60,104 nucleotides of DNA, from positions 1-60,104 of IMG/VR virus record IMGVR_UViG_3300042545_000094, one strand, 5' to 3'. Source of the stretch: a virus (taxonomy: Duplodnaviria > Caudoviricetes). The notes below the pieces were generated by a model that did no database searches, was not told where the DNA came from, and worked only from the letters and a program-made list of their open reading frames with translations. A program made the translations under genes and the position numbers. This document shows positions 1 through 60,104 of this stretch, in pieces; position 1 is the first letter of the stretch; the number at the start of each line of letters is the position of its first letter.

Positions 1-20
1 GTCATTTTTAAAAATGACGG

Positions 21-56
21 AAACAAAAAACCCCCGAGGATTTTCCCCGAGGGTTT
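21..56 (-). terminator. Rho-independent terminator downstream of ORF 590-90
   Basis: On the - strand, an imperfect GC-rich stem (CCCTCGGGG-AAAA-TCCTCGGGGG) is followed by TTTTTTGTTT. Confidence 0.65.
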
Positions 57-89
57 GGAAAGCGTGGGCGGATTCTCTCCGCCCTGTGG

Positions 90-590
90 TTAGCCTAAGT
101 TATCCACGTTACCGCCAAGAGCTTCAAAAATACTCATGAGGTCGCCCTTAAATTCGCTTGCCTTACAATCTTCGCCCGCTTCCTCAGCTTTAAAGATTCG
201 GTTGATGATTGTCTTAAGGTCAGCTTGCGTCTTATCATCTGTGGATAAATTGGCGGTTACTCGGTTGCCTGTTGTTTGGTATCCGCTTGCCTCTTTTACC
301 CGTTGCCAATATACATCTATCGTGCCACGTGAATAACCTGCCTCGGTCATACCTTTCACAAATTCATCACGCTCGAGTTTTAAACCCTGTCTATCCTTGC
401 CCTTCAACTCATACCAAGGCTTAATCAATTCACCCGTTGCACTCATTACGTTAAATGTAGCGTTGAGATTGTCAGCGTATGTTTTAATCTTTTCACCCGT
501 TGAGCTTGCCACTTTAATAAGTGCAACACGTGAGGCTACTAGGTTGCTATATACGTTGCCGTTTGTGATAACTACGTTTTGATTTTCCAT
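90..590 (-). CDS. Hypothetical early protein
   Basis: ORF track 90..611; the likelier start is MENQN at 590 (AAGGG upstream). It has a promoter-like element upstream and a terminator downstream. Confidence 0.75.
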   Translation of the reverse strand: MENQNVVITNGNVYSNLVASRVALIKVASSTGEKIKTYADNLNATFNVMSATGELIKPWYELKGKDRQGLKLERDEFVKGMTEAGYSRGTIDVYWQRVKEASGYQTTGNRVTANLSTDDKTQADLKTIINRIFKAEEAGEDCKASEFKGDLMSIFEALGGNVDNLG

Positions 591-604
591 CTGAATACCC
601 TTTT

Positions 605-737
605 CTAACATTGTTAGAACCCGTCTAACTCGGTATGAATATCATCTATTCATGGTTATAATGTATCACAAAATAGTGGTCTTAATCAAATCTTTTGGAA
701 ACAATAATTACCCCTACCCATAATCTAACAATGTTAG
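605..737. repeat. Two exact copies of palindrome CTAACAWTGTTAG (605-617, 725-737)
   Basis: Read directly: TTCTAACATTGTTAGAA at 603-619 and TCTAACAATGTTAGA at 724-738. Confidence 0.95.
660..689 (-). promoter_or_regulatory. Possible sigma70-type early promoter
   Basis: - strand TTGATT-N18-TACATT with TG upstream of the -10. It resembles the promoter at 59527-59555 and lies between two palindrome copies. Confidence 0.4.
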
Positions 738-1026
738 AAAACCAAGCGACACCCCACCCCCCAAAATACAATTTAGGGACTCCTATCACCCTATACTCTA
801 TAATTTGCACAAGAGATATAACGATTTAAAACTTTATAGTCCGCGGCTTTAACTTTATAGTACCCCCTCCCCCTACTTGAATACCCACAGACTTCCCAGT
901 TTCCCAGTTAAGCGAACCCACCCCCTATCAAAATATTTAAGGTTCCATACACGGGGGGTATATTTTTTTGATAAACTATTTTTACTTATGTGAGAGTAAG
1001 TAGTCTCCTGTGGTAGGGTGGACTTT

Positions 1027-1062
1027 GAGTCGGACAGGGTTGCCGCCCTTCCGGCTCTTTTT
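1027..1062 (+). terminator. Stem-loop with T-run upstream of the packaging genes
   Basis: GAGTCGGA-CAGGGT-TGCC-GCCCT-TCCGGCTC followed by TTTTT. Confidence 0.45.
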
Positions 1063-1172
1063 ATATGTATACAAAACAGCAAAAAACGTACACGTTATAA
1101 AAATGTGTACACAAACCAAACATTTCATATATACTTCGTGCATTAACTGGAGCGCACCCGAATCGCACCTGC

Positions 1173-1787
1173 ATGAGTATTAACATCGAACCTACTAAAG
1201 ACCATCCGGTCCCTTACTCCACCGACAAGGCGGAGACATCATCCTTTTCTGAAGAATTAGCAGTCACTGCTAATACACAAGACTTACTCGAACAACTAGG
1301 TGGTACTATTCCGGAAATGAGTCCGGAAGACGCAGCAGCCACAGCAAAGCTGGCTGAAGCAGCAATCAAGAAACAAGACAAGGGCGCCCTAAGCAATCCA
1401 GGGGTGGCATTTTCTGCACGTGAATTTCTTCGCGTATACAGCGCACGGCTGGCAGTAGATGTGAGCGACGTTCGCTCGGCTCTGACAAATAAACTTCTTG
1501 AATTGGCTAACTGCGGAGACCCACGGTTTGAACTGAAAGCATTAGAGCTTTTGGGTAAGCACTCAGATATAGCCCTATTCACAGAGCGCAGTGAAGTAAC
1601 TGTGACTTACAAGAATGCAACTGATTTGGAATCTGCAATCAAGGAGCGTATTAAGCGCTTACTTAAAACGGACGTGGTGGACGTAGAACCCATCACGCCA
1701 AGAGCAGATGTGTTAGATGCGGAGCTTGGGGTTGCTAGCCGGAAACCTGATGATAAAACTGGGGAACTGGGAGACAAGAGTGAGTAG
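1173..1787 (+). CDS. Probable terminase small subunit
   Basis: 204-aa ORF directly upstream of and overlapping TerL, with a helical ELKALELLGK segment. The call is mainly positional. Confidence 0.55.
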   Translation: MSINIEPTKDHPVPYSTDKAETSSFSEELAVTANTQDLLEQLGGTIPEMSPEDAAATAKLAEAAIKKQDKGALSNPGVAFSAREFLRVYSARLAVDVSDVRSALTNKLLELANCGDPRFELKALELLGKHSDIALFTERSEVTVTYKNATDLESAIKERIKRLLKTDVVDVEPITPRADVLDAELGVASRKPDDKTGELGDKSE

Positions 1788-3303
1788 TGTCCTAGAGACG
1801 GTATCCCTAAAAGACATTCCAAAAATACTTCACCTCTTACCTGAGGCGGAGCAAGCTAAGCTACTAGAAGAACTAGAGCGGCTAGAAGAACTTAAGAGTA
1901 AAGAAGCTGCGCAGGTAGACTTCATGAGCTTCGTGAAAAAGGTCTGGCCGACATTTATTAACGGGAGACACCATGTTGAGATGGCTCATGCGTTCGAGCG
2001 GGTGGCTAATGGCCAGTGCAAAAGGCTTATTATTAATATGCCTCCTCGTCACACTAAATCTGAGTTTGCCTCTTATCTCCTACCCGCTTGGTTCCTGGGT
2101 AAATTTCCGCAGAAGAAAGTTATTCAAACCTCTCATACCGCTGAGCTTGCCGTCGGCTTTGGTCGAAAAGTGCGTAACTTGGTTGATTCTGAAGTCTACA
2201 AATCCATTTTCCCTGGAGTTGGCCTACAAGCAGATTCAAAAGCGGCTGGGCGATGGGCCACTAACAAGGGCGGAGACTACTTTGCGATTGGTATTGGCGG
2301 TGCGGTTACAGGTAAAGGTGCTGATATTCTTATCATCGACGACCCACATTCTGAACAAGAAGCAGCCTTAGCGGAAACTAACGCTGAGGTGTACGATAAA
2401 ACGTACGAGTGGTATACATCCGGTCCTCGTCAGCGTCTACAACCAGGTGGGGCAATCATCATAGTTATGACTCGGTGGTCCAAGAAGGACTTAACGGGTC
2501 GAGTAGTCAAGGCAGACGCCGATAGAAACGGTGAAGGCTGGGAAGTTATTGAGTTTCCTGCATTATTTGAGGACGACAGACCACTTTGGCCTGAGTTTTG
2601 GGAGAAAAAAGAGCTTTTAGCCCTAAAAAATGAACTTCCAGTCGGCAAATGGATGGCTCAGTACATGCAGCAGCCAACGTCTGAGGTCTCAGCCATCATC
2701 AAACGTGAATGGTGGCAGCAATGGGACAAAGATAACCCACCTCACTGTGAGTTTGTCATCCAATCATGGGATACGGCGTTCACAAAGAACGAAAGAAGTG
2801 ACTATTCGGCATGTACAACGTGGGGGGTGTTTTATCAACCCGACGATACAGGGCTGGACCAAGCCAATATCATCCTACTTAATGCGTTCAAAAAGCGTAT
2901 GGAGTTCCCGGAGTTAAAACAACGGGCTTATGAGGAGTGGAAAGACTGGGACCCAGATGCGTTCATTGTGGAAGCTAAGGCTTCCGGGGGTCCACTTATC
3001 TACGAACTACGCGCCATGGGCATTCCGGTACAAGAATTCACCCCAAGTAAGGGTAATGACAAGATTGCACGACTAAATGCGGTGGCAGATATATTCGCCT
3101 CAGGGCGAGTTTGGGTACCCCCAACCAGGTGGGCGGATGAGGTAGTTGAAGAAGTAGCAAGTTTTCCTTCGGGCGAACATGATGACTTAGTGGACAGCAC
3201 CTCTCAAGCCCTGTTAAGATTCAGACGTGGCGGATTTATCCGCTTGGATTCCGATGAAGAAGATGAACCACTAGGTTCACGTCGGAAAGTCCCATATTAC
3301 TAA
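1780..3303 (+). CDS. terL: Terminase large subunit
   Basis: ATPase motifs INMPPRHTKS and ILIIDDPH; RNase H-like nuclease motifs SWDTA and HDDLVDS. GTG start at 1780 with GGAGA upstream. Confidence 0.95.
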   Translation: MSSVLETVSLKDIPKILHLLPEAEQAKLLEELERLEELKSKEAAQVDFMSFVKKVWPTFINGRHHVEMAHAFERVANGQCKRLIINMPPRHTKSEFASYLLPAWFLGKFPQKKVIQTSHTAELAVGFGRKVRNLVDSEVYKSIFPGVGLQADSKAAGRWATNKGGDYFAIGIGGAVTGKGADILIIDDPHSEQEAALAETNAEVYDKTYEWYTSGPRQRLQPGGAIIIVMTRWSKKDLTGRVVKADADRNGEGWEVIEFPALFEDDRPLWPEFWEKKELLALKNELPVGKWMAQYMQQPTSEVSAIIKREWWQQWDKDNPPHCEFVIQSWDTAFTKNERSDYSACTTWGVFYQPDDTGLDQANIILLNAFKKRMEFPELKQRAYEEWKDWDPDAFIVEAKASGGPLIYELRAMGIPVQEFTPSKGNDKIARLNAVADIFASGRVWVPPTRWADEVVEEVASFPSGEHDDLVDSTSQALLRFRRGGFIRLDSDEEDEPLGSRRKVPYY

Positions 3304-3313
3304 AGGCTAAGAC

Positions 3314-5785
3314 ATGGCAATAGATAAAGGTTTATATCAAGCACCTCTAGGTATCGAAGAAGAAGCAATGGCTCAGGGCTTTGCTCCTCTGGAGATTGAG
3401 ATTGAGGACCCAGAATCGGTAACTATTGGTATTGATGGTAAGCCGATTTTAGAAATTGAAATGGAAGACGACGAAGAAGACGACTTCTCAGAAAACATCG
3501 CTGAAGAATTAGATGAAGGTGTCTTGCAGAAGATGGCAAGTGACCTAATTGAAGATTTTGATTCAGACGTAGGCGCCCGTAAAGATTGGATGCAAACATA
3601 CGTTGATGGCTTAGAGCTATTAGGTATGAAGATTGAAGATAGAGCTGAACCTTGGGAAGGCGCTTGTGGTGTGTATCACCCACTCCTATCTGAAGCATTA
3701 GTTAAGTTCCAAGCTGAGACCATGATGGAGACTTTCCCAGCAGCAGGTCCAGTCAAGACAGAAATTATTGGTAAAGAAACATCAGAAAAGAAAGATGCGG
3801 CCGTTCGGGTGGCTGCGGACATGAACTTCCAATTAACGGAAGTGATGAAAGAATACCGTCCTGAGCACGAGCGTATGTTGTGGGGCTTAGGTCTATCAGG
3901 TAATGCGTTTAAGAAAGTTTATTACGACCCAGGGCTAGAGCGTCAAGCTTCTATCTTCGTACCAGCAGAGGACGTCGTTGTTCCTTATGGCGCGTCTAAC
4001 TTAGAATCAGCTGAGCGTGTAACTCACGTGATGCGCAAGACTAAGAATGAGTTAATCAAGTTACAAGTTGCTGGCTTCTACCGTGATGTAGAACTAGGCG
4101 ACCCATCTAACTCTCTAGATGAGATTGAGAAGAAGATTGCGGAACAGATGGGCTTCAGAGCCACAACTGATGACCGCTATAAGTTATTAGAAATGCACGT
4201 TGACTTGGATATTCCAGGTTATGAGCACAAGGATGAGAACGGCGAACCTACAGGTATCGCGTTGCCATACGTTGTAACTATTGAGAAAGGTACCGGTACG
4301 GTACTAGCTATTCGCAGAAACTGGGAACCAGATGATGATACATATGCAAAGCGCAATCACTTCGTTCATTACCCGTATATCCCTGGTTTTGGCTTCTACG
4401 CGTTTGGCCTTATCCATCTTGTTGGTGCTTTTGCTAAGTCTGGCACTTCTATCCTTCGTCAGCTTGTCGACGCTGGTACATTATCTAATCTGCCAGGCGG
4501 TTTCAAAACTCGCGGCATGCGTATCAAAGGTGACGACACACCGATAAGCCCAGGTGAGTTCCGTGACGTGGATGTCCCATCAGGCACTATGCGTGACAAC
4601 ATCCTACCGTTGCCGTACAAAGAGCCAAGCCAGACATTGTTGCAGTTGATGAACCAGATTATTGATGAAGGTCGTCGCTTTGCGGCAGCTTCTGATATGA
4701 AGGTAGCTGATATGTCAGCTAATGCTCCAGTAGGTACAACATTAGCTATCTTGGAAAGAACGTTGAAAGTGATGAGTGCGGTTCAAGCGCGTATTCACTA
4801 TTCAATGAAGCAAGAATTAAAACTATTGAAGCGAATCATCGCTGATTACACACCACCGGACTATGACTATGAACCAGTTGAAGGCTCACGACTCGCTAAG
4901 AAATCTGACTACGATATGGTGGACGTCATCCCTGTATCTGACCCAAATGCAGCAACGATGGCTCAGAAAGTTGTTCAGTACCAAGCTGCCCTACAGCTTG
5001 CCCAAGGTGCTCCACAGTTATATGACTTACCGAAATTGCATCGTCAGATGTTAGAAGTTCTAGGTATTAAGAATTATCAAAAACTTGTTCCTACAGAAGA
5101 TGATAAGAAGCCACAGGACCCAATCACTGAGAACCAACAGGCTCTTATGATGAAACCTATCAAGGCTTTCTACTACCAAGACCATCAAGCTCATATCGCC
5201 GTACACATGGCAGCTATGCAAGACCCTAAGATTATGCAGTTGGTGGGTCAGTCTCCTATGGCACAGCAAATTGGTGCTGCGATGCAAGCGCATATTGCGG
5301 AACATCTAGGTTACGAATACAAGAAACAGATGGAAATGCGTATGGGTATCGAGCTTCCTCGTACAAACGAAGAGGAAGACGAAGGTATCCCAGAACAGAT
5401 GGAAGTCGAGATTTCTCAAAGAGCCGCTCAAGCAGCTCAACAAATGTTGCAACAGAATCAGCAGGAAGAGCAAGCCAAACAAAATGCTCAGGCTCAGCAA
5501 GACCCGCTTATTCAAATGCAACAGCAAGAACTACAAATTAAGCAAGCAGAATTGCAGCTTAAGCAACAGAAGTTACAAGTTGATGCGGCAGCTAAGGCTG
5601 ACCAACTCGACATCGAACGCGAACGTATTGCATCACAGAAGCAAATTGCTGGTATGCAAGTTGGCGCAAAAGTTGCCAAGGATAAAGCACAGTTGGCCTC
5701 TAAGGACCAGCTAGAAGGCTTGAAGATTGGCGCAGAAATCGCTCGTAACAGAGCGCAAATGAACCAACCGAAAGGGAATGAATGA
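3314..5785 (+). CDS. Portal protein with Gln-rich C-terminal coiled coil
   Basis: 823 aa, follows TerL; podovirus portal-like segments (GNAFKKVYYD, LRQLVDAGTLSNLP) and a long Q-rich tail like the P22 portal barrel. Confidence 0.85.
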   Translation: MAIDKGLYQAPLGIEEEAMAQGFAPLEIEIEDPESVTIGIDGKPILEIEMEDDEEDDFSENIAEELDEGVLQKMASDLIEDFDSDVGARKDWMQTYVDGLELLGMKIEDRAEPWEGACGVYHPLLSEALVKFQAETMMETFPAAGPVKTEIIGKETSEKKDAAVRVAADMNFQLTEVMKEYRPEHERMLWGLGLSGNAFKKVYYDPGLERQASIFVPAEDVVVPYGASNLESAERVTHVMRKTKNELIKLQVAGFYRDVELGDPSNSLDEIEKKIAEQMGFRATTDDRYKLLEMHVDLDIPGYEHKDENGEPTGIALPYVVTIEKGTGTVLAIRRNWEPDDDTYAKRNHFVHYPYIPGFGFYAFGLIHLVGAFAKSGTSILRQLVDAGTLSNLPGGFKTRGMRIKGDDTPISPGEFRDVDVPSGTMRDNILPLPYKEPSQTLLQLMNQIIDEGRRFAAASDMKVADMSANAPVGTTLAILERTLKVMSAVQARIHYSMKQELKLLKRIIADYTPPDYDYEPVEGSRLAKKSDYDMVDVIPVSDPNAATMAQKVVQYQAALQLAQGAPQLYDLPKLHRQMLEVLGIKNYQKLVPTEDDKKPQDPITENQQALMMKPIKAFYYQDHQAHIAVHMAAMQDPKIMQLVGQSPMAQQIGAAMQAHIAEHLGYEYKKQMEMRMGIELPRTNEEEDEGIPEQMEVEISQRAAQAAQQMLQQNQQEEQAKQNAQAQQDPLIQMQQQELQIKQAELQLKQQKLQVDAAAKADQLDIERERIASQKQIAGMQVGAKVAKDKAQLASKDQLEGLKIGAEIARNRAQMNQPKGNE

Positions 5786-5973
5786 CAGCACTTGAGGTTT
5801 TACTCAAACAATGTCGTGAGAAACAAGAACAGTTAGCGCAAGCCTTGGCTGGTGCGGCTGCAAAGGATTACGCGGAGTACCGCGCAATATGTGGGGAAAT
5901 TCGAGGTCTTTCTTACACAGAATCTTTAATCATTGACCTTGCAAAAAAACTGGAGAACTCTGATGACGATTGA
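5782..5973 (+). CDS. Small hypothetical protein
   Basis: 63-aa ORF with ATGA overlap to the portal gene. Confidence 0.75.
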   Translation: MTALEVLLKQCREKQEQLAQALAGAAAKDYAEYRAICGEIRGLSYTESLIIDLAKKLENSDDD

Positions 5974-6361
5974 TTTGTCAAAGGCTGTTGATTTGGGCGC
6001 TGTCCTAAATAAAGAGCCGGAACAAAAAGCATCGCAATTACCGAAGCCGCAAGGTTATCGCATTCTTTGTGCAATCCCTGAGATTGAGAAGGAATTTGAA
6101 AGCGGCATTTTAAAAGCCGACGCAACTGTTAGTTTTGAGGAAGCTTTAACTACGGTGTTATTTGTAGTTGAACTTGGACCAGATTGTTATCAAGATAAAG
6201 TTCGATTCCCGAATGGCCCTTGGTGTCAAAAAGGTGACTTTGTGTTGGTTCGCCCGCACACAGGCTCAAGATTAGTAATCCACGGACGTGAGTTCCGCAT
6301 CATTAACGATGATTCTGTAGAGGCAGTTGTTTCTGACCCTCGCGGCATCAAACGCAAATAG
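5963..6361 (+). CDS. groES: GroES-like co-chaperonin
   Basis: P.GYRIL...SGIL, GP.CY, GDFVLV and FRIINDDSVEAVV match the Cpn10 pattern; GGAG RBS before ATG 5963. Confidence 0.85.
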   Translation: MTIDLSKAVDLGAVLNKEPEQKASQLPKPQGYRILCAIPEIEKEFESGILKADATVSFEEALTTVLFVVELGPDCYQDKVRFPNGPWCQKGDFVLVRPHTGSRLVIHGREFRIINDDSVEAVVSDPRGIKRK

Positions 6362-6370
6362 GAGTAACAA

Positions 6371-7357
6371 ATGCCAGATTTAGAACAGGAAGACTTCAAA
6401 TTTCCAGACGAAATTGAAGCGGAAGAAGCTGCTAAAGGCGGTAAAGTCGAAGAGAAAGAAGACGACGGCTTTGCTATTGAGATTGAAGATGACAGACCAG
6501 AAGCCGATAGGAACGCCGTTCCATTGGACAAGGAGACTGTTAAAGAATTAGAAGAGGACGACCTTAAGGACTATTCTAAGAAAGTAAAACAGCGCATCGA
6601 CCAAATGAAAAAGGTTTGGCACGATGAGCGTCGTGAGAAAGAGGCAGCCTTGCGTGAACAGCAAGAGGCTATCAAAGTTGCTCAACGACTACTTGAAGAG
6701 AACAGAAAGCTTAAAGAAGCGTACTCTACAGGCGAAAAAGAATACATCAGTACAGTACAAAATGCCGCTGAGTTAGAAATGGCTGCGGCTAAGAGAAACT
6801 ACCGTGATGCGGTGGATTCTGGTGATACTGACCGTATTGTTGAAGCCCAAGCCGAACTTAATGCTGCGGCTATTAAAGCAGATAAAGTTAAAAACTTTAG
6901 ACCAACTGCTTTACAAGACGAACAAAATGAGGTACAAATACCACAACAAGCTCAGCAACAGGAGCAAAAGGTTGACCCTCTGACCGCTAAGTGGCTCGAA
7001 AAGAACACTTGGTACGGACCAGACGAGGAAATGACAGCCTTAGCTCTTGCGTCACACGCCAAGCTAGAAAGACAATTCGGAAAGCAATTCGTTGGTTCGG
7101 AAGATTACTTTAAACGCATTGATGAAACGATGCGCAAGCGGTTTCCAGAGAATTTCTCTGAAGAAGTACAAACGCAGGCTGGGGGCGACAAGCCTAGTCA
7201 GCGCGCAGATGCAAAACCAGCACCAGTGGTTGCACCAGCAACGCGAAGCACGGCGTCTAAACGAATTGTGCTAAAAGCAAGCCAGGTGGCGTTAGCCAAA
7301 AAACTTGGTTTGACCCCTGAGCAATATGCTCGTGAAATGCAAAAACTGGAGGCTTAA
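6371..7357 (+). CDS. Probable capsid scaffolding protein
   Basis: Acidic N-terminus, long coiled coil and C-terminal AKKLGLTPEQYA; located between portal and capsid genes. Confidence 0.7.
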   Translation: MPDLEQEDFKFPDEIEAEEAAKGGKVEEKEDDGFAIEIEDDRPEADRNAVPLDKETVKELEEDDLKDYSKKVKQRIDQMKKVWHDERREKEAALREQQEAIKVAQRLLEENRKLKEAYSTGEKEYISTVQNAAELEMAAAKRNYRDAVDSGDTDRIVEAQAELNAAAIKADKVKNFRPTALQDEQNEVQIPQQAQQQEQKVDPLTAKWLEKNTWYGPDEEMTALALASHAKLERQFGKQFVGSEDYFKRIDETMRKRFPENFSEEVQTQAGGDKPSQRADAKPAPVVAPATRSTASKRIVLKASQVALAKKLGLTPEQYAREMQKLEA

Positions 7358-7358
7358 A

Positions 7359-7811
7359 ATGGTTGCACCTAACAAACTTGCTCGCGAATTAGAGACCCGT
7401 GAAAAGGCAGAACGTCCTAAACAGTGGCGTCCAGCTTCACTATTACCAGAGCCGATTAAAGAAGAAGGCTATGACTATAGATGGGTACGCACTTCTATTA
7501 ATGGTTCACCAGACGACCGCAACGTCCTAAAGGCGATGCAAGAAGGATGGGAAGCCGTATCAATGGAAGAGCAATCAGAATTACAACTGTTAGCTAGCCG
7601 AGAAGGTCGATATAAAGACAAAATCGAGGTTGGTGGGTTGTTATTGATGAAGACTCCGAAGGAGTTTGTGGAACAGCGTAATGCGTATGTTCAGAAAAAC
7701 ACAGATTCTCAGATGAGGGCCGTTGATAACGCCTTAATGCGCCAGAGCGACGCTCGTATGCCTATCTTTAACGAGAGAAAGTCTACGACTAGTTTTGGTA
7801 AAGGTGAATAA
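7359..7811 (+). CDS. Hypothetical head-module protein
   Basis: ORF with GGAGG RBS before ATG 7359. Confidence 0.75.
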   Translation: MVAPNKLARELETREKAERPKQWRPASLLPEPIKEEGYDYRWVRTSINGSPDDRNVLKAMQEGWEAVSMEEQSELQLLASREGRYKDKIEVGGLLLMKTPKEFVEQRNAYVQKNTDSQMRAVDNALMRQSDARMPIFNERKSTTSFGKGE

Positions 7812-7836
7812 TTTTATTAATTTTAGGAGTTTTTAA

Positions 7837-8445
7837 ATGGCTTATCCAACCGTTGACGCTCCATACGGTCTAGAACCAATTAACTCTGTAGACGGCAAAC
7901 CATACGCCGGCGCTATTCGTCAGATTCCTATTACGGCATCTTACGGTACAGCAATCTACAACGGTGACATTGTTAAACTAGTAACCGGTGGAACAGTAGA
8001 AAAATCAGCAATTGGTGCGAACGTTACAGCACAACCAACTTTGGGCGTGTTTGTAGGTTGTTCATACACTAATTCATCAGGCCAACCTGTACAGGGCCAG
8101 TACTACCCAGCATCTTCAGCTAATGGCGTTGCTTACGTAGTTCTAGACCCACAAGCTGCATTTAAAGTTGCAGTTACTACTTCTGGCAATACAAGCGTTG
8201 TTACTTCTGTAACACGTGCGGTTGTTGGTACAAACATGGAAATCGCTACTGGCGCAGGTTCTACTGCCACTGGTAATTCTGGTTTGTCAGTAGTATCAGG
8301 TTCTGCTGCTAACACAGCTATCCTTCCAGTCCGCGTAGTCGACGTTGTTCCTGAAACAGCAGTTAACGCAACTAACTTCCGTGAAGTTATCGTTAAGCTA
8401 AATCAGCCTCAACTTGAAGTTACGCTTGGTAACAACGCATCTTAA
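7837..8445 (+). CDS. Probable capsid decoration/minor capsid protein
   Basis: Beta-rich 202-aa protein directly before the major capsid gene; AGGAG RBS. Confidence 0.55.
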   Translation: MAYPTVDAPYGLEPINSVDGKPYAGAIRQIPITASYGTAIYNGDIVKLVTGGTVEKSAIGANVTAQPTLGVFVGCSYTNSSGQPVQGQYYPASSANGVAYVVLDPQAAFKVAVTTSGNTSVVTSVTRAVVGTNMEIATGAGSTATGNSGLSVVSGSAANTAILPVRVVDVVPETAVNATNFREVIVKLNQPQLEVTLGNNAS

Positions 8446-8461
8446 TAGGAGCTAATTAAAA

Positions 8462-9370
8462 ATGGCTATTTCTCGCGCCCAGCTCTTAAAAGAGCTTTTA
8501 CCTGGTCTTAACGCTTTGTTTGGTTTGGAATATGCCAAATACGGTGAAGAGCATAAAGAAATCTTCGAAACAGAAACTTCAGAGCGTTCTTTCGAAGAAG
8601 AAACTAAGTTGTCTGGCTTTACAGCTGCCCCAGTTAAAAACGAAGGTGCTGCAATTGCTTATGACAATGGTCAAGAAGCTTGGACAGCTCGCTACAACCA
8701 TGAGACTATCGCTCAAGGTTTCAGCTTGACTGAAGAAGCTATCGAAGACAACTTGTACGACAGCCTATCTGGCCGTTATACAAAGGCTCTAGCACGTTCT
8801 ATGGCTTACACTAAGCAAGTTAAAGCTGCAAACATTCTTAACAACGGTTTCACTGCTGGTTACACTGGTGGTGACGGTAAGACATTGTTCGCAGCTGACC
8901 ACCCACTAGTTTCTGGTGGTGTGAACAGCAACCGTCCTTCAACTAACGCAGACTTGAACGAAACATCATTGGAAAATGCTGTTATTCAAATCGCTGCTTG
9001 GACTGATGAACGTGGTTTGTTGATTGCTGCTAAGCCAGTGAAATTGGTTGTTCCCCCTGCATTGATGTTCGTTGCAACTCGTTTGCTCGAAACAGAATTG
9101 CGTGTTGGTACTGCTGATAACGACATCAACGCGATTAAGAACAACGGTTCTATCCCAGGCGGATACACAGTAAACCACTACTTGACCGATTCAAACGGTT
9201 GGTATTTGACTACTGATGTACCTAACGGTTTGAAGCACTTTGTTCGTACTCCGTTGCAAAACTCTATGGACGGCGACTTCGATACTGGTAACGTACGTTA
9301 CAAGGCTCGTGAGCGTTATTCATTCGGTTGGTCAGACCCATTGGGTATGTTCGGTTCACCAGGAGCTTAA
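8462..9370 (+). CDS. Major capsid protein (HK97 fold, Mu gpT-like)
   Basis: 302 aa with MAISRAQLLKELLPGLNALFG start, LVVPPAL and YKARERYSFG; strong RBS, followed by a terminator. Confidence 0.9.
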   Translation: MAISRAQLLKELLPGLNALFGLEYAKYGEEHKEIFETETSERSFEEETKLSGFTAAPVKNEGAAIAYDNGQEAWTARYNHETIAQGFSLTEEAIEDNLYDSLSGRYTKALARSMAYTKQVKAANILNNGFTAGYTGGDGKTLFAADHPLVSGGVNSNRPSTNADLNETSLENAVIQIAAWTDERGLLIAAKPVKLVVPPALMFVATRLLETELRVGTADNDINAIKNNGSIPGGYTVNHYLTDSNGWYLTTDVPNGLKHFVRTPLQNSMDGDFDTGNVRYKARERYSFGWSDPLGMFGSPGA

Positions 9371-9380
9371 TCTTGGTAAA

Positions 9381-9406
9381 AAAGGGGAGCTTCGGCTCCC
9401 TTTTTT
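9381..9406 (+). terminator. Rho-independent terminator after the capsid gene
   Basis: AAAGGGGAGC-TTCG-GCTCCCTTTTTT. Confidence 0.9.
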
Positions 9407-9419
9407 GTTTATAAAACAG

Positions 9420-9447
9420 TTGCACAAACACAAAAATAGAGTAATAT
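9420..9447 (+). promoter_or_regulatory. Sigma70-like promoter
   Basis: TTGCAC-N16-TAATAT immediately after the terminator. Confidence 0.5.
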
Positions 9448-9455
9448 TATCTAAA

Positions 9456-9530
9456 CCGGGAATTACCGGCTTATTAGACTGCCCCGGCAGACGATATACC
9501 GACTAATAGGCTTATCTTGTATATAAGGAC
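9456..9530 (+). ncRNA. Candidate structured (pseudoknotted) 5' leader RNA
   Basis: Complementary pairs: 9469-9477 with 9503-9511, 9456-9460 with 9483-9487, and 9494-9499 with 9519-9524 next to the SD. Confidence 0.45.
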
Positions 9531-9538
9531 AATTGATT

Positions 9539-9754
9539 ATGTCACGTACTACTTTCTCAGGCCCAGTTGCTTCAACTAACGGCTTTATCGCTCCAACTTA
9601 CACAGTAACTACAGCTAACGCTATTGCCGCCGCTGATAAAACTATCGGTCAAGTTATTTACGTTTCTAACGGTTTAGCGGGTGCTCCTACTTTGGCCGTT
9701 TGGGATGGTACAAACTGGATTTCTGCCGCTGGTACAGCTATTGCCGCTGCTTAA
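9539..9754 (+). CDS. Small virion-associated protein (head fibre/decoration-like)
   Basis: MSRTTFSGPV...GQVIYVSNG...WDGTNW; AAGGA RBS. Confidence 0.65.
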   Translation: MSRTTFSGPVASTNGFIAPTYTVTTANAIAAADKTIGQVIYVSNGLAGAPTLAVWDGTNWISAAGTAIAAA

Positions 9755-9767
9755 TTAGGAGCCCACT

Positions 9768-10046
9768 ATGGGAATGCAAACCGATGTAATGGCTAAAAGC
9801 CTAGCCGCGTCAGGTAGCGTTATTGGCAACAGAGTCCGTGTCCGTGGAATGGTAATCGTTCCTGGCACGGGTGCTGGTAGTGTGGTTCTAAAAGATGGTG
9901 GCGCTTCAGGCACTGCTATCATGACAATCCCTACAATTGCCAACGGCGAGCCGTTTAACGTGGTTATACCTGCTGAAGGCGTTTTGTTTGAAACCGATGT
10001 CTATGCAACATTGACAGACGCTGGTGTGACGGTGTTTTATGCCTAA
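9768..10046 (+). CDS. Hypothetical structural protein
   Basis: 92-aa beta-rich ORF; AGGAG RBS. Confidence 0.7.
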   Translation: MGMQTDVMAKSLAASGSVIGNRVRVRGMVIVPGTGAGSVVLKDGGASGTAIMTIPTIANGEPFNVVIPAEGVLFETDVYATLTDAGVTVFYA

Positions 10047-10296
10047 GAAGAAAGGTGTATCTCTAGCGGTAGGTCGTGGTGAAAAGTTACCAGTATCGAA
10101 AGGTGCTGGCTTAACTGCCAAAGGCCGAGCCAAATATAACCGTGAGACAGGCTCTAATCTAAAGGCTCCACAGCCTGAAGGTGGTGCACGTAAGAAGTCA
10201 TTCTGCGCACGTATGAGCGGTATGCCAGGTCCTATGAAAGATGAAAAAGGTCGTCCAACGAGAAAGGCAGCGTCTCTGAAACGCTGGAAATGCTAA
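10039..10296 (+). CDS. Small basic protein
   Basis: K/R-rich, GLTAKGRAKYN...RKKSFCARM...SLKRWKC. Confidence 0.75.
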   Translation: MPKKKGVSLAVGRGEKLPVSKGAGLTAKGRAKYNRETGSNLKAPQPEGGARKKSFCARMSGMPGPMKDEKGRPTRKAASLKRWKC

Positions 10297-10533
10297 ATGA
10301 GCGATTTGATGGAACAAGCTAGAGAACTCGCTACACACGCGTCTGAGATTCGTCATTTACAAAGTGACATGGATAAGATGGTTGAAGATATGGAAGAAAT
10401 TAAAAAGGCCATTATTGAAATCAACAAGACTCTTTCCGAAGCTAAAGGTGGATGGAAGATGCTGTTGGCCGTTGGTGGCGCAGCTGGTGTAGTAGGTAGT
10501 GGCATTACTTGGCTAGTTAGCCACTGGAAATAA
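10297..10533 (+). CDS. Coiled-coil protein with C-terminal transmembrane segment
   Basis: Heptad region followed by hydrophobic WKMLLAVGGAAGVVGSGITWLV. Confidence 0.7.
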   Translation: MSDLMEQARELATHASEIRHLQSDMDKMVEDMEEIKKAIIEINKTLSEAKGGWKMLLAVGGAAGVVGSGITWLVSHWK

Positions 10534-10534
10534 C

Positions 10535-10867
10535 ATGCCAAGTGTATCAAAGAAGCAGCATAACCTGATGAGCGCGGCAGCTCATAATCCTGCGTTTGCT
10601 AAAAAGGTTGGCGTGCCTGTTAAGGTAGCCAAAGAATTTAACCAAGCCGATAAAGGCAAAAAATTTAAAGAAGGTGGTCCTATGAAACATTCAGATATGG
10701 CACAAGACAAACCAATGATGAAAAAAGTAGCAGCTGAGGCTGTGAAAGGTCATGAAAAGAAGATGCACAAGATGGCTAAAGGCGGTGTAACTCGTGCTGA
10801 TGGCTGTGCTACTAAAGGCCATACAAAGGGCAAAATGATTGCCATGCGTAAAGGCGGGGCTTGCTAA
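10535..10867 (+). CDS. Small basic protein with three xxxGG motifs
   Basis: Contains FKEGG, MAKGG, MRKGG and RADGCATKG. Confidence 0.75.
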   Translation: MPSVSKKQHNLMSAAAHNPAFAKKVGVPVKVAKEFNQADKGKKFKEGGPMKHSDMAQDKPMMKKVAAEAVKGHEKKMHKMAKGGVTRADGCATKGHTKGKMIAMRKGGAC

Positions 10868-11100
10868 TGAAAGCCCTAAAAGACTTAAGCGACAAAGCTA
10901 GCGATTATCTAGACAAAAAAGGTCTAGCAAATCCTGCCGAGGTTGTTAATGAAACTTTTGGTGGCGAGACTCGTGAAGAGTCTAAAAAACGTCGTGAAGC
11001 TCCTAAAGAATCTAAAGCAGAACCAAAGAAAATGCGTGCTGGTGGTACAGCTTCTAGCCGCGCTGATGGCTGCGCTATTCGTGGGAAAACGAGGGCTTAA
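10867..11100 (+). CDS. Small basic protein with xxxGG motif
   Basis: Contains MRAGG and RADGCAIRGKT; TAATG overlap with the previous gene. Confidence 0.75.
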   Translation: MKALKDLSDKASDYLDKKGLANPAEVVNETFGGETREESKKRREAPKESKAEPKKMRAGGTASSRADGCAIRGKTRA

Positions 11101-11102
11101 AT

Positions 11103-11357
11103 ATGAGACCAAGTCGTGGGATGGGGGCGATAGCCCCTTCTAAGATGCCTGGCAAAAAGATTATCCATCGTAAGGACAATCCAAATGACGTCGAAATGTA
11201 TGCTGCTGGTGGCAAAATTGGGCTCTACGACAATATCCACGCAAAACGAAAGCGTATCGCAGAAGGTTCTGGTGAGCGGATGCGAAGCAAAGGTGCTAAA
11301 GGTGCCCCTACTGCTGAGGCTTTCAAGCAATCAGCTAAAACAGCAAGGAAAAAATAA
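11103..11357 (+). CDS. Small basic protein with xxxGG motif
   Basis: Contains YAAGG and GLYDNIHAKRKRI. Confidence 0.75.
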   Translation: MRPSRGMGAIAPSKMPGKKIIHRKDNPNDVEMYAAGGKIGLYDNIHAKRKRIAEGSGERMRSKGAKGAPTAEAFKQSAKTARKK

Positions 11358-12289
11358 TGTCGACTAGTGGCTCTACCGCGTTTAACTTAGAGTTTCGTGA
11401 CATAGCCGAAGAGGCTTATGAGCGTTGCGGGATAGAGATTCGTTCAGGTTACGACCTAAGAACGGCGCGCCGTTCTATGAACTTGCTTTTAATCGAGTGG
11501 GCAAATCGTGGTGTCAACTTGTGGACTGTTGAACAAGGCCAAATCCCTATGGTTACTGGCCAGGGTTTGTACCCTCTTCCAGTTGATACAGTTGACTTGA
11601 TGGATATGGTTATCCGTCAAAACAACGCCAATACAAGCAATCAGATTGACATTAATATCAGTCGTATTGCTGAACCAACATATATGTCGATTCCTAATAA
11701 ATTGACTACAGGACGCCCTATTCAGGTGTATGTGAACCGTCAGTCTGGGATGGACAATGCTACATCTATTACTCTTAGCGGCAATATTACTGCTACCGAT
11801 ACTTCTATCGCTCTTAGCTCTACTACAGGTCTAGCCACTACAGGATTTATTAAGATTGATTCTGAAACTATTGGCTACTCTAATATTGTTGGTAATACTT
11901 TAACTAACTGCTATCGTGGGCAGAATGGCACTACAGCTGTATTACATTTAAGCGGTGCCGCAATTATTAAACAAAACCTCCCATGTATTAACGTATGGCC
12001 TACTCCTAACCCTCCTGGCGACCAGTACTTGTTTGTGTATTACAGACTACGCCGCATGCAGGACGCTGGTGAAGGCGGTGCATATGAGCAGGATATTCCG
12101 TTCCGTTTGATTCCTTGCACAGTTGCGGGGTTGGCGTATTACCTTTCTATGAAGAAGCCTGAAGTGACTCCTGACCGTATTGCTATGTTAAAAGCTGATT
12201 ATGAGCAGCAATGGGACTTGGCGTCTTCTGAAGACCGAGATAAAGCTCCAATACGTTTTGTACCTAGAAACATGTTCTATTACAGATAA
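11357..12289 (+). CDS. Probable head-to-tail adaptor with an inserted beta domain
   Basis: Adaptor-like N- and C-terminal helices, WPTP motif and a Thr-rich central insert; positional support. Confidence 0.6.
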   Translation: MSTSGSTAFNLEFRDIAEEAYERCGIEIRSGYDLRTARRSMNLLLIEWANRGVNLWTVEQGQIPMVTGQGLYPLPVDTVDLMDMVIRQNNANTSNQIDINISRIAEPTYMSIPNKLTTGRPIQVYVNRQSGMDNATSITLSGNITATDTSIALSSTTGLATTGFIKIDSETIGYSNIVGNTLTNCYRGQNGTTAVLHLSGAAIIKQNLPCINVWPTPNPPGDQYLFVYYRLRRMQDAGEGGAYEQDIPFRLIPCTVAGLAYYLSMKKPEVTPDRIAMLKADYEQQWDLASSEDRDKAPIRFVPRNMFYYR

Positions 12290-12711
12290 TGCCTAATCAA
12301 TTTGCGTCCGGTAAGTATGCAATTGCTCAATGCGACCGGTGTGATGGTCGATACAAGCTAAAAGAGTTGCGTACACAAACAGTAAAGACCAAACCTTTTA
12401 AAATTAAGGTTTGTAAGACTTGCTGGGACCCTGACCATCCACAGTTGCAGTTAGGTATGTATCCAGTAAATGACCCACAGGCAGTGCGTGAACCACGCCC
12501 TGATTTAAGTTATTTGCAATCTGGTACAACTGGATTGCAAGAATTACTAACGGATAGTACTAGCCAGTTGGGTATTGGCTATCCTAGTGATGGTAGCAGA
12601 CAAATTCAGTGGGGTTGGGCGCCTGTAGGTATGGGCAACGATGGTGGTTTAACACCAAATAACTTGGTTGCCAACGGAAATGTTGGTATAGTCACAGTAA
12701 CAACTAATTAG
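12289..12711 (+). CDS. Hypothetical protein with CxxC pairs
   Basis: CDRC...CKTC; coupled to the previous gene. Confidence 0.7.
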   Translation: MPNQFASGKYAIAQCDRCDGRYKLKELRTQTVKTKPFKIKVCKTCWDPDHPQLQLGMYPVNDPQAVREPRPDLSYLQSGTTGLQELLTDSTSQLGIGYPSDGSRQIQWGWAPVGMGNDGGLTPNNLVANGNVGIVTVTTN

Positions 12712-12719
12712 GAGTAATC

Positions 12720-12914
12720 ATGGGTTATAAATCAGGTGCAGATGGCATTACTAAACAAGGCAAAACTAAGGGTAAAAACCTTGGTAATTCAGGTCCATCA
12801 GTAGGTATTGAAAATGGCCCAAAGAGCACAGGCTCTAAAGGTGGCAAGACCAATACTGATATGAAAAAAATGGGTCGCGGTCTTGCAAAGATTGCTGCTC
12901 AAAAGAAAGGCTAA
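12720..12914 (+). CDS. Small basic protein
   Basis: Contains GADGITKQGKTKG; AGGAG RBS. Confidence 0.7.
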   Translation: MGYKSGADGITKQGKTKGKNLGNSGPSVGIENGPKSTGSKGGKTNTDMKKMGRGLAKIAAQKKG

Positions 12915-12916
12915 TC

Positions 12917-13177
12917 ATGGGATACAGCATGAAAAAAGGCGGGAAAGAAGTAGGCCCAGCGTCTGTTTATGCCGAGCCACATACTATGGATGGTAAAAAG
13001 ATGAAAAACGCTAAAGATGCGGTGACTAAGCCTGGCAACGGCGTAGACAAGTTTAATATGTCTGTTGGTGGGATTAGCAAAGGTAACTATGAAGTTATCA
13101 ACAAAAACGGCGAAATGAAGATTCGTGGTACTGGTGCAGCTACTAAAGGCACTAAAGCTAGAGGCCCGATGGCGTAA
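12917..13177 (+). CDS. Small basic protein
   Basis: Contains MKKGG and RGTGAATKG. Confidence 0.7.
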   Translation: MGYSMKKGGKEVGPASVYAEPHTMDGKKMKNAKDAVTKPGNGVDKFNMSVGGISKGNYEVINKNGEMKIRGTGAATKGTKARGPMA

Positions 13178-13178
13178 T

Positions 13179-13691
13179 ATGCCGTATAAAGACCCTAAAG
13201 ACCCTCGTAAAATTGCGTACAACAAAGCATGGTACAAAGCCAATGCGGAAAAAATACGCGCTTACGGAGAGGTCTATCGGGCGGCTAACAAAGAAAAGTT
13301 ATTAGAAAAGCGTAAACGCCAATATGCCGAGAGTAAAGAAATTGAAAACATTCGAGGTAGAGAATGGCATGCTGCTAACAAAGATAGTGTAGCAGTTAGA
13401 AAAAGAACGTATAGAGCGAATAACAAAGCAATTATTAATGCTAACGCGGCTAAAAGACGCGCAGCACAGCAAACACCTAGTTGGTTATCTAAGTTTGATA
13501 AGCTAAAAATACGATGTGTTTACTCTGTTGCAACCATGCTTACACGGGAAAATAACGAACCTTGGCATGTAGACCATATCGTTCCATTACAAGGTAAATT
13601 AGTGTGTGGACTCCATACCCCAAATAACCTACAATTTATTAAAGCTGAACACAATTTAGCAAAAAGCAATACATACGAGGGTAAACCCTAA
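13179..13691 (+). CDS. HNH endonuclease (free-standing homing-type)
   Basis: WHVDHIVPL...CGLHTPNNLQ...N; basic repeated N-terminal helices. Confidence 0.85.
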   Translation: MPYKDPKDPRKIAYNKAWYKANAEKIRAYGEVYRAANKEKLLEKRKRQYAESKEIENIRGREWHAANKDSVAVRKRTYRANNKAIINANAAKRRAAQQTPSWLSKFDKLKIRCVYSVATMLTRENNEPWHVDHIVPLQGKLVCGLHTPNNLQFIKAEHNLAKSNTYEGKP

Positions 13692-14380
13692 TGAATTACG
13701 CAACTCTGTTTGAAACGATAAAAGGCTACACGGAAAACGACTTTCCAAATCAACAGTGGACTGACACCACTGGTAATAGCACAGTTACGCTCACTCAAAA
13801 AGAGCAAATTGACACTTTTATTCGCCAGGCAGAACAGCGTATTTATAATTCTGTACAACTACCCGTAGCACGTAAAAACGTTACAGGTTTATTAACTACA
13901 GGTAATAAATACTTAAATGTACCGACGGATTGGCTGTCTACATTTTCTTTAGCCGTAATCCATCCTGTTACACAAGCCCAAACGTATCTTTTAAACAAAG
14001 ACGTTGAATATATACGTGAGTGCTACCCACCCCCAGATACCCCTGGTACCCCACAGTACTACGCTATTTTTGACAATACGACGTTTATTCTAGGTCCAAC
14101 ACCTGACGCAGGCTACAACATGGAGTTGCATTATTACGGCTACCCAACTTCTATTGTCGATGCTGTAGGTGGCACTACTTGGCTAGGTAATAACTTTGAC
14201 TCTGTTTTACTTTACGGTTCCCTCTTGGAAGCATATACTTTCATGAAAGGCGAAGCTGATGTAATTCAAAATTATCTAGGTCGATATAACGAAGCTCTGA
14301 TGCAACTGAAACAGTTGGGTGAAGGTAAAGACCGTCAAGATACTTATAGAACTATGCAAGCAAGGGTGCCAGTACAATGA
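13691..14380 (+). CDS. Probable tail tubular/adaptor protein
   Basis: GTPQYY, LGPTPD and LLYGSLLEA pattern; located in the tail module. Confidence 0.6.
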   Translation: MNYATLFETIKGYTENDFPNQQWTDTTGNSTVTLTQKEQIDTFIRQAEQRIYNSVQLPVARKNVTGLLTTGNKYLNVPTDWLSTFSLAVIHPVTQAQTYLLNKDVEYIRECYPPPDTPGTPQYYAIFDNTTFILGPTPDAGYNMELHYYGYPTSIVDAVGGTTWLGNNFDSVLLYGSLLEAYTFMKGEADVIQNYLGRYNEALMQLKQLGEGKDRQDTYRTMQARVPVQ

Positions 14381-14667
14381 ACTTCGACTCAGTAGATGGA
14401 TTTCTAGGTGGCAATGTTTTAGTTCAGTCAACGTCTGGACGTGGGTTTACACCTGAAGAATTGGCTGAAATGGCGCTAGATAAGATTGTTTATGTGGGTT
14501 CTAAATCTCACCCAGTAATTCGTGAGCAGGCGGAAGCCTTCAAAAACAATCTTAGAGTTGTACTACTGCAGTATTTGAAACAAGCGGTGCACTCAGACCG
14601 CACGACCATTGCTAATCGTTTGAGAGAAGCTGGTCATCCTGAGTTAACTATTTTATTAAAAGATTAA
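14377..14667 (+). CDS. Hypothetical protein
   Basis: 96-aa ORF with ATGA overlap. Confidence 0.7.
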   Translation: MNFDSVDGFLGGNVLVQSTSGRGFTPEELAEMALDKIVYVGSKSHPVIREQAEAFKNNLRVVLLQYLKQAVHSDRTTIANRLREAGHPELTILLKD

Positions 14668-15092
14668 TGGAAACAAGGACGTGTAACGTCTGCAAAGAAG
14701 TTAAAGAAGCTGGGTTTTTTACCCGTAGAAAGACGCATCGCCCTGGAAAATTAGTATCTGTGTGCACACCTTGTAAAGTTAATTACAACAAAGCACGTAG
14801 AGAGCATAACCCAGAGCAAGTAGCTGAAATAGAACGGCGTAGTAAGTTTAAAAGACAATATGGTATTTCGCTTGAACAATATGGTGAAATGCTAGAAAAT
14901 CAAGGCGGCGGATGTGCTATATGTGGTACAACTAAGCCTAGTGAAAGAACTAAGTACTTTGCAGTAGACCACTGCCATAGTACGAGTAAAGTAAGAGGCC
15001 TTTTATGTTCCAAATGCAATCGAGGTCTTGGTTTATTTAACGACACGCCAGAGCGATTAAAAGCCGCGGCTAAATATTTAATAGGAGGCTAA
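14667..15092 (+). CDS. Endonuclease VII-like (His-Me finger) endonuclease
   Basis: YGI...Q.G.CAIC...VDHCH...VRGLLC..CN..LG. Confidence 0.9.
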   Translation: METRTCNVCKEVKEAGFFTRRKTHRPGKLVSVCTPCKVNYNKARREHNPEQVAEIERRSKFKRQYGISLEQYGEMLENQGGGCAICGTTKPSERTKYFAVDHCHSTSKVRGLLCSKCNRGLGLFNDTPERLKAAAKYLIGG

Positions 15093-15093
15093 A

Positions 15094-15570
15094 TTGGCCA
15101 TCACTCAAAGTATGTGCACATCTTTCAAAGCCCAGCTTTTGCTAGGTGCTCACGATTTCCGTCCTTCAGCCCAAGCTGGCGCAGATACATTTAAACTAGC
15201 TTTGTATACATCTTCAGCTTCATTAGATGCTAATACAACTACTTATACAGGTGCAGATGAGGCTACTGGTGTTACAACTGGTGGTTTAGCCCTAACTAAC
15301 ATTGGTGTTGGTGCAACAACTATTAACGCTACTGCTGGTACAGGTTTTACAGACTTTGCGGATTTAACATTCACAAACGTAACTACAACGGCTCGTGGCG
15401 CATTAATTTACAACACAACACCTTCTACTAATGACAATGCTAACGTTGCGCTAACTAATGCAGCTGTTTGTGTATTAGATTTTGGTGGCGACAAGACTTC
15501 AACTGCGGGCGACTTTACTATTATTTTCCCAACATTTGATGCATCAAGCGCGATTATCCGTATTGCTTAA
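15094..15570 (+). CDS. Tail-associated structural protein
   Basis: TTG start with GGAGG RBS; FKLALYT, RGALIYN, VLDFGGDK. Confidence 0.65.
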   Translation: MAITQSMCTSFKAQLLLGAHDFRPSAQAGADTFKLALYTSSASLDANTTTYTGADEATGVTTGGLALTNIGVGATTINATAGTGFTDFADLTFTNVTTTARGALIYNTTPSTNDNANVALTNAAVCVLDFGGDKTSTAGDFTIIFPTFDASSAIIRIA

Positions 15571-15583
15571 ATAGAGGCTTAAA

Positions 15584-17824
15584 ATGGCGTTAGTCTTAAA
15601 AGACCGCGTAAAAGAAACTACTGCCACTACCGGTACAGGCACCCTATCATTATTAGGTGCTTCTACTGGCTATCAAGCATTTTCTGCTATTGGTGATGGT
15701 AATACGTGTTATTACGCCATTTCGTCTTCCGGGGGAAGTGAATGGGAAGTAGGTGTTGGAACCTACACAGCTTCTGGCACTACACTTAGTCGAGATACTA
15801 TTCTTGAGTCTTCAACAGGTGGCGGCGCTATTAGCTTGTCCGCTGGGGTTAAAGACGTCTATGTAGTCTACCCAGCTGAAAAAGGTGTTTGGTTAGATGC
15901 TTCTGGTAACGTGGTGCAGAACCAGTTTACTAGTATGAATGTCACAGGCACGGCTACTATTAACGTAGCTACTCTGACTTCAGGCACTATTTCTACAACA
16001 CCAAACATAGGCAATGATATTGCCAATAAAACTTACGTAGATAATTTGGTGTCTTCTGGTATTTCGTACCATGAACCTGTTAAATATGAAGTACCTAATA
16101 CTACTGGTAATTTAACTGCAACTTACTATAACGGCCCTTCAAATGATGGAGTGGGGGCGACACTTACCAATTCTGGTACTCAAGTAGCTTTTGCTCCTGA
16201 TGGCCCTACGGCTTCTCAGTTTGACCGAGTTCTTATTTATAACCAGACTAACGCGTATGAAAACGGTGTCTATGAGGTATCAACAGTAGGTTCAGGCTCT
16301 ACTAATTGGGTATTAACTCGCACTACTGACGCAGATTCATATGCTGTAAAAGACCCTAATGCTCTTGGTAATGGTGATGCTTTTTTTGTTACCTCTGGTA
16401 ATACAGGCGCTGGGGAGACCTATGTATGTAATACAGTAGGGGTCATTACATTTGGCACAACAGCAATTAACTTTGCACAGGTTAGTTCCGCACAGATTTA
16501 CTCCGCTGGTACTGGTTTAAATCTAAATAACACAACTTTTAGTATTGCAGCCACGGGTATAACTGCTAATACATATGGTTCAGCTAGTGAAGTTGCACAA
16601 ATTACATTTAATACCCAAGGCCAAGCCACTGCGGTTAATAACGTAGCTATTGCAATCACAGCATCCAACGTATCTGGCTTAGCGGCTTCTGCAACAACAG
16701 ATACAACTAACGCTTCAAACATCACTAGCGGTACTTTAGATAATGCCCGTACAAGTGCAACTGCGTCTAACGGTGCAAGCACAATTGTGGCTAGGGATGT
16801 TAACGGTAGCTTTGCAGCTAACTTAGGTGCTTTTGTATCCGTATCGGGCAATGGTTCAGCGGTAACAAGCTTAAACGCCTCAGCTATCTCTACTGGCACA
16901 GTACCTACAGCTCGTCTAGCTTCTGGTACAGCTAATAACACTACGTTCCTACGCGGTGACTCTACTTGGGCGGCCCTATCTGCACCAAACAACGGTACGT
17001 TGACAATGAACGTATCTGGTACAGGCTTGACGGGTTCAGCATCATTTACTGCTGACCAAGCAGGTAATAGTACATTTACTGTTGCTTCAAACGCAACCAG
17101 TGCAAACGGTGGCTCAACAATCGTAGCCCGTGACGCTTCAGGTAACTTTGCAGCGAACACTATTACTGCTACTTTAAACGGTAATGCTTCAACAGCTACA
17201 AGTGCAACTTCAGCTACAAGCGCTACTACGGCTACTACCGCTACTACAGCTAATGCGTTAAATACAGGCAATAACTACCAAGTTAATTCTATCGGAGTAG
17301 GCGCTGCGGCTTCAGGTACAGCAGGGCGCATAAATGCTACTACTGGTGTTTTTACTCCAGGTACTAGTGGTGTTTCCACAGGGGTTACTGTAGTTAATGG
17401 TGATTTGACCACTTATCGTTCTGGGGGAACTACAGGAGTAGTTTATTTAAGCAGCAGTGGGTCTCATTACCTATATTGGGACGGAACAAATTACAATTTA
17501 AACTCGGGTAATCTAGTCTGTACAGGAAACATAACCGCCTATTCTGATGAACACTTAAAGAAAAACTGGCGCCCTGTCCAAGAAGGATTTGTTGAGAAGC
17601 TTGCCCAAGTTAAGTCTGGTATTTATGACCGTACGGATATGGAAGTTACTCAGGCTGGTGTGTCTGCACAAGATATGCAAAAGCTATTAGCTGAAACCGT
17701 ACAAACAGGCGAAGACGGCACTTTATCCCTTGCATACGGTAACGCCGCGCTTGTAGCTGCAATTGAACTAGCAAAACAGGTTGTTGAGCTTAAGAAAGAA
17801 ATTGAACTCCTAAAGGCTAAATAA
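15584..17824 (+). CDS. Tail fibre with C-terminal intramolecular chaperone (peptidase S74-like)
   Basis: Thr/Ala/Gly/Ser-rich shaft; GNITAY-SDEHLKKN autocleavage motif, GVSAQD and a terminal coiled coil. Confidence 0.85.
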   Translation: MALVLKDRVKETTATTGTGTLSLLGASTGYQAFSAIGDGNTCYYAISSSGGSEWEVGVGTYTASGTTLSRDTILESSTGGGAISLSAGVKDVYVVYPAEKGVWLDASGNVVQNQFTSMNVTGTATINVATLTSGTISTTPNIGNDIANKTYVDNLVSSGISYHEPVKYEVPNTTGNLTATYYNGPSNDGVGATLTNSGTQVAFAPDGPTASQFDRVLIYNQTNAYENGVYEVSTVGSGSTNWVLTRTTDADSYAVKDPNALGNGDAFFVTSGNTGAGETYVCNTVGVITFGTTAINFAQVSSAQIYSAGTGLNLNNTTFSIAATGITANTYGSASEVAQITFNTQGQATAVNNVAIAITASNVSGLAASATTDTTNASNITSGTLDNARTSATASNGASTIVARDVNGSFAANLGAFVSVSGNGSAVTSLNASAISTGTVPTARLASGTANNTTFLRGDSTWAALSAPNNGTLTMNVSGTGLTGSASFTADQAGNSTFTVASNATSANGGSTIVARDASGNFAANTITATLNGNASTATSATSATSATTATTATTANALNTGNNYQVNSIGVGAAASGTAGRINATTGVFTPGTSGVSTGVTVVNGDLTTYRSGGTTGVVYLSSSGSHYLYWDGTNYNLNSGNLVCTGNITAYSDEHLKKNWRPVQEGFVEKLAQVKSGIYDRTDMEVTQAGVSAQDMQKLLAETVQTGEDGTLSLAYGNAALVAAIELAKQVVELKKEIELLKAK

Positions 17825-18792
17825 TGTTCGCCGATTTTCCCTTAGCCGGAGCCCCGTTTGCCTCGCTAGGGAGTACTGGGGTTAGCGTAGCCGTTGCGGT
17901 TACGGGCGTAGAAGCACAAGGTCAAGTATCCGCCCCTACTGCGTTTATAGGTACTGCCAATGTATTCCCAACAGGGGTCACTAGTACGGGTGAAGTTGGC
18001 ACTGTAGAAATTGACGCTAAGGCTAATCTATTCCCAACAGGAGTCACTGGTACTGGCGAAGTTGGCAATGTTCAAACCTCTGCTAAAGCTAATGTATTCG
18101 TAACAGGCATAGAAGCTCAAGGGTTCTTAGGCACCGTAGAAGTTGACGCTAAAGCTAATGTATTCGTAACAGGCGTAGAAGCACGAGGGTTCTTAGGAAC
18201 TACAGAAGTTGACGCTAAAGCTAATGTATTCGTAACAGGCGTAGAAGCACGAGGGTTCTTAGGAACTACAGAAGTTGACGCTAAAGCTAATGTATTCATA
18301 ACAGGCGTAGAAGGTTTTACAGAGTTAGGTACAGTAACTCAAAAAACTGTAAATAAAATATTTGTGACGGGTGTGGAAGCTACGGGCTTCCTAGGCACTG
18401 CAGAAGTTGACGCTAAAGCTAATGTATTCCCAACAGGGGTTGTATGCACCGGCCAAATTGGTGCTGCAGCCGTATCAGGTAAAGCCGTAGTAAACGTAAC
18501 TGGCGTTGCTGGCACAGTATTTTTAGGCGTAGAACAAGTCTCTGCCGATGCAAATGTGTTTGTAACTGGCGTTGCTGGCACCGTACTTTTAGGGGTATCT
18601 GGAGCAAGTGGCGACGCAAATGTACAAGTAACTGGAGTTTCTGCCCGCGGAGTGGTGGCAAACGCGTTAGTTTGGGGTAAGATAGACACAAATCAAACAC
18701 CTAACTATACTGATATAAATACCGCGCAGACCGTTAATTGGACTAGTATAAACACTGCACAAACATCAAATTGGACGCCGATAGCGGCCTAG
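17824..18792 (+). CDS. Repeat-rich virion protein (22-aa repeats)
   Basis: About 11 copies of an ANVFVTGVE..G.LG.-type unit. Confidence 0.8.
   Translation: MFADFPLAGAPFASLGSTGVSVAVAVTGVEAQGQVSAPTAFIGTANVFPTGVTSTGEVGTVEIDAKANLFPTGVTGTGEVGNVQTSAKANVFVTGIEAQGFLGTVEVDAKANVFVTGVEARGFLGTTEVDAKANVFVTGVEARGFLGTTEVDAKANVFITGVEGFTELGTVTQKTVNKIFVTGVEATGFLGTAEVDAKANVFPTGVVCTGQIGAAAVSGKAVVNVTGVAGTVFLGVEQVSADANVFVTGVAGTVLLGVSGASGDANVQVTGVSARGVVANALVWGKIDTNQTPNYTDINTAQTVNWTSINTAQTSNWTPIAA
18139..18312 (+). repeat. Near-exact 66-bp tandem repeat
   Basis: GAAGTTGACGCTAAAGCTAATGTATTC... starts at 18139, 18205 and 18271. Confidence 0.95.
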
Positions 18793-18801
18793 GAGTTATA
18801 A

Positions 18802-19593
18802 ATGGCAAGTACGTATTCAAACTTAAAAATCCAACTTATGGCTACTGGAGAAAACTCTGGTATATGGGGTAACGTCACTAACATCAATCTTGGCACAGCT
18901 ATTGAAGAAGCAATTGTCGGTTCAGCAGATGTAGCGTTTTCTAGTGCTAACGTAACTTTGACGCTTTCAGATTCAAACTCCAGCCAGGTCGCGCGTAACT
19001 TGCGATTAAACCTAACAGGTACTACTGCAGGCGCAAGAAATTTGATAGTTCCCGCCATAGAAAAAGTTTATATCGTCAATAACGGATGCGCCGACGCTAT
19101 TACAGTTAAGAACGCTACTGGTACAGGTATTGCGGTGCCAGCTGGCAAAACAATGTGGGTTTACAACACTGGCTCAAACGTAGTTGACGCAGTAACGCAC
19201 CTATCTTCTTTGACTTTAACTACAGTATTACCAATATCATCTGGTGGTACAGGTACAAATCTAACGACATTCTGTAACTTACAATCTAACGTATCAGGTG
19301 TATTACCTAACGCAAATACAACCGCAGCTTCTGCAAACGGTGCTTCAACCATCGTAGCCCGTGACGCTTCAGGTAACTTTAGTGCTGGCACTATTACCGC
19401 TAACTTAACTGGTTTAGCTTCAACTGCTACAAATGCCACTAACGCTACTAGAATCACTAACTCAGGTGGCTGGGGCATAACCCCTTCTGGAACGACTTTG
19501 TTTTTTAGTTACAACGGCACAAACGTTGCTAAGTTAACATCAGCTGGTGATTTAACTGTAATCGGCGACGTAACTGCTTACGGTTCTGTTTAA
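18802..19593 (+). CDS. Second (short) tail fibre-like protein
   Basis: Shares the ANGASTIVARDASGNF module with the 15584 fibre; ends GDVTAYGSV. Confidence 0.7.
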   Translation: MASTYSNLKIQLMATGENSGIWGNVTNINLGTAIEEAIVGSADVAFSSANVTLTLSDSNSSQVARNLRLNLTGTTAGARNLIVPAIEKVYIVNNGCADAITVKNATGTGIAVPAGKTMWVYNTGSNVVDAVTHLSSLTLTTVLPISSGGTGTNLTTFCNLQSNVSGVLPNANTTAASANGASTIVARDASGNFSAGTITANLTGLASTATNATNATRITNSGGWGITPSGTTLFFSYNGTNVAKLTSAGDLTVIGDVTAYGSV

Positions 19594-19603
19594 GGAGTAT
19601 TAA

Positions 19604-20704
19604 ATGACAACCCCTACAGGTACCATATCGCTTAATGATGTGAACGTAGAACTTGGTTTATCAGGCACCACAACAATTCAAATGAACCAAGCAAACGTCC
19701 GCACACTCGCTGGTGTTGGTGGTTCAGGTACTATCATTTCTATGAATGACCTACGTGGCAAGTCAAACCGTGTAGCTATTAGTTCTACATTCTCATCAAG
19801 CACTGCAAATGCTTCATTAAACCTTTCTGCTCTTGGTGGATACGTTGCTGGCAAGACAGACTTTACAGTAACCATTAACGGTGGCGTGTATCTTTATGCA
19901 ACTTCAACTGCTAACGCTGGTTTAACTCTTACTGGCGGTACTACTGGTGATACTTTAACTATTGTTAATAATGGTTTTATTATGGGTCAGGGCGGTGAAG
20001 GAGGAAACGGCACTAATACTGCGGGTGGCGCTCTTCCAACTGTAGGTGGAACTGCTTTGTCCATACCTATTTCTGCAACAATAAACAACACTAATGCTTC
20101 CGCTTATATTGGCGGTGGTGGCGGTGGTGGTGGTTGGGCAGCATTTGCTACTTATAGTGCCCCACTTATTATGGAAGGTGGTGGTGGCGGTGCTGGTGGC
20201 GGTAAAGGTGGTAATGGTGCTCGAGTAGGTGGTTCCGACCTTATTATTGGACCATCTGGGGGTGCAATTGGAAGTTCCGGTTCTAATGGCGGAACTACTA
20301 ATACTGTTTATAGCAGTGGCGGGTCAGGGGGAAGAATATTCCCAGCAATAAATACATCAAAAACGTATACGTCAACAGGAAGTGCTGGCAATAGTTCATT
20401 CGGACTTGGTGGCTCAGGAGGAGGTACTGGGGCATTTTATATGATTGCAGTTGGCGTGACTGGAACATCTACTGGCGGTGGTGGAAATAACGCTGGTTCA
20501 GCATCTGTTACTGGAACTACAAACCAAAGTTCTGCTGGTGGAGGTGGTGGTGGTTGGGGTGCATCAGGCTCAAGTGGAGCTACCACTATGACTGGTGGTG
20601 GAGCTTCCGCTGGTGCGGCAGGCGGGAAAGCTGTAAACCTTAACGGGAACTCAGTAACTTGGGTATCAGGTAACACAACAAGAGTTTATGGGGCTGTATC
20701 GTGA
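19604..20704 (+). CDS. Glycine-rich receptor-binding adhesin (T-even gp38-like)
   Basis: Multiple polyglycine motifs (IGGGGGGGG, GGGGGWG) and C-terminal GGKAV...RVYGAVS. Confidence 0.75.
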   Translation: MTTPTGTISLNDVNVELGLSGTTTIQMNQANVRTLAGVGGSGTIISMNDLRGKSNRVAISSTFSSSTANASLNLSALGGYVAGKTDFTVTINGGVYLYATSTANAGLTLTGGTTGDTLTIVNNGFIMGQGGEGGNGTNTAGGALPTVGGTALSIPISATINNTNASAYIGGGGGGGGWAAFATYSAPLIMEGGGGGAGGGKGGNGARVGGSDLIIGPSGGAIGSSGSNGGTTNTVYSSGGSGGRIFPAINTSKTYTSTGSAGNSSFGLGGSGGGTGAFYMIAVGVTGTSTGGGGNNAGSASVTGTTNQSSAGGGGGGWGASGSSGATTMTGGGASAGAAGGKAVNLNGNSVTWVSGNTTRVYGAVS

Positions 20705-20937
20705 TTAGATATGCAGTTTTAAACCCTATGAGTGGGGAATACACAAAAGTTAATTCAGAACAAGAAGCTCAAAAATTAGCTGTTCAAAACATCATTGATT
20801 TTTATAAAAGCCATACGCACAGTCAGCTATACCAGCAAATTGAAGTAGACGAACAAGGTAATGAAACTTGGAAGTATGAGAACAATGGAACTGAATTGCC
20901 TATTGAATATTTAGAGCAAATTAAATCTGCGCTATGA
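20701..20937 (+). CDS. Hypothetical protein
   Basis: GTGA overlap with the adhesin gene. Confidence 0.65.
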   Translation: MIRYAVLNPMSGEYTKVNSEQEAQKLAVQNIIDFYKSHTHSQLYQQIEVDEQGNETWKYENNGTELPIEYLEQIKSAL

Positions 20938-21473
20938 AAAACTACACATTACCAAAAATAGAAATACCTGATACATGGATAAATGCACAAGCGTTTTGTG
21001 ATTGGTACATGGATAATGGAATGCCTTTCAGACCTCCTAATAATGAAGTTTTTTTATCTGATGACGCTACTGCAACTTGCTTATTTAGACATAATCAATT
21101 TCAAGTAGAGCTTTATTTAATTCACCCCACGCCATTAATTCAATTACATGAACACCCTAACGTAGAAGTAATAAAATTAAGATTGTTTAAAGATGATGCT
21201 ATTGCCACAGATACATTAATGATGGGTCAATCTCATGGAGATGGCATGAGGTCAGAGGCTAATGATAAAGGGTTTCAATTACTGGCTTTTCAGCATTGGA
21301 AAAAAGACAAGCCGACTACAATTGCATCCGCTTGGAAAGGCAAAACAGTTGGACCAAAACATGAGGCTCTTATTAAAAGATTTCACCCAAACGCATTGGT
21401 GTTAGATGGGTATGCAGACATAACGAAACCAAGTAACTATTTAGAGGTATTAAAAAATGGCACGAATCCCTGA
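20934..21473 (+). CDS. Cupin-like hypothetical protein
   Basis: FQVELYL...HEHPNVE and a later SHG suggest a cupin metal site. Confidence 0.5.
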   Translation: MKNYTLPKIEIPDTWINAQAFCDWYMDNGMPFRPPNNEVFLSDDATATCLFRHNQFQVELYLIHPTPLIQLHEHPNVEVIKLRLFKDDAIATDTLMMGQSHGDGMRSEANDKGFQLLAFQHWKKDKPTTIASAWKGKTVGPKHEALIKRFHPNALVLDGYADITKPSNYLEVLKNGTNP

Positions 21474-22110
21474 AACCGAAGTAATGAATGACCCAGCAAG
21501 CGTTGATGGATACACATTAGCTACGCAAACTGGGGGATTGGCTAATTTTCTAATGAATAAAATGCCAAAAATAAATGACGAATTGGATATTGCTGATATT
21601 GGTTGCGGTAATTGGGCTTATGTTTCGTCTTTAGTATCTTTTTATCCGAACGCTAATTTGTTTGGGTACGACGCTTCCGCTTTAATGCTTGATAAAGCTA
21701 GGGAGATTATCCCGCAAAATAAATGCACGCTTACTGAAGTTAGTCCTAGTGATGTTGAAATACCAAGCAATAATTTTGATATTGTCATTAGTTCTTTATT
21801 GTTGCATCAATACTTAGACCCAATGGTAATGTGGAATACTATAAAAAGAATAGGAAAAGTCGGTTCAACATTTTACATGTTTGACTTATTAAGAGTTGAA
21901 GATGAGGCTATTTGTAATGACATTGTAAAAAATTACGCACCTCCAATTTCAACTGTTGAATTTCAAAAAGACTATTTTAATACTTTAAGAGCATCATTTA
22001 CTGTTGAAGAAATCCAACAACAATTATCTGAAGCTGGGCTAACTGCAACCGTAACAACGCAAGAAATTTATCCTAATTGCTCAGTTGTTTACATAACAGG
22101 AACGCTATGA
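21457..22110 (+). CDS. Class I SAM-dependent methyltransferase
   Basis: IADIGCG, GYDASALML, FDIVISSLLLH. Confidence 0.9.
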   Translation: MARIPETEVMNDPASVDGYTLATQTGGLANFLMNKMPKINDELDIADIGCGNWAYVSSLVSFYPNANLFGYDASALMLDKAREIIPQNKCTLTEVSPSDVEIPSNNFDIVISSLLLHQYLDPMVMWNTIKRIGKVGSTFYMFDLLRVEDEAICNDIVKNYAPPISTVEFQKDYFNTLRASFTVEEIQQQLSEAGLTATVTTQEIYPNCSVVYITGTL

Positions 22111-22325
22111 TTATCCAAAACGAAGCAACTAAACTAGAAGACGGCACCCTAGCGCCAGCGCATAAGATTGAAATCTACTGCCCAAGCTGCAGCCGTGACG
22201 TAGATGAGGCTGAACTAGCCGCACAGAAATGCAGTGATTGCGGCGCTGACTTATCTACACCTAAACAATCTGTGGGTATTGTAGTAACGTCTAAGCCGAT
22301 TGGCACAAAAATCTGGGGTCAATAA
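22107..22325 (+). CDS. Small zinc-ribbon protein
   Basis: CPSC...CSDC; ATGA overlap at 22107. Confidence 0.7.
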   Translation: MIIQNEATKLEDGTLAPAHKIEIYCPSCSRDVDEAELAAQKCSDCGADLSTPKQSVGIVVTSKPIGTKIWGQ

Positions 22326-22907
22326 TTGAAAGATTTACTGCCACAAATACTGGCTTATGTTAGTAGCCCCTTTAGGCTATTTGCTATTGTTGTTATGGCA
22401 GTATTAACTTTTGCTGGTTACTTTGTTTGGCAGAACCAAGAAGTAATGATTGGGGCTTATAAAAAGTCTAAAGAATTACCTGCAATGAACTCTAGCAAGT
22501 ATGAAGACGCATCAAAACTACTTTTCAAAGGGGTGGGTGCTGATGTTGTTGTTATATTCTCAGTAAATACGGTGTTGGGTAATCGTGTTGTAGAAAGAGC
22601 TTATTTACCTGACCAACGCTACAAAGAATTTGATGGGTATGATGTGGGCCTATTTAGCAAAAATTTAGCTAATAATAATGACATTATTAAGTTAATGGCC
22701 GATGAGATACCTTGTTCAGAATACCCTAAAGCTCAGTCAGAGATAGGTCTTTGGTACAAAGCCATAGGTATTAATTACACGTGCCGTATTGCAGTACCAC
22801 CTAGCAACAATCAATTTATTGGGCAAATCACGGTTGGTTGGAAAGAAAAACCCGCTGACCCTGAAGCCATGTTAATAATTGCATCATCAATGCTTATGAG
22901 GAAATAA
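22326..22907 (+). CDS. Single-TM protein resembling T4 holin T
   Basis: N-terminal TM followed by a soluble domain ending YTCRIAVPP...FIGQITVGW; located in the lysis cluster. Confidence 0.5.
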   Translation: MKDLLPQILAYVSSPFRLFAIVVMAVLTFAGYFVWQNQEVMIGAYKKSKELPAMNSSKYEDASKLLFKGVGADVVVIFSVNTVLGNRVVERAYLPDQRYKEFDGYDVGLFSKNLANNNDIIKLMADEIPCSEYPKAQSEIGLWYKAIGINYTCRIAVPPSNNQFIGQITVGWKEKPADPEAMLIIASSMLMRK

Positions 22908-23374
22908 TGGAAGCACTTATATCAATACTTAAATCAGCAGCCCCTGCTTTAGCTACGGCTGTTGCTGGTCCTTTAGGCGGTGCGGCGGTTACTATGATTG
23001 CTGACAAACTTGGCTTATCGGATAAAACAGTTGACGCGGTGACGCAAGCGCTGACTACAAATCCTGAGAGTATTCAAAAACTTAAAGAGCTAGACCTTGA
23101 GTTTGCTAAGGTTGACGCTGCTGACCGCGATTCAGCACGCAAAATGCAGATGACAAATAGGTCTAGAATGCCTGCGGTTTTGTCCGTTGTTACGATTATC
23201 GGGTTCTTTAGCTTGTTGCTTGGTGCAGCTACTGGTTATTTATCATTGACAGGCTCTGATGTGATGATGTTATTACTCGGTGTACTAGCAAGAGAGACCG
23301 CTTCTGTTTATAACTTCTGGTTAGGTTCAAGCAACAGCAGCCAACAAAAAGACATGGTTAAAGGACTCAAATGA
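22907..23374 (+). CDS. Holin-like membrane protein
   Basis: AP.LATA..GPLGG N-terminus, DRDSAR, two TM segments and FWLGSS; directly before the endolysin. Confidence 0.65.
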   Translation: MEALISILKSAAPALATAVAGPLGGAAVTMIADKLGLSDKTVDAVTQALTTNPESIQKLKELDLEFAKVDAADRDSARKMQMTNRSRMPAVLSVVTIIGFFSLLLGAATGYLSLTGSDVMMLLLGVLARETASVYNFWLGSSNSSQQKDMVKGLK

Positions 23375-23808
23375 ACCTAACCCCACACTTCACCCTTGAA
23401 GAACTAACCACTAGCGAGACAGCTGTCCGTAATGGCTTAGACAACACCCCAGGCCCTGTTGCGTATCAAAACTTAGTGCGTTTAGCTAACTTCCTAGAAG
23501 AGGTTAAAAAGGTGCTTGGTGGTAAGCCGATTATGATTAATTCAGCTTATCGTGGTCCTGAAGTAAATAAGCACGTAGGTGGGTCTAAGGCAAGCCAGCA
23601 TATGGTTGGTTGCGCTGCTGATATTCGTGTTCCTGGAATGACCCCAGATGCTATTTGCCGTGCGATTATTGCTTCAAAACTTCAGTATGACCAGTTAATC
23701 CGTGAGTTTGATTCTTGGACACATATCAGCATACCTAACGAAGAGGGCTCGACACCGAGAGGCCAAACGCTTATCATTGACCGTGCAGGAACCCGTCCAT
23801 TTGTCTGA
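23371..23808 (+). CDS. Endolysin, peptidase M15 family
   Basis: HFTLEEL, INSAYR, SQH..G.AAD, WTHIS. Confidence 0.9.
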   Translation: MNLTPHFTLEELTTSETAVRNGLDNTPGPVAYQNLVRLANFLEEVKKVLGGKPIMINSAYRGPEVNKHVGGSKASQHMVGCAADIRVPGMTPDAICRAIIASKLQYDQLIREFDSWTHISIPNEEGSTPRGQTLIIDRAGTRPFV

Positions 23809-23816
23809 GGTAAATT

Positions 23817-25709
23817 ATGCCATTCCAGAAGCTACAATTTAAGCCTGGGGTCAATCGAGACCAAACTAACTACACTAACGAGGGTGGTTGGTACGAGTGC
23901 GACAAAGTTAGGTTTCGTTCTGGTATGCCAGAAAAAATTGGGGGTTGGTTAAAAGCCACATCTCAAACAATGATTGGCTCATGTCGCCAGCTATTTGGAT
24001 GGGTTACGTCTTACACTGATAACTTCTTAGCTTGTGGCACAAATAAAAAGGCCTATATTGAAGTTGGTGCTATTTTTTATGACATTACGCCGCTACGTGC
24101 CGCTACACCAACGCTAACTACTCCTGTTACAGATAACTGTATTACTACAACTAATGGGTCAAGTACCGTAACTATTGTGGCGGTTGGGGCTGCGCCGATT
24201 GAAAATAACTACGTTACTATTTCCGGCGCTACGGCGGTTGGTGGTATTTCCGCCGCATTATTAAACGCAAACCACAAGATTGTTACTGCGATTAATACAA
24301 ATGCTTTTACTATAGTTGTAGGGGCAAATGCTACGTCTGGTGCGACTGGCGGCGGTACTGCGATTGACTTAGAGTTTGAAATTAACGTTGGTAATGCGTC
24401 TTCTACACTAGGCTATGGCTGGGGCACAAGTACATGGAACGACAACTTTGGTTGGGGCTTATCTAGCCCAGTGCCTATTGACTTACCGCAGCAAGATTGG
24501 TGGTTTGACCAGTTTGATAACAACTTAGTTATGAATATTCGTAACGGCCCTATTTATTACTGGGAGCGTGGTACAGACCCTAACCCTGGTGTTTCTTTAA
24601 CTACAAGGGCTGTTTTACTGTCTACTATTTCTGGAGCCGCTGACGTACCTAATAAGGCTATGCAGACATTGGTATCTCAAAACGATAAACATTTGTTAGC
24701 TTTTGGTTGCCAACCCTACGCAGGTCTATCTACTGACTATGACCCACTGTTAATTCGTTGGGCTTCTCAAGACGACCCTGGTATGTGGACACCACAAGTA
24801 ACTAACACGGCGGGCTTTCTTCGTGTAGGCCGAGGTTCTAACATTGTGCGGGCTGTACCAACACGTCAAGAGATTCTAGTGTTTACTGAGTCTACGCTTA
24901 ATTCGTTGCAATTCACTGGCACTTCTGATGTGTTTTCATTGCAAGAAATTGGCGATAATATATCTATTATTGGCCCTCGTGCAGTTACTGTAGTTAACAA
25001 TATGACCTTCTGGATGGGTCACGATAAGTTCTATGTCTACTCAGGTCGAGTAGAAACACTCCCTTGTACCTTACGTAACTTTGTGTTTAATAACATTAAC
25101 TTTGACCAAGCCGACCAAATTGTGTGCGGGACTAATGAAGGTTGGAATGAAGTTTGGTGGATGTACCCAAGTGGCACAAGTCAATATAACAATGCTTACG
25201 TTATTTACAATCATTTAGAACGTATTTGGTACTACGGCAATATTTCTCGCACCGCTTGGATAGATAGCCCGTTGCGTGAGTTCCCACAAGCTGTGTTTAC
25301 TGATGATACGACTGAGTTAAGTTACTTATATAACCACGAATCTGGCACAAACGATGACGGCGCACCGATGACTGCTTATATTCAGTCTTCTGACTTTGAC
25401 CTAATGGAAGGCGACCAGTTTGTATTGACACGTCGTATGATTCCTGACGTTAACTTTGATGGCTCTACGGCTACTAACCCAGAGGCTAACTTCATTATTC
25501 GTCCACGCAACTTCCCAGGCAGTTCGTTCTACAACAACGCAAGTAATACGCAACGGGTTATTCAAACTACGGTTAATCAATTCACAGAGCAAGTATTTAT
25601 CCGTGCCCGTGCTCGTCAGTTAGCATTAAAAATTGAATCTACTGGCTTAGATACACAATGGCAACTAGGTAGTCCGCGTTTAGATATGCGTCCGGACGGT
25701 AAGAGATAA
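23817..25709 (+). CDS. Tail nozzle/DNA-stabilisation protein (P22 gp10-like)
   Basis: 630 aa with beta-propeller-like content (IRWASQ, FWMG); sits before the ejection genes. Confidence 0.65.
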   Translation: MPFQKLQFKPGVNRDQTNYTNEGGWYECDKVRFRSGMPEKIGGWLKATSQTMIGSCRQLFGWVTSYTDNFLACGTNKKAYIEVGAIFYDITPLRAATPTLTTPVTDNCITTTNGSSTVTIVAVGAAPIENNYVTISGATAVGGISAALLNANHKIVTAINTNAFTIVVGANATSGATGGGTAIDLEFEINVGNASSTLGYGWGTSTWNDNFGWGLSSPVPIDLPQQDWWFDQFDNNLVMNIRNGPIYYWERGTDPNPGVSLTTRAVLLSTISGAADVPNKAMQTLVSQNDKHLLAFGCQPYAGLSTDYDPLLIRWASQDDPGMWTPQVTNTAGFLRVGRGSNIVRAVPTRQEILVFTESTLNSLQFTGTSDVFSLQEIGDNISIIGPRAVTVVNNMTFWMGHDKFYVYSGRVETLPCTLRNFVFNNINFDQADQIVCGTNEGWNEVWWMYPSGTSQYNNAYVIYNHLERIWYYGNISRTAWIDSPLREFPQAVFTDDTTELSYLYNHESGTNDDGAPMTAYIQSSDFDLMEGDQFVLTRRMIPDVNFDGSTATNPEANFIIRPRNFPGSSFYNNASNTQRVIQTTVNQFTEQVFIRARARQLALKIESTGLDTQWQLGSPRLDMRPDGKR

Positions 25710-26392
25710 TGCCGATTATTCAAAAAAGGTTTGTTGCCCCTGCGCTTCCTACGGCGCCAGCTGAATACGACCAGCGTAGAGATGACCAACTTAACTACTC
25801 TCTGCGCTTGTACTTTAACTTACTGGACAGATATTTAGCTTCATTCGCTGGGTCAAGCGGTGGGTCAATAATTAGTCTTCCTTTTATTGCGGCTTCAGAC
25901 AGCACCGACCAGCTTGCAACAGCATCAAATACAGCTACGGCTGTTAAATGGGATACGCTTGAAGGCGGTAACGGGTTTACTCTAAATGCTCCTGGGTCAG
26001 CTACAGCACTTTTTTCTGGTGTATACAAGATTACATACAGTCTTCAGTTTACAAACACTGACAACGTTGCCCATGATGCGGCGGTATGGTTAAAAATAGA
26101 TACGGGTTCTGGGTTTGTAGATGTACCTCGTTCAAGCACAATATTTACTGTGCCAGCCCGTAAAAGCGCTGGAGTCTTTTCGTATGTAACTGCGTACTCC
26201 GAAGTAGTGTTTACACTAAACGCAGGAGATATAATGGAGTTGTACTGGGCAACTAACCAAGCCTATGCCATTTCTCCTGCAACAAACGGTGTTTATATGG
26301 AGCATTTAGCAGCGCAAACCAGCCCGTATGCCAGACCTGCTACTCCGTCTGCAATTGGCTCAATAACATTTGTATCGGCAACAGCAACATGA
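25709..26392 (+). CDS. Tail-associated protein with C1q/BclA-like beta sandwich
   Basis: GVYKITYSLQF and LNAGDIMELYW. Confidence 0.55.
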   Translation: MPIIQKRFVAPALPTAPAEYDQRRDDQLNYSLRLYFNLLDRYLASFAGSSGGSIISLPFIAASDSTDQLATASNTATAVKWDTLEGGNGFTLNAPGSATALFSGVYKITYSLQFTNTDNVAHDAAVWLKIDTGSGFVDVPRSSTIFTVPARKSAGVFSYVTAYSEVVFTLNAGDIMELYWATNQAYAISPATNGVYMEHLAAQTSPYARPATPSAIGSITFVSATAT

Positions 26393-26426
26393 TAACATTC
26401 AACATAATTAACCCAGCGGGGCAACA

Positions 26427-27803
26427 ATGAGCCTACATGTAGCAGCAAAACACTTAGCGTCTAAAGGACGTGATGGCGACACCGAATTAGTCCATATGAC
26501 TAAGGGTGAGATTAAAGGTCTTCAAGGACTAGCTTTAGCGGCTGGTGGTTCTCTAAGTATTAACCCTGATACGGGTCTTGTTGAAGCTAATTTTTTAAAA
26601 CGCATGCTGCCTTTAATAGCGGGTGCGGCGCTAAGTCCGTTTCTTACTCCTATGGGGGCGGCTGCAGTTGTAGGTGGCTTTGAAACGGCTAGAACTGGGG
26701 ATATTGGTAAAGGATTGATGGCTGGTTTAGGTGCCTACGGTGGTGCTGGTTTAACAAGTGGATTAAGTACAGCAGGTGCACAAACTGGTGCTGCTGGAAC
26801 GACAACAGCTGGTGTACAAGCTACCCCAATAGCAACAACGGCAACTGAAAACGTAGGTGCGAATGCTTTAAGAGAATCTGCTGGCGCAGGATTATCAACC
26901 CCAATAAGTGCCCCACCAGTAAATATGGGTGCGGAAGCATTAAAAGCGAGTGTAACTCCTCCAGTTACTATGGGTAACGTAGGAGCAGGATTTAGTGCAG
27001 ACCCTAGCGCTATTTACAATGCAATGCCAAAAGGTACTATGTTGGGGTTAGGTGCAACTACTGTTAATGCTTTAACTCCAGAATATGAAATGCCTGGGCC
27101 TACGGAGGAAGAAGATTACGGTCCATACAAGTTAAAACGTTTATCAGCTAATTTCCAAGGTTCTACTCCTGTACAGCCAAATCCATACTATAGACCTACT
27201 GGTTTAGGTTACGCTGAAGGCGGTGATGTAATGCTTGCTGCTGGTGGTTCTTATGATGACGAGCCTATTGGTGATATGCCTGGTATGGCTTCTGGTGGTG
27301 TTGCTGCTTACTCTAACCAAGGACAAGTACGTCATTTACCAGAGTCAGTAGGTATTCCAAGAACAGGTATTTTCCGTGATACAGATTCTGATACTGCTCT
27401 AAAAGACGCATGGGAAGCGACTCAAGTTCGTAACAAAAAACTAGCTAAAGCTACGAACGTCAAACTAGCTGCTATGCCAAAGACTTCTGTTAAGGGTCTT
27501 GGAGATGTTGAACAGATGGCTGGCGGTGGTCTAGGGGGGTACTCAGATGGTGGAAGAATGCTTAAAGGTCCTGGCGATGGTATGTCTGATAGCATCCCTG
27601 CCACTATTGGTCGTAAGCAACCCGCGAGGTTGGCTGATGGTGAGTTCGTTGTCCCTGCTGATGTTGTGTCGCATCTTGGGAATGGTAGTACTGATGCTGG
27701 CGCTAAACGGTTATATGGAATGATGGATAAGATTCGCAAAGCCCGTACTGGCAAAAAGAAACAAGCACCCGCTGTTAAAGCGGATAAATATTTACCGGTT
27801 TAA
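26427..27803 (+). CDS. Internal virion/ejection protein with tape-measure-like C-terminal domain
   Basis: GR.GDT.LVH and INP.TGL.E N-terminus; hydrophobic Gly/Ala segments; five xxxGG motifs; GPGDGMSDSIPA...LADGEFVV. Confidence 0.7.
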   Translation: MSLHVAAKHLASKGRDGDTELVHMTKGEIKGLQGLALAAGGSLSINPDTGLVEANFLKRMLPLIAGAALSPFLTPMGAAAVVGGFETARTGDIGKGLMAGLGAYGGAGLTSGLSTAGAQTGAAGTTTAGVQATPIATTATENVGANALRESAGAGLSTPISAPPVNMGAEALKASVTPPVTMGNVGAGFSADPSAIYNAMPKGTMLGLGATTVNALTPEYEMPGPTEEEDYGPYKLKRLSANFQGSTPVQPNPYYRPTGLGYAEGGDVMLAAGGSYDDEPIGDMPGMASGGVAAYSNQGQVRHLPESVGIPRTGIFRDTDSDTALKDAWEATQVRNKKLAKATNVKLAAMPKTSVKGLGDVEQMAGGGLGGYSDGGRMLKGPGDGMSDSIPATIGRKQPARLADGEFVVPADVVSHLGNGSTDAGAKRLYGMMDKIRKARTGKKKQAPAVKADKYLPV

Positions 27804-27813
27804 GGAGTAGGTT

Positions 27814-28284
27814 ATGGGTATGGGTAGCGGTGAAGGTAGTTTTGGTGGTTTGTTTGGGCGGCTTTTTAGTGAAAATGAATTGTTAGAACAAAAATTAAAA
27901 GCCGAAGAAGCTGCAAGGATTAGAGCTGAAGGCGGAACGCCACTTGGAGAAGACCCAGTTAGAACGCAAACACCCTACGCGCCACCTACACAAACTTCTC
28001 AGTATGCTAATCCTATACCGCAGTATATGCCGGCTAGATTTGATGCCACTCCTTATGGGCAAGCATATCAACAACAGTTTGGGCAAATGATGCCACAACT
28101 AGGGCAATCTTTACCCCCAGTAGAAACTCTACCTCCCGCACAAATTCCACAAGCACAGACGCCAATAAGCGGCTTAGGCGCTTTGGCACAACTTTACGGT
28201 ACGTATAACGCAGCTCCTCAGACTGCAGAAGCACAAGGCGCTCATGCCGCATCTCTAGCTGCGGCGGCTAATACTTCAATTTAA
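27814..28284 (+). CDS. Pro/Gln-rich hypothetical protein
   Basis: AGGAG RBS; low-complexity sequence. Confidence 0.65.
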   Translation: MGMGSGEGSFGGLFGRLFSENELLEQKLKAEEAARIRAEGGTPLGEDPVRTQTPYAPPTQTSQYANPIPQYMPARFDATPYGQAYQQQFGQMMPQLGQSLPPVETLPPAQIPQAQTPISGLGALAQLYGTYNAAPQTAEAQGAHAASLAAAANTSI

Positions 28285-29000
28285 TGGAGTTACAAATAAG
28301 CACCTTATGGATTGAGCGGCTGCTAAAAAAGCCGTTCCATAAGCATTCTTTAGTAGGCGATAAAAAGTTTCATGATGCCTACTATTTTCCTGTAGCTAAA
28401 GAACTAGAAGACAACTTTACAGAGATACAAGCTGAGTTAAAAGGTTTATTGCAAAGATACGACGACTTTGCACCTTTTCAGTCTATCTCACCAGACCAAA
28501 CATATATTTCTAACGACGACCGTTGGAGAATGTTCTTTTTTAAAGCCGCTGGGGTTAACTTTGGGCGTAATAAAGATTTTGCCCCAAAGACAATGGCAAT
28601 ACTAGACAAACACCCTGAGATTATTTCTGCTTATATTTCGGTATTAGGCCCGCATAAGATGCTTAACCCACACGAAGGTCCATGGTCTGGTATCTTGCGT
28701 ATGCACTTAGGTGTTGTGATTCCGGGTAATAAGCAGTGCACTTTAATTAACGGTGGAGAAGCGTATCACTGGGAAGAAGGTAAAACGGTTTTGTTTGATG
28801 ACACCTATGAACATGTAGCTATTAATGACACCTCTGAAATCCGTGCTATTCTGTTCTTAGATGTAATGCGTCCTTTACCGCAACCCTGGAAGTTTATTAA
28901 CTGGGCTATTCTTAAAATGTCTAGACTATTCCCTTATATTTGGATACCCTACTTTAGACATAAGAAGTGGGAAAAGCAGTTTTATAAGGATGCTAAATGA
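28284..29000 (+). CDS. Aspartyl/asparaginyl beta-hydroxylase (AspH/LpxO-like 2OG-Fe(II) dioxygenase)
   Basis: SVLGP...PHEGP..GILRMHLG, W.EG...LFDDTYEH.A.N, R.ILFLDV.RP. Confidence 0.9.
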   Translation: MELQISTLWIERLLKKPFHKHSLVGDKKFHDAYYFPVAKELEDNFTEIQAELKGLLQRYDDFAPFQSISPDQTYISNDDRWRMFFFKAAGVNFGRNKDFAPKTMAILDKHPEIISAYISVLGPHKMLNPHEGPWSGILRMHLGVVIPGNKQCTLINGGEAYHWEEGKTVLFDDTYEHVAINDTSEIRAILFLDVMRPLPQPWKFINWAILKMSRLFPYIWIPYFRHKKWEKQFYKDAK

Positions 29001-29431
29001 TTGAAATATCAATGGTACCCCCGCAGTATGTAGCTCAGTGCTGGCCTAAAATAGAGGGTTACATTGAGAAAGCCGCGGAGTATACTTATGGTAGATTTAC
29101 TGCGGGTAATATTTATGATTTAGTTTCCGAGGGCGATTACCAATTATGGATAGCGTTTGAGGGGCAAAACATTTACGGCGCAGTAGTAACGAATATAGTA
29201 ACTTACCCACAAAGAAAACTATTGTGTATGCAGTTTTGCGGTGGGGAAGACTTAGCATCTTGGAAAGACCCGATGCTTGCTTTACTGCGTAGATTTGCTA
29301 AAGATGTTGGCTGCGATGGAATTGAGTCGACAGCACGCCCAGGATGGGCTAAGATATTTCAAAATGATGGGTTTGCAGCCCATTGGGTAACATTTGAGTT
29401 ACCTTTAGATATGGAGAAAGAGCATGGGTAA
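28997..29431 (+). CDS. GNAT-fold-like virion assembly protein
   Basis: FAKDVGC..IE..ARPGWAK; position equivalent to P22 gp14/T7 gp13. Confidence 0.5.
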   Translation: MIEISMVPPQYVAQCWPKIEGYIEKAAEYTYGRFTAGNIYDLVSEGDYQLWIAFEGQNIYGAVVTNIVTYPQRKLLCMQFCGGEDLASWKDPMLALLRRFAKDVGCDGIESTARPGWAKIFQNDGFAAHWVTFELPLDMEKEHG

Positions 29432-31760
29432 AGGCGGCGGCGGTGGCGGCGGTCCACAACAAACAACGGCTTATCAAACTAACATACCGGAATACGCAAA
29501 ACCGTATGTGATGAGTATGCTTGGGGCTACCCAAGAACAGTTGTTTAATACACAAAACGGTGAGATTACTGGGTTTAAGCCATACCAAGCATATTCTTCC
29601 GACCCTACACAATACTTTGCAGGGCCATCTAGTTTACAAACTAGTGCCTACAATGCCGCATCTCAATTACAGTCGCCAAGTCAATATCAAGTAGGTAGCC
29701 AACTTGCGGGTATGTCTGGTTTAGGACAACTAGGTACTGCTGGGCAAGCTGGTATGTTTGGGCAGCAAGGTGCTGGATTAGGTTTAATGGGCGCTATGCA
29801 AGCAGCCCCTGCATTTGGTGCTGGTTCACAATATGCTCGTAGTGTTACTGACCCTTCTCAGGTTGGGGCTTATATGTCTCCGTACCAGCAAGGTGTTACT
29901 GATGTTGCTAAAAATGCAGCTATTCGTGAAGCTCAGTTAGCACAGCAAGCTAGTAATTTAGGTGCAGCTCGTCAAGGTACTTATGGCGGTGCACGTCAAG
30001 CGTTGCAACAATCTGAACGTGAGCGTAATTTATTAGGTAACTTATCTAATATCCAAGCACAAGGTTCTCAATCCGCGTACGACCGAGCTATTCAGGCTCA
30101 ACAGTTTGGGGCTAATTTAGGCTTACAAGGTATTCAAACTGGGCTTCAAGGCGTTCAAGCTGGTATGCAAGGTATTGGTCAAGGCTTACAAGGCGTTGGT
30201 GCACAACAAGCCGGTTATGCTGGCGCAGGTCAAGCAGCTTCTACATTAGGTCAATTAGGTAGTGCGCAGAACCAGGCAGACCTAGCTAACATTGGTTTAC
30301 AGAATCAGCTTGGCGGTCAGCAACAACAGTATCAACAGAACATTATCAATCAAGCTATCCAAGACTACGCTACTGCTCAGCAGTACCCAATGATGCAGTT
30401 GGGCTTTATGTCTAATATGCTTCGTGGTTTGCCAATGCAAGCAACTACAACTCAAACTTATCAAGCTCAACCTAACTTAGCTACTCAAGCTATTTCTGGT
30501 TTGGGTACCGCAGCTGGCGCTTACAAGGCATTTGGCTTTAAAGAAGGTGGCGCAGTTAAAGGTTTGGCTAATGGTGGCTCAACTGGTATGGCGCAACAAA
30601 GTGAGTCTGCTCAAGGCATTAAAGCTCAGTTATTATCTATGCCAATGGAGCAAGTAGCTCAGGTAGCACAAACAAGCCCAAGCGAAACAGTACGTGCTAT
30701 GGCTAATGAAGTGCTAATGGAAAAGCGTATGCAAGCCCAGGCTGAGCAACAAGCTGAGCAATCTATTATGCAAGACCAACAACCTCGTGGTTTAGCAGCG
30801 GCTCCAGCTCCTTCAATGGATGCAATCGGTGCGGCTGGTGGGGGCATTGTGGCTTTTGCTACGGGCGACCAAGTTGAAGAAGAGGAAGATAAGTACGGAC
30901 AGTATGTAAGGGATGTGCAAAGAGCACGTCTAGCAGCTGGTGTAGAAGGCTCTCCTATTGACCCTAAACTTAAAGCTATGTACGAAGAGCGCCTTGCTGG
31001 TTTGCCAGGCCGTCGTGAAAGTGATACTGGTCTAAATATGATTGATTTCTTCAGTCGTATGAATAAGCCCGGTTCTACTTTGTCTGCTGGTATTGCAGCA
31101 GCAGGTGAGGCACTTCCTGGTATTGCAGCTCGTCGTAAAGAGTTAGCTGCTGAAGAATTAGCCGCAACTAAGGGTATGTCTGACCTTACTTTGGCTGAAC
31201 GCGCTGAGAAACTTGGTATTTCTAAAGAAGCCATGGGTGCTTACGAGAAAGAAATGGACCGAGAGAAAGCTCTTGATGTTGCACGTATCGGTGCCGCCCA
31301 ACGTCCTACTGATTTAGATAGAACTACTAGCGCCATTCTCGCTGATTTAATTGATAAAGGTGCTGCTGATAATGCAGCTACTAGAGCAACGGCTAGAAAA
31401 CAAGCAATTGAAGTAACAGGCCTTGCGTTTCCAAAAGCTGCAGGTGCACAAGAAGATAGACTTACTAAAGCTTATAAAGACATCGACGATAAGTATTTCC
31501 TTGAGAAGCTTCAAGCGGGTGATAATAAAGATAAACTTGCTGAGGTTCAAGCTAAGATTGACAAAGAAAGAGCTATTGCAGAACAACGTCTACGTATTGA
31601 ACCTACTCCAGCTCCTAGCACTAGCTCTGGTCGATTCCCTAAACCTGATATTTCAAAGGTACCTAACGTTCCTGAAGGTTCTAGCATTGGTGCACAAACA
31701 AATAAGGGCTGGGAAGTTAAGGACAAGGATGGTAAAGTTATAGGGCACATTCAAAAATAA
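29424..31760 (+). CDS. Internal virion/DNA ejection protein
   Basis: MGKGGGG start, Gln/Gly/Ala-rich, YMSPY, FKEGG and LANGG motifs. Confidence 0.7.
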   Translation: MGKGGGGGGGPQQTTAYQTNIPEYAKPYVMSMLGATQEQLFNTQNGEITGFKPYQAYSSDPTQYFAGPSSLQTSAYNAASQLQSPSQYQVGSQLAGMSGLGQLGTAGQAGMFGQQGAGLGLMGAMQAAPAFGAGSQYARSVTDPSQVGAYMSPYQQGVTDVAKNAAIREAQLAQQASNLGAARQGTYGGARQALQQSERERNLLGNLSNIQAQGSQSAYDRAIQAQQFGANLGLQGIQTGLQGVQAGMQGIGQGLQGVGAQQAGYAGAGQAASTLGQLGSAQNQADLANIGLQNQLGGQQQQYQQNIINQAIQDYATAQQYPMMQLGFMSNMLRGLPMQATTTQTYQAQPNLATQAISGLGTAAGAYKAFGFKEGGAVKGLANGGSTGMAQQSESAQGIKAQLLSMPMEQVAQVAQTSPSETVRAMANEVLMEKRMQAQAEQQAEQSIMQDQQPRGLAAAPAPSMDAIGAAGGGIVAFATGDQVEEEEDKYGQYVRDVQRARLAAGVEGSPIDPKLKAMYEERLAGLPGRRESDTGLNMIDFFSRMNKPGSTLSAGIAAAGEALPGIAARRKELAAEELAATKGMSDLTLAERAEKLGISKEAMGAYEKEMDREKALDVARIGAAQRPTDLDRTTSAILADLIDKGAADNAATRATARKQAIEVTGLAFPKAAGAQEDRLTKAYKDIDDKYFLEKLQAGDNKDKLAEVQAKIDKERAIAEQRLRIEPTPAPSTSSGRFPKPDISKVPNVPEGSSIGAQTNKGWEVKDKDGKVIGHIQK

Positions 31761-31769
31761 GGGCTCTAT

Positions 31770-34700
31770 ATGCGATTTGTACCTATAGACGAGGTTGAAA
31801 AGGAAGAACCTAGTGGGTTTAGGTTTGTTCCTTTAGGCCAAGAAACTCCTGCTAAAGAGCAAGAAGTTTCAGGTGTGCAAGACAAAAAACAAAAAGGTAA
31901 AAGTGTCCTTGAGGGCACTACTTTGTCTGAAGGTGAAGCCCCAGTAAAACAAGAAACAGTTAAGCTTCCTGGCTTTGAACACTTGTATCCGTCTGAGGAA
32001 AGTCCGTTTAATCTAAGTGAGCAATCGCGTACCGAAAAGCTAATCATGCAGGGGTTAGACCCTGAGTTTGCTCGTGCCACAGCCCGTAGAAATATTGCTG
32101 AAGGTAAAGCAACTACCGGTAAAGAATATGGGATTGCTAGAGAAACTCCAGAAGAAGTGCAGTTAGCAGAAGACCTTAAATACGTATCAGGCAAAACAGG
32201 TATTGAAGATACCGCCCAAGTACTTAAGCGAGCAGGGGTTAAAGCTACTACAGGTATGGCGCAAGCTGGCGGCGGTATGCAGCGTTTCGTTGGGGAGATG
32301 CTAGACCTAGACACCTCTGACGAGACTAAAACACTAGACCAAATCAATACATTCACCCAAAGTATGGGTGAGGCACCAAATAAACCTGTTCAAATTATTG
32401 AGGGTGCATTTAACTCTATCGGCCAACAAATGCCTGCATTGGTAGCAGGTGTTGCAACTGGTTCACAGCCTTTGGTTTTAGCTTCTATGTTCGCTAATTC
32501 CTTTGGTCAAAACTATGATGACAGCCGCCGTAGAGACCTAGATGCAGTGGATTCTACCGCTCGTGCTGCAGCTTATGCTGCGTTTGAAGTTATTGGTGAG
32601 AAGTTTGGTTTGGGCGACCAGTTAACAGCACTTAAAAAAGCAGCCACTGGGGTAGCTGAAAAAGACCTAGCTGAGTTTTTTGCAAAAGCGCTAGCAAAAG
32701 AAATTCCTGGTGAGCAGCTAACTTATGCTGGTCAGTTCGCCGTAGATAAAGGGTTTGGGTTAAACCCAGAAGCCGGTTTAAAAGAATTTATCCAAGGTGC
32801 TGTTGACACCATGTTAGTAACTGCAACCCAAGGCGGTATTATGTTGGGCGGCGGTATGACTATGAATAAACTTGTCGGTGGTAAGGGTGGTAGACAAGAA
32901 GAGCCTGAGCAAAAGACCGCTGCTGAGTTAACCAAAGAAAAAGGCTTTACCTTTGTACCCTTAGGTCAGACTAAAGAAGAAGTTGTAGCTGCTCCTATTG
33001 AAAAAGCTGAACTCAGAGAACCAACCATGAAGAACATGAGGGAAGATTTTGACTCTCTCATTGGCAATTTACAAGAGAAATACAACTCTAATGTCGACCG
33101 GTTAAAACAAAAGTTTGCAGAAATTACAGGTAAAACTACTGCGGAAGAAGTAGACCCAGTACAAGCACAGTTTAAAGATACTGTTGCACGTTACCAAGAT
33201 ATGGGTATGACTCGTGCGCAAGCCAGACAGTTGGCTAACCAAGATTTTGAGGAGGCCGGATATGGAGATAGACTTGACGCCGGAACAGTTCAGCCTAGCG
33301 TTTCAGTGCCTAGTGAACAACGCGGAGCCGACGCCGGAACTCCAGCACCTATCGGGCGAGGAGTGGGAAGAGATAGCGAAACTGCTGTTCTTCCTTCAGG
33401 CGGAGCAGAAGCTCAGCCAAGTGCACTAACACCAGCACAAGTTAGAGCCCAAGCTAATTCACAGGCTCTAGAGGTATTTAAAGCACCTAGAACAGAAAAC
33501 CCAGATGGTACGCTTACTTATAGCGCCCCAACTCCAGCAGTGCAAAAACAAATAGATGCCTACTCATTGGGCGCTTATGATGCTGCGCAGGGGTTTGATG
33601 GCGCTAGATATGCAGCGGATATGAAAGGTAAAGAAAAGAAAGCCTATGAAGAAGGCTTTACTTATGGACAACAAGTAGTTTCAAGTTTACCTACTGACAA
33701 ATTAGAAGTGTCACAAGATTTAGTAGACCTTCGTAAACAAATGGTTGCAGCTGATGAATTGGCTGCTAGGTCTAAGTATGGTCCTGATAAACGTAACGCT
33801 ACGATGGCATCTAGACGCTACCTTGCTGCTATGGAAAAAGCCACTGGTACAAAAGAAACCACAAGTCCTGAATGGCAAGCGTTAAATGACGCGGTTATAC
33901 AACAATCAGAAGCCATCCCTGCTGTGGAAGAATTAGAAGAGATAGCTGCACCTACTCCAGCATCCGTAGAAGAAACAGTTACACCTATTGCACCTGTTAA
34001 GCAGGGCAAACCTCGTGGTCGTAAGAAGTTAGACCTTACGGAAGAAGAAGCGGCGGCTAAGAAAGCTGCTAGAGCTGAGCAAACTAAAGAATGGAAAGCA
34101 ACTAATAAACAACTATTAGACGCCCAGAATGTGCTTAATCTTGAAGCGCCTGTTAGAGAAGAATTTACTAACGAAGATGCGTACCTTGATGCAAGTATGC
34201 GTTATAGAACAGACCGCCAAGCAGCCCTAGACCTATTAAATGGTATGGCAACTGGACCTCGTCGCAATACTGCATTGGGTAAAACTGCGCAAACAGGCTT
34301 GGCGAACCCAAATATTACGCCACAGGAATTAGCAGCGGTAAAAGAACGTGAAGCACTACGTAAAGGCACAGCTCGTGCAGAACTAATTGAAGCTACTAAT
34401 GGTGTTGAGAATGATAAATATGCAGACTTTAGTAATGGTGGACAAGCTTTATCTTGGATTGCCAAGAATGGTAACGAGTTTGAGTCTACGCTAGCTAAGC
34501 GCATACTGCCTTTTGTTCGCAACATGCGGGTTGTTATTGTTCGTTCAAGCGCTGATTTACCTACTAATTATTTACGCAGCCAGTTTGAAGGTGCTGCGGG
34601 TATGTACTCCAACGGGGTTATTTATCTAGACGCTAATGGTGGCATGAACAACACAGTGTTCTTGCATGAAGCCTTGCATGGTGCAACCATTGACCGTATT

Positions 34701-37700
34701 AACAAGTACCTAGATGATGTCGCCGAAGGACGTGAACCTGAAGCTAAGCTAGCTGAAGCCGTAGAAGAAATGAATGCGGTGATGAAGAGTGCTGGCCGTC
34801 TATACGACGCACTTAATAAGCTAGGTATGACCGATGAGCGTACGGATGCCTTGGCACGTGCTAATGCCTTTACTGATATTAAAGAGTTTGTAGCTTACGG
34901 CATGTCTCAGCCAGCTATGCAAGAGTTCTTGTTGCAAGCACCAGGTATGTATTTAGGCCCTAAAACTTCTTTCTTTGATGGTGTATTTAACCGTTTTGTA
35001 CAGTCTATCCGCAAGATGTTTAACATGGGGGAGAAACATAACTCCGCTATGCAGGACCTAATTATCGTTACAGATAAGCTGTTAGCCACAGAGATTGGTG
35101 AACCTAAGGTTACTAAGCAGCAAGCAGCTCTTGCCAAAAAGCAAACTCAGAAGTTTGATGCGGATGCGGAGAAGATACGTTTATCAAATACATCTACTGA
35201 TATGGTCAGTGCCATCGGCGAGTCCATAGATAACCACAGTTTTGAGCCTATCAAAGAACTACTAGATGCACGCTTCGAAGACCTTGGTAACGGGTTTATT
35301 AAGAAGACCCTTTACACCATGCAAACTGCTGACATCCTTCGTTGGAAGGGTAATGAGATTCCAGCACTTGTAGAAGTAGATGCTTTAACCCAAGAAATGT
35401 CCGCCATGCGTATGCGTATGATGGCTGCATCCGCTAAGAAGGCTGATGCCTTGGCCGCGTTTATCCGTAAGAATGGTTCAGTGGCATTAAGTAACACAAT
35501 GCACTTGGCTCGTTTAAAGAAGGTTAGCCCTACAGAACATGCCACGGCAGCCGATGCTATCAAAGCAGACCCAATTATTCAGCAGTACGAAAGACTAAAC
35601 GCAGACCCAGCTACAGACCCTGCGGATATTCCTGTTAATAAAGGAATGATTACCCGCCGTACTAATCAAATCCAAGCTGTATACGTTGCATGGGATGCGT
35701 TAGGTAAGCAAAAGGGTGGGCACGAGATGTACAAGATGGTACGTCAATACTACCAGGATGCCTATACGGCTACCCGTACGTTGCTAAATGAGCAGATTGA
35801 TGCTCTACCGATTGATGCTGCTGCTAAGGCTAAGTTACTTAAGTCAGTGCGTTTAATGCACGAGAAGAGTGTTGGTGCGGCTGCTGAAACTGTTTTAGAT
35901 GAAGATGGCACCCCTTTTGCTGAAGTGTCATTTAAAAACTTGCCAGAAGATTATTTCCCATTCAAGCGTTATGGCGAGTACTGGTTGCGCATAGAAGGCG
36001 GCCCAGCAGGACGAGAGTTCTACCTATTTGAGAATGGTAAAGACAGAAACTTATTCCAAGCTCGCCGTGCACGTGAGTTAGGTGTGGACCGTAATGACCC
36101 CAAGACTTTCTCTAAGGGTGACGATATTCACGCACTACGTCAGAACTTCCAAGATAGCAGTATCATGTTGCAAGAGATGTTTGCTGCTATTGATGGGGCA
36201 GATACCTCTAAAGCACCTGTTAATTTTTCAGAAGATATAAAAGACCAGTTGTATCAGATTTATCTACAGACTATGCCTGAGCGTAGCTTCCGTAAGCAGT
36301 TTATTCATGCTGACAAAGTAACTGGTTTTAGTGCCGACATCCTCCGTAACTTCAAGACTTCTGCTACGGCTTACTCTAATCAGTTAGCCAAGCTTAAATA
36401 CGGCACAGAAATTAACAACAGCATCCGACGTGCAAGAGATACTTTAGCGGGTATGCCAGCAGATATGCGTGGGCGTATGGAGTTATTCGTCAATGAGATG
36501 GATAAGCGCGCCCAAGATGAGATTAACCCACCAGAAGATAGCGGTTTAGCAGCTGGTGTAAATCAGTTTGCGTTCATCATGCTATTGACTGGTGCAGCCT
36601 CTGCCGCCACCCAGATGGCGTCTATTCCTATTATGGTAATGCCAACCTTATCTCAACAATACGGTTACGGCAAGGCTAGCGTGGAATTAGCTAAGTTAAT
36701 GCCTATCTGGAAGTCAGTTGGCTTTACACAAAAAGATGCTGAAACCGGAGAAGTAACATACACAGCACCTTCTTTAGCTTCTTCTGACTTGGCGAGAAAA
36801 AACCCTAATCTCAATCGTGCCTTCCAAGAAGCGATGGAGAAGTACAACTTATTTAGTCTTACCAATACTTCAGTAATTACTGATACTGCTAGAACTCCTG
36901 ATGATGCACCAGAGACACTTCTAAGAAAAACAGGTCAAACAATAAACAGAGGTATGACTGCCTTGTTTACTGGTTCAGAGCGTATGAGCCGTGAAATATC
37001 GTTTGCCATGACATTTAACTTAGAGTTTGCTAAGTCTGGTAACTTTGATGAGGCAGTTCAAAAGGCAGTGCAGACTACACATGAGTTATTGGGTCGTTAT
37101 GACAACATGAACCGCCCTCGTGTCTTGCGTAACTTTGCGGGTAGAACAATCGGTCAGTTTAAGATGTACTCTATCTTTATGACTTCATGGTTTATCCGTA
37201 ACGCAAACACTATGTTCCGTGAAGGCTTAGGAGAAGCGGAAGGGCGTGCGGCTACACAACGTATGGCTGGCGTTTTATTAATGGGTAGCTTGTTCCACGG
37301 CTTAGTGGGCATGCCTATGTATAGCGTGATAACTTCCGTAATTGACGCCCTTTCTGATGAGGAAGACGAAGAAGTTAAGAAGCGCCTTGCAAAGAACCCG
37401 TTGACAGCCATGAACTCTAACTTCCGTTTCCGTTACGAGTTCTTACCAAAATACTTTGGTGAAATCACTATGCCTGGGCTAGATGGTAGACAGCATAGTT
37501 TGGCAGAAGTGCTAGAAAAAGGCCCTATATCCGCATTGACTGACATTAACTTCAGCTCCCGTACCTCTTTTGACGGCATGTGGTGGCGCGAAGCTAAACC
37601 AGGTAAGACATTTGTAGAAACTGCGCAAAACATTATTCTCTCCAACTTAGGTCCTGGTGTATCTACTGGATTTAATATGGCTGGTGCAATTGATGACTTC

Positions 37701-38216
37701 TCTAATGGCAAGATTCAACGTGGTTTAGAGAAACTTGTACCTGCGTTCTTTAGAGGTTCTTTAGTTTCTTACCGTCTTGGTACTGAAGGTGCTGAGACTA
37801 AAGGTGGTGACAAGCTACTTAAGCAAGAAGAAATAAATACTATGAACTTAATAGCAGCGGCTACTGGGTTCCAACCAACACGTTTATCACGTATTCAAGA
37901 AAAGAACTTTGCAATACAAAAAGAACTAGTTGAAGCGGGTACCAAACGTACTAAGTTACTACGTCGCTTGAATGAGATTGCCTTGGATGACAAGGTAGAC
38001 GGTAAAGACATTTCTAATGCTATCAAAGATATTGTTGAGTACAACAAGCGCTACCCGATGGAGAAGTTTTTAATTCAGCCGGACACAATTCGCAGGTCTT
38101 TAGAGACTATGGCTGAAAAACGCGGTATGACTATACGCGGTCAGTACATGGATAAGAAGCTTGCACCATACGTCTACCCTTCAACTAAGGCAGTGACCCC
38201 ACTCAAGGAAGAGTAA
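31770..38216 (+). CDS. Giant (2148 aa) ejection/polyvalent-type protein with HExxH metallopeptidase motif
   Basis: Last late gene; AAGMY...IYL...VFLHEALH...EFVAYG zincin-like pattern. Confidence 0.75.
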   Translation: MRFVPIDEVEKEEPSGFRFVPLGQETPAKEQEVSGVQDKKQKGKSVLEGTTLSEGEAPVKQETVKLPGFEHLYPSEESPFNLSEQSRTEKLIMQGLDPEFARATARRNIAEGKATTGKEYGIARETPEEVQLAEDLKYVSGKTGIEDTAQVLKRAGVKATTGMAQAGGGMQRFVGEMLDLDTSDETKTLDQINTFTQSMGEAPNKPVQIIEGAFNSIGQQMPALVAGVATGSQPLVLASMFANSFGQNYDDSRRRDLDAVDSTARAAAYAAFEVIGEKFGLGDQLTALKKAATGVAEKDLAEFFAKALAKEIPGEQLTYAGQFAVDKGFGLNPEAGLKEFIQGAVDTMLVTATQGGIMLGGGMTMNKLVGGKGGRQEEPEQKTAAELTKEKGFTFVPLGQTKEEVVAAPIEKAELREPTMKNMREDFDSLIGNLQEKYNSNVDRLKQKFAEITGKTTAEEVDPVQAQFKDTVARYQDMGMTRAQARQLANQDFEEAGYGDRLDAGTVQPSVSVPSEQRGADAGTPAPIGRGVGRDSETAVLPSGGAEAQPSALTPAQVRAQANSQALEVFKAPRTENPDGTLTYSAPTPAVQKQIDAYSLGAYDAAQGFDGARYAADMKGKEKKAYEEGFTYGQQVVSSLPTDKLEVSQDLVDLRKQMVAADELAARSKYGPDKRNATMASRRYLAAMEKATGTKETTSPEWQALNDAVIQQSEAIPAVEELEEIAAPTPASVEETVTPIAPVKQGKPRGRKKLDLTEEEAAAKKAARAEQTKEWKATNKQLLDAQNVLNLEAPVREEFTNEDAYLDASMRYRTDRQAALDLLNGMATGPRRNTALGKTAQTGLANPNITPQELAAVKEREALRKGTARAELIEATNGVENDKYADFSNGGQALSWIAKNGNEFESTLAKRILPFVRNMRVVIVRSSADLPTNYLRSQFEGAAGMYSNGVIYLDANGGMNNTVFLHEALHGATIDRINKYLDDVAEGREPEAKLAEAVEEMNAVMKSAGRLYDALNKLGMTDERTDALARANAFTDIKEFVAYGMSQPAMQEFLLQAPGMYLGPKTSFFDGVFNRFVQSIRKMFNMGEKHNSAMQDLIIVTDKLLATEIGEPKVTKQQAALAKKQTQKFDADAEKIRLSNTSTDMVSAIGESIDNHSFEPIKELLDARFEDLGNGFIKKTLYTMQTADILRWKGNEIPALVEVDALTQEMSAMRMRMMAASAKKADALAAFIRKNGSVALSNTMHLARLKKVSPTEHATAADAIKADPIIQQYERLNADPATDPADIPVNKGMITRRTNQIQAVYVAWDALGKQKGGHEMYKMVRQYYQDAYTATRTLLNEQIDALPIDAAAKAKLLKSVRLMHEKSVGAAAETVLDEDGTPFAEVSFKNLPEDYFPFKRYGEYWLRIEGGPAGREFYLFENGKDRNLFQARRARELGVDRNDPKTFSKGDDIHALRQNFQDSSIMLQEMFAAIDGADTSKAPVNFSEDIKDQLYQIYLQTMPERSFRKQFIHADKVTGFSADILRNFKTSATAYSNQLAKLKYGTEINNSIRRARDTLAGMPADMRGRMELFVNEMDKRAQDEINPPEDSGLAAGVNQFAFIMLLTGAASAATQMASIPIMVMPTLSQQYGYGKASVELAKLMPIWKSVGFTQKDAETGEVTYTAPSLASSDLARKNPNLNRAFQEAMEKYNLFSLTNTSVITDTARTPDDAPETLLRKTGQTINRGMTALFTGSERMSREISFAMTFNLEFAKSGNFDEAVQKAVQTTHELLGRYDNMNRPRVLRNFAGRTIGQFKMYSIFMTSWFIRNANTMFREGLGEAEGRAATQRMAGVLLMGSLFHGLVGMPMYSVITSVIDALSDEEDEEVKKRLAKNPLTAMNSNFRFRYEFLPKYFGEITMPGLDGRQHSLAEVLEKGPISALTDINFSSRTSFDGMWWREAKPGKTFVETAQNIILSNLGPGVSTGFNMAGAIDDFSNGKIQRGLEKLVPAFFRGSLVSYRLGTEGAETKGGDKLLKQEEINTMNLIAAATGFQPTRLSRIQEKNFAIQKELVEAGTKRTKLLRRLNEIALDDKVDGKDISNAIKDIVEYNKRYPMEKFLIQPDTIRRSLETMAEKRGMTIRGQYMDKKLAPYVYPSTKAVTPLKEE

Positions 38217-38239
38217 AAAACCCCCACACGAGGTGGGGG
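38215..38239 (-). terminator. Terminator at the convergence of the two arms
   Basis: CCCCCAC-N5-GTGGGGG with an A6 run on its left (U-tract on the - strand). Confidence 0.8.
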
Positions 38240-38306
38240 CCGAAGAGTTGGAAGGAGCTATCTTCCTAAGGAAAAGCAGATGAGGAGTCTGCGGGATTAG
38301 TATATC

Positions 38307-38501
38307 CTACATTCTCCAAATTCGTAACCCTCGAACACCATCTTCAATCACAGTTTTGATTAAAACTTCCATTTTTAATCGTTTTGTGACACGTAAAACT
38401 TCTTTCTTAGCAGAACTATCATCAAGGCAGGGGATGAATATTGAGTACCCTACCTTGAAATTTCTCCAGTTAATGTTGTAACTAACCTTGTCTATCAGCA
38501 T
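38307..38501 (-). CDS. Small hypothetical protein
   Basis: MLIDKV...GYSIFIPC...GLRIWR; overlaps the primase end. Confidence 0.7.
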   Translation of the reverse strand: MLIDKVSYNINWRNFKVGYSIFIPCLDDSSAKKEVLRVTKRLKMEVLIKTVIEDGVRGLRIWRM

Positions 38502-41358
38502 CGTTGCCAACAAACGCATCTACGTTAATGAAGTCTGGTACTGCGCAGTTAAACTCAAGTGCATGTACTCCCGGAGAAACAATCTTCATACCTTTTGACA
38601 TACGCTTATTGTCTGCACCAATATAAATACCCTTGGCTTTTAGGTCTTTCAGTGTATCTTTGTACGATGCTTGAGACTCCACGCAGTCCTTCTTAAACGC
38701 CTTAGCCACAATAAACAACTTCTTAGTGTCTGGCTCGTAACGGATAACCAAGTCACCCTTAGGCTCCTGCTTCGGTAGTACCTGCATGTTGGTACGCTTA
38801 TCAACCTCGTCGTCCACAATTAACATGTTCTGAATATGGCGGTTAATAAAGTCACCGATGATTGATGCTGAGTTATTAGCTGGTGGGGTTACATCTTCAC
38901 GAATACCTTTCAACATTTGCTCAGTAGCCCATAGGTAGACAGCACGCATATCGAAGTCATGAAGTCCTAAATTACGTGCAATCAATCCGCCTGTAATGTT
39001 ACAAGCAATAACCGCTGACCAAAAGCGCTCACGATTTGTTAAGTGCATTTCCTTATCAATCTTCTCTTGGATAGCACGCATGCTACTTACTACTTCTTCC
39101 AAGTTGTTCAATAAGTAACCACAGTAAATATCACCCGCATGGCCGTAGTTCTCTTGTAACTGGTGGTCAAACATCTGCTTAGCTACAGCTGGCGGGATAA
39201 TATTGCTTGGATGAATCTGATACTCTAGTAGACGCATCATCTCACCGTCCGGGCTGTTCTTGTGCACGCCTAACTTCTCATAGAAACTAGCGTTTGAACT
39301 GGCTAAGGATATGGTTTGCCAAGTAGTTGTGTTAACTCGTAATTCGTTTTTGTCAGCTCTAGACCTATTAGCACCACGACCTTGTGACATGCTATACGCC
39401 AAGGTAGAGAAGTCGGCCGGCGTAATATTAGTAATCTCATCCACAGTAAACGGCAAGTTATTCATAATGCCTAGGTGTAGCATCTTAGCAGCTAGGGTGT
39501 CTTTCCACACACCTGCTAACTTAACTGGATGTCCGTACACGCTGTTGCACATATACAACGCTGTTGATTTACCTGTGCCTGATTCTTTGTGAATCAAGTT
39601 AACGATTGCGCCGCTATGCCCAGTGAACTTAAGTAGTGGGGCGCCAAAAGCAGTAAGAGCAGCGAACGCATGAGGTTCTAAACCTGGCTGGCTATACAAG
39701 TTAAATACTTCTTTCCATTTTTCCAAGGTACCCATAGGGTGCATAACTTCAGCAAACGCCTTTGTTGCGTTTGATGGGGGGCTATGGAAGATACCATCCG
39801 TGCTAATCTCTCTGTCGCCAATAATAAATTTGCTGTCTTTATCAGCCCAACCAAATTGTGTCCTCATAAGCTCTGCTTTCTTTTTGTATTGCAATTCTTT
39901 TACAAACGTTAATAAATACGTTGCTAAGGCATCCATCTGTTTAGGGTGTGCAGCCACACCTTGGGTAGCAAGTGCCTCACGTACTCTGTCTTTTACTGCG
40001 ATGCTAGACAACGGCATCGTAAATTCTTTCACCCCATCCTGCGGTAAGTGCAACCGTAAGAAGGCTAACTCGCCTACCATCGGGTCTGGGTCGTGCATAC
40101 GCTTGACGATATACAAGTCATGCTCATATACACATATGGGGTCAGCTTCCTCTTCTCCAAGGGGCATGACGTAAATGCCACCGTTCTTCCCCCTGAAGTA
40201 TGGGTGTGGCAAGCTTGGTATCTTGTAGGCTACCGGTTCAACCGCCTCTTTCTCATTATCTCCATCTGGTAGTTGTACTTCTTCCGTATCAACAAAGTCC
40301 TCATCTTCTTCAGCCCTAACCACTTCTTTGCCAAGCACGATAGGCGATTTGATTCGTCCTTTCCAAGGGCAACCGTCACAGCCACCCGGATTATTCTTCT
40401 CGAACGTAGCGCATGTTTGAGGGAACTGTGTGTGCGCGGCTTTGCGTTCAGTATCTTCATAGTCATACCCTTCGTGTTGCTCAGAAATCTTATGGATAGC
40501 TGATTCTCTATCCACGCAAAGATTCGCAATAGATAGGGAGTTAAACCACATAGGCTCTGATACAGAATCTTGATTGTTGTACTGGTACAACAGTTGAGCA
40601 CAACCCTCACCTTTAGCACTGCGAATCATAATCTTGCTAAAGCGTGACACAGTATTAGCCATCATTGCTTTTTGTAACTCAGATAGCTCACGCTTAGGTT
40701 GCGCTACAACTTCTTTAACGCCTAGAATATCTTTAAGTGTTTGCGCTTCGTAATCGGGTGCATCTGATAATAGCTCTACTGGCTTAGGCGGAGTGTCTTT
40801 ATAGTTATTTGTTCCGGGTACTCTAAGCACACGGGCTGCTTCAAAAACACTGCTATCTACGTAAAGGTCATGGGTTAAGCACAGCTCGTTAAGTCGAGCG
40901 GCAAAAGGTTCCCATTCAGAACGCTCCATGGGTGCTGTTAAAGGCCAGTATACATGGATGCCTCGTCCCGAACTAACGATTATTGGTTTGGGTAAACCGA
41001 TTGTTTTGCAGAACTTTTGTAACTCTTGAAGTGCAGTAGCTTGGTCAATATAACCGTCTGGTCTTCCTGTCTTTGGATTTACAACAGCCTTAGTAGGGCC
41101 GCAATCCAAGTCAATCCATAGGGACTTTAAATTTAGTACGTTCTCTTTTTTGCGGAACTCTTTTTCTTTCCATTCCGCATACTTAGCTACACCAAAGTAA
41201 ACATCCCAACCTTTTCCATCATATTGTGTTACTAGCTCGTCGAACTCTTCTCGTGTTGCAACTATTTGTTGGTCTGCATAACGACCGTTTTTCAAACCCA
41301 ATATCACATACCAGCCATCGGCTGATTGCACTCTTGATAATAGGTCAACGTTTGTCAT
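38482..41358 (-). CDS. Primase-helicase (N-terminal primase, C-terminal DUF927-like helicase)
   Basis: WIDLD, SSGRGIHVYW, RVLRVPGT; Cys cluster CDGCP; Walker A SGTGKST and Walker B FTVDE. Confidence 0.85.
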   Translation of the reverse strand: MTNVDLLSRVQSADGWYVILGLKNGRYADQQIVATREEFDELVTQYDGKGWDVYFGVAKYAEWKEKEFRKKENVLNLKSLWIDLDCGPTKAVVNPKTGRPDGYIDQATALQELQKFCKTIGLPKPIIVSSGRGIHVYWPLTAPMERSEWEPFAARLNELCLTHDLYVDSSVFEAARVLRVPGTNNYKDTPPKPVELLSDAPDYEAQTLKDILGVKEVVAQPKRELSELQKAMMANTVSRFSKIMIRSAKGEGCAQLLYQYNNQDSVSEPMWFNSLSIANLCVDRESAIHKISEQHEGYDYEDTERKAAHTQFPQTCATFEKNNPGGCDGCPWKGRIKSPIVLGKEVVRAEEDEDFVDTEEVQLPDGDNEKEAVEPVAYKIPSLPHPYFRGKNGGIYVMPLGEEEADPICVYEHDLYIVKRMHDPDPMVGELAFLRLHLPQDGVKEFTMPLSSIAVKDRVREALATQGVAAHPKQMDALATYLLTFVKELQYKKKAELMRTQFGWADKDSKFIIGDREISTDGIFHSPPSNATKAFAEVMHPMGTLEKWKEVFNLYSQPGLEPHAFAALTAFGAPLLKFTGHSGAIVNLIHKESGTGKSTALYMCNSVYGHPVKLAGVWKDTLAAKMLHLGIMNNLPFTVDEITNITPADFSTLAYSMSQGRGANRSRADKNELRVNTTTWQTISLASSNASFYEKLGVHKNSPDGEMMRLLEYQIHPSNIIPPAVAKQMFDHQLQENYGHAGDIYCGYLLNNLEEVVSSMRAIQEKIDKEMHLTNRERFWSAVIACNITGGLIARNLGLHDFDMRAVYLWATEQMLKGIREDVTPPANNSASIIGDFINRHIQNMLIVDDEVDKRTNMQVLPKQEPKGDLVIRYEPDTKKLFIVAKAFKKDCVESQASYKDTLKDLKAKGIYIGADNKRMSKGMKIVSPGVHALEFNCAVPDFINVDAFVGNDADRQG

Positions 41359-41378
41359 TATTGTCTCTGTTTGGGGGC

Positions 41379-41400
41379 AAAAAAGGGGGACTGCTCCCCC
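41379..41400 (-). terminator. Rho-independent terminator
   Basis: GGGGGA-GCAG-TCCCCC-TTTTTT on the - strand. Confidence 0.7.
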
Positions 41401-41421
41401 CTGCCGTTAGGCATAGCCCGG

Positions 41422-41652
41422 TTATTTCAAGTCTTTGATAAGTTGTTTTATTGCTTCTACTGAGTCGCCCTTAGGTTCATAGGCACCTATAAACCAGTTG
41501 TACACCGTCTGACGACTAACCCCTAATGATGTTGCTACTCTTGACACAGGGATTTTTCGTTTGATGCACTTCTTTCCGAGCTTCACTCCGAGAAGGCCTT
41601 GCTCCGCCTTCTCGTTCAGCAATATAACATTTAAGCTATACCCAATGCTCAT
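41422..41652 (-). CDS. Helix-turn-helix (XRE/Cro-like) protein
   Basis: VSRVATSLGVSRQTVYNWF.G. Confidence 0.8.
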   Translation of the reverse strand: MSIGYSLNVILLNEKAEQGLLGVKLGKKCIKRKIPVSRVATSLGVSRQTVYNWFIGAYEPKGDSVEAIKQLIKDLK

Positions 41653-41654
41653 GA

Positions 41655-42551
41655 TTAGCTGTCACTCCAAGCACTGACCACATCAGCTAAGTTCTGCTTA
41701 GGTGCATTAGCAGTTGGTTCAGCTTTCTTAGATGCGCGCTTAACAGGCTCTTCCACGGCTTCAACTTCTTCCGCTTCAACTTCAACCTTAGCCGCTGGTG
41801 CAGGTGCGCTAGCAGGTAGCTTCTTAACGCCATCCTGTTGTGCCACAGTTAACTGCACTACAGACTTACATTCAGGCGTTGCTTGTGCTGCGTCAACAAC
41901 GTCAATCTCTTCATCAGTCAAATGACGCACTGGTGTGAAGTTAACCACGTCAGCAGTTTCATTCTCATCAAAAGCAATTTGTGTAACGATACGGTCAATG
42001 CTTTCACCGTTTGCTGGCAAGAACTTAAGATAGCTCTCGAACGGATGCACGTTGCCTGTACCCTTACCAAACAATGATTTAGATGGGATGTTGAATTGAT
42101 AAATCTCACCACTCATATCACCCTCGAGTAACAAAGCTACACGACGGTTGAAACGGCATGCACGACCTTTACCATTTGCGCCTGAGCCATCAATGTTCTG
42201 TGGGCATGTTGCGCATGATGCGGATTGTGGGTTAGATGCTTTAGCATCAGGTGTATCACCTAAGTTAGCCCAGCAATCAGGCAATGTTGGTTCGCCATTT
42301 GGGTCATACGGTTTAGCGTAGAACTGACGAGATACTTTTGGTAACGCATTAATAATGATTACGTTAATAGAACCTGTTACTTTACCGCCGGCTTGTTCAC
42401 CACCAACGATGCGTGAGAACTTGCCTTTGTTCATAGTAATACGACGACTGTTGTTTGTGTTCGTAGCTAATGCCTTAGCTAACTCCGACATGCCCTCAGC
42501 ACGACTACTTGTTACTGCTCCACCTTGTTTAAAAATTGAAATGTTGCTCAT
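41655..42551 (-). CDS. Probable single-stranded DNA-binding protein
   Basis: Replication cluster; C.TCPQN...G.GRAC zinc motif; Ala/Pro/Glu-rich tail ending in W. Confidence 0.55.
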   Translation of the reverse strand: MSNISIFKQGGAVTSSRAEGMSELAKALATNTNNSRRITMNKGKFSRIVGGEQAGGKVTGSINVIIINALPKVSRQFYAKPYDPNGEPTLPDCWANLGDTPDAKASNPQSASCATCPQNIDGSGANGKGRACRFNRRVALLLEGDMSGEIYQFNIPSKSLFGKGTGNVHPFESYLKFLPANGESIDRIVTQIAFDENETADVVNFTPVRHLTDEEIDVVDAAQATPECKSVVQLTVAQQDGVKKLPASAPAPAAKVEVEAEEVEAVEEPVKRASKKAEPTANAPKQNLADVVSAWSDS

Positions 42552-42958
42552 GCTTTGCTCCTTCTAACGACCACGGTGTATTTGCTATCTGCCTGTAATC
42601 CTGCTGGCAGTAGTTCTGGATTCTCCTCAAGAAACTGCTTAAGGTTGGTTTGATGCAACCTCTTCTCAAGTAGCGGGAATGCGTCATGTTCTTCGATGAA
42701 CCTGTACATAGAATCCCAATCAGTCGTCCAGTACCGTGTATCAACTTTACGAATGATTGTCCCTGCTTGTGTCTTAATACTATCGGCACCTGTTTCGTAA
42801 CAGACTTCTAACATCTCTGCCGCTAATAAATCTTGTTGTTCTTTAAGAGCGTTGTCCTGTGCCTCAAACTGTTCCTTGAGTTCAGCACGTTTGTCTCTTA
42901 TCTTGATATATGTTTCAGCCAATACATCAGCTGGCACATCATGCAAATCTTTATCCAT
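42548..42958 (-). CDS. Conserved replication-module hypothetical protein
   Basis: Coiled coil, then T.AGT, DWDSMY.FI, LLEKR; GAGGAG RBS. Confidence 0.7.
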   Translation of the reverse strand: MDKDLHDVPADVLAETYIKIRDKRAELKEQFEAQDNALKEQQDLLAAEMLEVCYETGADSIKTQAGTIIRKVDTRYWTTDWDSMYRFIEEHDAFPLLEKRLHQTNLKQFLEENPELLPAGLQADSKYTVVVRRSKA

Positions 42959-42980
42959 CTTAGCTCCTCTTCGAACTTCA

Positions 42981-43008
42981 ATAATACTACTTACTTTGAC
43001 TTTGTCAA
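42981..43008 (-). promoter_or_regulatory. Sigma70 promoter with palindrome over the -35
   Basis: TTGACA-N16-TATTAT; TTGACTTTGTCAA palindrome at 42996-43008. Confidence 0.7.
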
Positions 43009-44549
43009 GCTATATCTTCAATTTCTTTTCGATATAAGTCAATTATTTTTTCGTGGTTTGTTATGTTGTTCTGTAGCATTTTGTATAACTTATTTTCTAC
43101 ATCACTACCACTTATATGTACCACAGTCATAGGGTTCTTTTGCCCTGGTCTATTAATACGTGCATTGGCTTGCAGGTAGGTTTCAACACTAGTCACGGGA
43201 GAATACCAAATGATTACGTTAGCAGCTGTTAGTGTTAACCCGTGTGATGCAGCTTGAGGTTGTATGACTAGCACTTGCACGTTATCTGTGTCTTGGAAGT
43301 CTTGAATAATGTCGTGTCTTCTGTTGACGGGTACTGCTCCATTAATCACGCCACACGTGATGCCCTTATCTGTTAGGTATTTACGTAGTAACTCGATGGT
43401 GTGCGTGAATGGCACAAACACTAGTACTTTGTGTGACGCTTCTTCTATTACTTCTTGAATGGCTTTCAAGCGATTGCTAACGTCAAATTCAATGACCTCT
43501 CCACTATCCGTGTAGACAGCACCGCCTGAAATCTGTAGCAGCTTGTTAATGTTAGTGGCTGCGTTTACTGCCGATACACTTTCTCCAGCAGCGGAAATCA
43601 TCATCTGCTTCTTTAGTAGTCGGTAGTATTTAGTCTGTTGTGGTGACAACGGTGCATCACGTTCTACATAAGTTAAATCAGGTAAGTCTAAACACTGATT
43701 CTTCTCAAAACGGATAGCAGGTTGTAACACTTTATGCACGGTATCTTGTGCATCCTTTTTAGGTATCCAACGATAGGTACCTACCTTGTACATCACTTGG
43801 TCACGGAACTGCCCGTAGAACTTTGGTGTGTTGTCAGGGTTAATAATTTTAGCCAAGCCATAGGCATCTACTGGTGACTGTGCGGCTGGTGTGCCTGTGA
43901 GCATCCATACACCCTTGGTCTTTGATACAACTTCTTTCAGGGTCTTCCAACGGGTTGTCTGTGCGTTCTTATAAGCACTGGCTTCGTCAACTACGATTAG
44001 GTCAAAGCCACCGTTCATGATGTCGTTCTTAACAATCTCTACGCCATCAAAGTTAATGATGACGAACTCAGCACCTTGGGCAATAATCTTTTTGCGTTGC
44101 TTAGAATCACCATAGGCTACGTCGCAAGTGCGGTGAATAGCGAACTTAAACAAGTCCTGTTGCCATGCTGACTTCATGATGGATAGTGGGCAAATAACTA
44201 GTACGCGTCTAACCACACCTAAGTTCATTAGGTAGTCGGCTGCCCATATCACACTAGCGGTTTTACCCGTGCCTTGTTCGTTAAAGCAAAACGCTTTACG
44301 ATTTAATGTTAAGAACTCAGCAGTCTGCTTTTGGTGAGCAAACGGCTTGAACTTCCCAGGCCACTCGTATGCTGTGAGTATGCTATTTCTTGCTTGCGTT
44401 GCGCTTGACAGAGTGGTCTGAGTTTCTGCTGTAGGAGCGGTTGTCGCTGGCTGACTTAACCCTAAGGTTGCTCTTACTGCTTGAGCCCCCCTTGCTAAGT
44501 GGCTTAATGTGGTCGACGTCTTTACCATCCCCTTTGTGTACTTTTCCAT
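43005..44549 (-). CDS. SNF2-family (SF2) helicase; start uncertain
   Basis: EQGTGKT, VVDEAS, LTGTP, HGLTL, QANARINRPGQ. Confidence 0.9.
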   Translation of the reverse strand: MEKYTKGMVKTSTTLSHLARGAQAVRATLGLSQPATTAPTAETQTTLSSATQARNSILTAYEWPGKFKPFAHQKQTAEFLTLNRKAFCFNEQGTGKTASVIWAADYLMNLGVVRRVLVICPLSIMKSAWQQDLFKFAIHRTCDVAYGDSKQRKKIIAQGAEFVIINFDGVEIVKNDIMNGGFDLIVVDEASAYKNAQTTRWKTLKEVVSKTKGVWMLTGTPAAQSPVDAYGLAKIINPDNTPKFYGQFRDQVMYKVGTYRWIPKKDAQDTVHKVLQPAIRFEKNQCLDLPDLTYVERDAPLSPQQTKYYRLLKKQMMISAAGESVSAVNAATNINKLLQISGGAVYTDSGEVIEFDVSNRLKAIQEVIEEASHKVLVFVPFTHTIELLRKYLTDKGITCGVINGAVPVNRRHDIIQDFQDTDNVQVLVIQPQAASHGLTLTAANVIIWYSPVTSVETYLQANARINRPGQKNPMTVVHISGSDVENKLYKMLQNNITNHEKIIDLYRKEIEDIA

Positions 44550-44667
44550 CTTTCATTAGCTCCGCACGGGCTGCATTACGCTTCGCCCTTTTTTTAATTT
44601 GGTCAGGTTTGCCCTGATATTCTTCATATTCTTTTTTGTATGGTCTAGCTTTGTTTACGTATGGCAT
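44383..44667 (-). CDS. Small HNH endonuclease
   Basis: DVDHIKPLSKGG...NLRV...NRS. Confidence 0.85.
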   Translation of the reverse strand: MPYVNKARPYKKEYEEYQGKPDQIKKRAKRNAARAELMKDGKVHKGDGKDVDHIKPLSKGGSSSKSNLRVKSASDNRSYSRNSDHSVKRNASKK

Positions 44668-45031
44668 GGTTTTGCTCCGAGCGTAGTTTAGTCCCTACAT
44701 TATGACTCCCAAGGGCGTCTTTTATCAAGTGCATTCCCCATTCCGCCGCACACTCTACATGCAGTGACATAGTTACAAAATAATGCCTAAATTCTTCCTT
44801 AGGGTTAGCAACTGCGGCTAATTTAGCTATAGGGGATAAGTTGTGCTCAAACTCTTCTTTGGATATGTGCATACCGTTCCAAAATACTGCATCTTGGTGA
44901 CGTTCTATTTTGCGATTACGGCAACTAGGGTACATACATTCACATATAGTATCGTCCCCCCTATACCCATCAAACTCACCTTTTGCTTCGTCCAGCTTTT
45001 TACCCGCTGGTATGCCCTTACTGAAGCTCAT
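44645..45031 (-). CDS. Hypothetical protein
   Basis: 128-aa ORF with overlaps on both sides; C.YP.C...H.EC. Confidence 0.65.
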   Translation of the reverse strand: MSFSKGIPAGKKLDEAKGEFDGYRGDDTICECMYPSCRNRKIERHQDAVFWNGMHISKEEFEHNLSPIAKLAAVANPKEEFRHYFVTMSLHVECAAEWGMHLIKDALGSHNVGTKLRSEQNHAIRKQS

Positions 45032-45705
45032 CTTGTTTTCCTCTCACGATAATTGTGACACGTTTTAACTGGGCAATACCCACATAAAGGGCCAGACACT
45101 GCGTTCCATACACCTGTTTTAGTAGCCATATCAATACGCTCAATATCAAACTTGAAGTGCTCGATGTAAGCCGTACGGAAATCTGAACTGTGGTCTTTCT
45201 TAATAAAGTCTTTGCTGATAACAAATAGCAAGCCAGATTTAATCGTTTTGACCTGTGGGAAGTGTGTGAACAAAGCTGCCGCCACTAAATCCAACTGCTT
45301 AGTATCCGCATACTTAGCATTTTTACTAGTCTTATAGTCCACTGAATAAGCAGTATCACCGTTAATAATTACCAAGTCAGCGATGCCACGCCACCAAACA
45401 TCCTTAGCAAAGAAGTCACAAGCCACGTACTTACCATCACGGACTGCTATGCCAAGCTTTAACTCACAATGCTTCTTCCCTGGAATTTTCTTCAATGAGT
45501 CCAATAACTCCTGCATGAATGCAAACTGTGGGGGTATCGGAGTATCAGATTGGATGTAATCTTCAGCAGCTTTATGTAGCTCTTGCCCGTAGATAGTGGC
45601 TTCACTACCTTCGTCTTTAACATCCTTGGCAATCTTAAGATGGTAGTACTTCTTAGGACACTGTTGGAATGTTTTGATGCTACTGTATGACCAGCTAAAA
45701 CTCAT
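45028..45705 (-). CDS. PD-(D/E)XK (Cas4/RecB-like) exonuclease
   Basis: WSYSS...CP, G..LH, RGIADL, DYKT, QL, LCGYCP..C. Confidence 0.9.
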   Translation of the reverse strand: MSFSWSYSSIKTFQQCPKKYYHLKIAKDVKDEGSEATIYGQELHKAAEDYIQSDTPIPPQFAFMQELLDSLKKIPGKKHCELKLGIAVRDGKYVACDFFAKDVWWRGIADLVIINGDTAYSVDYKTSKNAKYADTKQLDLVAAALFTHFPQVKTIKSGLLFVISKDFIKKDHSSDFRTAYIEHFKFDIERIDMATKTGVWNAVSGPLCGYCPVKTCHNYRERKTR

Positions 45706-45863
45706 GCTCTTTTCCTTCTTGGTTTAATTGCAGCAATACCTGATTCTTCTTTTTGTTTACGTGCTTCCATCATCTCATCGGCAAATTTGTAACACTCTTC
45801 TGGGCTTTTACCTGTCAACGATGCGAACATAGCAAAGCAATCTCTCAAATCTTCGTCATTCAT
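45702..45863 (-). CDS. Small hypothetical protein (53 aa, not in ORF track)
   Basis: MNDEDLRDCFAMFA...YKFADEMMEAR; ATGA overlaps at both ends. Confidence 0.7.
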   Translation of the reverse strand: MNDEDLRDCFAMFASLTGKSPEECYKFADEMMEARKQKEESGIAAIKPRRKRA

Positions 45864-46570
45864 TTTTTCACCGCCAAGTTGTTTTGCCCAATCTCAGTTA
45901 TCTCGTAGCCCAAACCTTCTAGGTGTTCAAAGAGTGCTTTACGCTTCTCAGGGAACTTCCAAGTCCATGCTTCAAAGATAATCGGTGGGTAGTTGTTTTC
46001 ACGCAGGGTATGCTCTGCACCATGTAACACAGAAAGCTCGTGACCTTCTACATCAATCTTGATTAAACGAACCTTCTCATACTGCATCATGTCAAGAGGG
46101 ATAATTCTCATTCGCTCGCTAAAACCTTCGGACTTAACTTCGTAGTCCTTGGCACGTGTATCAAAGTCAATGCTAAAGGCCCCGATATTAGTCTCTTCTG
46201 CATAGTTTGGTAGCACGTAAGTAGTTACACGCTGCTCGTTACTTACACCCACTTGGTGCGCATGTACATTACTTAATCTGTTTAAGAAAATGTTGGCGCA
46301 TAATTGGTAATACACAATACGCTGAGGCTCAAAGGCTTCGAACTGTAAGTGTGGGTGTTGCTTGGCTAAAGGTACGACATAGCTTCCCAAATTAGCACCA
46401 ATGTCCAAAACAATGCCATCAGTATGCCCAGCCAATAGCTTAGCGGACTCAGCCTGTAGCTCCACCTCATAGCCACCAGTTCGTACATGATTACTAACAA
46501 TATCACTGTGCTTAAAAAGAGCATAGTTCAAGTCTCCGTCTGTAGCTAAATGGATTTCAGGTAGGCTCAT
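45860..46570 (-). CDS. FkbM-family methyltransferase
   Basis: LDIGANLG, AFEP, LIKIDVEGHE, PIIFE. Confidence 0.9.
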   Translation of the reverse strand: MSLPEIHLATDGDLNYALFKHSDIVSNHVRTGGYEVELQAESAKLLAGHTDGIVLDIGANLGSYVVPLAKQHPHLQFEAFEPQRIVYYQLCANIFLNRLSNVHAHQVGVSNEQRVTTYVLPNYAEETNIGAFSIDFDTRAKDYEVKSEGFSERMRIIPLDMMQYEKVRLIKIDVEGHELSVLHGAEHTLRENNYPPIIFEAWTWKFPEKRKALFEHLEGLGYEITEIGQNNLAVKK

Positions 46571-47349
46571 TTCAGATTGCCCCCTGCTTTAATGATGTCG
46601 CCACCGTAAACGTAGGTACCTACGTGCTCTAATTTAATAAATGGGTTAGCGTGAATCTTGCCACCGTTCTTCTTCCACAACTCACAGAAGTGGTAGTCCT
46701 CAGATAGCAAGCATCCTGACTCATCAATACTTGTAGCAAAATATTCTTTAACTTCAGGCTTTAGGTAGTTGCCGTCAGCATCTTTAACTGTGCTCGGTCT
46801 GTATGTTGGCACTTTATCAGCCAAATCTTCAAACACTTTACGTTTAATTAGCATGAAGCCTGTACCCCCATGACGCACTTCAACACATCCTGACTCGTCT
46901 GTGTGTAGCTCTTGACCCAATGAGTTATCAAAGTTCAATACAAAAGCACCCGAGTAGTCTTTCAACCCTGTGGTCTTGCCTAGCGATACGGCTTTCTCAA
47001 CTGCAACCCAGTCAACTTCTTTCTTTGGGTAGATACCGCAAGCAATATCTTTATCCGCAGCCATTAACTGAGCAACTGCGTTACCATCAAAGCCAATGTC
47101 AGCGTCGATAAACATCAGGTAATCAAACTTTTGTTCTAAGAAGATACGAGTAAGCTCGTTACGAGCGCGGGTAATCAACGATTCGTTACCCATCTGCACG
47201 AAATAGACTTGCACCCCAACCGATTGCATCTTGTTAATTGTTTGTAATACACCAACCATAAAGTGCCCTGTACACATACCACCATACATCGGCGTGGCAA
47301 TCATCAGGCTTGGCTTGTCTTTATTAATCTGTACTGTTTCTAAACTCAT
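46567..47349 (-). CDS. GT-A fold glycosyltransferase-like protein
   Basis: IATPMYGG, SLITRARN, DxD motif FIDADI, GTGFMLIKR, LSEDY.FC, H.G. Confidence 0.8.
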   Translation of the reverse strand: MSLETVQINKDKPSLMIATPMYGGMCTGHFMVGVLQTINKMQSVGVQVYFVQMGNESLITRARNELTRIFLEQKFDYLMFIDADIGFDGNAVAQLMAADKDIACGIYPKKEVDWVAVEKAVSLGKTTGLKDYSGAFVLNFDNSLGQELHTDESGCVEVRHGGTGFMLIKRKVFEDLADKVPTYRPSTVKDADGNYLKPEVKEYFATSIDESGCLLSEDYHFCELWKKNGGKIHANPFIKLEHVGTYVYGGDIIKAGGNLK

Positions 47350-47513
47350 TTGTAATCCCTCTCTAAGTATCTTTGCACAAGTCGTGCGAATGTTTCAAAT
47401 CGTGCTATTTCATTACGTGCGTAGTTCGTGGGGAACCCCGCTTCGTACGCCCATAACACAATCTGTTCTCTGTTAATCGTTTCTTTCTCGGTCTTTTCGT
47501 TCTCGTTGCTCAC
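47346..47513 (-). CDS. Small hypothetical protein
   Basis: GTG start; NREQIVLWAYEAGF...FARLV; ATGA overlap with the next gene. Confidence 0.5.
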   Translation of the reverse strand: MSNENEKTEKETINREQIVLWAYEAGFPTNYARNEIARFETFARLVQRYLERDYK

Positions 47514-47540
47514 GTTCTTCTCTCTGTTGTTCTTGCGGTG

Positions 47541-47729
47541 TCATAGTAAATCGGTAATATGTTTCAGTTTCTTTGCTAACTCTCTGCGGAACTTTTTGTA
47601 GGCACGTCTTTCAATGTTTTGCACTGCTGTTCGGCTAATACCTAGAGCATCCGCAACTTCTTGTTGGTTCATACCGTCGTAGTCAATTCCCTGTACTTGG
47701 TTCGTTTTCCTGCTCTTTAGGTTTGTCAT
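47541..47729 (-). CDS. Sigma70 region-4-like HTH protein
   Basis: MNQQEVADALGISRTAVQNIERRAYKK. Confidence 0.75.
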   Translation of the reverse strand: MTNLKSRKTNQVQGIDYDGMNQQEVADALGISRTAVQNIERRAYKKFRRELAKKLKHITDLL

Positions 47730-47835
47730 CCTGTTTCTTTTTAAAAATACTGTCCCAATTTGATTCAAACTTTTCACGGTCTTGTATAGGTCTTGGAACA
47801 TCACCCTTACCGCCATTACCTTGTGGTCTAAACAT
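47683..47835 (-). CDS. Small hypothetical protein
   Basis: GGKGDVPRP...FESNWDSIF; 50 aa, AGGA RBS. Confidence 0.5.
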   Translation of the reverse strand: MFRPQGNGGKGDVPRPIQDREKFESNWDSIFKKKQDDKPKEQENEPSTGN

Positions 47836-47837
47836 TG

Positions 47838-48062
47838 TTATCTTCTTCCTTTTAAAACTTTAGTTCTTGGCTCGTTCAATATAGGCAACGGCACTTCCAG
47901 CCGTTTAACATAGTTATCAGGATGGCAACACCACTTATTACCCATGGACTTAATAATCTCTTGAGACTTATCCATGTTGTACTGGGGCATCAAATCATAC
48001 ACAACCCTGTATCGACCCGCAATCATTAATTGTTTAATTAAACTTCTATCATTTTCTGTCAT
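47838..48062 (-). CDS. Hypothetical protein
   Basis: ORF track; part of a chain of overlapping small genes. Confidence 0.65.
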   Translation of the reverse strand: MTENDRSLIKQLMIAGRYRVVYDLMPQYNMDKSQEIIKSMGNKWCCHPDNYVKRLEVPLPILNEPRTKVLKGRR

Positions 48063-48303
48063 TTTTTTCTCTTATCTTCGCTTCTATCTTGTCAAACAGT
48101 TCACGGGTATAACCACCGATACCGCCTTCGTTACCATAACCACCAATGATTTCTTTAATCTCATCATCTGTTAGGTATTGCCACTGCCGTCGCTCTTCTA
48201 GCTTTCGTAATAAGATTTTTGCATGGTCAAACACACGTATGGCACGTCTACCCGTTTCTTTATTGACTTCCTCAAGCAAGTCAGCAAGTTCGTTATCAGT
48301 CAT
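48049..48303 (-). CDS. Hypothetical protein
   Basis: W..LTDDEI...IEAKIREKN. Confidence 0.7.
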   Translation of the reverse strand: MTDNELADLLEEVNKETGRRAIRVFDHAKILLRKLEERRQWQYLTDDEIKEIIGGYGNEGGIGGYTRELFDKIEAKIREKNDRK

Positions 48304-48599
48304 TTAATCCCATGCCTTTCTAAATAGTTAAGAAGTTCTTGGTATCTATCTGACACGCCTTTAGGGTCATGTGCTGGCCAAGACCTGTAACTGTATGCAA
48401 TAGCATTAAATTCTTCTTCGTTGAATGGCTTTGTTTGTGGTGTATAAATGTGTAGGCTTTTTCCATCATAAACACCGACTGGCTTACTCTGCTTATCCAA
48501 TTCTTCTACAAGTCTGCGAATCATGGCAGGTGCTTCACTTGGCACATATTGATGTAATTCGTCTAACTCATCCGCTAGTTTTAATGCTTCAGTTTTCAT
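48300..48599 (-). CDS. Hypothetical protein
   Basis: EALKLADEL; ATGA overlaps. Confidence 0.7.
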   Translation of the reverse strand: MKTEALKLADELDELHQYVPSEAPAMIRRLVEELDKQSKPVGVYDGKSLHIYTPQTKPFNEEEFNAIAYSYRSWPAHDPKGVSDRYQELLNYLERHGIK

Positions 48600-48892
48600 T
48601 TCAACACCTCTACTGACTTAACTTGACGTGTTTCACCATCAAATATGTATTTAATGTTTGGCTTCTCATCGGGGTGAGCCAGTATGTTACCTCTTGGCGA
48701 TAATCGGATATGCTGAAACATCACAACATCTATCTTTATGGGTGTTGGTTTGATGCGGTATTCAGTATCAGGGTTCCACAAGGGGTCATTGTCGGGAATA
48801 TCTATCCAACGCCCTGTGTCGTAAGTTTTTGATTGAATCTCGGCACCATCCGCCCATGCCTTGATTAGCTCTGCGTGTTTATGTGGTTTCAT
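48596..48892 (-). CDS. Hypothetical protein
   Basis: HKHAELIKAWADGAEIQ...EYRIKP. Confidence 0.75.
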   Translation of the reverse strand: MKPHKHAELIKAWADGAEIQSKTYDTGRWIDIPDNDPLWNPDTEYRIKPTPIKIDVVMFQHIRLSPRGNILAHPDEKPNIKYIFDGETRQVKSVEVLK

Positions 48893-49050
48893 TCCTCACT
48901 CCAATCACTGTAGTAATACTCATACACAGGTAACAATCCAAACAACCACGTGCCAATCTTTCGCTTTTCAAGAGTCCTACTGCGTATGACTGGGTTAAAT
49001 TTGTCGGGTGTATACCTAACTTGCATGTACTCAGTATCATCAATCTGCAT
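48889..49050 (-). CDS. Small hypothetical protein
   Basis: 53 aa, MQIDDTEY...; coupled at both ends. Confidence 0.55.
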   Translation of the reverse strand: MQIDDTEYMQVRYTPDKFNPVIRSRTLEKRKIGTWLFGLLPVYEYYYSDWSEE

Positions 49051-49223
49051 CACTTCACCATGCAAGTGTAGGCAAGGTTATCCACACGAAACTGTTTCAT
49101 CAGCTCGCAGTCCTTCATAATTTGGTAGGTATATGTGGCGTTAGTCACAATGCTACCCAAGGCAAAGCCAATCAGTAACACAGTCAAAAAGTTTCTTAAT
49201 TTTTCAACCCAAACATCTTGCAT
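49050..49223 (-). CDS. Small membrane protein
   Basis: FLTVLLIGFALGSIV TM segment; AGGAG RBS. Confidence 0.6.
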   Translation of the reverse strand: MQDVWVEKLRNFLTVLLIGFALGSIVTNATYTYQIMKDCELMKQFRVDNLAYTCMVK

Positions 49224-49233
49224 CTTCTTCTCC

Positions 49234-49413
49234 TTAAAATGGTGCTTCTTCAGGCACGTATGCCTCTCTTGTTACTGTAATCTTCTCAATCGTTTCGTAC
49301 TCTTCGGCAAAATGTTCAGCCTCTTCTTTGGTCTGAAACCGCCTAACTCTATTGCCGTTCTCATCTAGTATCTGATACCAAACGGTCTTATATTGACTTC
49401 GCAATGTCCTCAT
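49234..49413 (-). CDS. Small hypothetical protein
   Basis: Ends EEAPF; GAGG RBS. Confidence 0.6.
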   Translation of the reverse strand: MRTLRSQYKTVWYQILDENGNRVRRFQTKEEAEHFAEEYETIEKITVTREAYVPEEAPF

Positions 49414-49777
49414 AGTTATCCTCATCCCCTGCTTTTAATGTGTTGTGAAATGCTCTAATTGTTCTGCTCTCAGGGTTTTTCTCAAAAGACTTCTGTGCTT
49501 TTTGGTCTTTGATAAGTTGCTCAAACATATACCGCAACCCAACGTCACCAAATTTAGCCTCATAAAACCCATGCGTGTTTCGTACTTCAGGAATTTGCAT
49601 GTTACTTGGGTCTAATGCAAGCATTAGGTATAACAACCTAACCGCAATCCAATCACCCTTGCTGGCTACGATACCATTCACATACCATCTACCATCTTCA
49701 TACCCGTACAGCATGTTAGTGTCCCGCGATGTTTTATTTAGGTATGTAAAGGCTTCTAAACCTGTAGGTTTTCTCAT
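49388..49777 (-). CDS. Hypothetical protein
   Basis: 129-aa ORF with ATGA overlap. Confidence 0.65.
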   Translation of the reverse strand: MRKPTGLEAFTYLNKTSRDTNMLYGYEDGRWYVNGIVASKGDWIAVRLLYLMLALDPSNMQIPEVRNTHGFYEAKFGDVGLRYMFEQLIKDQKAQKSFEKNPESRTIRAFHNTLKAGDEDNYEDIAKSI

Positions 49778-50559
49778 TTGTAATCCTTTAAGTTACTTTT
49801 AGTTGGCCAAGGTAAACTTCCATTTCTTATCTTGCTATACTGGCTATTACTACCACATACGTAAAGGTTCTCAGGACGGTTATCGTCGGGTACGTTGTTG
49901 ATGTGCAACACATATTCCCATCTATCTAGCAACCTACCGATAGCTTGCATAACAACCATTCTGTGTTCAGCTACATACTTGCCGACTCTATCAGGGCGTT
50001 CAAAAGCTACGAACTTATGCCCCGTTGCTTCGGTAACAAACTTACCGCCCTTCCATGTCGGTGCTAATTCACCTCTGTAATACTCTCTACGGCACTCTAT
50101 AGAGCAACACCCATAGCTTTGGCTAGGCGTTACATAAAAAGGTTTACCGCAGTTAAGGCAATCTTTTTCTTCACCGTTTCGGTTAGCTTCCCCTCTGCAC
50201 TTTACTGAACAATACATGTTTGCTTTGTCTGCTGTATGCATAGAGCGTCCTGGCTTAAAAATATCGCCACAGTTGGGACAAGGCTTCTCTGATAAATCTG
50301 CGCCGTTTGCACAGAAACACGCACGGCTACAGAAACGTCTGTTAGCCCCATGGTCTTTAGTAGCTCTAAATACTTTGCCACATTCTTCGCACGTAAAATC
50401 AAATCTCTCAGATGTAGTCTGTGCTATGTCCGCACACGCTCTACCGCAATACATAGCCTTAGCCTGACTAGGTGGACGTGAAAATTGCGTATTACAAATA
50501 GGGCAGTTTTTAACTACGTGAACAGTGCGTCTTTTTCTAGTTTGCTTAACAGTCGCCAT
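49774..50559 (-). CDS. Zinc-finger repeat protein with HNH domain
   Basis: Four CxxC...CSxxC-type units, then WKGG, EHR.V, LHIN...DNRPENL. Confidence 0.8.
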   Translation of the reverse strand: MATVKQTRKRRTVHVVKNCPICNTQFSRPPSQAKAMYCGRACADIAQTTSERFDFTCEECGKVFRATKDHGANRRFCSRACFCANGADLSEKPCPNCGDIFKPGRSMHTADKANMYCSVKCRGEANRNGEEKDCLNCGKPFYVTPSQSYGCCSIECRREYYRGELAPTWKGGKFVTEATGHKFVAFERPDRVGKYVAEHRMVVMQAIGRLLDRWEYVLHINNVPDDNRPENLYVCGSNSQYSKIRNGSLPWPTKSNLKDYK

Positions 50560-52363
50560 AGCTCACTCCTACTCCTGATTCACAATTAAGTGGTAACTCC
50601 AATGCCCAGTCAGGTCGCAACCTCATGCACATCTCAACGAACTCTTGCGCAGCGTCTTTCTCTGCTTCGGGTGCTACGATAGCTATAGCGTCATGCACGG
50701 TCATTACAACCTTGTACTTCTTTGCTATGGTCAGCATCTGATAGCCGATGATGATTCGGGCTAAGGCTTGGCATACGTTCTCAACAACCTTACCGCCGTA
50801 TATTCTGTTAGGTATAGTTGCCTTACCCTTTCTGGTGTCGTAAACATATTCGGTTTTGCCGTTCTCGTTCTCAACCTTGCGTAGGTTCGGGTACTTGATA
50901 TACAAGCCATTTGGTAGGCGTATACCCTTCTTACCCTCAACCTTCAGCACACCACCACGACCTAAGTCCATCGCTTGGTCATTAAGGATAGCTTCCAAAG
51001 CATCACCTGCCTTACGCCATAGCAAGGGAATCCACTCGTAGCGTTCACGGTACACCGATATGATGCGTTGTGTTTCAGCCTCGGATAAATCTACGCCAAA
51101 GGTTTTAAGTTGGGCTTGGAACTTCTTTGCTCCCATGCCGTAACCTGCACCGAGAATAGTGGTCTTGCCAACGAACCTCTCGTCCTTAGATATGCTAGCT
51201 TCCTGTTTGTTATAGATAGCTGAAGCCATGATTTTGTATACATCTTCGCCTTTCTCAAACGCATCGACCAAGTCATTCTGCTCAGCCAACCACGCCAATG
51301 TTCGTGCTTCAATCTGTGATGAGTCGCTATCAATAACGACGTAGCCATCTTGTGCTTTGATTGCGTATTTAAGTTGTGAACTACGTGGTAGGTTCTGCAA
51401 GTTCACCTTGTCATCTCCACCCCAGCGTCCAGTATGAGCCGCATAGTAGCGTAGTGGTATGGGTAATAAGCCCCGTTCACTAATCTCAATAAAGCGTTGG
51501 GTGCGGGTTTCTTCAATCGTAGACTTAACACCTAGTCTGCATGATGCAAGTGCCTGAATGTCTGTGCTCTCATGCTCAAGTAAAGCCTTGAAGCCTTCGT
51601 CAGTTTTAGCAAACGCCCATGTTTCTTTGCCTGTTGTGTTACTAATCTTGCGTGGGGGTTCAGCACCTAGAACCTTTAGTAGCTGTGCAAACTTGTCGTT
51701 GCTCATCAGCACTTCTCTGTCGTACTGGTCTAGGAACACTTGTTTCTTTTTCTTTACGTCGTCCAAATGGTCACGCAATACCTCGTCGTCCAAACGCAAC
51801 GTAGGTTCGGTAAACATACGAACGGTCAGGTCAATCAGCCTAAACTCAGTAGGTGGGAAATAAGCACTCAGTCTTTTAAATAACTCAAGCGTTAGCACCA
51901 CGTCATTGACGCAATACGCACCATACTTATCCATATCACTAGGTGATATATCTAGGCGACGTTTACCAAGCATCTTTAATACTTCTTCGCCTTTGACACC
52001 AAGCTCATAGTGTTCAGCCAACTTAGCCAAACTACCACCAACTTCTGTTCCATGTATTGCCCTAGCCATAGATAAAGTATCGGCAATAGCCTTAGGGCGA
52101 ATATCGAACTGCCAGTTCAAGATAGCCATGTCGAACATAGCGTTGTGGGCTACCACTAGGTTCTTATCCAATTCAAAGCTATCCAAGAACTTCTTAATGG
52201 TTGCTTTAGTACCCGTACACCATTGTGGCTCTTCGCCATCAACTTGCACCGCAACACCAATCGTCTCGAACTCAGGCGAACGGATATATTCCTCGGTTGT
52301 CACCTTGGTCAGCGAAAAGGTCTGAGAGTAATAAGTCTCAAAGTCGATGCAAATTACTTTCAC
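50546..52363 (-). CDS. DNA polymerase, family A, with 3'-5' exonuclease
   Basis: DFET, HN..FD, Y...D exonuclease motifs; TGRW, NLQN, D.SQIE.R, K...LG..YG, VHD polymerase motifs. Confidence 0.95.
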   Translation of the reverse strand: MKVICIDFETYYSQTFSLTKVTTEEYIRSPEFETIGVAVQVDGEEPQWCTGTKATIKKFLDSFELDKNLVVAHNAMFDMAILNWQFDIRPKAIADTLSMARAIHGTEVGGSLAKLAEHYELGVKGEEVLKMLGKRRLDISPSDMDKYGAYCVNDVVLTLELFKRLSAYFPPTEFRLIDLTVRMFTEPTLRLDDEVLRDHLDDVKKKKQVFLDQYDREVLMSNDKFAQLLKVLGAEPPRKISNTTGKETWAFAKTDEGFKALLEHESTDIQALASCRLGVKSTIEETRTQRFIEISERGLLPIPLRYYAAHTGRWGGDDKVNLQNLPRSSQLKYAIKAQDGYVVIDSDSSQIEARTLAWLAEQNDLVDAFEKGEDVYKIMASAIYNKQEASISKDERFVGKTTILGAGYGMGAKKFQAQLKTFGVDLSEAETQRIISVYRERYEWIPLLWRKAGDALEAILNDQAMDLGRGGVLKVEGKKGIRLPNGLYIKYPNLRKVENENGKTEYVYDTRKGKATIPNRIYGGKVVENVCQALARIIIGYQMLTIAKKYKVVMTVHDAIAIVAPEAEKDAAQEFVEMCMRLRPDWALELPLNCESGVGVSYGDC

Positions 52364-52795
52364 TTAGATTTTTCCCGTAGCTTTGTATTGCTTTAGTTGT
52401 TCTTTCATAAGGCGAACCATCTCTTCGTCAAGTGTTTCACTACCTACGTGAAGGCTATTAGCAGTAAACGCACTTGCTGTGTTTGGCTGTAAAGTCACTA
52501 TCGGAGTGTTGTATGGGTGCTGATACGGCATTTGCCTTGGTGTTTCTACCACGTCATGCACTTCACCCGCAGTCAGTATGTGCTTCATAACTCGTTGGCT
52601 AAACAACTCACGATGTGCTTCTTTGAGTGCATCTTGGAAAGCCTTAAGCTCTTCTTCGGTCAGGCAGTGTCGCCAGTTACTCACTAGATTTTCCCATTTG
52701 TTACGGAGACCGCCTTCTCTAACATAGTCATCGGGTGCAAACTCCTCAGGGTTGCTCTGCATACGAGCGATAAGCATTTCTATTCCTCGGTTCAT
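52364..52795 (-). CDS. Hypothetical protein, paralog 3 of tandem triplet
   Basis: MNRGIEMLIARMQSNPEEF. Confidence 0.8.
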   Translation of the reverse strand: MNRGIEMLIARMQSNPEEFAPDDYVREGGLRNKWENLVSNWRHCLTEEELKAFQDALKEAHRELFSQRVMKHILTAGEVHDVVETPRQMPYQHPYNTPIVTLQPNTASAFTANSLHVGSETLDEEMVRLMKEQLKQYKATGKI

Positions 52796-53148
52796 TTTGT
52801 GTCCTTAAATACTGTTCTGCCTTTTGTTAAATACTTGAATGTATCTAGTGTGTGTTGTGTGTAAGCTTCTTTCATCGCCAAGCTCATACCTTGCTCAACT
52901 ATCTGTTGAATATCTATCAACTCTTTTCGTTTCTTTTCTTCTTTGTCAGCAAGCAACTGTTTAATTACTCGCTCAGTAAACTCTTGGCTACGTATCTCAC
53001 ATAACTTATCCCAAAAGGCTTCCTTATCTTCTCCAGTCATGTATTTCTTGTAGTGACTAAACAAGTGTTCCCACCTATCGCTGTCACGCAAGAACTCTTC
53101 GGGATGGCTTTCCATGCGAGCCAATAGAATCTCTATGCCCTTGTTCAT
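52792..53148 (-). CDS. Hypothetical protein, paralog 2 of tandem triplet
   Basis: MNKGIEILLARMESHPEEF. Confidence 0.8.
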   Translation of the reverse strand: MNKGIEILLARMESHPEEFLRDSDRWEHLFSHYKKYMTGEDKEAFWDKLCEIRSQEFTERVIKQLLADKEEKKRKELIDIQQIVEQGMSLAMKEAYTQHTLDTFKYLTKGRTVFKDTK

Positions 53149-53582
53149 GTATTAATCCCCATCTCATCTTTGTGTCTTATGTAATCGCCTAGCGTCATGC
53201 CAAGCTCTTTAGCTACTTTGATGTCCAACGCCGTGACTTTTGTAACACCGCCTTTTGCGCTTGCGCTTGGTCGTTGTGCTAAAACAGATGATAGTTCCAA
53301 GTCAGATTCTCTTAGCAGAGTATTCATAATCTGTTTAGTAAACTGGTCGCCCCTTACTTCCTGCATGGCACGCCATAGCTCGGCTACCTCAGCGTCGCTT
53401 AAGAAATCTAGGTAGTTGATGGGGTTCTCAGAACCCATAGCGTTAGCACGTGCTTCTACTTGCACTAGGACGTGTCGCCACTTCTCAGGGTATCTGCCTG
53501 TTATGTCAGGCATAAATTCTTCAGGGTTGCTCTTTACTCTTTCAAGTAATATCTGCACGCCTTTGTTCATTTCCTGTGTCAT
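53145..53582 (-). CDS. Hypothetical protein, paralog 1 of tandem triplet
   Basis: MNKGVQILLERVKSNPEEF. Confidence 0.8.
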   Translation of the reverse strand: MTQEMNKGVQILLERVKSNPEEFMPDITGRYPEKWRHVLVQVEARANAMGSENPINYLDFLSDAEVAELWRAMQEVRGDQFTKQIMNTLLRESDLELSSVLAQRPSASAKGGVTKVTALDIKVAKELGMTLGDYIRHKDEMGINT

Positions 53583-53874
53583 TGATTAGCTCCTTTAGGG
53601 TATCTTCTAACATTGTTAGATTCTCTTCGTTTATTACAATAGCCCTACCGCCCGCATCACGGATTGATTGCATTTCTTTCTCTTGTAACGCAGTAGGGGT
53701 ATTCTTACCAGCCTTGCATTCAATTCCTAAGAATCGTCCTCTAACGCAAGTGATGATGTCAGGCACGCCACTTCGCCCGAACCCATGGGTTGCGGGGAAA
53801 AAATAATAAACGTCATAAGCCTTCAAAAGCTTAACGCATTTATCTTTAACTTTCTTTTCGGGTGTAGATGCCAT
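53542..53874 (-). CDS. VRR-NUC nuclease (Holliday junction resolvase-like)
   Basis: PE..VK, GVPDI, IECKA, TALQ, AGG. Confidence 0.9.
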   Translation of the reverse strand: MASTPEKKVKDKCVKLLKAYDVYYFFPATHGFGRSGVPDIITCVRGRFLGIECKAGKNTPTALQEKEMQSIRDAGGRAIVINEENLTMLEDTLKELINDTGNEQRRADIT

Positions 53875-53880
53875 GTCCCT

Positions 53881-53908
53881 ATAATACAAGGGTCTTGGAC
53901 TTTGTCAA
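53881..53908 (-). promoter_or_regulatory. Sigma70 promoter
   Basis: TTGACA-N16-TATTAT; shares CTTGACAAAGTC with the promoter at 43008. Confidence 0.7.
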
Positions 53909-53924
53909 GGGCTTTTTTGAAATT

Positions 53925-54085
53925 ATTTTTAGGGGTTGGGTGGTGATGTAGATTGACCGCCACCCGTCGGTCTAGGAAAGGACTAGCTAGCTGAATAAAT
54001 TAGGGGGGACTAGCTAGTTGGCATTAAGCTTTTACATCTACAAGGCGACTAGGCTCATACCATATGTATTTACCCCCCTCAAAAC
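53925..54085 (-). ncRNA. Candidate multi-stem structured RNA or DNA element
   Basis: Nested inverted repeats: 53947-53953/54036-54042, 53955-53959/53968-53972, 53982-53991/54009-54018. Confidence 0.35.
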
Positions 54086-54086
54086 T

Positions 54087-54236
54087 TTAGAAACAAGTTG
54101 TATTACAGTTACCGCCGTAGCAACAAGTTGTGCAAGTAGTGAACTTGCCATTGATGTTATAAGTCTGTGTAGTGCATTGTGCGTAAACCAATGTAGCTAC
54201 CATAGAAAACCAAACACCTACGATAATCTTTTTCAT
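54087..54236 (-). CDS. Secreted cysteine-rich peptide (49 aa, not in ORF track)
   Basis: MKKIIVGVWFSMVATLVYA-QCTTQTYNINGKFTTCTTCCYGGNCNTTCF; GGAG RBS; signal peptide plus 6 Cys. Confidence 0.8.
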   Translation of the reverse strand: MKKIIVGVWFSMVATLVYAQCTTQTYNINGKFTTCTTCCYGGNCNTTCF

Positions 54237-54237
54237 T

Positions 54238-54726
54238 TTATTTCTCCAAAGTTGATACAAGTTTATTAAGATACCACTGGGCTTTCTTTAAATCCTTAAC
54301 AGCATCGCCCTTGTTGTTCGCACGACTAAGATACTTCAACGCCGTTAGGCGTAAGTGTCCTGTGAACTCTTCCTTCGTTGACTTAGCTTCCATGTAGTCA
54401 ATCGTTTCAATACCGCCAAACGTGTAATGCTCAGGGTGATTCACATCATCTTTAGCGTTGGTGGCAATCATTCTGTTTAGTGGCTTAGTAGTAGTAAACA
54501 TAGCGACTGTCGGCATACGCATTGGTGGGCGACCCCGTAACTTAGCATGCCCTTGGCTTGCCTTGAATGCCAAGTCAGATTCAGCTTTAGCTTTCTCCTT
54601 GGCTTTAGCTACAAGTGCGTATACATACTTGATGTTTAGCCCTAGCTTCTTAGCTATTTCTTCCCGCTTCCACGCAGGATTCTTTGCTAGTAGCTCTGCT
54701 ACCTTTTGCACATTAGTTTTCTTCAT
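54238..54726 (-). CDS. HTH plus DUF3310 (SaV-like) protein
   Basis: N-terminal EIAKKLGL; C-terminal D.VNHP.HY..GGIETID...KYL.R...K...DLKKA.WYL. Confidence 0.85.
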   Translation of the reverse strand: MKKTNVQKVAELLAKNPAWKREEIAKKLGLNIKYVYALVAKAKEKAKAESDLAFKASQGHAKLRGRPPMRMPTVAMFTTTKPLNRMIATNAKDDVNHPEHYTFGGIETIDYMEAKSTKEEFTGHLRLTALKYLSRANNKGDAVKDLKKAQWYLNKLVSTLEK

Positions 54727-54901
54727 TTTGCTTTTCCTCTTCTTGTTTAACAAACTGCTCTAAGGCTAATCTAATAGCCTTGCTCTTTGACGGATACTTG
54801 TTAAAAAACTTTACTATGTCTTTATCAACTCGCAAGCTAACATATACCATAGCGGGCTTTTTACCAAGACCCCGACCCTTTCGTTTCACTTCATCATTCA
54901 T
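54713..54901 (-). CDS. Ribbon-helix-helix/BrnA-like DNA-binding protein
   Basis: GRG.GKKP...VSLRVDKDIVKFF...IR.AL. Confidence 0.6.
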   Translation of the reverse strand: MNDEVKRKGRGLGKKPAMVYVSLRVDKDIVKFFNKYPSKSKAIRLALEQFVKQEEEKQNEEN

Positions 54902-55748
54902 GCTTTTCCTCACTTTGTGGTAATACAACAAAAGTATTCTCATCTACTCTGAAGCCAATGTTAGTAATCAACGTCTGATTCTCTACTAGCTTTAGCATAC
55001 CCACCCCTCTACGGATAAAGTCAGGTAGTTCTTCGCTACTCATAATACTCGGTTGACTTTGTCCAAGTGACACAGAATAATTCATTCCGTCAATAAATAC
55101 AAGATATGCTTTACCGCTAACTACCATGTCCCTAACTTTGTTAGTATGGCTAAGATTAGTCATAGCTTCGGGGAACAACTCAACACTTGTAGCAACAGGT
55201 GTATCTTTAGTCGCTGCCTTAAAAGCTTCTATATTTTCTAGTAGGAATAAGCGACCACGCTCTTCAACATTACGCCATACACCATTGAATGCGTAATACT
55301 TTTCCCTTGAGATGTTCTCAATGGTCTCTCGCATTTGTCGCTTGGCTTCAGTCAGTTTCTCGTCTAGGTTCTTAAGCCCAAAGAACTTTTCCACATGACG
55401 AACGGCTTTGTTCAAGTGAATAGTTTTCATACCCGACCCACGCTCACGCATATCTTGCACTCGGTGGTTGTTAATCCAAAAGCGTTTCCCCGAACGCATA
55501 TAGTCAATACCGATTTGACCTAGCACTTCATACTTATCGGTAATCTTCATACGCTCAATAGTCCAAGTGATGCCGTTCTCAGTATGTCGCTTACAGTTAT
55601 AGTCAGCCTCGAACTTCCACTCAGGGTGCTTTAACGCCAGCTCTTCTACCAATGGTGCTAGGAAAGTATCCACAACGGATTCAACTTTCCCACCCTTACC
55701 ATCGTCCTTCATCTCTAGTATTACGTTATCAAACTTAATCATATACAT
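54894..55748 (-). CDS. Hypothetical early protein
   Basis: 284-aa ORF; AGGA RBS. Confidence 0.75.
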   Translation of the reverse strand: MYMIKFDNVILEMKDDGKGGKVESVVDTFLAPLVEELALKHPEWKFEADYNCKRHTENGITWTIERMKITDKYEVLGQIGIDYMRSGKRFWINNHRVQDMRERGSGMKTIHLNKAVRHVEKFFGLKNLDEKLTEAKRQMRETIENISREKYYAFNGVWRNVEERGRLFLLENIEAFKAATKDTPVATSVELFPEAMTNLSHTNKVRDMVVSGKAYLVFIDGMNYSVSLGQSQPSIMSSEELPDFIRRGVGMLKLVENQTLITNIGFRVDENTFVVLPQSEEKHE

Positions 55749-55751
55749 TCC

Positions 55752-56609
55752 TTACCAGTTAAATTTATTAAGAATCTCATCTACCTTACTCTTTACATCT
55801 TGGCGAACGTCAGCGTGTTCTTTAATATCTTCAATGTCCACACCTAACATTGTTAGTTCTAGCGACCTACGTGCTTCCTCTAACTTAGGGTCTTTCGTAA
55901 TGTTCAAGTGCGTAAGTAGTCCACACAACTCGGTTGCATTAGTGATAAGCGAATCGTGATACCGCTTCTTGCTCTCAGTATCTTCCTCGTTCTCAGTTAG
56001 CTTTTCCGATAAGTGTGTCAGGGTCTTGTGTAGCTTGTCCCAGTTCTCACGCATAGCATCATTCAGCCTGTCGTTGAACGCACTCTCATACTTACTTGCT
56101 AGCTCTTGCATATCCATTTGTGGAATATCCAAACGGAAATCATTGCTCTCAGGTAGCGGACTAAACACTAGCTTGAACCCGAACTTATCTTTGAGGCTAT
56201 CTATACTAGGATAGTCATTAGCGTTGAACAACGAACCCAAGTGTAGCTTTGCATCAAGCACCAAGTCATCATAGCTATCAAAGAAATCTTGAATCATGGC
56301 GTTCATGTTGCGTTCAATCGTATTCATGTTCTGCTTATACTCCATGAACAATGACGTTGGTAGTAGTCTGCTACCCTTATCACTCCAAGGTAACGTGGTC
56401 TGATTGTGATACAGCCTAGCCCTAGCACCATAGTCAGCAATCTTCTTACGCTTGTTACTACCCGCCATCAAGTTCTTACGAACCTGTGCCGACCCACTAC
56501 TCGCACTATTACTCGCAAGCACGCTATCAGTCGCACCTTTGTCTAACTTGTTCGCAGTCCAAATACTGATGTTTAGTTCTGCCAATACTGCACTAGATGA
56601 AATACTCAT
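55752..56609 (-). CDS. Conserved early phage protein (DUF3150-like)
   Basis: L.IS.W...K.D, TLPW.D.G.RLLP, FNANDYP, LNIT.DP.L. Confidence 0.6.
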   Translation of the reverse strand: MSISSSAVLAELNISIWTANKLDKGATDSVLASNSASSGSAQVRKNLMAGSNKRKKIADYGARARLYHNQTTLPWSDKGSRLLPTSLFMEYKQNMNTIERNMNAMIQDFFDSYDDLVLDAKLHLGSLFNANDYPSIDSLKDKFGFKLVFSPLPESNDFRLDIPQMDMQELASKYESAFNDRLNDAMRENWDKLHKTLTHLSEKLTENEEDTESKKRYHDSLITNATELCGLLTHLNITKDPKLEEARRSLELTMLGVDIEDIKEHADVRQDVKSKVDEILNKFNW

Positions 56610-56773
56610 TATTCATTCTCCTTCAAAAAATTCCATACGCTTTGCTCAAAGTCTGAAAAGTCTTTGGCATCTACTTGGCAATAGTCCTTAGGATTTTCTA
56701 AGTCCATAACCATCAAACACTCACCAAACTTACCTAGTGAATACTCATTGTCATCATCTCTAACTGTTAGCAT
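56609..56773 (-). CDS. Small acidic hypothetical protein
   Basis: 54 aa MLTVRDDD...; TAATG overlap with the next gene. Confidence 0.5.
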   Translation of the reverse strand: MLTVRDDDNEYSLGKFGECLMVMDLENPKDYCQVDAKDFSDFEQSVWNFLKENE

Positions 56774-56777
56774 CTCA

Positions 56778-57029
56778 TTACTCCTTCGTTGGTTTACCTG
56801 CTAATTTCCACATTGCATATAGCTTGTCAGGTATTAACTCCAAGCTATGCGTCTTAATATCTTCTTGCGGATATACATAATGGGTTGTGTAAGAACCTTT
56901 ACCATCACCTACATCTTTCTGATACTCACTTTCGTAACACTCAGCCTCACCTAACAATGTTACTAACTGAATCGCTTTGTCATGGTCTAACACCCATTGC
57001 TTGTATCCAATAGTTATCTTTGCTTTCAT
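56778..57029 (-). CDS. Hypothetical protein
   Basis: MKAKITIGY...KLAGKP; GAGG RBS. Confidence 0.7.
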   Translation of the reverse strand: MKAKITIGYKQWVLDHDKAIQLVTLLGEAECYESEYQKDVGDGKGSYTTHYVYPQEDIKTHSLELIPDKLYAMWKLAGKPTKE

Positions 57030-57036
57030 ATATCCC

Positions 57037-58281
57037 TCAGTTCTTAATATGTATCGTCTTACCCATAGGTGCAAACGTGTTCGGATTCCGAACGACTGTC
57101 CATAGCATCGGTGCTTCCCACTCATTACCCCAATCTCCTATACACCCATCGGTCAGCATGATGACTGCCTCAGGTTTAATGTTGTGTTCCTTAAGATAGT
57201 GATGCACACACGTAGGGTCTGTGCCACCACCGCCCATTGGTTTAGTAGAACTAACAATGTTAGATACATCATTAGCGTCATACACTTCATGTCCTGCTAC
57301 TGCACTATCCCAATAGATAAGGTCTACTTTCTCAGGGTGAACCTCGTCAGCAATTCCTTTCACTTCTGAAAGAAACTCATTCAACTCATGCCCACCGATT
57401 GAACCCGACGTGTCAATGCCAATCACCAGATGCCCAACTCTTTCTCCTATTAGGCTAGGCATATACACACCAGTGCCTAGGTATCGTCTGTTCACCCTAC
57501 GCCAACTGCTTGCATCTTTTGCACTACACGTAGACTTCACAAACTCACGTAGTAGCTCACGCCAATCCACCTCAGGCTCAAGTAACTCTGTTAGCTCTCG
57601 GTTCAAACCACCCGCACCATTACCATTTACTTTGTTATTAGCAATCACACCTTGGCGTAGTGCTTGGTCAATCTCACGTTCCAATTCCTTCTTGGTCTCG
57701 GCATCAAGTTCCTTCGCACCTTCCCAGTCATGGTCATCAAAGCCACCGCCACCTTCACCATCACCTTCAAGCGGTTGCCCTTCGCCGAACATACCTTCGC
57801 CATTCTTCTTGTCCTCTTTGAGTAGGTCAAAGACTTGCTTAGCGTTCATGCCACGATACTTCTCATCAACTAGTCCTATTGCCTTACCTTGATGATGTGG
57901 CATTGCAATAACATTGTTAGATTTATCCATGTCTAGCAACATAAGGTTAATCACATAGTCGCAAGCCATGTTCGCCAACTGTTTATCCTCGTCCCACAAC
58001 TTCTTCCAAGTGAACAAGTGTCGGAAAGCCTTGTGCAATGTTTCATGTAGCACAACAAACGCAAGCTCTCTGTCATCAAGCATCTTGATAAACTCACGAC
58101 CATAAGTTTCGTCCCGACCATTCGTGCAAGCGGTTGGAATATCATCTGACACGCGGGTCTTACCCACAGTCATCAAGCCCGACCACAAGGCAAACTTAGG
58201 ATTCCTCATAATAGAAATCTTAACTTTACTAAGTCGCCGCTCTTCTTTGTCTTTGACTACTACGCTAGGTGTATCTAACAT
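57037..58281 (-). CDS. Metallopeptidase-like plus VWA domain protein (DUF2201-like)
   Basis: TACTNG, LHETLH (HExxH), N.ACDY.IN; MIDAS DTSGS, GGGT, LTDG. GAGG RBS before ATG 58281. Confidence 0.85.
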   Translation of the reverse strand: MLDTPSVVVKDKEERRLSKVKISIMRNPKFALWSGLMTVGKTRVSDDIPTACTNGRDETYGREFIKMLDDRELAFVVLHETLHKAFRHLFTWKKLWDEDKQLANMACDYVINLMLLDMDKSNNVIAMPHHQGKAIGLVDEKYRGMNAKQVFDLLKEDKKNGEGMFGEGQPLEGDGEGGGGFDDHDWEGAKELDAETKKELEREIDQALRQGVIANNKVNGNGAGGLNRELTELLEPEVDWRELLREFVKSTCSAKDASSWRRVNRRYLGTGVYMPSLIGERVGHLVIGIDTSGSIGGHELNEFLSEVKGIADEVHPEKVDLIYWDSAVAGHEVYDANDVSNIVSSTKPMGGGGTDPTCVHHYLKEHNIKPEAVIMLTDGCIGDWGNEWEAPMLWTVVRNPNTFAPMGKTIHIKN

Positions 58282-58301
58282 TGTTAGTTTCCTCGGTTGG
58301 A

Positions 58302-59369
58302 TTAAAGTAAATCTTCGTTCTTCTGAACCCAGTCGGCGAACTTCGCACAACTGAAAGCTATGTTCTGTTTAGTCGGGGACTTAGCCACGTTGATAGCAAA
58401 GCACGCTTGCCACTCAGGTTCAAACTTCTCCAAGTAAGTCATAAATGGGGTCATTGTTTCCTTGGTAATCTTAGCGATTGCACCGAACACAATAATTGCA
58501 CACGCACCTGCACTCTCAGGGACTTTGGCGTTCTTCGGGTCTTTCATCACAGATTCCCACGTAGGCAACTGGTCTGAATAGTCAATGTATGCTTGCATAT
58601 CACGTGATGCTGATTCGCCCACCGCACCCGTCATTGCACATATCAAGCTATCCGTATCAATCTGAGAGCGAACGCTAACAATGTTAGATACACGCTCAAG
58701 TGAACGAGGCGATACGAACGCAGTCTGCATCTTCTTTGGGTTGTAGATATACGGGTTGTCTGACTGTGCGGGGTCGGTATAACTCGCTAGTGCATGGGGG
58801 AACTGGCGAACCCACGCAATAACTTCGGGTGCGATATTGTTATTGATAGCCCACTCAATCCATTGGTCTGAATCAGGCTTGCTTACTCGTAGCGGGATAA
58901 TACGATTGCGACTATGTGCCTTCAACGTATCGCCCACTCCGTCTGTGCTTAGGTTGCCTGTTAGAAACACAATAGATTCGGGGTGAACTGACACATCACC
59001 CAAACGTGGGTTGGCTACTTCCAATAGTGGGTGCAACATATTCTTAACTGGCTCTGCACCTTTGGTGAACTCATCTAACATTGTTATGACTGGCTTGCCC
59101 GTATGCACTTTGAATCTACTGTTAGGGTAGTAGGCAGTAGTCTTGTTCTCATGGTTGATAACTGGCATGGCAATATCGCCCAAGTCCATGTTCGGCACGT
59201 CAATGTATGCCACTTCATGTTGGGGTAGCTTTGCGGATAGCGACTTAAGTAGAGATGATTTACCAATCCCTGGCTCACCTTCTAATAAGTAGCGGTTCAT
59301 AGGTGTGGCAAGAATAATCTCGCTCGCTTGTTTTAACGTAACTGTTTTACCAAAATTGATTTCACTCAT
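58302..59369 (-). CDS. MoxR-like AAA+ ATPase
   Basis: GEPGIGKS, MLDE, TGN, NR, SPRS. Confidence 0.85.
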   Translation of the reverse strand: MSEINFGKTVTLKQASEIILATPMNRYLLEGEPGIGKSSLLKSLSAKLPQHEVAYIDVPNMDLGDIAMPVINHENKTTAYYPNSRFKVHTGKPVITMLDEFTKGAEPVKNMLHPLLEVANPRLGDVSVHPESIVFLTGNLSTDGVGDTLKAHSRNRIIPLRVSKPDSDQWIEWAINNNIAPEVIAWVRQFPHALASYTDPAQSDNPYIYNPKKMQTAFVSPRSLERVSNIVSVRSQIDTDSLICAMTGAVGESASRDMQAYIDYSDQLPTWESVMKDPKNAKVPESAGACAIIVFGAIAKITKETMTPFMTYLEKFEPEWQACFAINVAKSPTKQNIAFSCAKFADWVQKNEDLL

Positions 59370-59526
59370 TTGCTTTTCCTTTTTAAAAACTTTTTGTTAA
59401 TTTGCATGGCAATCCTGCCACTTCTCGTTTACTCATATTGTGCTACCCCTAACAATGTTAGAACGGATTCTGAAATCCTTTAAGCGTTCCGAAATCCTGA
59501 AATCCTTAATTCTCAACATATACTAT

Positions 59527-59555
59527 ATTGTAACACAAATAATACTCATAGTCAA
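59527..59555 (-). promoter_or_regulatory. Strong sigma70 early promoter
   Basis: TTGACT-N17-TACAAT with extended -10 TG. Confidence 0.8.
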
Positions 59556-60031
59556 ATTCCTTCGTGGAACTTTTCCCAACCCGATTGGAAGAAACGTAGA
59601 TACTGGTCACGCTTCAACTCACCATCAGGTAGCTCAACTTCCTTGAAGCACTCTTCTCTGTGGATTCCCCAAAAGAGATTTCTAACAAAGTTAGGTAGCT
59701 CGGTTACTTGCCACTTGTGCATTTCAACACCATCTTCAGCCCAAAGAACATTGCCTTTTGAGCGTGCCAAAATAAGAAGAGCATGATAGTAACTGACGTG
59801 CTTCGTCTCCTCATTTGTGTCGTTGATGCAAGTAACGAACTGACGCAAAGTTTGCATGAAGGCTTGGTAGTGCGGACGTGATAAGTCCCCTTGGTGATTT
59901 AAAACACCATGACCATCTACACCAAATGCTTCTTTGTATTCATTACCACTGAACCTCACATTGCCTTGGTCGTTCACACGTAGCTTGATGACGTTCTCCA
60001 TGTAGGTCATGAATCCCTCGTAGCGTTTCAT
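59552..60031 (-). CDS. Hypothetical early protein
   Basis: 159-aa ORF in the early arm. Confidence 0.7.
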   Translation of the reverse strand: MKRYEGFMTYMENVIKLRVNDQGNVRFSGNEYKEAFGVDGHGVLNHQGDLSRPHYQAFMQTLRQFVTCINDTNEETKHVSYYHALLILARSKGNVLWAEDGVEMHKWQVTELPNFVRNLFWGIHREECFKEVELPDGELKRDQYLRFFQSGWEKFHEGI

Positions 60032-60104
60032 AACTTTGTTAGAACCCGTCCGATTGATATGGTGAATGATTGCTTTCGGTGCGTTCGCAGGTGTCCAATA
60101 CCCT

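Follow-up and report, generated by a model that had tools for sequence, protein, structure and literature searches.

The DNA analysed here, called the window, comprises 60,104 nt of a linear, about 95% complete record of an uncultured tailed phage. Its early genes include two core genes for a MoxR-type ATPase and a VWA/DUF2201 protein, through which relatives were retrieved, and a first early gene at the opposite end of the record (Table 1). The early arm is studded with the 13-bp palindrome CTAACAWTGTTAG; the array begins at a non-coding region beside the terminase genes. According to the preliminary description, the sites would form one block of ~7 kb if the window ends join. However, the ends do not join: Contig L005, 96% identical over 3340 bp, extends 2749 bp past window position 60104 and carries six further palindrome copies there, but does not reach window 1-737. 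Part of the early arm is absent from the window, since the gene at 59552-60103 is interrupted by the contig end. The absent sequence amounts to at least 2.75 kb.

Table 1. Palindrome copies, genes and signals of the early arm (positions in the window)
Feature	Position	Strand	Remarks
Intrinsic-terminator-like hairpin	28..56	-	13 pairs, then T run; directly 3' of first early gene
First early gene, 166 aa	90..590	-	proposed sequence-specific palindrome reader
Exact copy	605..617		15 nt 5' of first early gene ATG (590), adjoining its ribosome-binding site
Exact copy	725..737		head of early arm, 5' of likely promoter of first gene; preceded by G-rich box
Exact copy	53607..53619		3' end of small endonuclease gene; 25 nt ahead of next start codon (53582)
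1-mismatch copy	55132..55144		in 284-aa gene, nt 605; not conserved in relatives
Exact copy	55844..55856		in conserved 285-aa gene, nt 754
1-mismatch copy	56951..56963		in 115-aa gene; exact in L005
VWA/DUF2201 protein	57037..58281	-	core early gene
Exact copy	57251..57263		in VWA gene, nt 1088
1-mismatch copy	57908..57920		in VWA gene, nt 431; not conserved in relatives
Exact copy	58275..58287		between ATPase stop and VWA gene
MoxR-type ATPase	58302..59369	-	core early gene
Exact copy	58675..58687		in ATPase gene, nt 683; flanking codons variable among relatives
1-mismatch copy	59075..59087		in ATPase gene, nt 283, Walker B ITMLDE codons
Exact copy	59449..59461		ATPase gene 5'UTR; ~60-70 nt past start expected from promoter-like 59555-59527
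Sigma-70-like promoter	59527..59555	-	TTGACT-17-TACAAT with TG; consensus match alone
C-terminal part of ~318-aa early gene	59552..60103	-	interrupted by contig end
1-mismatch copy	59682..59694		in interrupted gene
2-mismatch copy	60030..60042		in interrupted gene; L005 equivalent with 1 mismatch

The window contains eight exact copies of CTAACAWTGTTAG, while none is expected: 100 of 100 dinucleotide shuffles were free of it. With up to two mismatches, 18 matches face 2.27 ± 1.40 expected ones (shuffle maximum 6). All exact and 1-mismatch copies lie inside 53607-60104 and 1-737, and none with 0 or 1 mismatch was found from 738 to 53606. Apart from the copy at 60030, the 2-mismatch matches (11880, 13375, 15644, 24838) are scattered over the late arm in approximately chance number. 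The same confinement is seen in three 100%-complete relatives with 10, 19 and 12 copies, each set forming one early block of 9-11 kb; the reversed pattern yielded no match in these three genomes. This means, the array is genuine and restricted to the early arm. In these points the preliminary description was right, including the coordinates of the eight exact copies, the five near-copies with one mismatch and the one at 60030 with two.

The centre of the L008 counterpart of the 725 copy is located ~73 nt 5' of a promoter-like TTGATT-18-TATAAT. In nearly all lineages, a palindrome copy precedes the ATPase gene, its sequence differing by lineage. The VWA gene has its ATG (58281-58279) at the centre of the 58275 copy, the ribosome-binding site being immediately 5'. 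The innermost copy, 53607, is followed 1.2 kb further on by the DNA polymerase gene. The near-copies 57908 and 55132 may have no function; a function is doubtful because they are not conserved among relatives. Four intragenic sites are kept in diverged relatives: 59075 in 9/10 (L027 has synonymous or conservative codons instead), 58675 in 9/11, 57251 in 11/11 and 55844 in 6/7. Conservation of the third codon position at these sites is 0.82-1.0 compared to gene means of 0.54-0.56. It reaches 1.0 at 57251, where seven of the relatives have the exact palindrome and four an altered outer base. As suggested before, selection at the intragenic sites acts on the nucleotides, not on the protein.

Palindrome arrays are widespread in this phage family. 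Counting palindromes with arms of at least 6 nt, 57 of 80 related viral contigs carry at least four perfect copies of one palindrome, with ~18 sequence types altogether, whereas shuffled controls never exceeded one copy (40/40); 16 of the 80 loci have fewer than three copies of any palindrome. Individual phages contain 6 to 25 perfect copies distributed over early genes. Each genome uses one type, and in one clade 40 of 42 loci have only one of four related palindromes. L059 carries the TTCATAT type although its core proteins are 95-99% identical to those of TTCCCAC-type phages: The palindromes are swapped at identical intergenic positions and the flanks are unchanged. Such in-place replacements span tracts of about 20-45 bp. 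Across lineages, homologous positions hold a site despite the changed site sequence. Different palindromes at identical positions in close relatives argue that a phage-encoded reader must exist. A host protein, listed previously among the candidate binders, is very unlikely, as the palindrome differs between phages with 95-99% identical cores and is uniform within each genome.

The short replacement tracts could also be attributed to small palindromes (tiny hairpin insertions or PeSL-like cassettes) that are mobile or recombine easily, have no reader and are copied for gene shuffling. The gene content of the early arm is indeed very variable, and PeSLs likewise precede early genes (PMC2839356). 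Nevertheless, this explanation is highly improbable: The conserved unit is a bare palindrome lacking a promoter and a G+C-rich stem-loop, homologous positions keep their site while its sequence changes, intragenic sites are under purifying selection and changes in the palindrome go along with changes in one segment of a protein (see below). Furthermore, in the only rearranged small gene that was checked (56609-56773), the breakpoints correspond to microhomologies at ribosome-binding site and ATG, not to palindromes.

Alternatively, a protein might, like MatP at matS or ParB at parS, coat or bridge the first-entering DNA for pull-in, protection or condensation, without controlling genes. In the CTAACA lineage, sites are spaced roughly 230-1500 bp apart over the whole arm irrespective of gene borders, and copies are dense near the end with the non-coding region where the array starts. 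On the other hand, MatP and ParB_N domains were not found in the window and the three complete relatives, and the proposed parallel to matS is reduced to a likeness in layout. Most other lineages have few sites (5-11) located at gene starts, and no link of the sites to packaging or ejection was found. Domain marking, the idea put forward in the preliminary description, is considered unlikely.

The most likely reader of the palindromes is the product of the first early gene, the first-named candidate in the preliminary description. It has 428 homologues but no match to a Pfam family, a PDB sequence or a known fold and no detectable similarity to known repressors. Its AF2 model is all-alpha (pLDDT 83) with a predicted helix pair (residues 64-83 and 88-101) that includes a conserved ..VYWQRVKEASGY helix; by inspection of the helix pattern, we propose that this pair is helix-turn-helix-like. 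The gene is probably a transcription unit of its own because the terminator-like hairpin is located directly behind it, an arrangement also present in L082, L028, L016 and L021.

Among the well-sampled gene families, the first gene has the largest identity gap between pairs with the same and with different palindrome types (72.6 vs 48.3%; 70 and 125 pairs, respectively, with core identity of at least 85%), although it evolves fast in general and same-type (70-100%) and some different-type (64-79%) identities overlap. The core of L096 is 95-99% identical to that of the TTCCCAC group, whereas its first gene reaches only 37-40% identity with this group but 61-70% with other TTCATAT phages. Eleven columns separate 11 TTCCCAC from 10 TTCATA[CT] proteins, and all of them map to residues 69-115 of 174, i.e. 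to one 47-residue two-helix segment. Columns 80, 83 and 88 are located on one face of the second helix in the AF2 model. This covariation yielded a prediction that was tested on 55 contigs retrieved through the window-type helix: 53 carry TAACA-N1/2-TGTTA arrays, even at whole-protein identities down to 34-43%, and the remaining two, whose helix is altered, have CTGACA-NN-TGTCAG palindromes. The first genes of the window type and the L008 type, which share the same palindrome, are only 16-24% identical. The proteins encoded by the ATPase, VWA, 285-aa, 284-aa and small endonuclease genes are 97-99% identical despite different palindromes. ATPase and VWA protein are thereby ruled out as specificity determinants. 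An RHH protein, also named earlier as a possible binder, does not track the palindrome type.

How might the palindromes act? Among 284 distinct sites, 55 have the start codon at their centre with a ribosome-binding site just 5', and 84 are located within 45 nt ahead of a ribosome-binding site and start codon. In total, 139/284 are associated with start regions. In the L037 lineage, an AGGA(G) ribosome-binding site forms the palindrome centre at four sites. Other sites are found in 5'UTRs about 30-60 nt behind sigma-70-like promoters. Together, this placement points to a control of gene expression. In all seven cases scored, a sigma-70-like -35/-10 pair 5' of the reader gene has a copy on either side, which favours DNA over RNA as the bound form. 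The RNA runs retrieved consist of assembled contigs and reveal no transcript ends. As previously supposed, the array is more than one simple promoter operator.

The main alternative, which we favour less, is that the sites are RNA operators. In this case, the first-gene protein would read a transcript hairpin and control translation initiation, cleavage/stability or termination. T4 RegA/RegB, MS2 coat protein on the replicase operator and lambda N on boxB are comparable cases. The location of the 139 start-region sites, between stop codon and ribosome-binding site or centred on ribosome-binding site or start codon, would suit such a mechanism, and 5'UTR sites 31-60 nt behind promoters are too far downstream for promoter occlusion. 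In addition, the length of the centre (the loop) varies within genomes: in 10 of 55, two spacings are represented by at least two copies each, and in L016/L017 by four each. On duplex DNA, such variation would be difficult to accommodate for a rigid dimer. The sense strand is asymmetric, a 3' flanking A being far more common than a 5' flanking T in several lineages (counted from the printed sites). RNA hairpins can be formed by all types (-2.6 to -12 kcal/mol), some copies make up the tip of a terminator hairpin that follows the first gene, and a weak similarity to ribosomal protein S15 was noted for the C-terminal domain of the model (Z 5-6, in the noise range for helical proteins). Against RNA operators, a wobble signature is absent from the sense strand (18 G.U-compatible vs 18 A.C single mismatches), and hairpin stability varies by a factor of five among lineages, being marginal in several of them including the window (-2.9 kcal/mol). 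Both arms are letter-exact with perfect dyad symmetry, whereas a hairpin requires pairing alone. Both orientations of the centre occur, which likewise speaks for DNA. The universally kept first copy is located 5' of the first early promoter-like site, and conserved copies are found deep within genes. Moreover, stoperators provide an example of sites located between genes that work at the DNA level (PMC6550527).

With stems of 5-8 bp around centres of 1-4 nt, the palindromes would also fit hairpin promoters in their geometry. Such promoters are used by the virion-borne RNA polymerase of phage N4. The ATPase-VWA gene pair is common to N4-like phages, which contain the nearest cultured homologues (20-31% identity), the window encodes a 2148-aa virion protein, and in several lineages a conserved GA(T/A)ACCAGT box is located 4-8 nt behind one to three of the copies. 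However, the 2148-aa protein matches only PLxRFG/DarB-like proteins, and according to PMC12753301 an RNA polymerase gene is missing from HTVC027P, a related phage. The palindrome centre is found in both orientations, many sites adjoin or include a ribosome-binding site or start codon, and canonical sigma-70-like promoters precede several of them. Hence, virion polymerase promoters are the least credible of the explanations considered.

We favour a DNA-binding protein of the Cro or stoperator-repressor kind that would regulate its own gene and obstruct host RNA polymerase throughout the early arm, a reading to which we assign a probability of about one half. The 90-590 protein would bind the palindromes as duplex DNA, presumably with two subunits per site, and contact them through the helix-turn-helix-like pair of helices. 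With one site 5' of its promoter region and another one by its ribosome-binding site, it might control its own synthesis; self-control is suggested because the gene appears to be a separate transcription unit with two sites upstream and a terminator behind. The accumulating reader could then fill at least 14 sites in the window phage and up to 25 in relatives, in 5'UTRs, between cistrons and inside genes throughout the early arm. Bound reader molecules would act as serial roadblocks to host RNA polymerase and turn down the early arm on schedule, resembling lambda Cro in timing and cluster A stoperators in layout. Both the sites and the protein are specific to a lineage and change in concert; for this reason, a phage of the same type that arrives later may be silenced by the system as well.

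Parallels to known systems are only partial. T4-type PeSL cassettes, too, are repeated stem-loop elements ahead of small early genes in a variable genome part, but they consist of sigma-70 promoters and G+C-rich terminator stem-loops in variable relative positions (PMC2839356), whereas here a bare, often A+T-rich palindrome is conserved that also occurs within genes and covaries with a protein. The matS sites bound by MatP in Escherichia coli are 13-bp 6-1-6 palindromes, dispersed, partly intragenic and marking one domain; the phage sites are associated with gene starts and 5'UTRs, a MatP domain was not found in the window and the three complete relatives, and the palindrome differs between close relatives, which argues for a phage-encoded reader. 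In KorB-OB of plasmid RK2 and ParB-parS, a global regulon relies on roughly a dozen copies of a perfect 13-bp palindrome whose central base is free. The palindrome design, the similar copy number and the location at promoters, far from promoters and inside genes are shared with the phage arrays, which differ by confinement to one arm and the lack of a partition function; ParB_N was not found in the window and the three complete relatives. Lambda Cro is a small helical first early product that acts on dyad-symmetric sites and turns down early transcription in lytic growth. The proposed reader resembles it in being a helical first early product with dyad sites and, probably, in the lytic turn-down. 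However, sequence or fold matches are absent, and Cro uses six operators at two promoters, compared to 6-25 sites here that are mostly off promoters and partly intragenic.

The cluster A mycobacteriophages L5, Bxb1 and Trixie have tens of near-identical 13-bp sites per genome, mostly outside promoters and including one at the regulator's own gene, and consensus and protein change together between lineages, resulting in specificity groups (PMC6550527, PMC9283540). All this applies to the present phages as well. Their sites between genes also provide a DNA-level precedent for an effect on elongation (PMC6550527; PMC9283540), although such a stoperator-like action is only proposed for the present phages. 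Stoperators are asymmetric, monomer-bound, point with transcription and occur in both arms, whereas the sites described here are perfect palindromes limited to the early arm. In the temperate cluster A phages, the protein maintains lysogeny; here, no integrase was found, and the proposed reader, encoded by the first early gene, has no recognizable similarity to any known repressor. Thus, a many-site layout like that of mycobacteriophage repressor systems is encountered in phages that look strictly lytic.

The 13-bp palindrome CTAACAWTGTTAG is present in eight exact copies in the window and absent from all of 100 dinucleotide-preserving shuffles. When up to two mismatches are allowed, 18 matches are found versus 2.27 ± 1.40 expected; 13 copies carry no or one mismatch. 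Fourteen of the 18 are located within 53607-60104 and 1-737. The remaining four, all with two mismatches, are dispersed in the late arm, roughly as many as expected by chance. The strand and gene layout (see table) places the array at the head of the leftward early/replication arm. The record stems from a viral metagenome, is classed as linear and has a completeness of ~95%. In the preliminary description, one block of sites was expected if the window ends join. They do not: The related IMG/VR locus L005, 96% identical over 3340 bp, continues 2749 bp beyond 60104, carries six further copies there and never reaches window 1-737. From the divergent non-coding region to the ATPase gene, more distant relatives have 4.9-6.6 kb, the window 1.4 kb.

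Using the VWA protein as query, 111 IMG/VR stretches were obtained, 80 of which were kept. The identical 13-mer is found in 23 of these 80 loci, with a maximum of 21 exact and four one-mismatch copies per 12 kb; L008 has up to 25 copies. Most other loci carry a different perfect palindrome at the same region. At least four perfect copies of one palindrome (arms of at least 6) are present in 57/80 loci and at least three in 64/80; shuffled loci never contained more than one (40/40). Fewer than three copies were counted in 16/80 loci, some of which are short or incomplete contigs. About 18 palindrome types can be distinguished, with arms of 5-8 bp and centres of 0-4 nt, among them GTAACA-N-, TAAACA-N1-3-, TTCCCAC-N-, TTCATAT-N-, GTTAGGG-N4-, GTTAGTG-N3- and TTCGGGC-N4-. 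The unit common to the copies is the palindrome of 13-18 bp alone, while the flanking sequences differ. Three complete relatives (63.3, 63.3 and 67.0 kb) contain 10, 19 and 12 copies of CTAACANTGTTAG, each set within a single 9-11 kb block, and none of the reversed pattern. Hence, the array is real and extends to relatives, and its confinement to the early arm recurs there.

Selection on the DNA instead of the protein had been proposed for the copies inside genes. Four intragenic sites were compared among relatives with ~45% divergence at the third codon positions of their genes. The sites at nt 283 and nt 683 of the ATPase gene are kept in 9/10 and 9/11 relatives, that at nt 1088 of the VWA gene in 11/11 and that at nt 754 of the 285-aa gene in 6/7. 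Within these sites, third-position conservation amounts to 0.82-1.0 versus gene means of 0.54-0.56, and neighbouring codons vary freely. Loss of a site (L027, L015/L018) left the amino acids intact or changed them conservatively, so that the protein does not need those codons. The check at synonymous positions thus agrees with the proposal. The near-copies at 57908 and 55132 of the window are not conserved in relatives.

A clade of 42 loci uses four related palindromes, TTCCCAC, TTCATAT, TTCATAC and TTCGTAC, each completed by -N- and the complement. Forty of the 42 loci have a single type. L059 is a TTCATAT phage which, by its core proteins, falls within the TTCCCAC phages: ATPase, VWA, 296-aa and 299-aa proteins, endonuclease and polymerase are 95-100% identical to theirs versus only 83-91% to those of other TTCATAT phages. 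In the DNA alignment, palindromes are swapped at identical intergenic positions and the flanks kept to within ~20-45 bp. Since palindromes are exchanged in place between phages with core proteins 95-100% identical, a host factor cannot explain the switching. The conserved core proteins compared for L059 are likewise excluded as determinants of specificity. Judged by these alignments, a phage-encoded reader must exist. ATPase, VWA, 285-aa and 284-aa proteins and the small endonuclease were rejected for this role, as phages with different palindromes share them at 97-99% identity.

The first early gene most likely encodes this reader, as the sequence comparisons suggest. Other lineages have position-equivalent genes of 160-210 aa which are beyond BLAST clustering and share a common architecture. 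In the 42-locus clade, first-gene proteins are 72.6% identical in same-type pairs versus 48.3% in different-type pairs (70 and 125 pairs, core identity at least 85%). This gap is the largest among well-sampled families; one other family has a larger gap, calculated from only 10 and 7 pairs. In L096, a TTCATAT phage with a core protein 95-99% identical to the TTCCCAC group, the first gene is only 37-40% identical to this group versus 61-70% to other TTCATAT phages. By contrast, the first genes of the TTCATAC phages L086 and L093 are 64-79% identical to TTCCCAC ones, which overlaps the range inside the TTCCCAC group (70-100%), so that whole-protein identity alone cannot decide. The L086 and L087 proteins are near-identical except in one segment. 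The alignment is decisive, as all 11 type-disjoint columns between 11 TTCCCAC and 10 TTCATA[CT] proteins fall within residues 69-115 of 174. The AlphaFold prediction for the window protein has seven helices (pLDDT 83); in it, the type-discriminating segment comprises helices 64-83 and 88-101, joined by a 4-residue turn, and the next loop; residues 80, 83 and 88 would lie on the same helical face.

L097 is mixed, with five sites of the TTCCCAC type and one of the TTCATAT type. It encodes a mosaic first-gene protein, in which a TTCCCAC-type helix segment is combined with the C-terminal half of L098/L099, shared with TTCATAC phages. This genome may represent a snapshot of a specificity switch. 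The mosaic obeys the rule, as the TTCCCAC-type segment is found with TTCCCAC sites.

The second helix (..VYWQRVKEASGY) hardly changes among 40 homologues of the window protein, in contrast to the variable remainder. If this helix sets specificity, phages that possess it are expected to use TAACA arms. IMG/VR was scanned with the helix pattern; of the 55 loci obtained, 53 carry TAACA-N1/2-TGTTA arrays at whole-protein identities to the window down to 34-43%. Two loci with a differing helix (IDKIWQRVKEASGK) have arrays of CTGACA-NN-TGTCAG. Of 45 loci with enough flank, 27 have a perfect copy in the 330 nt preceding the gene, and nine have two; a sigma-70-like -35/-10 pair separates the two copies in all seven cases scored. 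Both the covariation of the first-gene segment with the palindrome type and the outcome of the prediction favour this gene, already listed in the preliminary description among the candidate binders. Its family comprises 428 homologues, is widespread and lacks annotation. Pfam, PDB sequences and fold searches yielded no match, including no HTH family or fold: Foldseek of the model against PDB returned nothing at E ≤ 0.001, VIA-align in wide mode a best Z of 6.9, which is in the noise range for helical proteins, and profile searches against PDB sequences with the reader and three conserved unknown early proteins nothing below E = 0.06.

Coordinates of features in the window and in related IMG/VR loci (L-numbers)
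Feature	Location	Strand	Remarks
Exact palindrome copies	window 605, 725, 53607, 55844, 57251, 58275, 58675, 59449		
First early gene (candidate reader)	window 90-590	-	166 aa; site 15 nt before ATG, another ~135 nt upstream, 13-pair terminator behind
Minus-strand genes	window 38482-60104, 90-590	-	primase, SNF2 helicase, PD-(D/E)XK nuclease, DNA polymerase A, MoxR-type ATPase, VWA/DUF2201, many small unknowns
Plus-strand genes	window 1173-38216	+	terminase, portal, capsid, tail, 2148-aa PLxRFG/DarB-like protein
Type-disjoint positions	first-gene alignment 69, 71, 80, 83, 88, 103-107, 115		
Sigma-70-like promoters ahead of sites	L082: 7063, 7633; L008: 4105, 4988, 8645; window: 59555-59527		consensus match only
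G-rich box	window 740-780; L021, L016, L038, L039, L062, L069, L076, L078, L082, L047		in the window C-rich on + strand
Terminator hairpins with palindrome apex	L008: 3538-3556; L127: ~5540-5590; L128: ~5800-5850; L021: ~5470-5510		
Tandem units and iterons	L082: 6420-7100; also L080, L079, L055, L036, L046, L047, L076, L077, L081		
285-aa early protein	window 55752-56609		
54-aa gene	window 56609-56773; L005: 1173-1337		at another place in L005
Three tandem paralogues	window 52364-53582		145, 118, 143 aa

In most lineages, the copies occupy the gap between the upstream stop codon and the next ribosome-binding site. The palindrome centre coincides with AGGA(G) at four gene starts in the L037 lineage and with two ATGs, those of VWA and a small zinc-ribbon gene, in CTAACA lineages. 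Among 284 distinct CTAACA-N1/2 sites from 53 loci, 55 have the start codon in the centre and a ribosome-binding site just upstream, 84 are followed by ribosome-binding site and start within 45 nt, and 145 lie elsewhere, mainly intragenic, without adjoining a gene start. A minority of sites sit behind promoter-like sequences; several follow, at a distance of 31-60 nt, the start that near-consensus sigma-70-like promoters would give; these promoters are identified by consensus match alone. Every genome has its first copy ahead of the first early promoter-like site, within the divergent non-coding region. On the early strand, 10-40 nt ahead of the first palindrome, at least 11 lineages have a G-rich box, GGTGGGG(T). 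This box possibly serves the divergent control region as a signal for packaging, the terminus or regulation.

Behind the first gene, several genomes have a longer G+C-clamped hairpin with the palindrome at its tip and a T run after it. Such an intrinsic terminator with the recognition site as apex might render termination reader-dependent. Many lineages, though not the CTAACA ones, have 1-3 tandem units 3' of the first early gene and its terminator, each composed of the palindrome, 4-8 nt and a conserved GA(T/A)ACCAGT box. They are followed by 3-5 iterons of type AATGTTCNG and an A+T-rich stretch. From its sequence, the whole resembles a replication origin that has priming or regulatory transcripts. 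One L082 unit of ~110 nt ends in a terminator and could therefore be a small RNA. An Rfam search of seven loci found no family at gathering score.

The first-gene protein may read the sites as duplex DNA, to which we assign a probability of about one half. Reading at the RNA level is possible but less probable. It would account for the close link of the sites to translation starts and their location in 5'UTRs, but the mycobacteriophage precedent demonstrates that repressor sites can also lie between genes. The centre length varies within a genome (10/55 genomes have two spacings with at least two copies each, L016/L017 have 4 + 4, TAAACA lineages N1-N3), which is in line with RNA; yet, both arms are conserved to the letter and the dyad symmetry is perfect. 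Several lineages display a near-invariant A 3' of the palindrome on the sense strand, and some copies form the tip of terminator hairpins 3' of the first gene, both in line with RNA. On the other hand, the centre is found in both orientations (4:4 in the window), the first copy is outside the apparent early transcripts, and single-mismatch copies on the sense strand show no excess of G.U-compatible changes (18 versus 18 A.C). All types can fold into RNA hairpins (-2.6 to -12 kcal/mol), so hairpin stability decides nothing. A search of public runs found nine, three of them recorded as RNA. In four public runs, contig ends were not aligned with palindromes; all four hold assembled contigs, from which transcript starts, ends and strands are unreadable.

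We propose a many-site early-arm regulator with an orphan reader and quick specificity switching in a background that, as far as visible in the sequences, is lytic. A bolder and rather doubtful extension would be immunity types in virulent phages. The orphan first-gene protein and a dozen or more palindromic sites would constitute a self-recognition system that shuts the early arm and silences later-arriving kin. It would be driven to diversify so fast that every site of a genome is replaced in place between 95-99% identical relatives. Alternatively, the same protein would read RNA hairpins at translation starts, resulting in a phage-wide translational operator regulon with switchable specificity.

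Contigs 90-99% alike to window 53400-60104 occur in wastewater, freshwater and marine libraries (public sequencing runs X1, X2, X7, X8). This means that the group is not purely marine. No nucleotide match for the early arm was found among cultured phages, and the phage collection searched contained no cultured member of the group. ATPase and VWA proteins reach at best 20-31% identity there, in N4-like phages. The packaging genes are nearest to those of the pelagiphages HTVC023P/027P and a Gammaproteobacteria phage (TerL 54-58% identical). HTVC027P is described, in the available part of the source, as devoid of an RNA polymerase gene and with all early genes of unknown function (PMC12753301). 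The searchable papers on HTVC023P-type phages do not mention promoters, palindromes or hairpins, and one of them no stem-loops either. The very conserved 285-aa early protein (N-terminus ..SISSSAMLVELNISVWTARKLDK..; no Pfam or PDB match) adjoins the MoxR ATPase and VWA genes in 68/80 loci. Possibly, the three act as one machine; N4-like phages also have the ATPase-VWA pair. Three tandem paralogues of unassigned function separate the innermost palindrome from the DNA polymerase gene; relatives have one to three copies of them. The 54-aa gene is an insertion/deletion polymorphism: It is missing at this position in L005, L006 and one metatranscriptome contig, and its borders coincide with repeated ribosome-binding-site/ATG microhomology. 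The palindromes were also considered as shuffling breakpoints and rejected, as the breakpoints are elsewhere in the one rearranged small gene checked.

The analysis proposes a testable function for the first early gene and thus for an orphan family with 428 members, and it offers an explanation for a prominent sequence feature of a large uncultured phage group from marine, freshwater and wastewater habitats, with packaging genes similar to those of the abundant HTVC023P-type pelagiphages. If correct, many-site repressors would not be peculiar to temperate mycobacteriophages. Four palindromes one or two steps apart, mapped to ~10 residues, would provide a natural experiment in protein-site coevolution. 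Regardless of whether DNA or RNA is read, ~18 orthogonal protein-site pairs would be a ready regulator set.

Several known systems can be compared. The analogy to matS and the domain-marking mechanism of the preliminary description are not supported. MatP (PF06303) was found in 0/4 records (window and three complete relatives; the control matched E. coli), which excludes matS-MatP as family. Likewise, ParB/KorB with parS/OB is excluded, as ParB_N (PF02195) was found in 0/4 of these records (control 10/14 genomes). In PeSL cassettes, as far as the available part of the source describes them, the repeated unit is an intergenic sigma-70 promoter with a G+C-rich terminator stem-loop (PMC2839356). 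Here, only the palindrome is conserved, flanks differ, intragenic copies are kept, and 145/284 sites are not at a gene start. N4-type hairpin promoters are unlikely, since neither the 2148-aa protein nor any other protein had a polymerase-like match. Furthermore, they have one orientation and a start few bases downstream, whereas here the centre occurs in both orientations and a start codon or ribosome-binding site is inside or abuts many sites. Functional parallels are lambda Cro, KorB-OB and the conserved inverted repeats of phiC31; RegA/RegB and N-boxB are comparable cases for reading at the RNA level. Searching the literature for palindromic operators of lytic phages gave a single unrelated paper, and for phiC31 nothing useful.

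The closest known system is the repressor-stoperator system of cluster A mycobacteriophages. According to the available parts of two sources, these phages have 20-30 13-bp stoperators per genome, most of them not promoter-linked, that block elongation, and a lineage-specific site consensus is matched by the repressor specificity (PMC6550527; PMC9283540). Stoperators are asymmetric, oriented with transcription and monomer-bound, whereas the sites described here are perfect palindromes with the centre both ways and limited to the early arm. The first-gene protein family is unrecognisable as kin of the L5 gp71-type repressor and may be unrelated to it, although searches of this kind can miss distant kinship. 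Cluster A phages are temperate and their regulator maintains lysogeny; here, an integrase was not found, with PF00589 and PF00239 absent from the window and three complete relatives (controls positive in 14 and 12 of 14 genomes). As with stoperators, each genome carries many near-identical short sites, only a minority of them behind promoter-like sequences, and site sequence and putative regulator covary between lineages.
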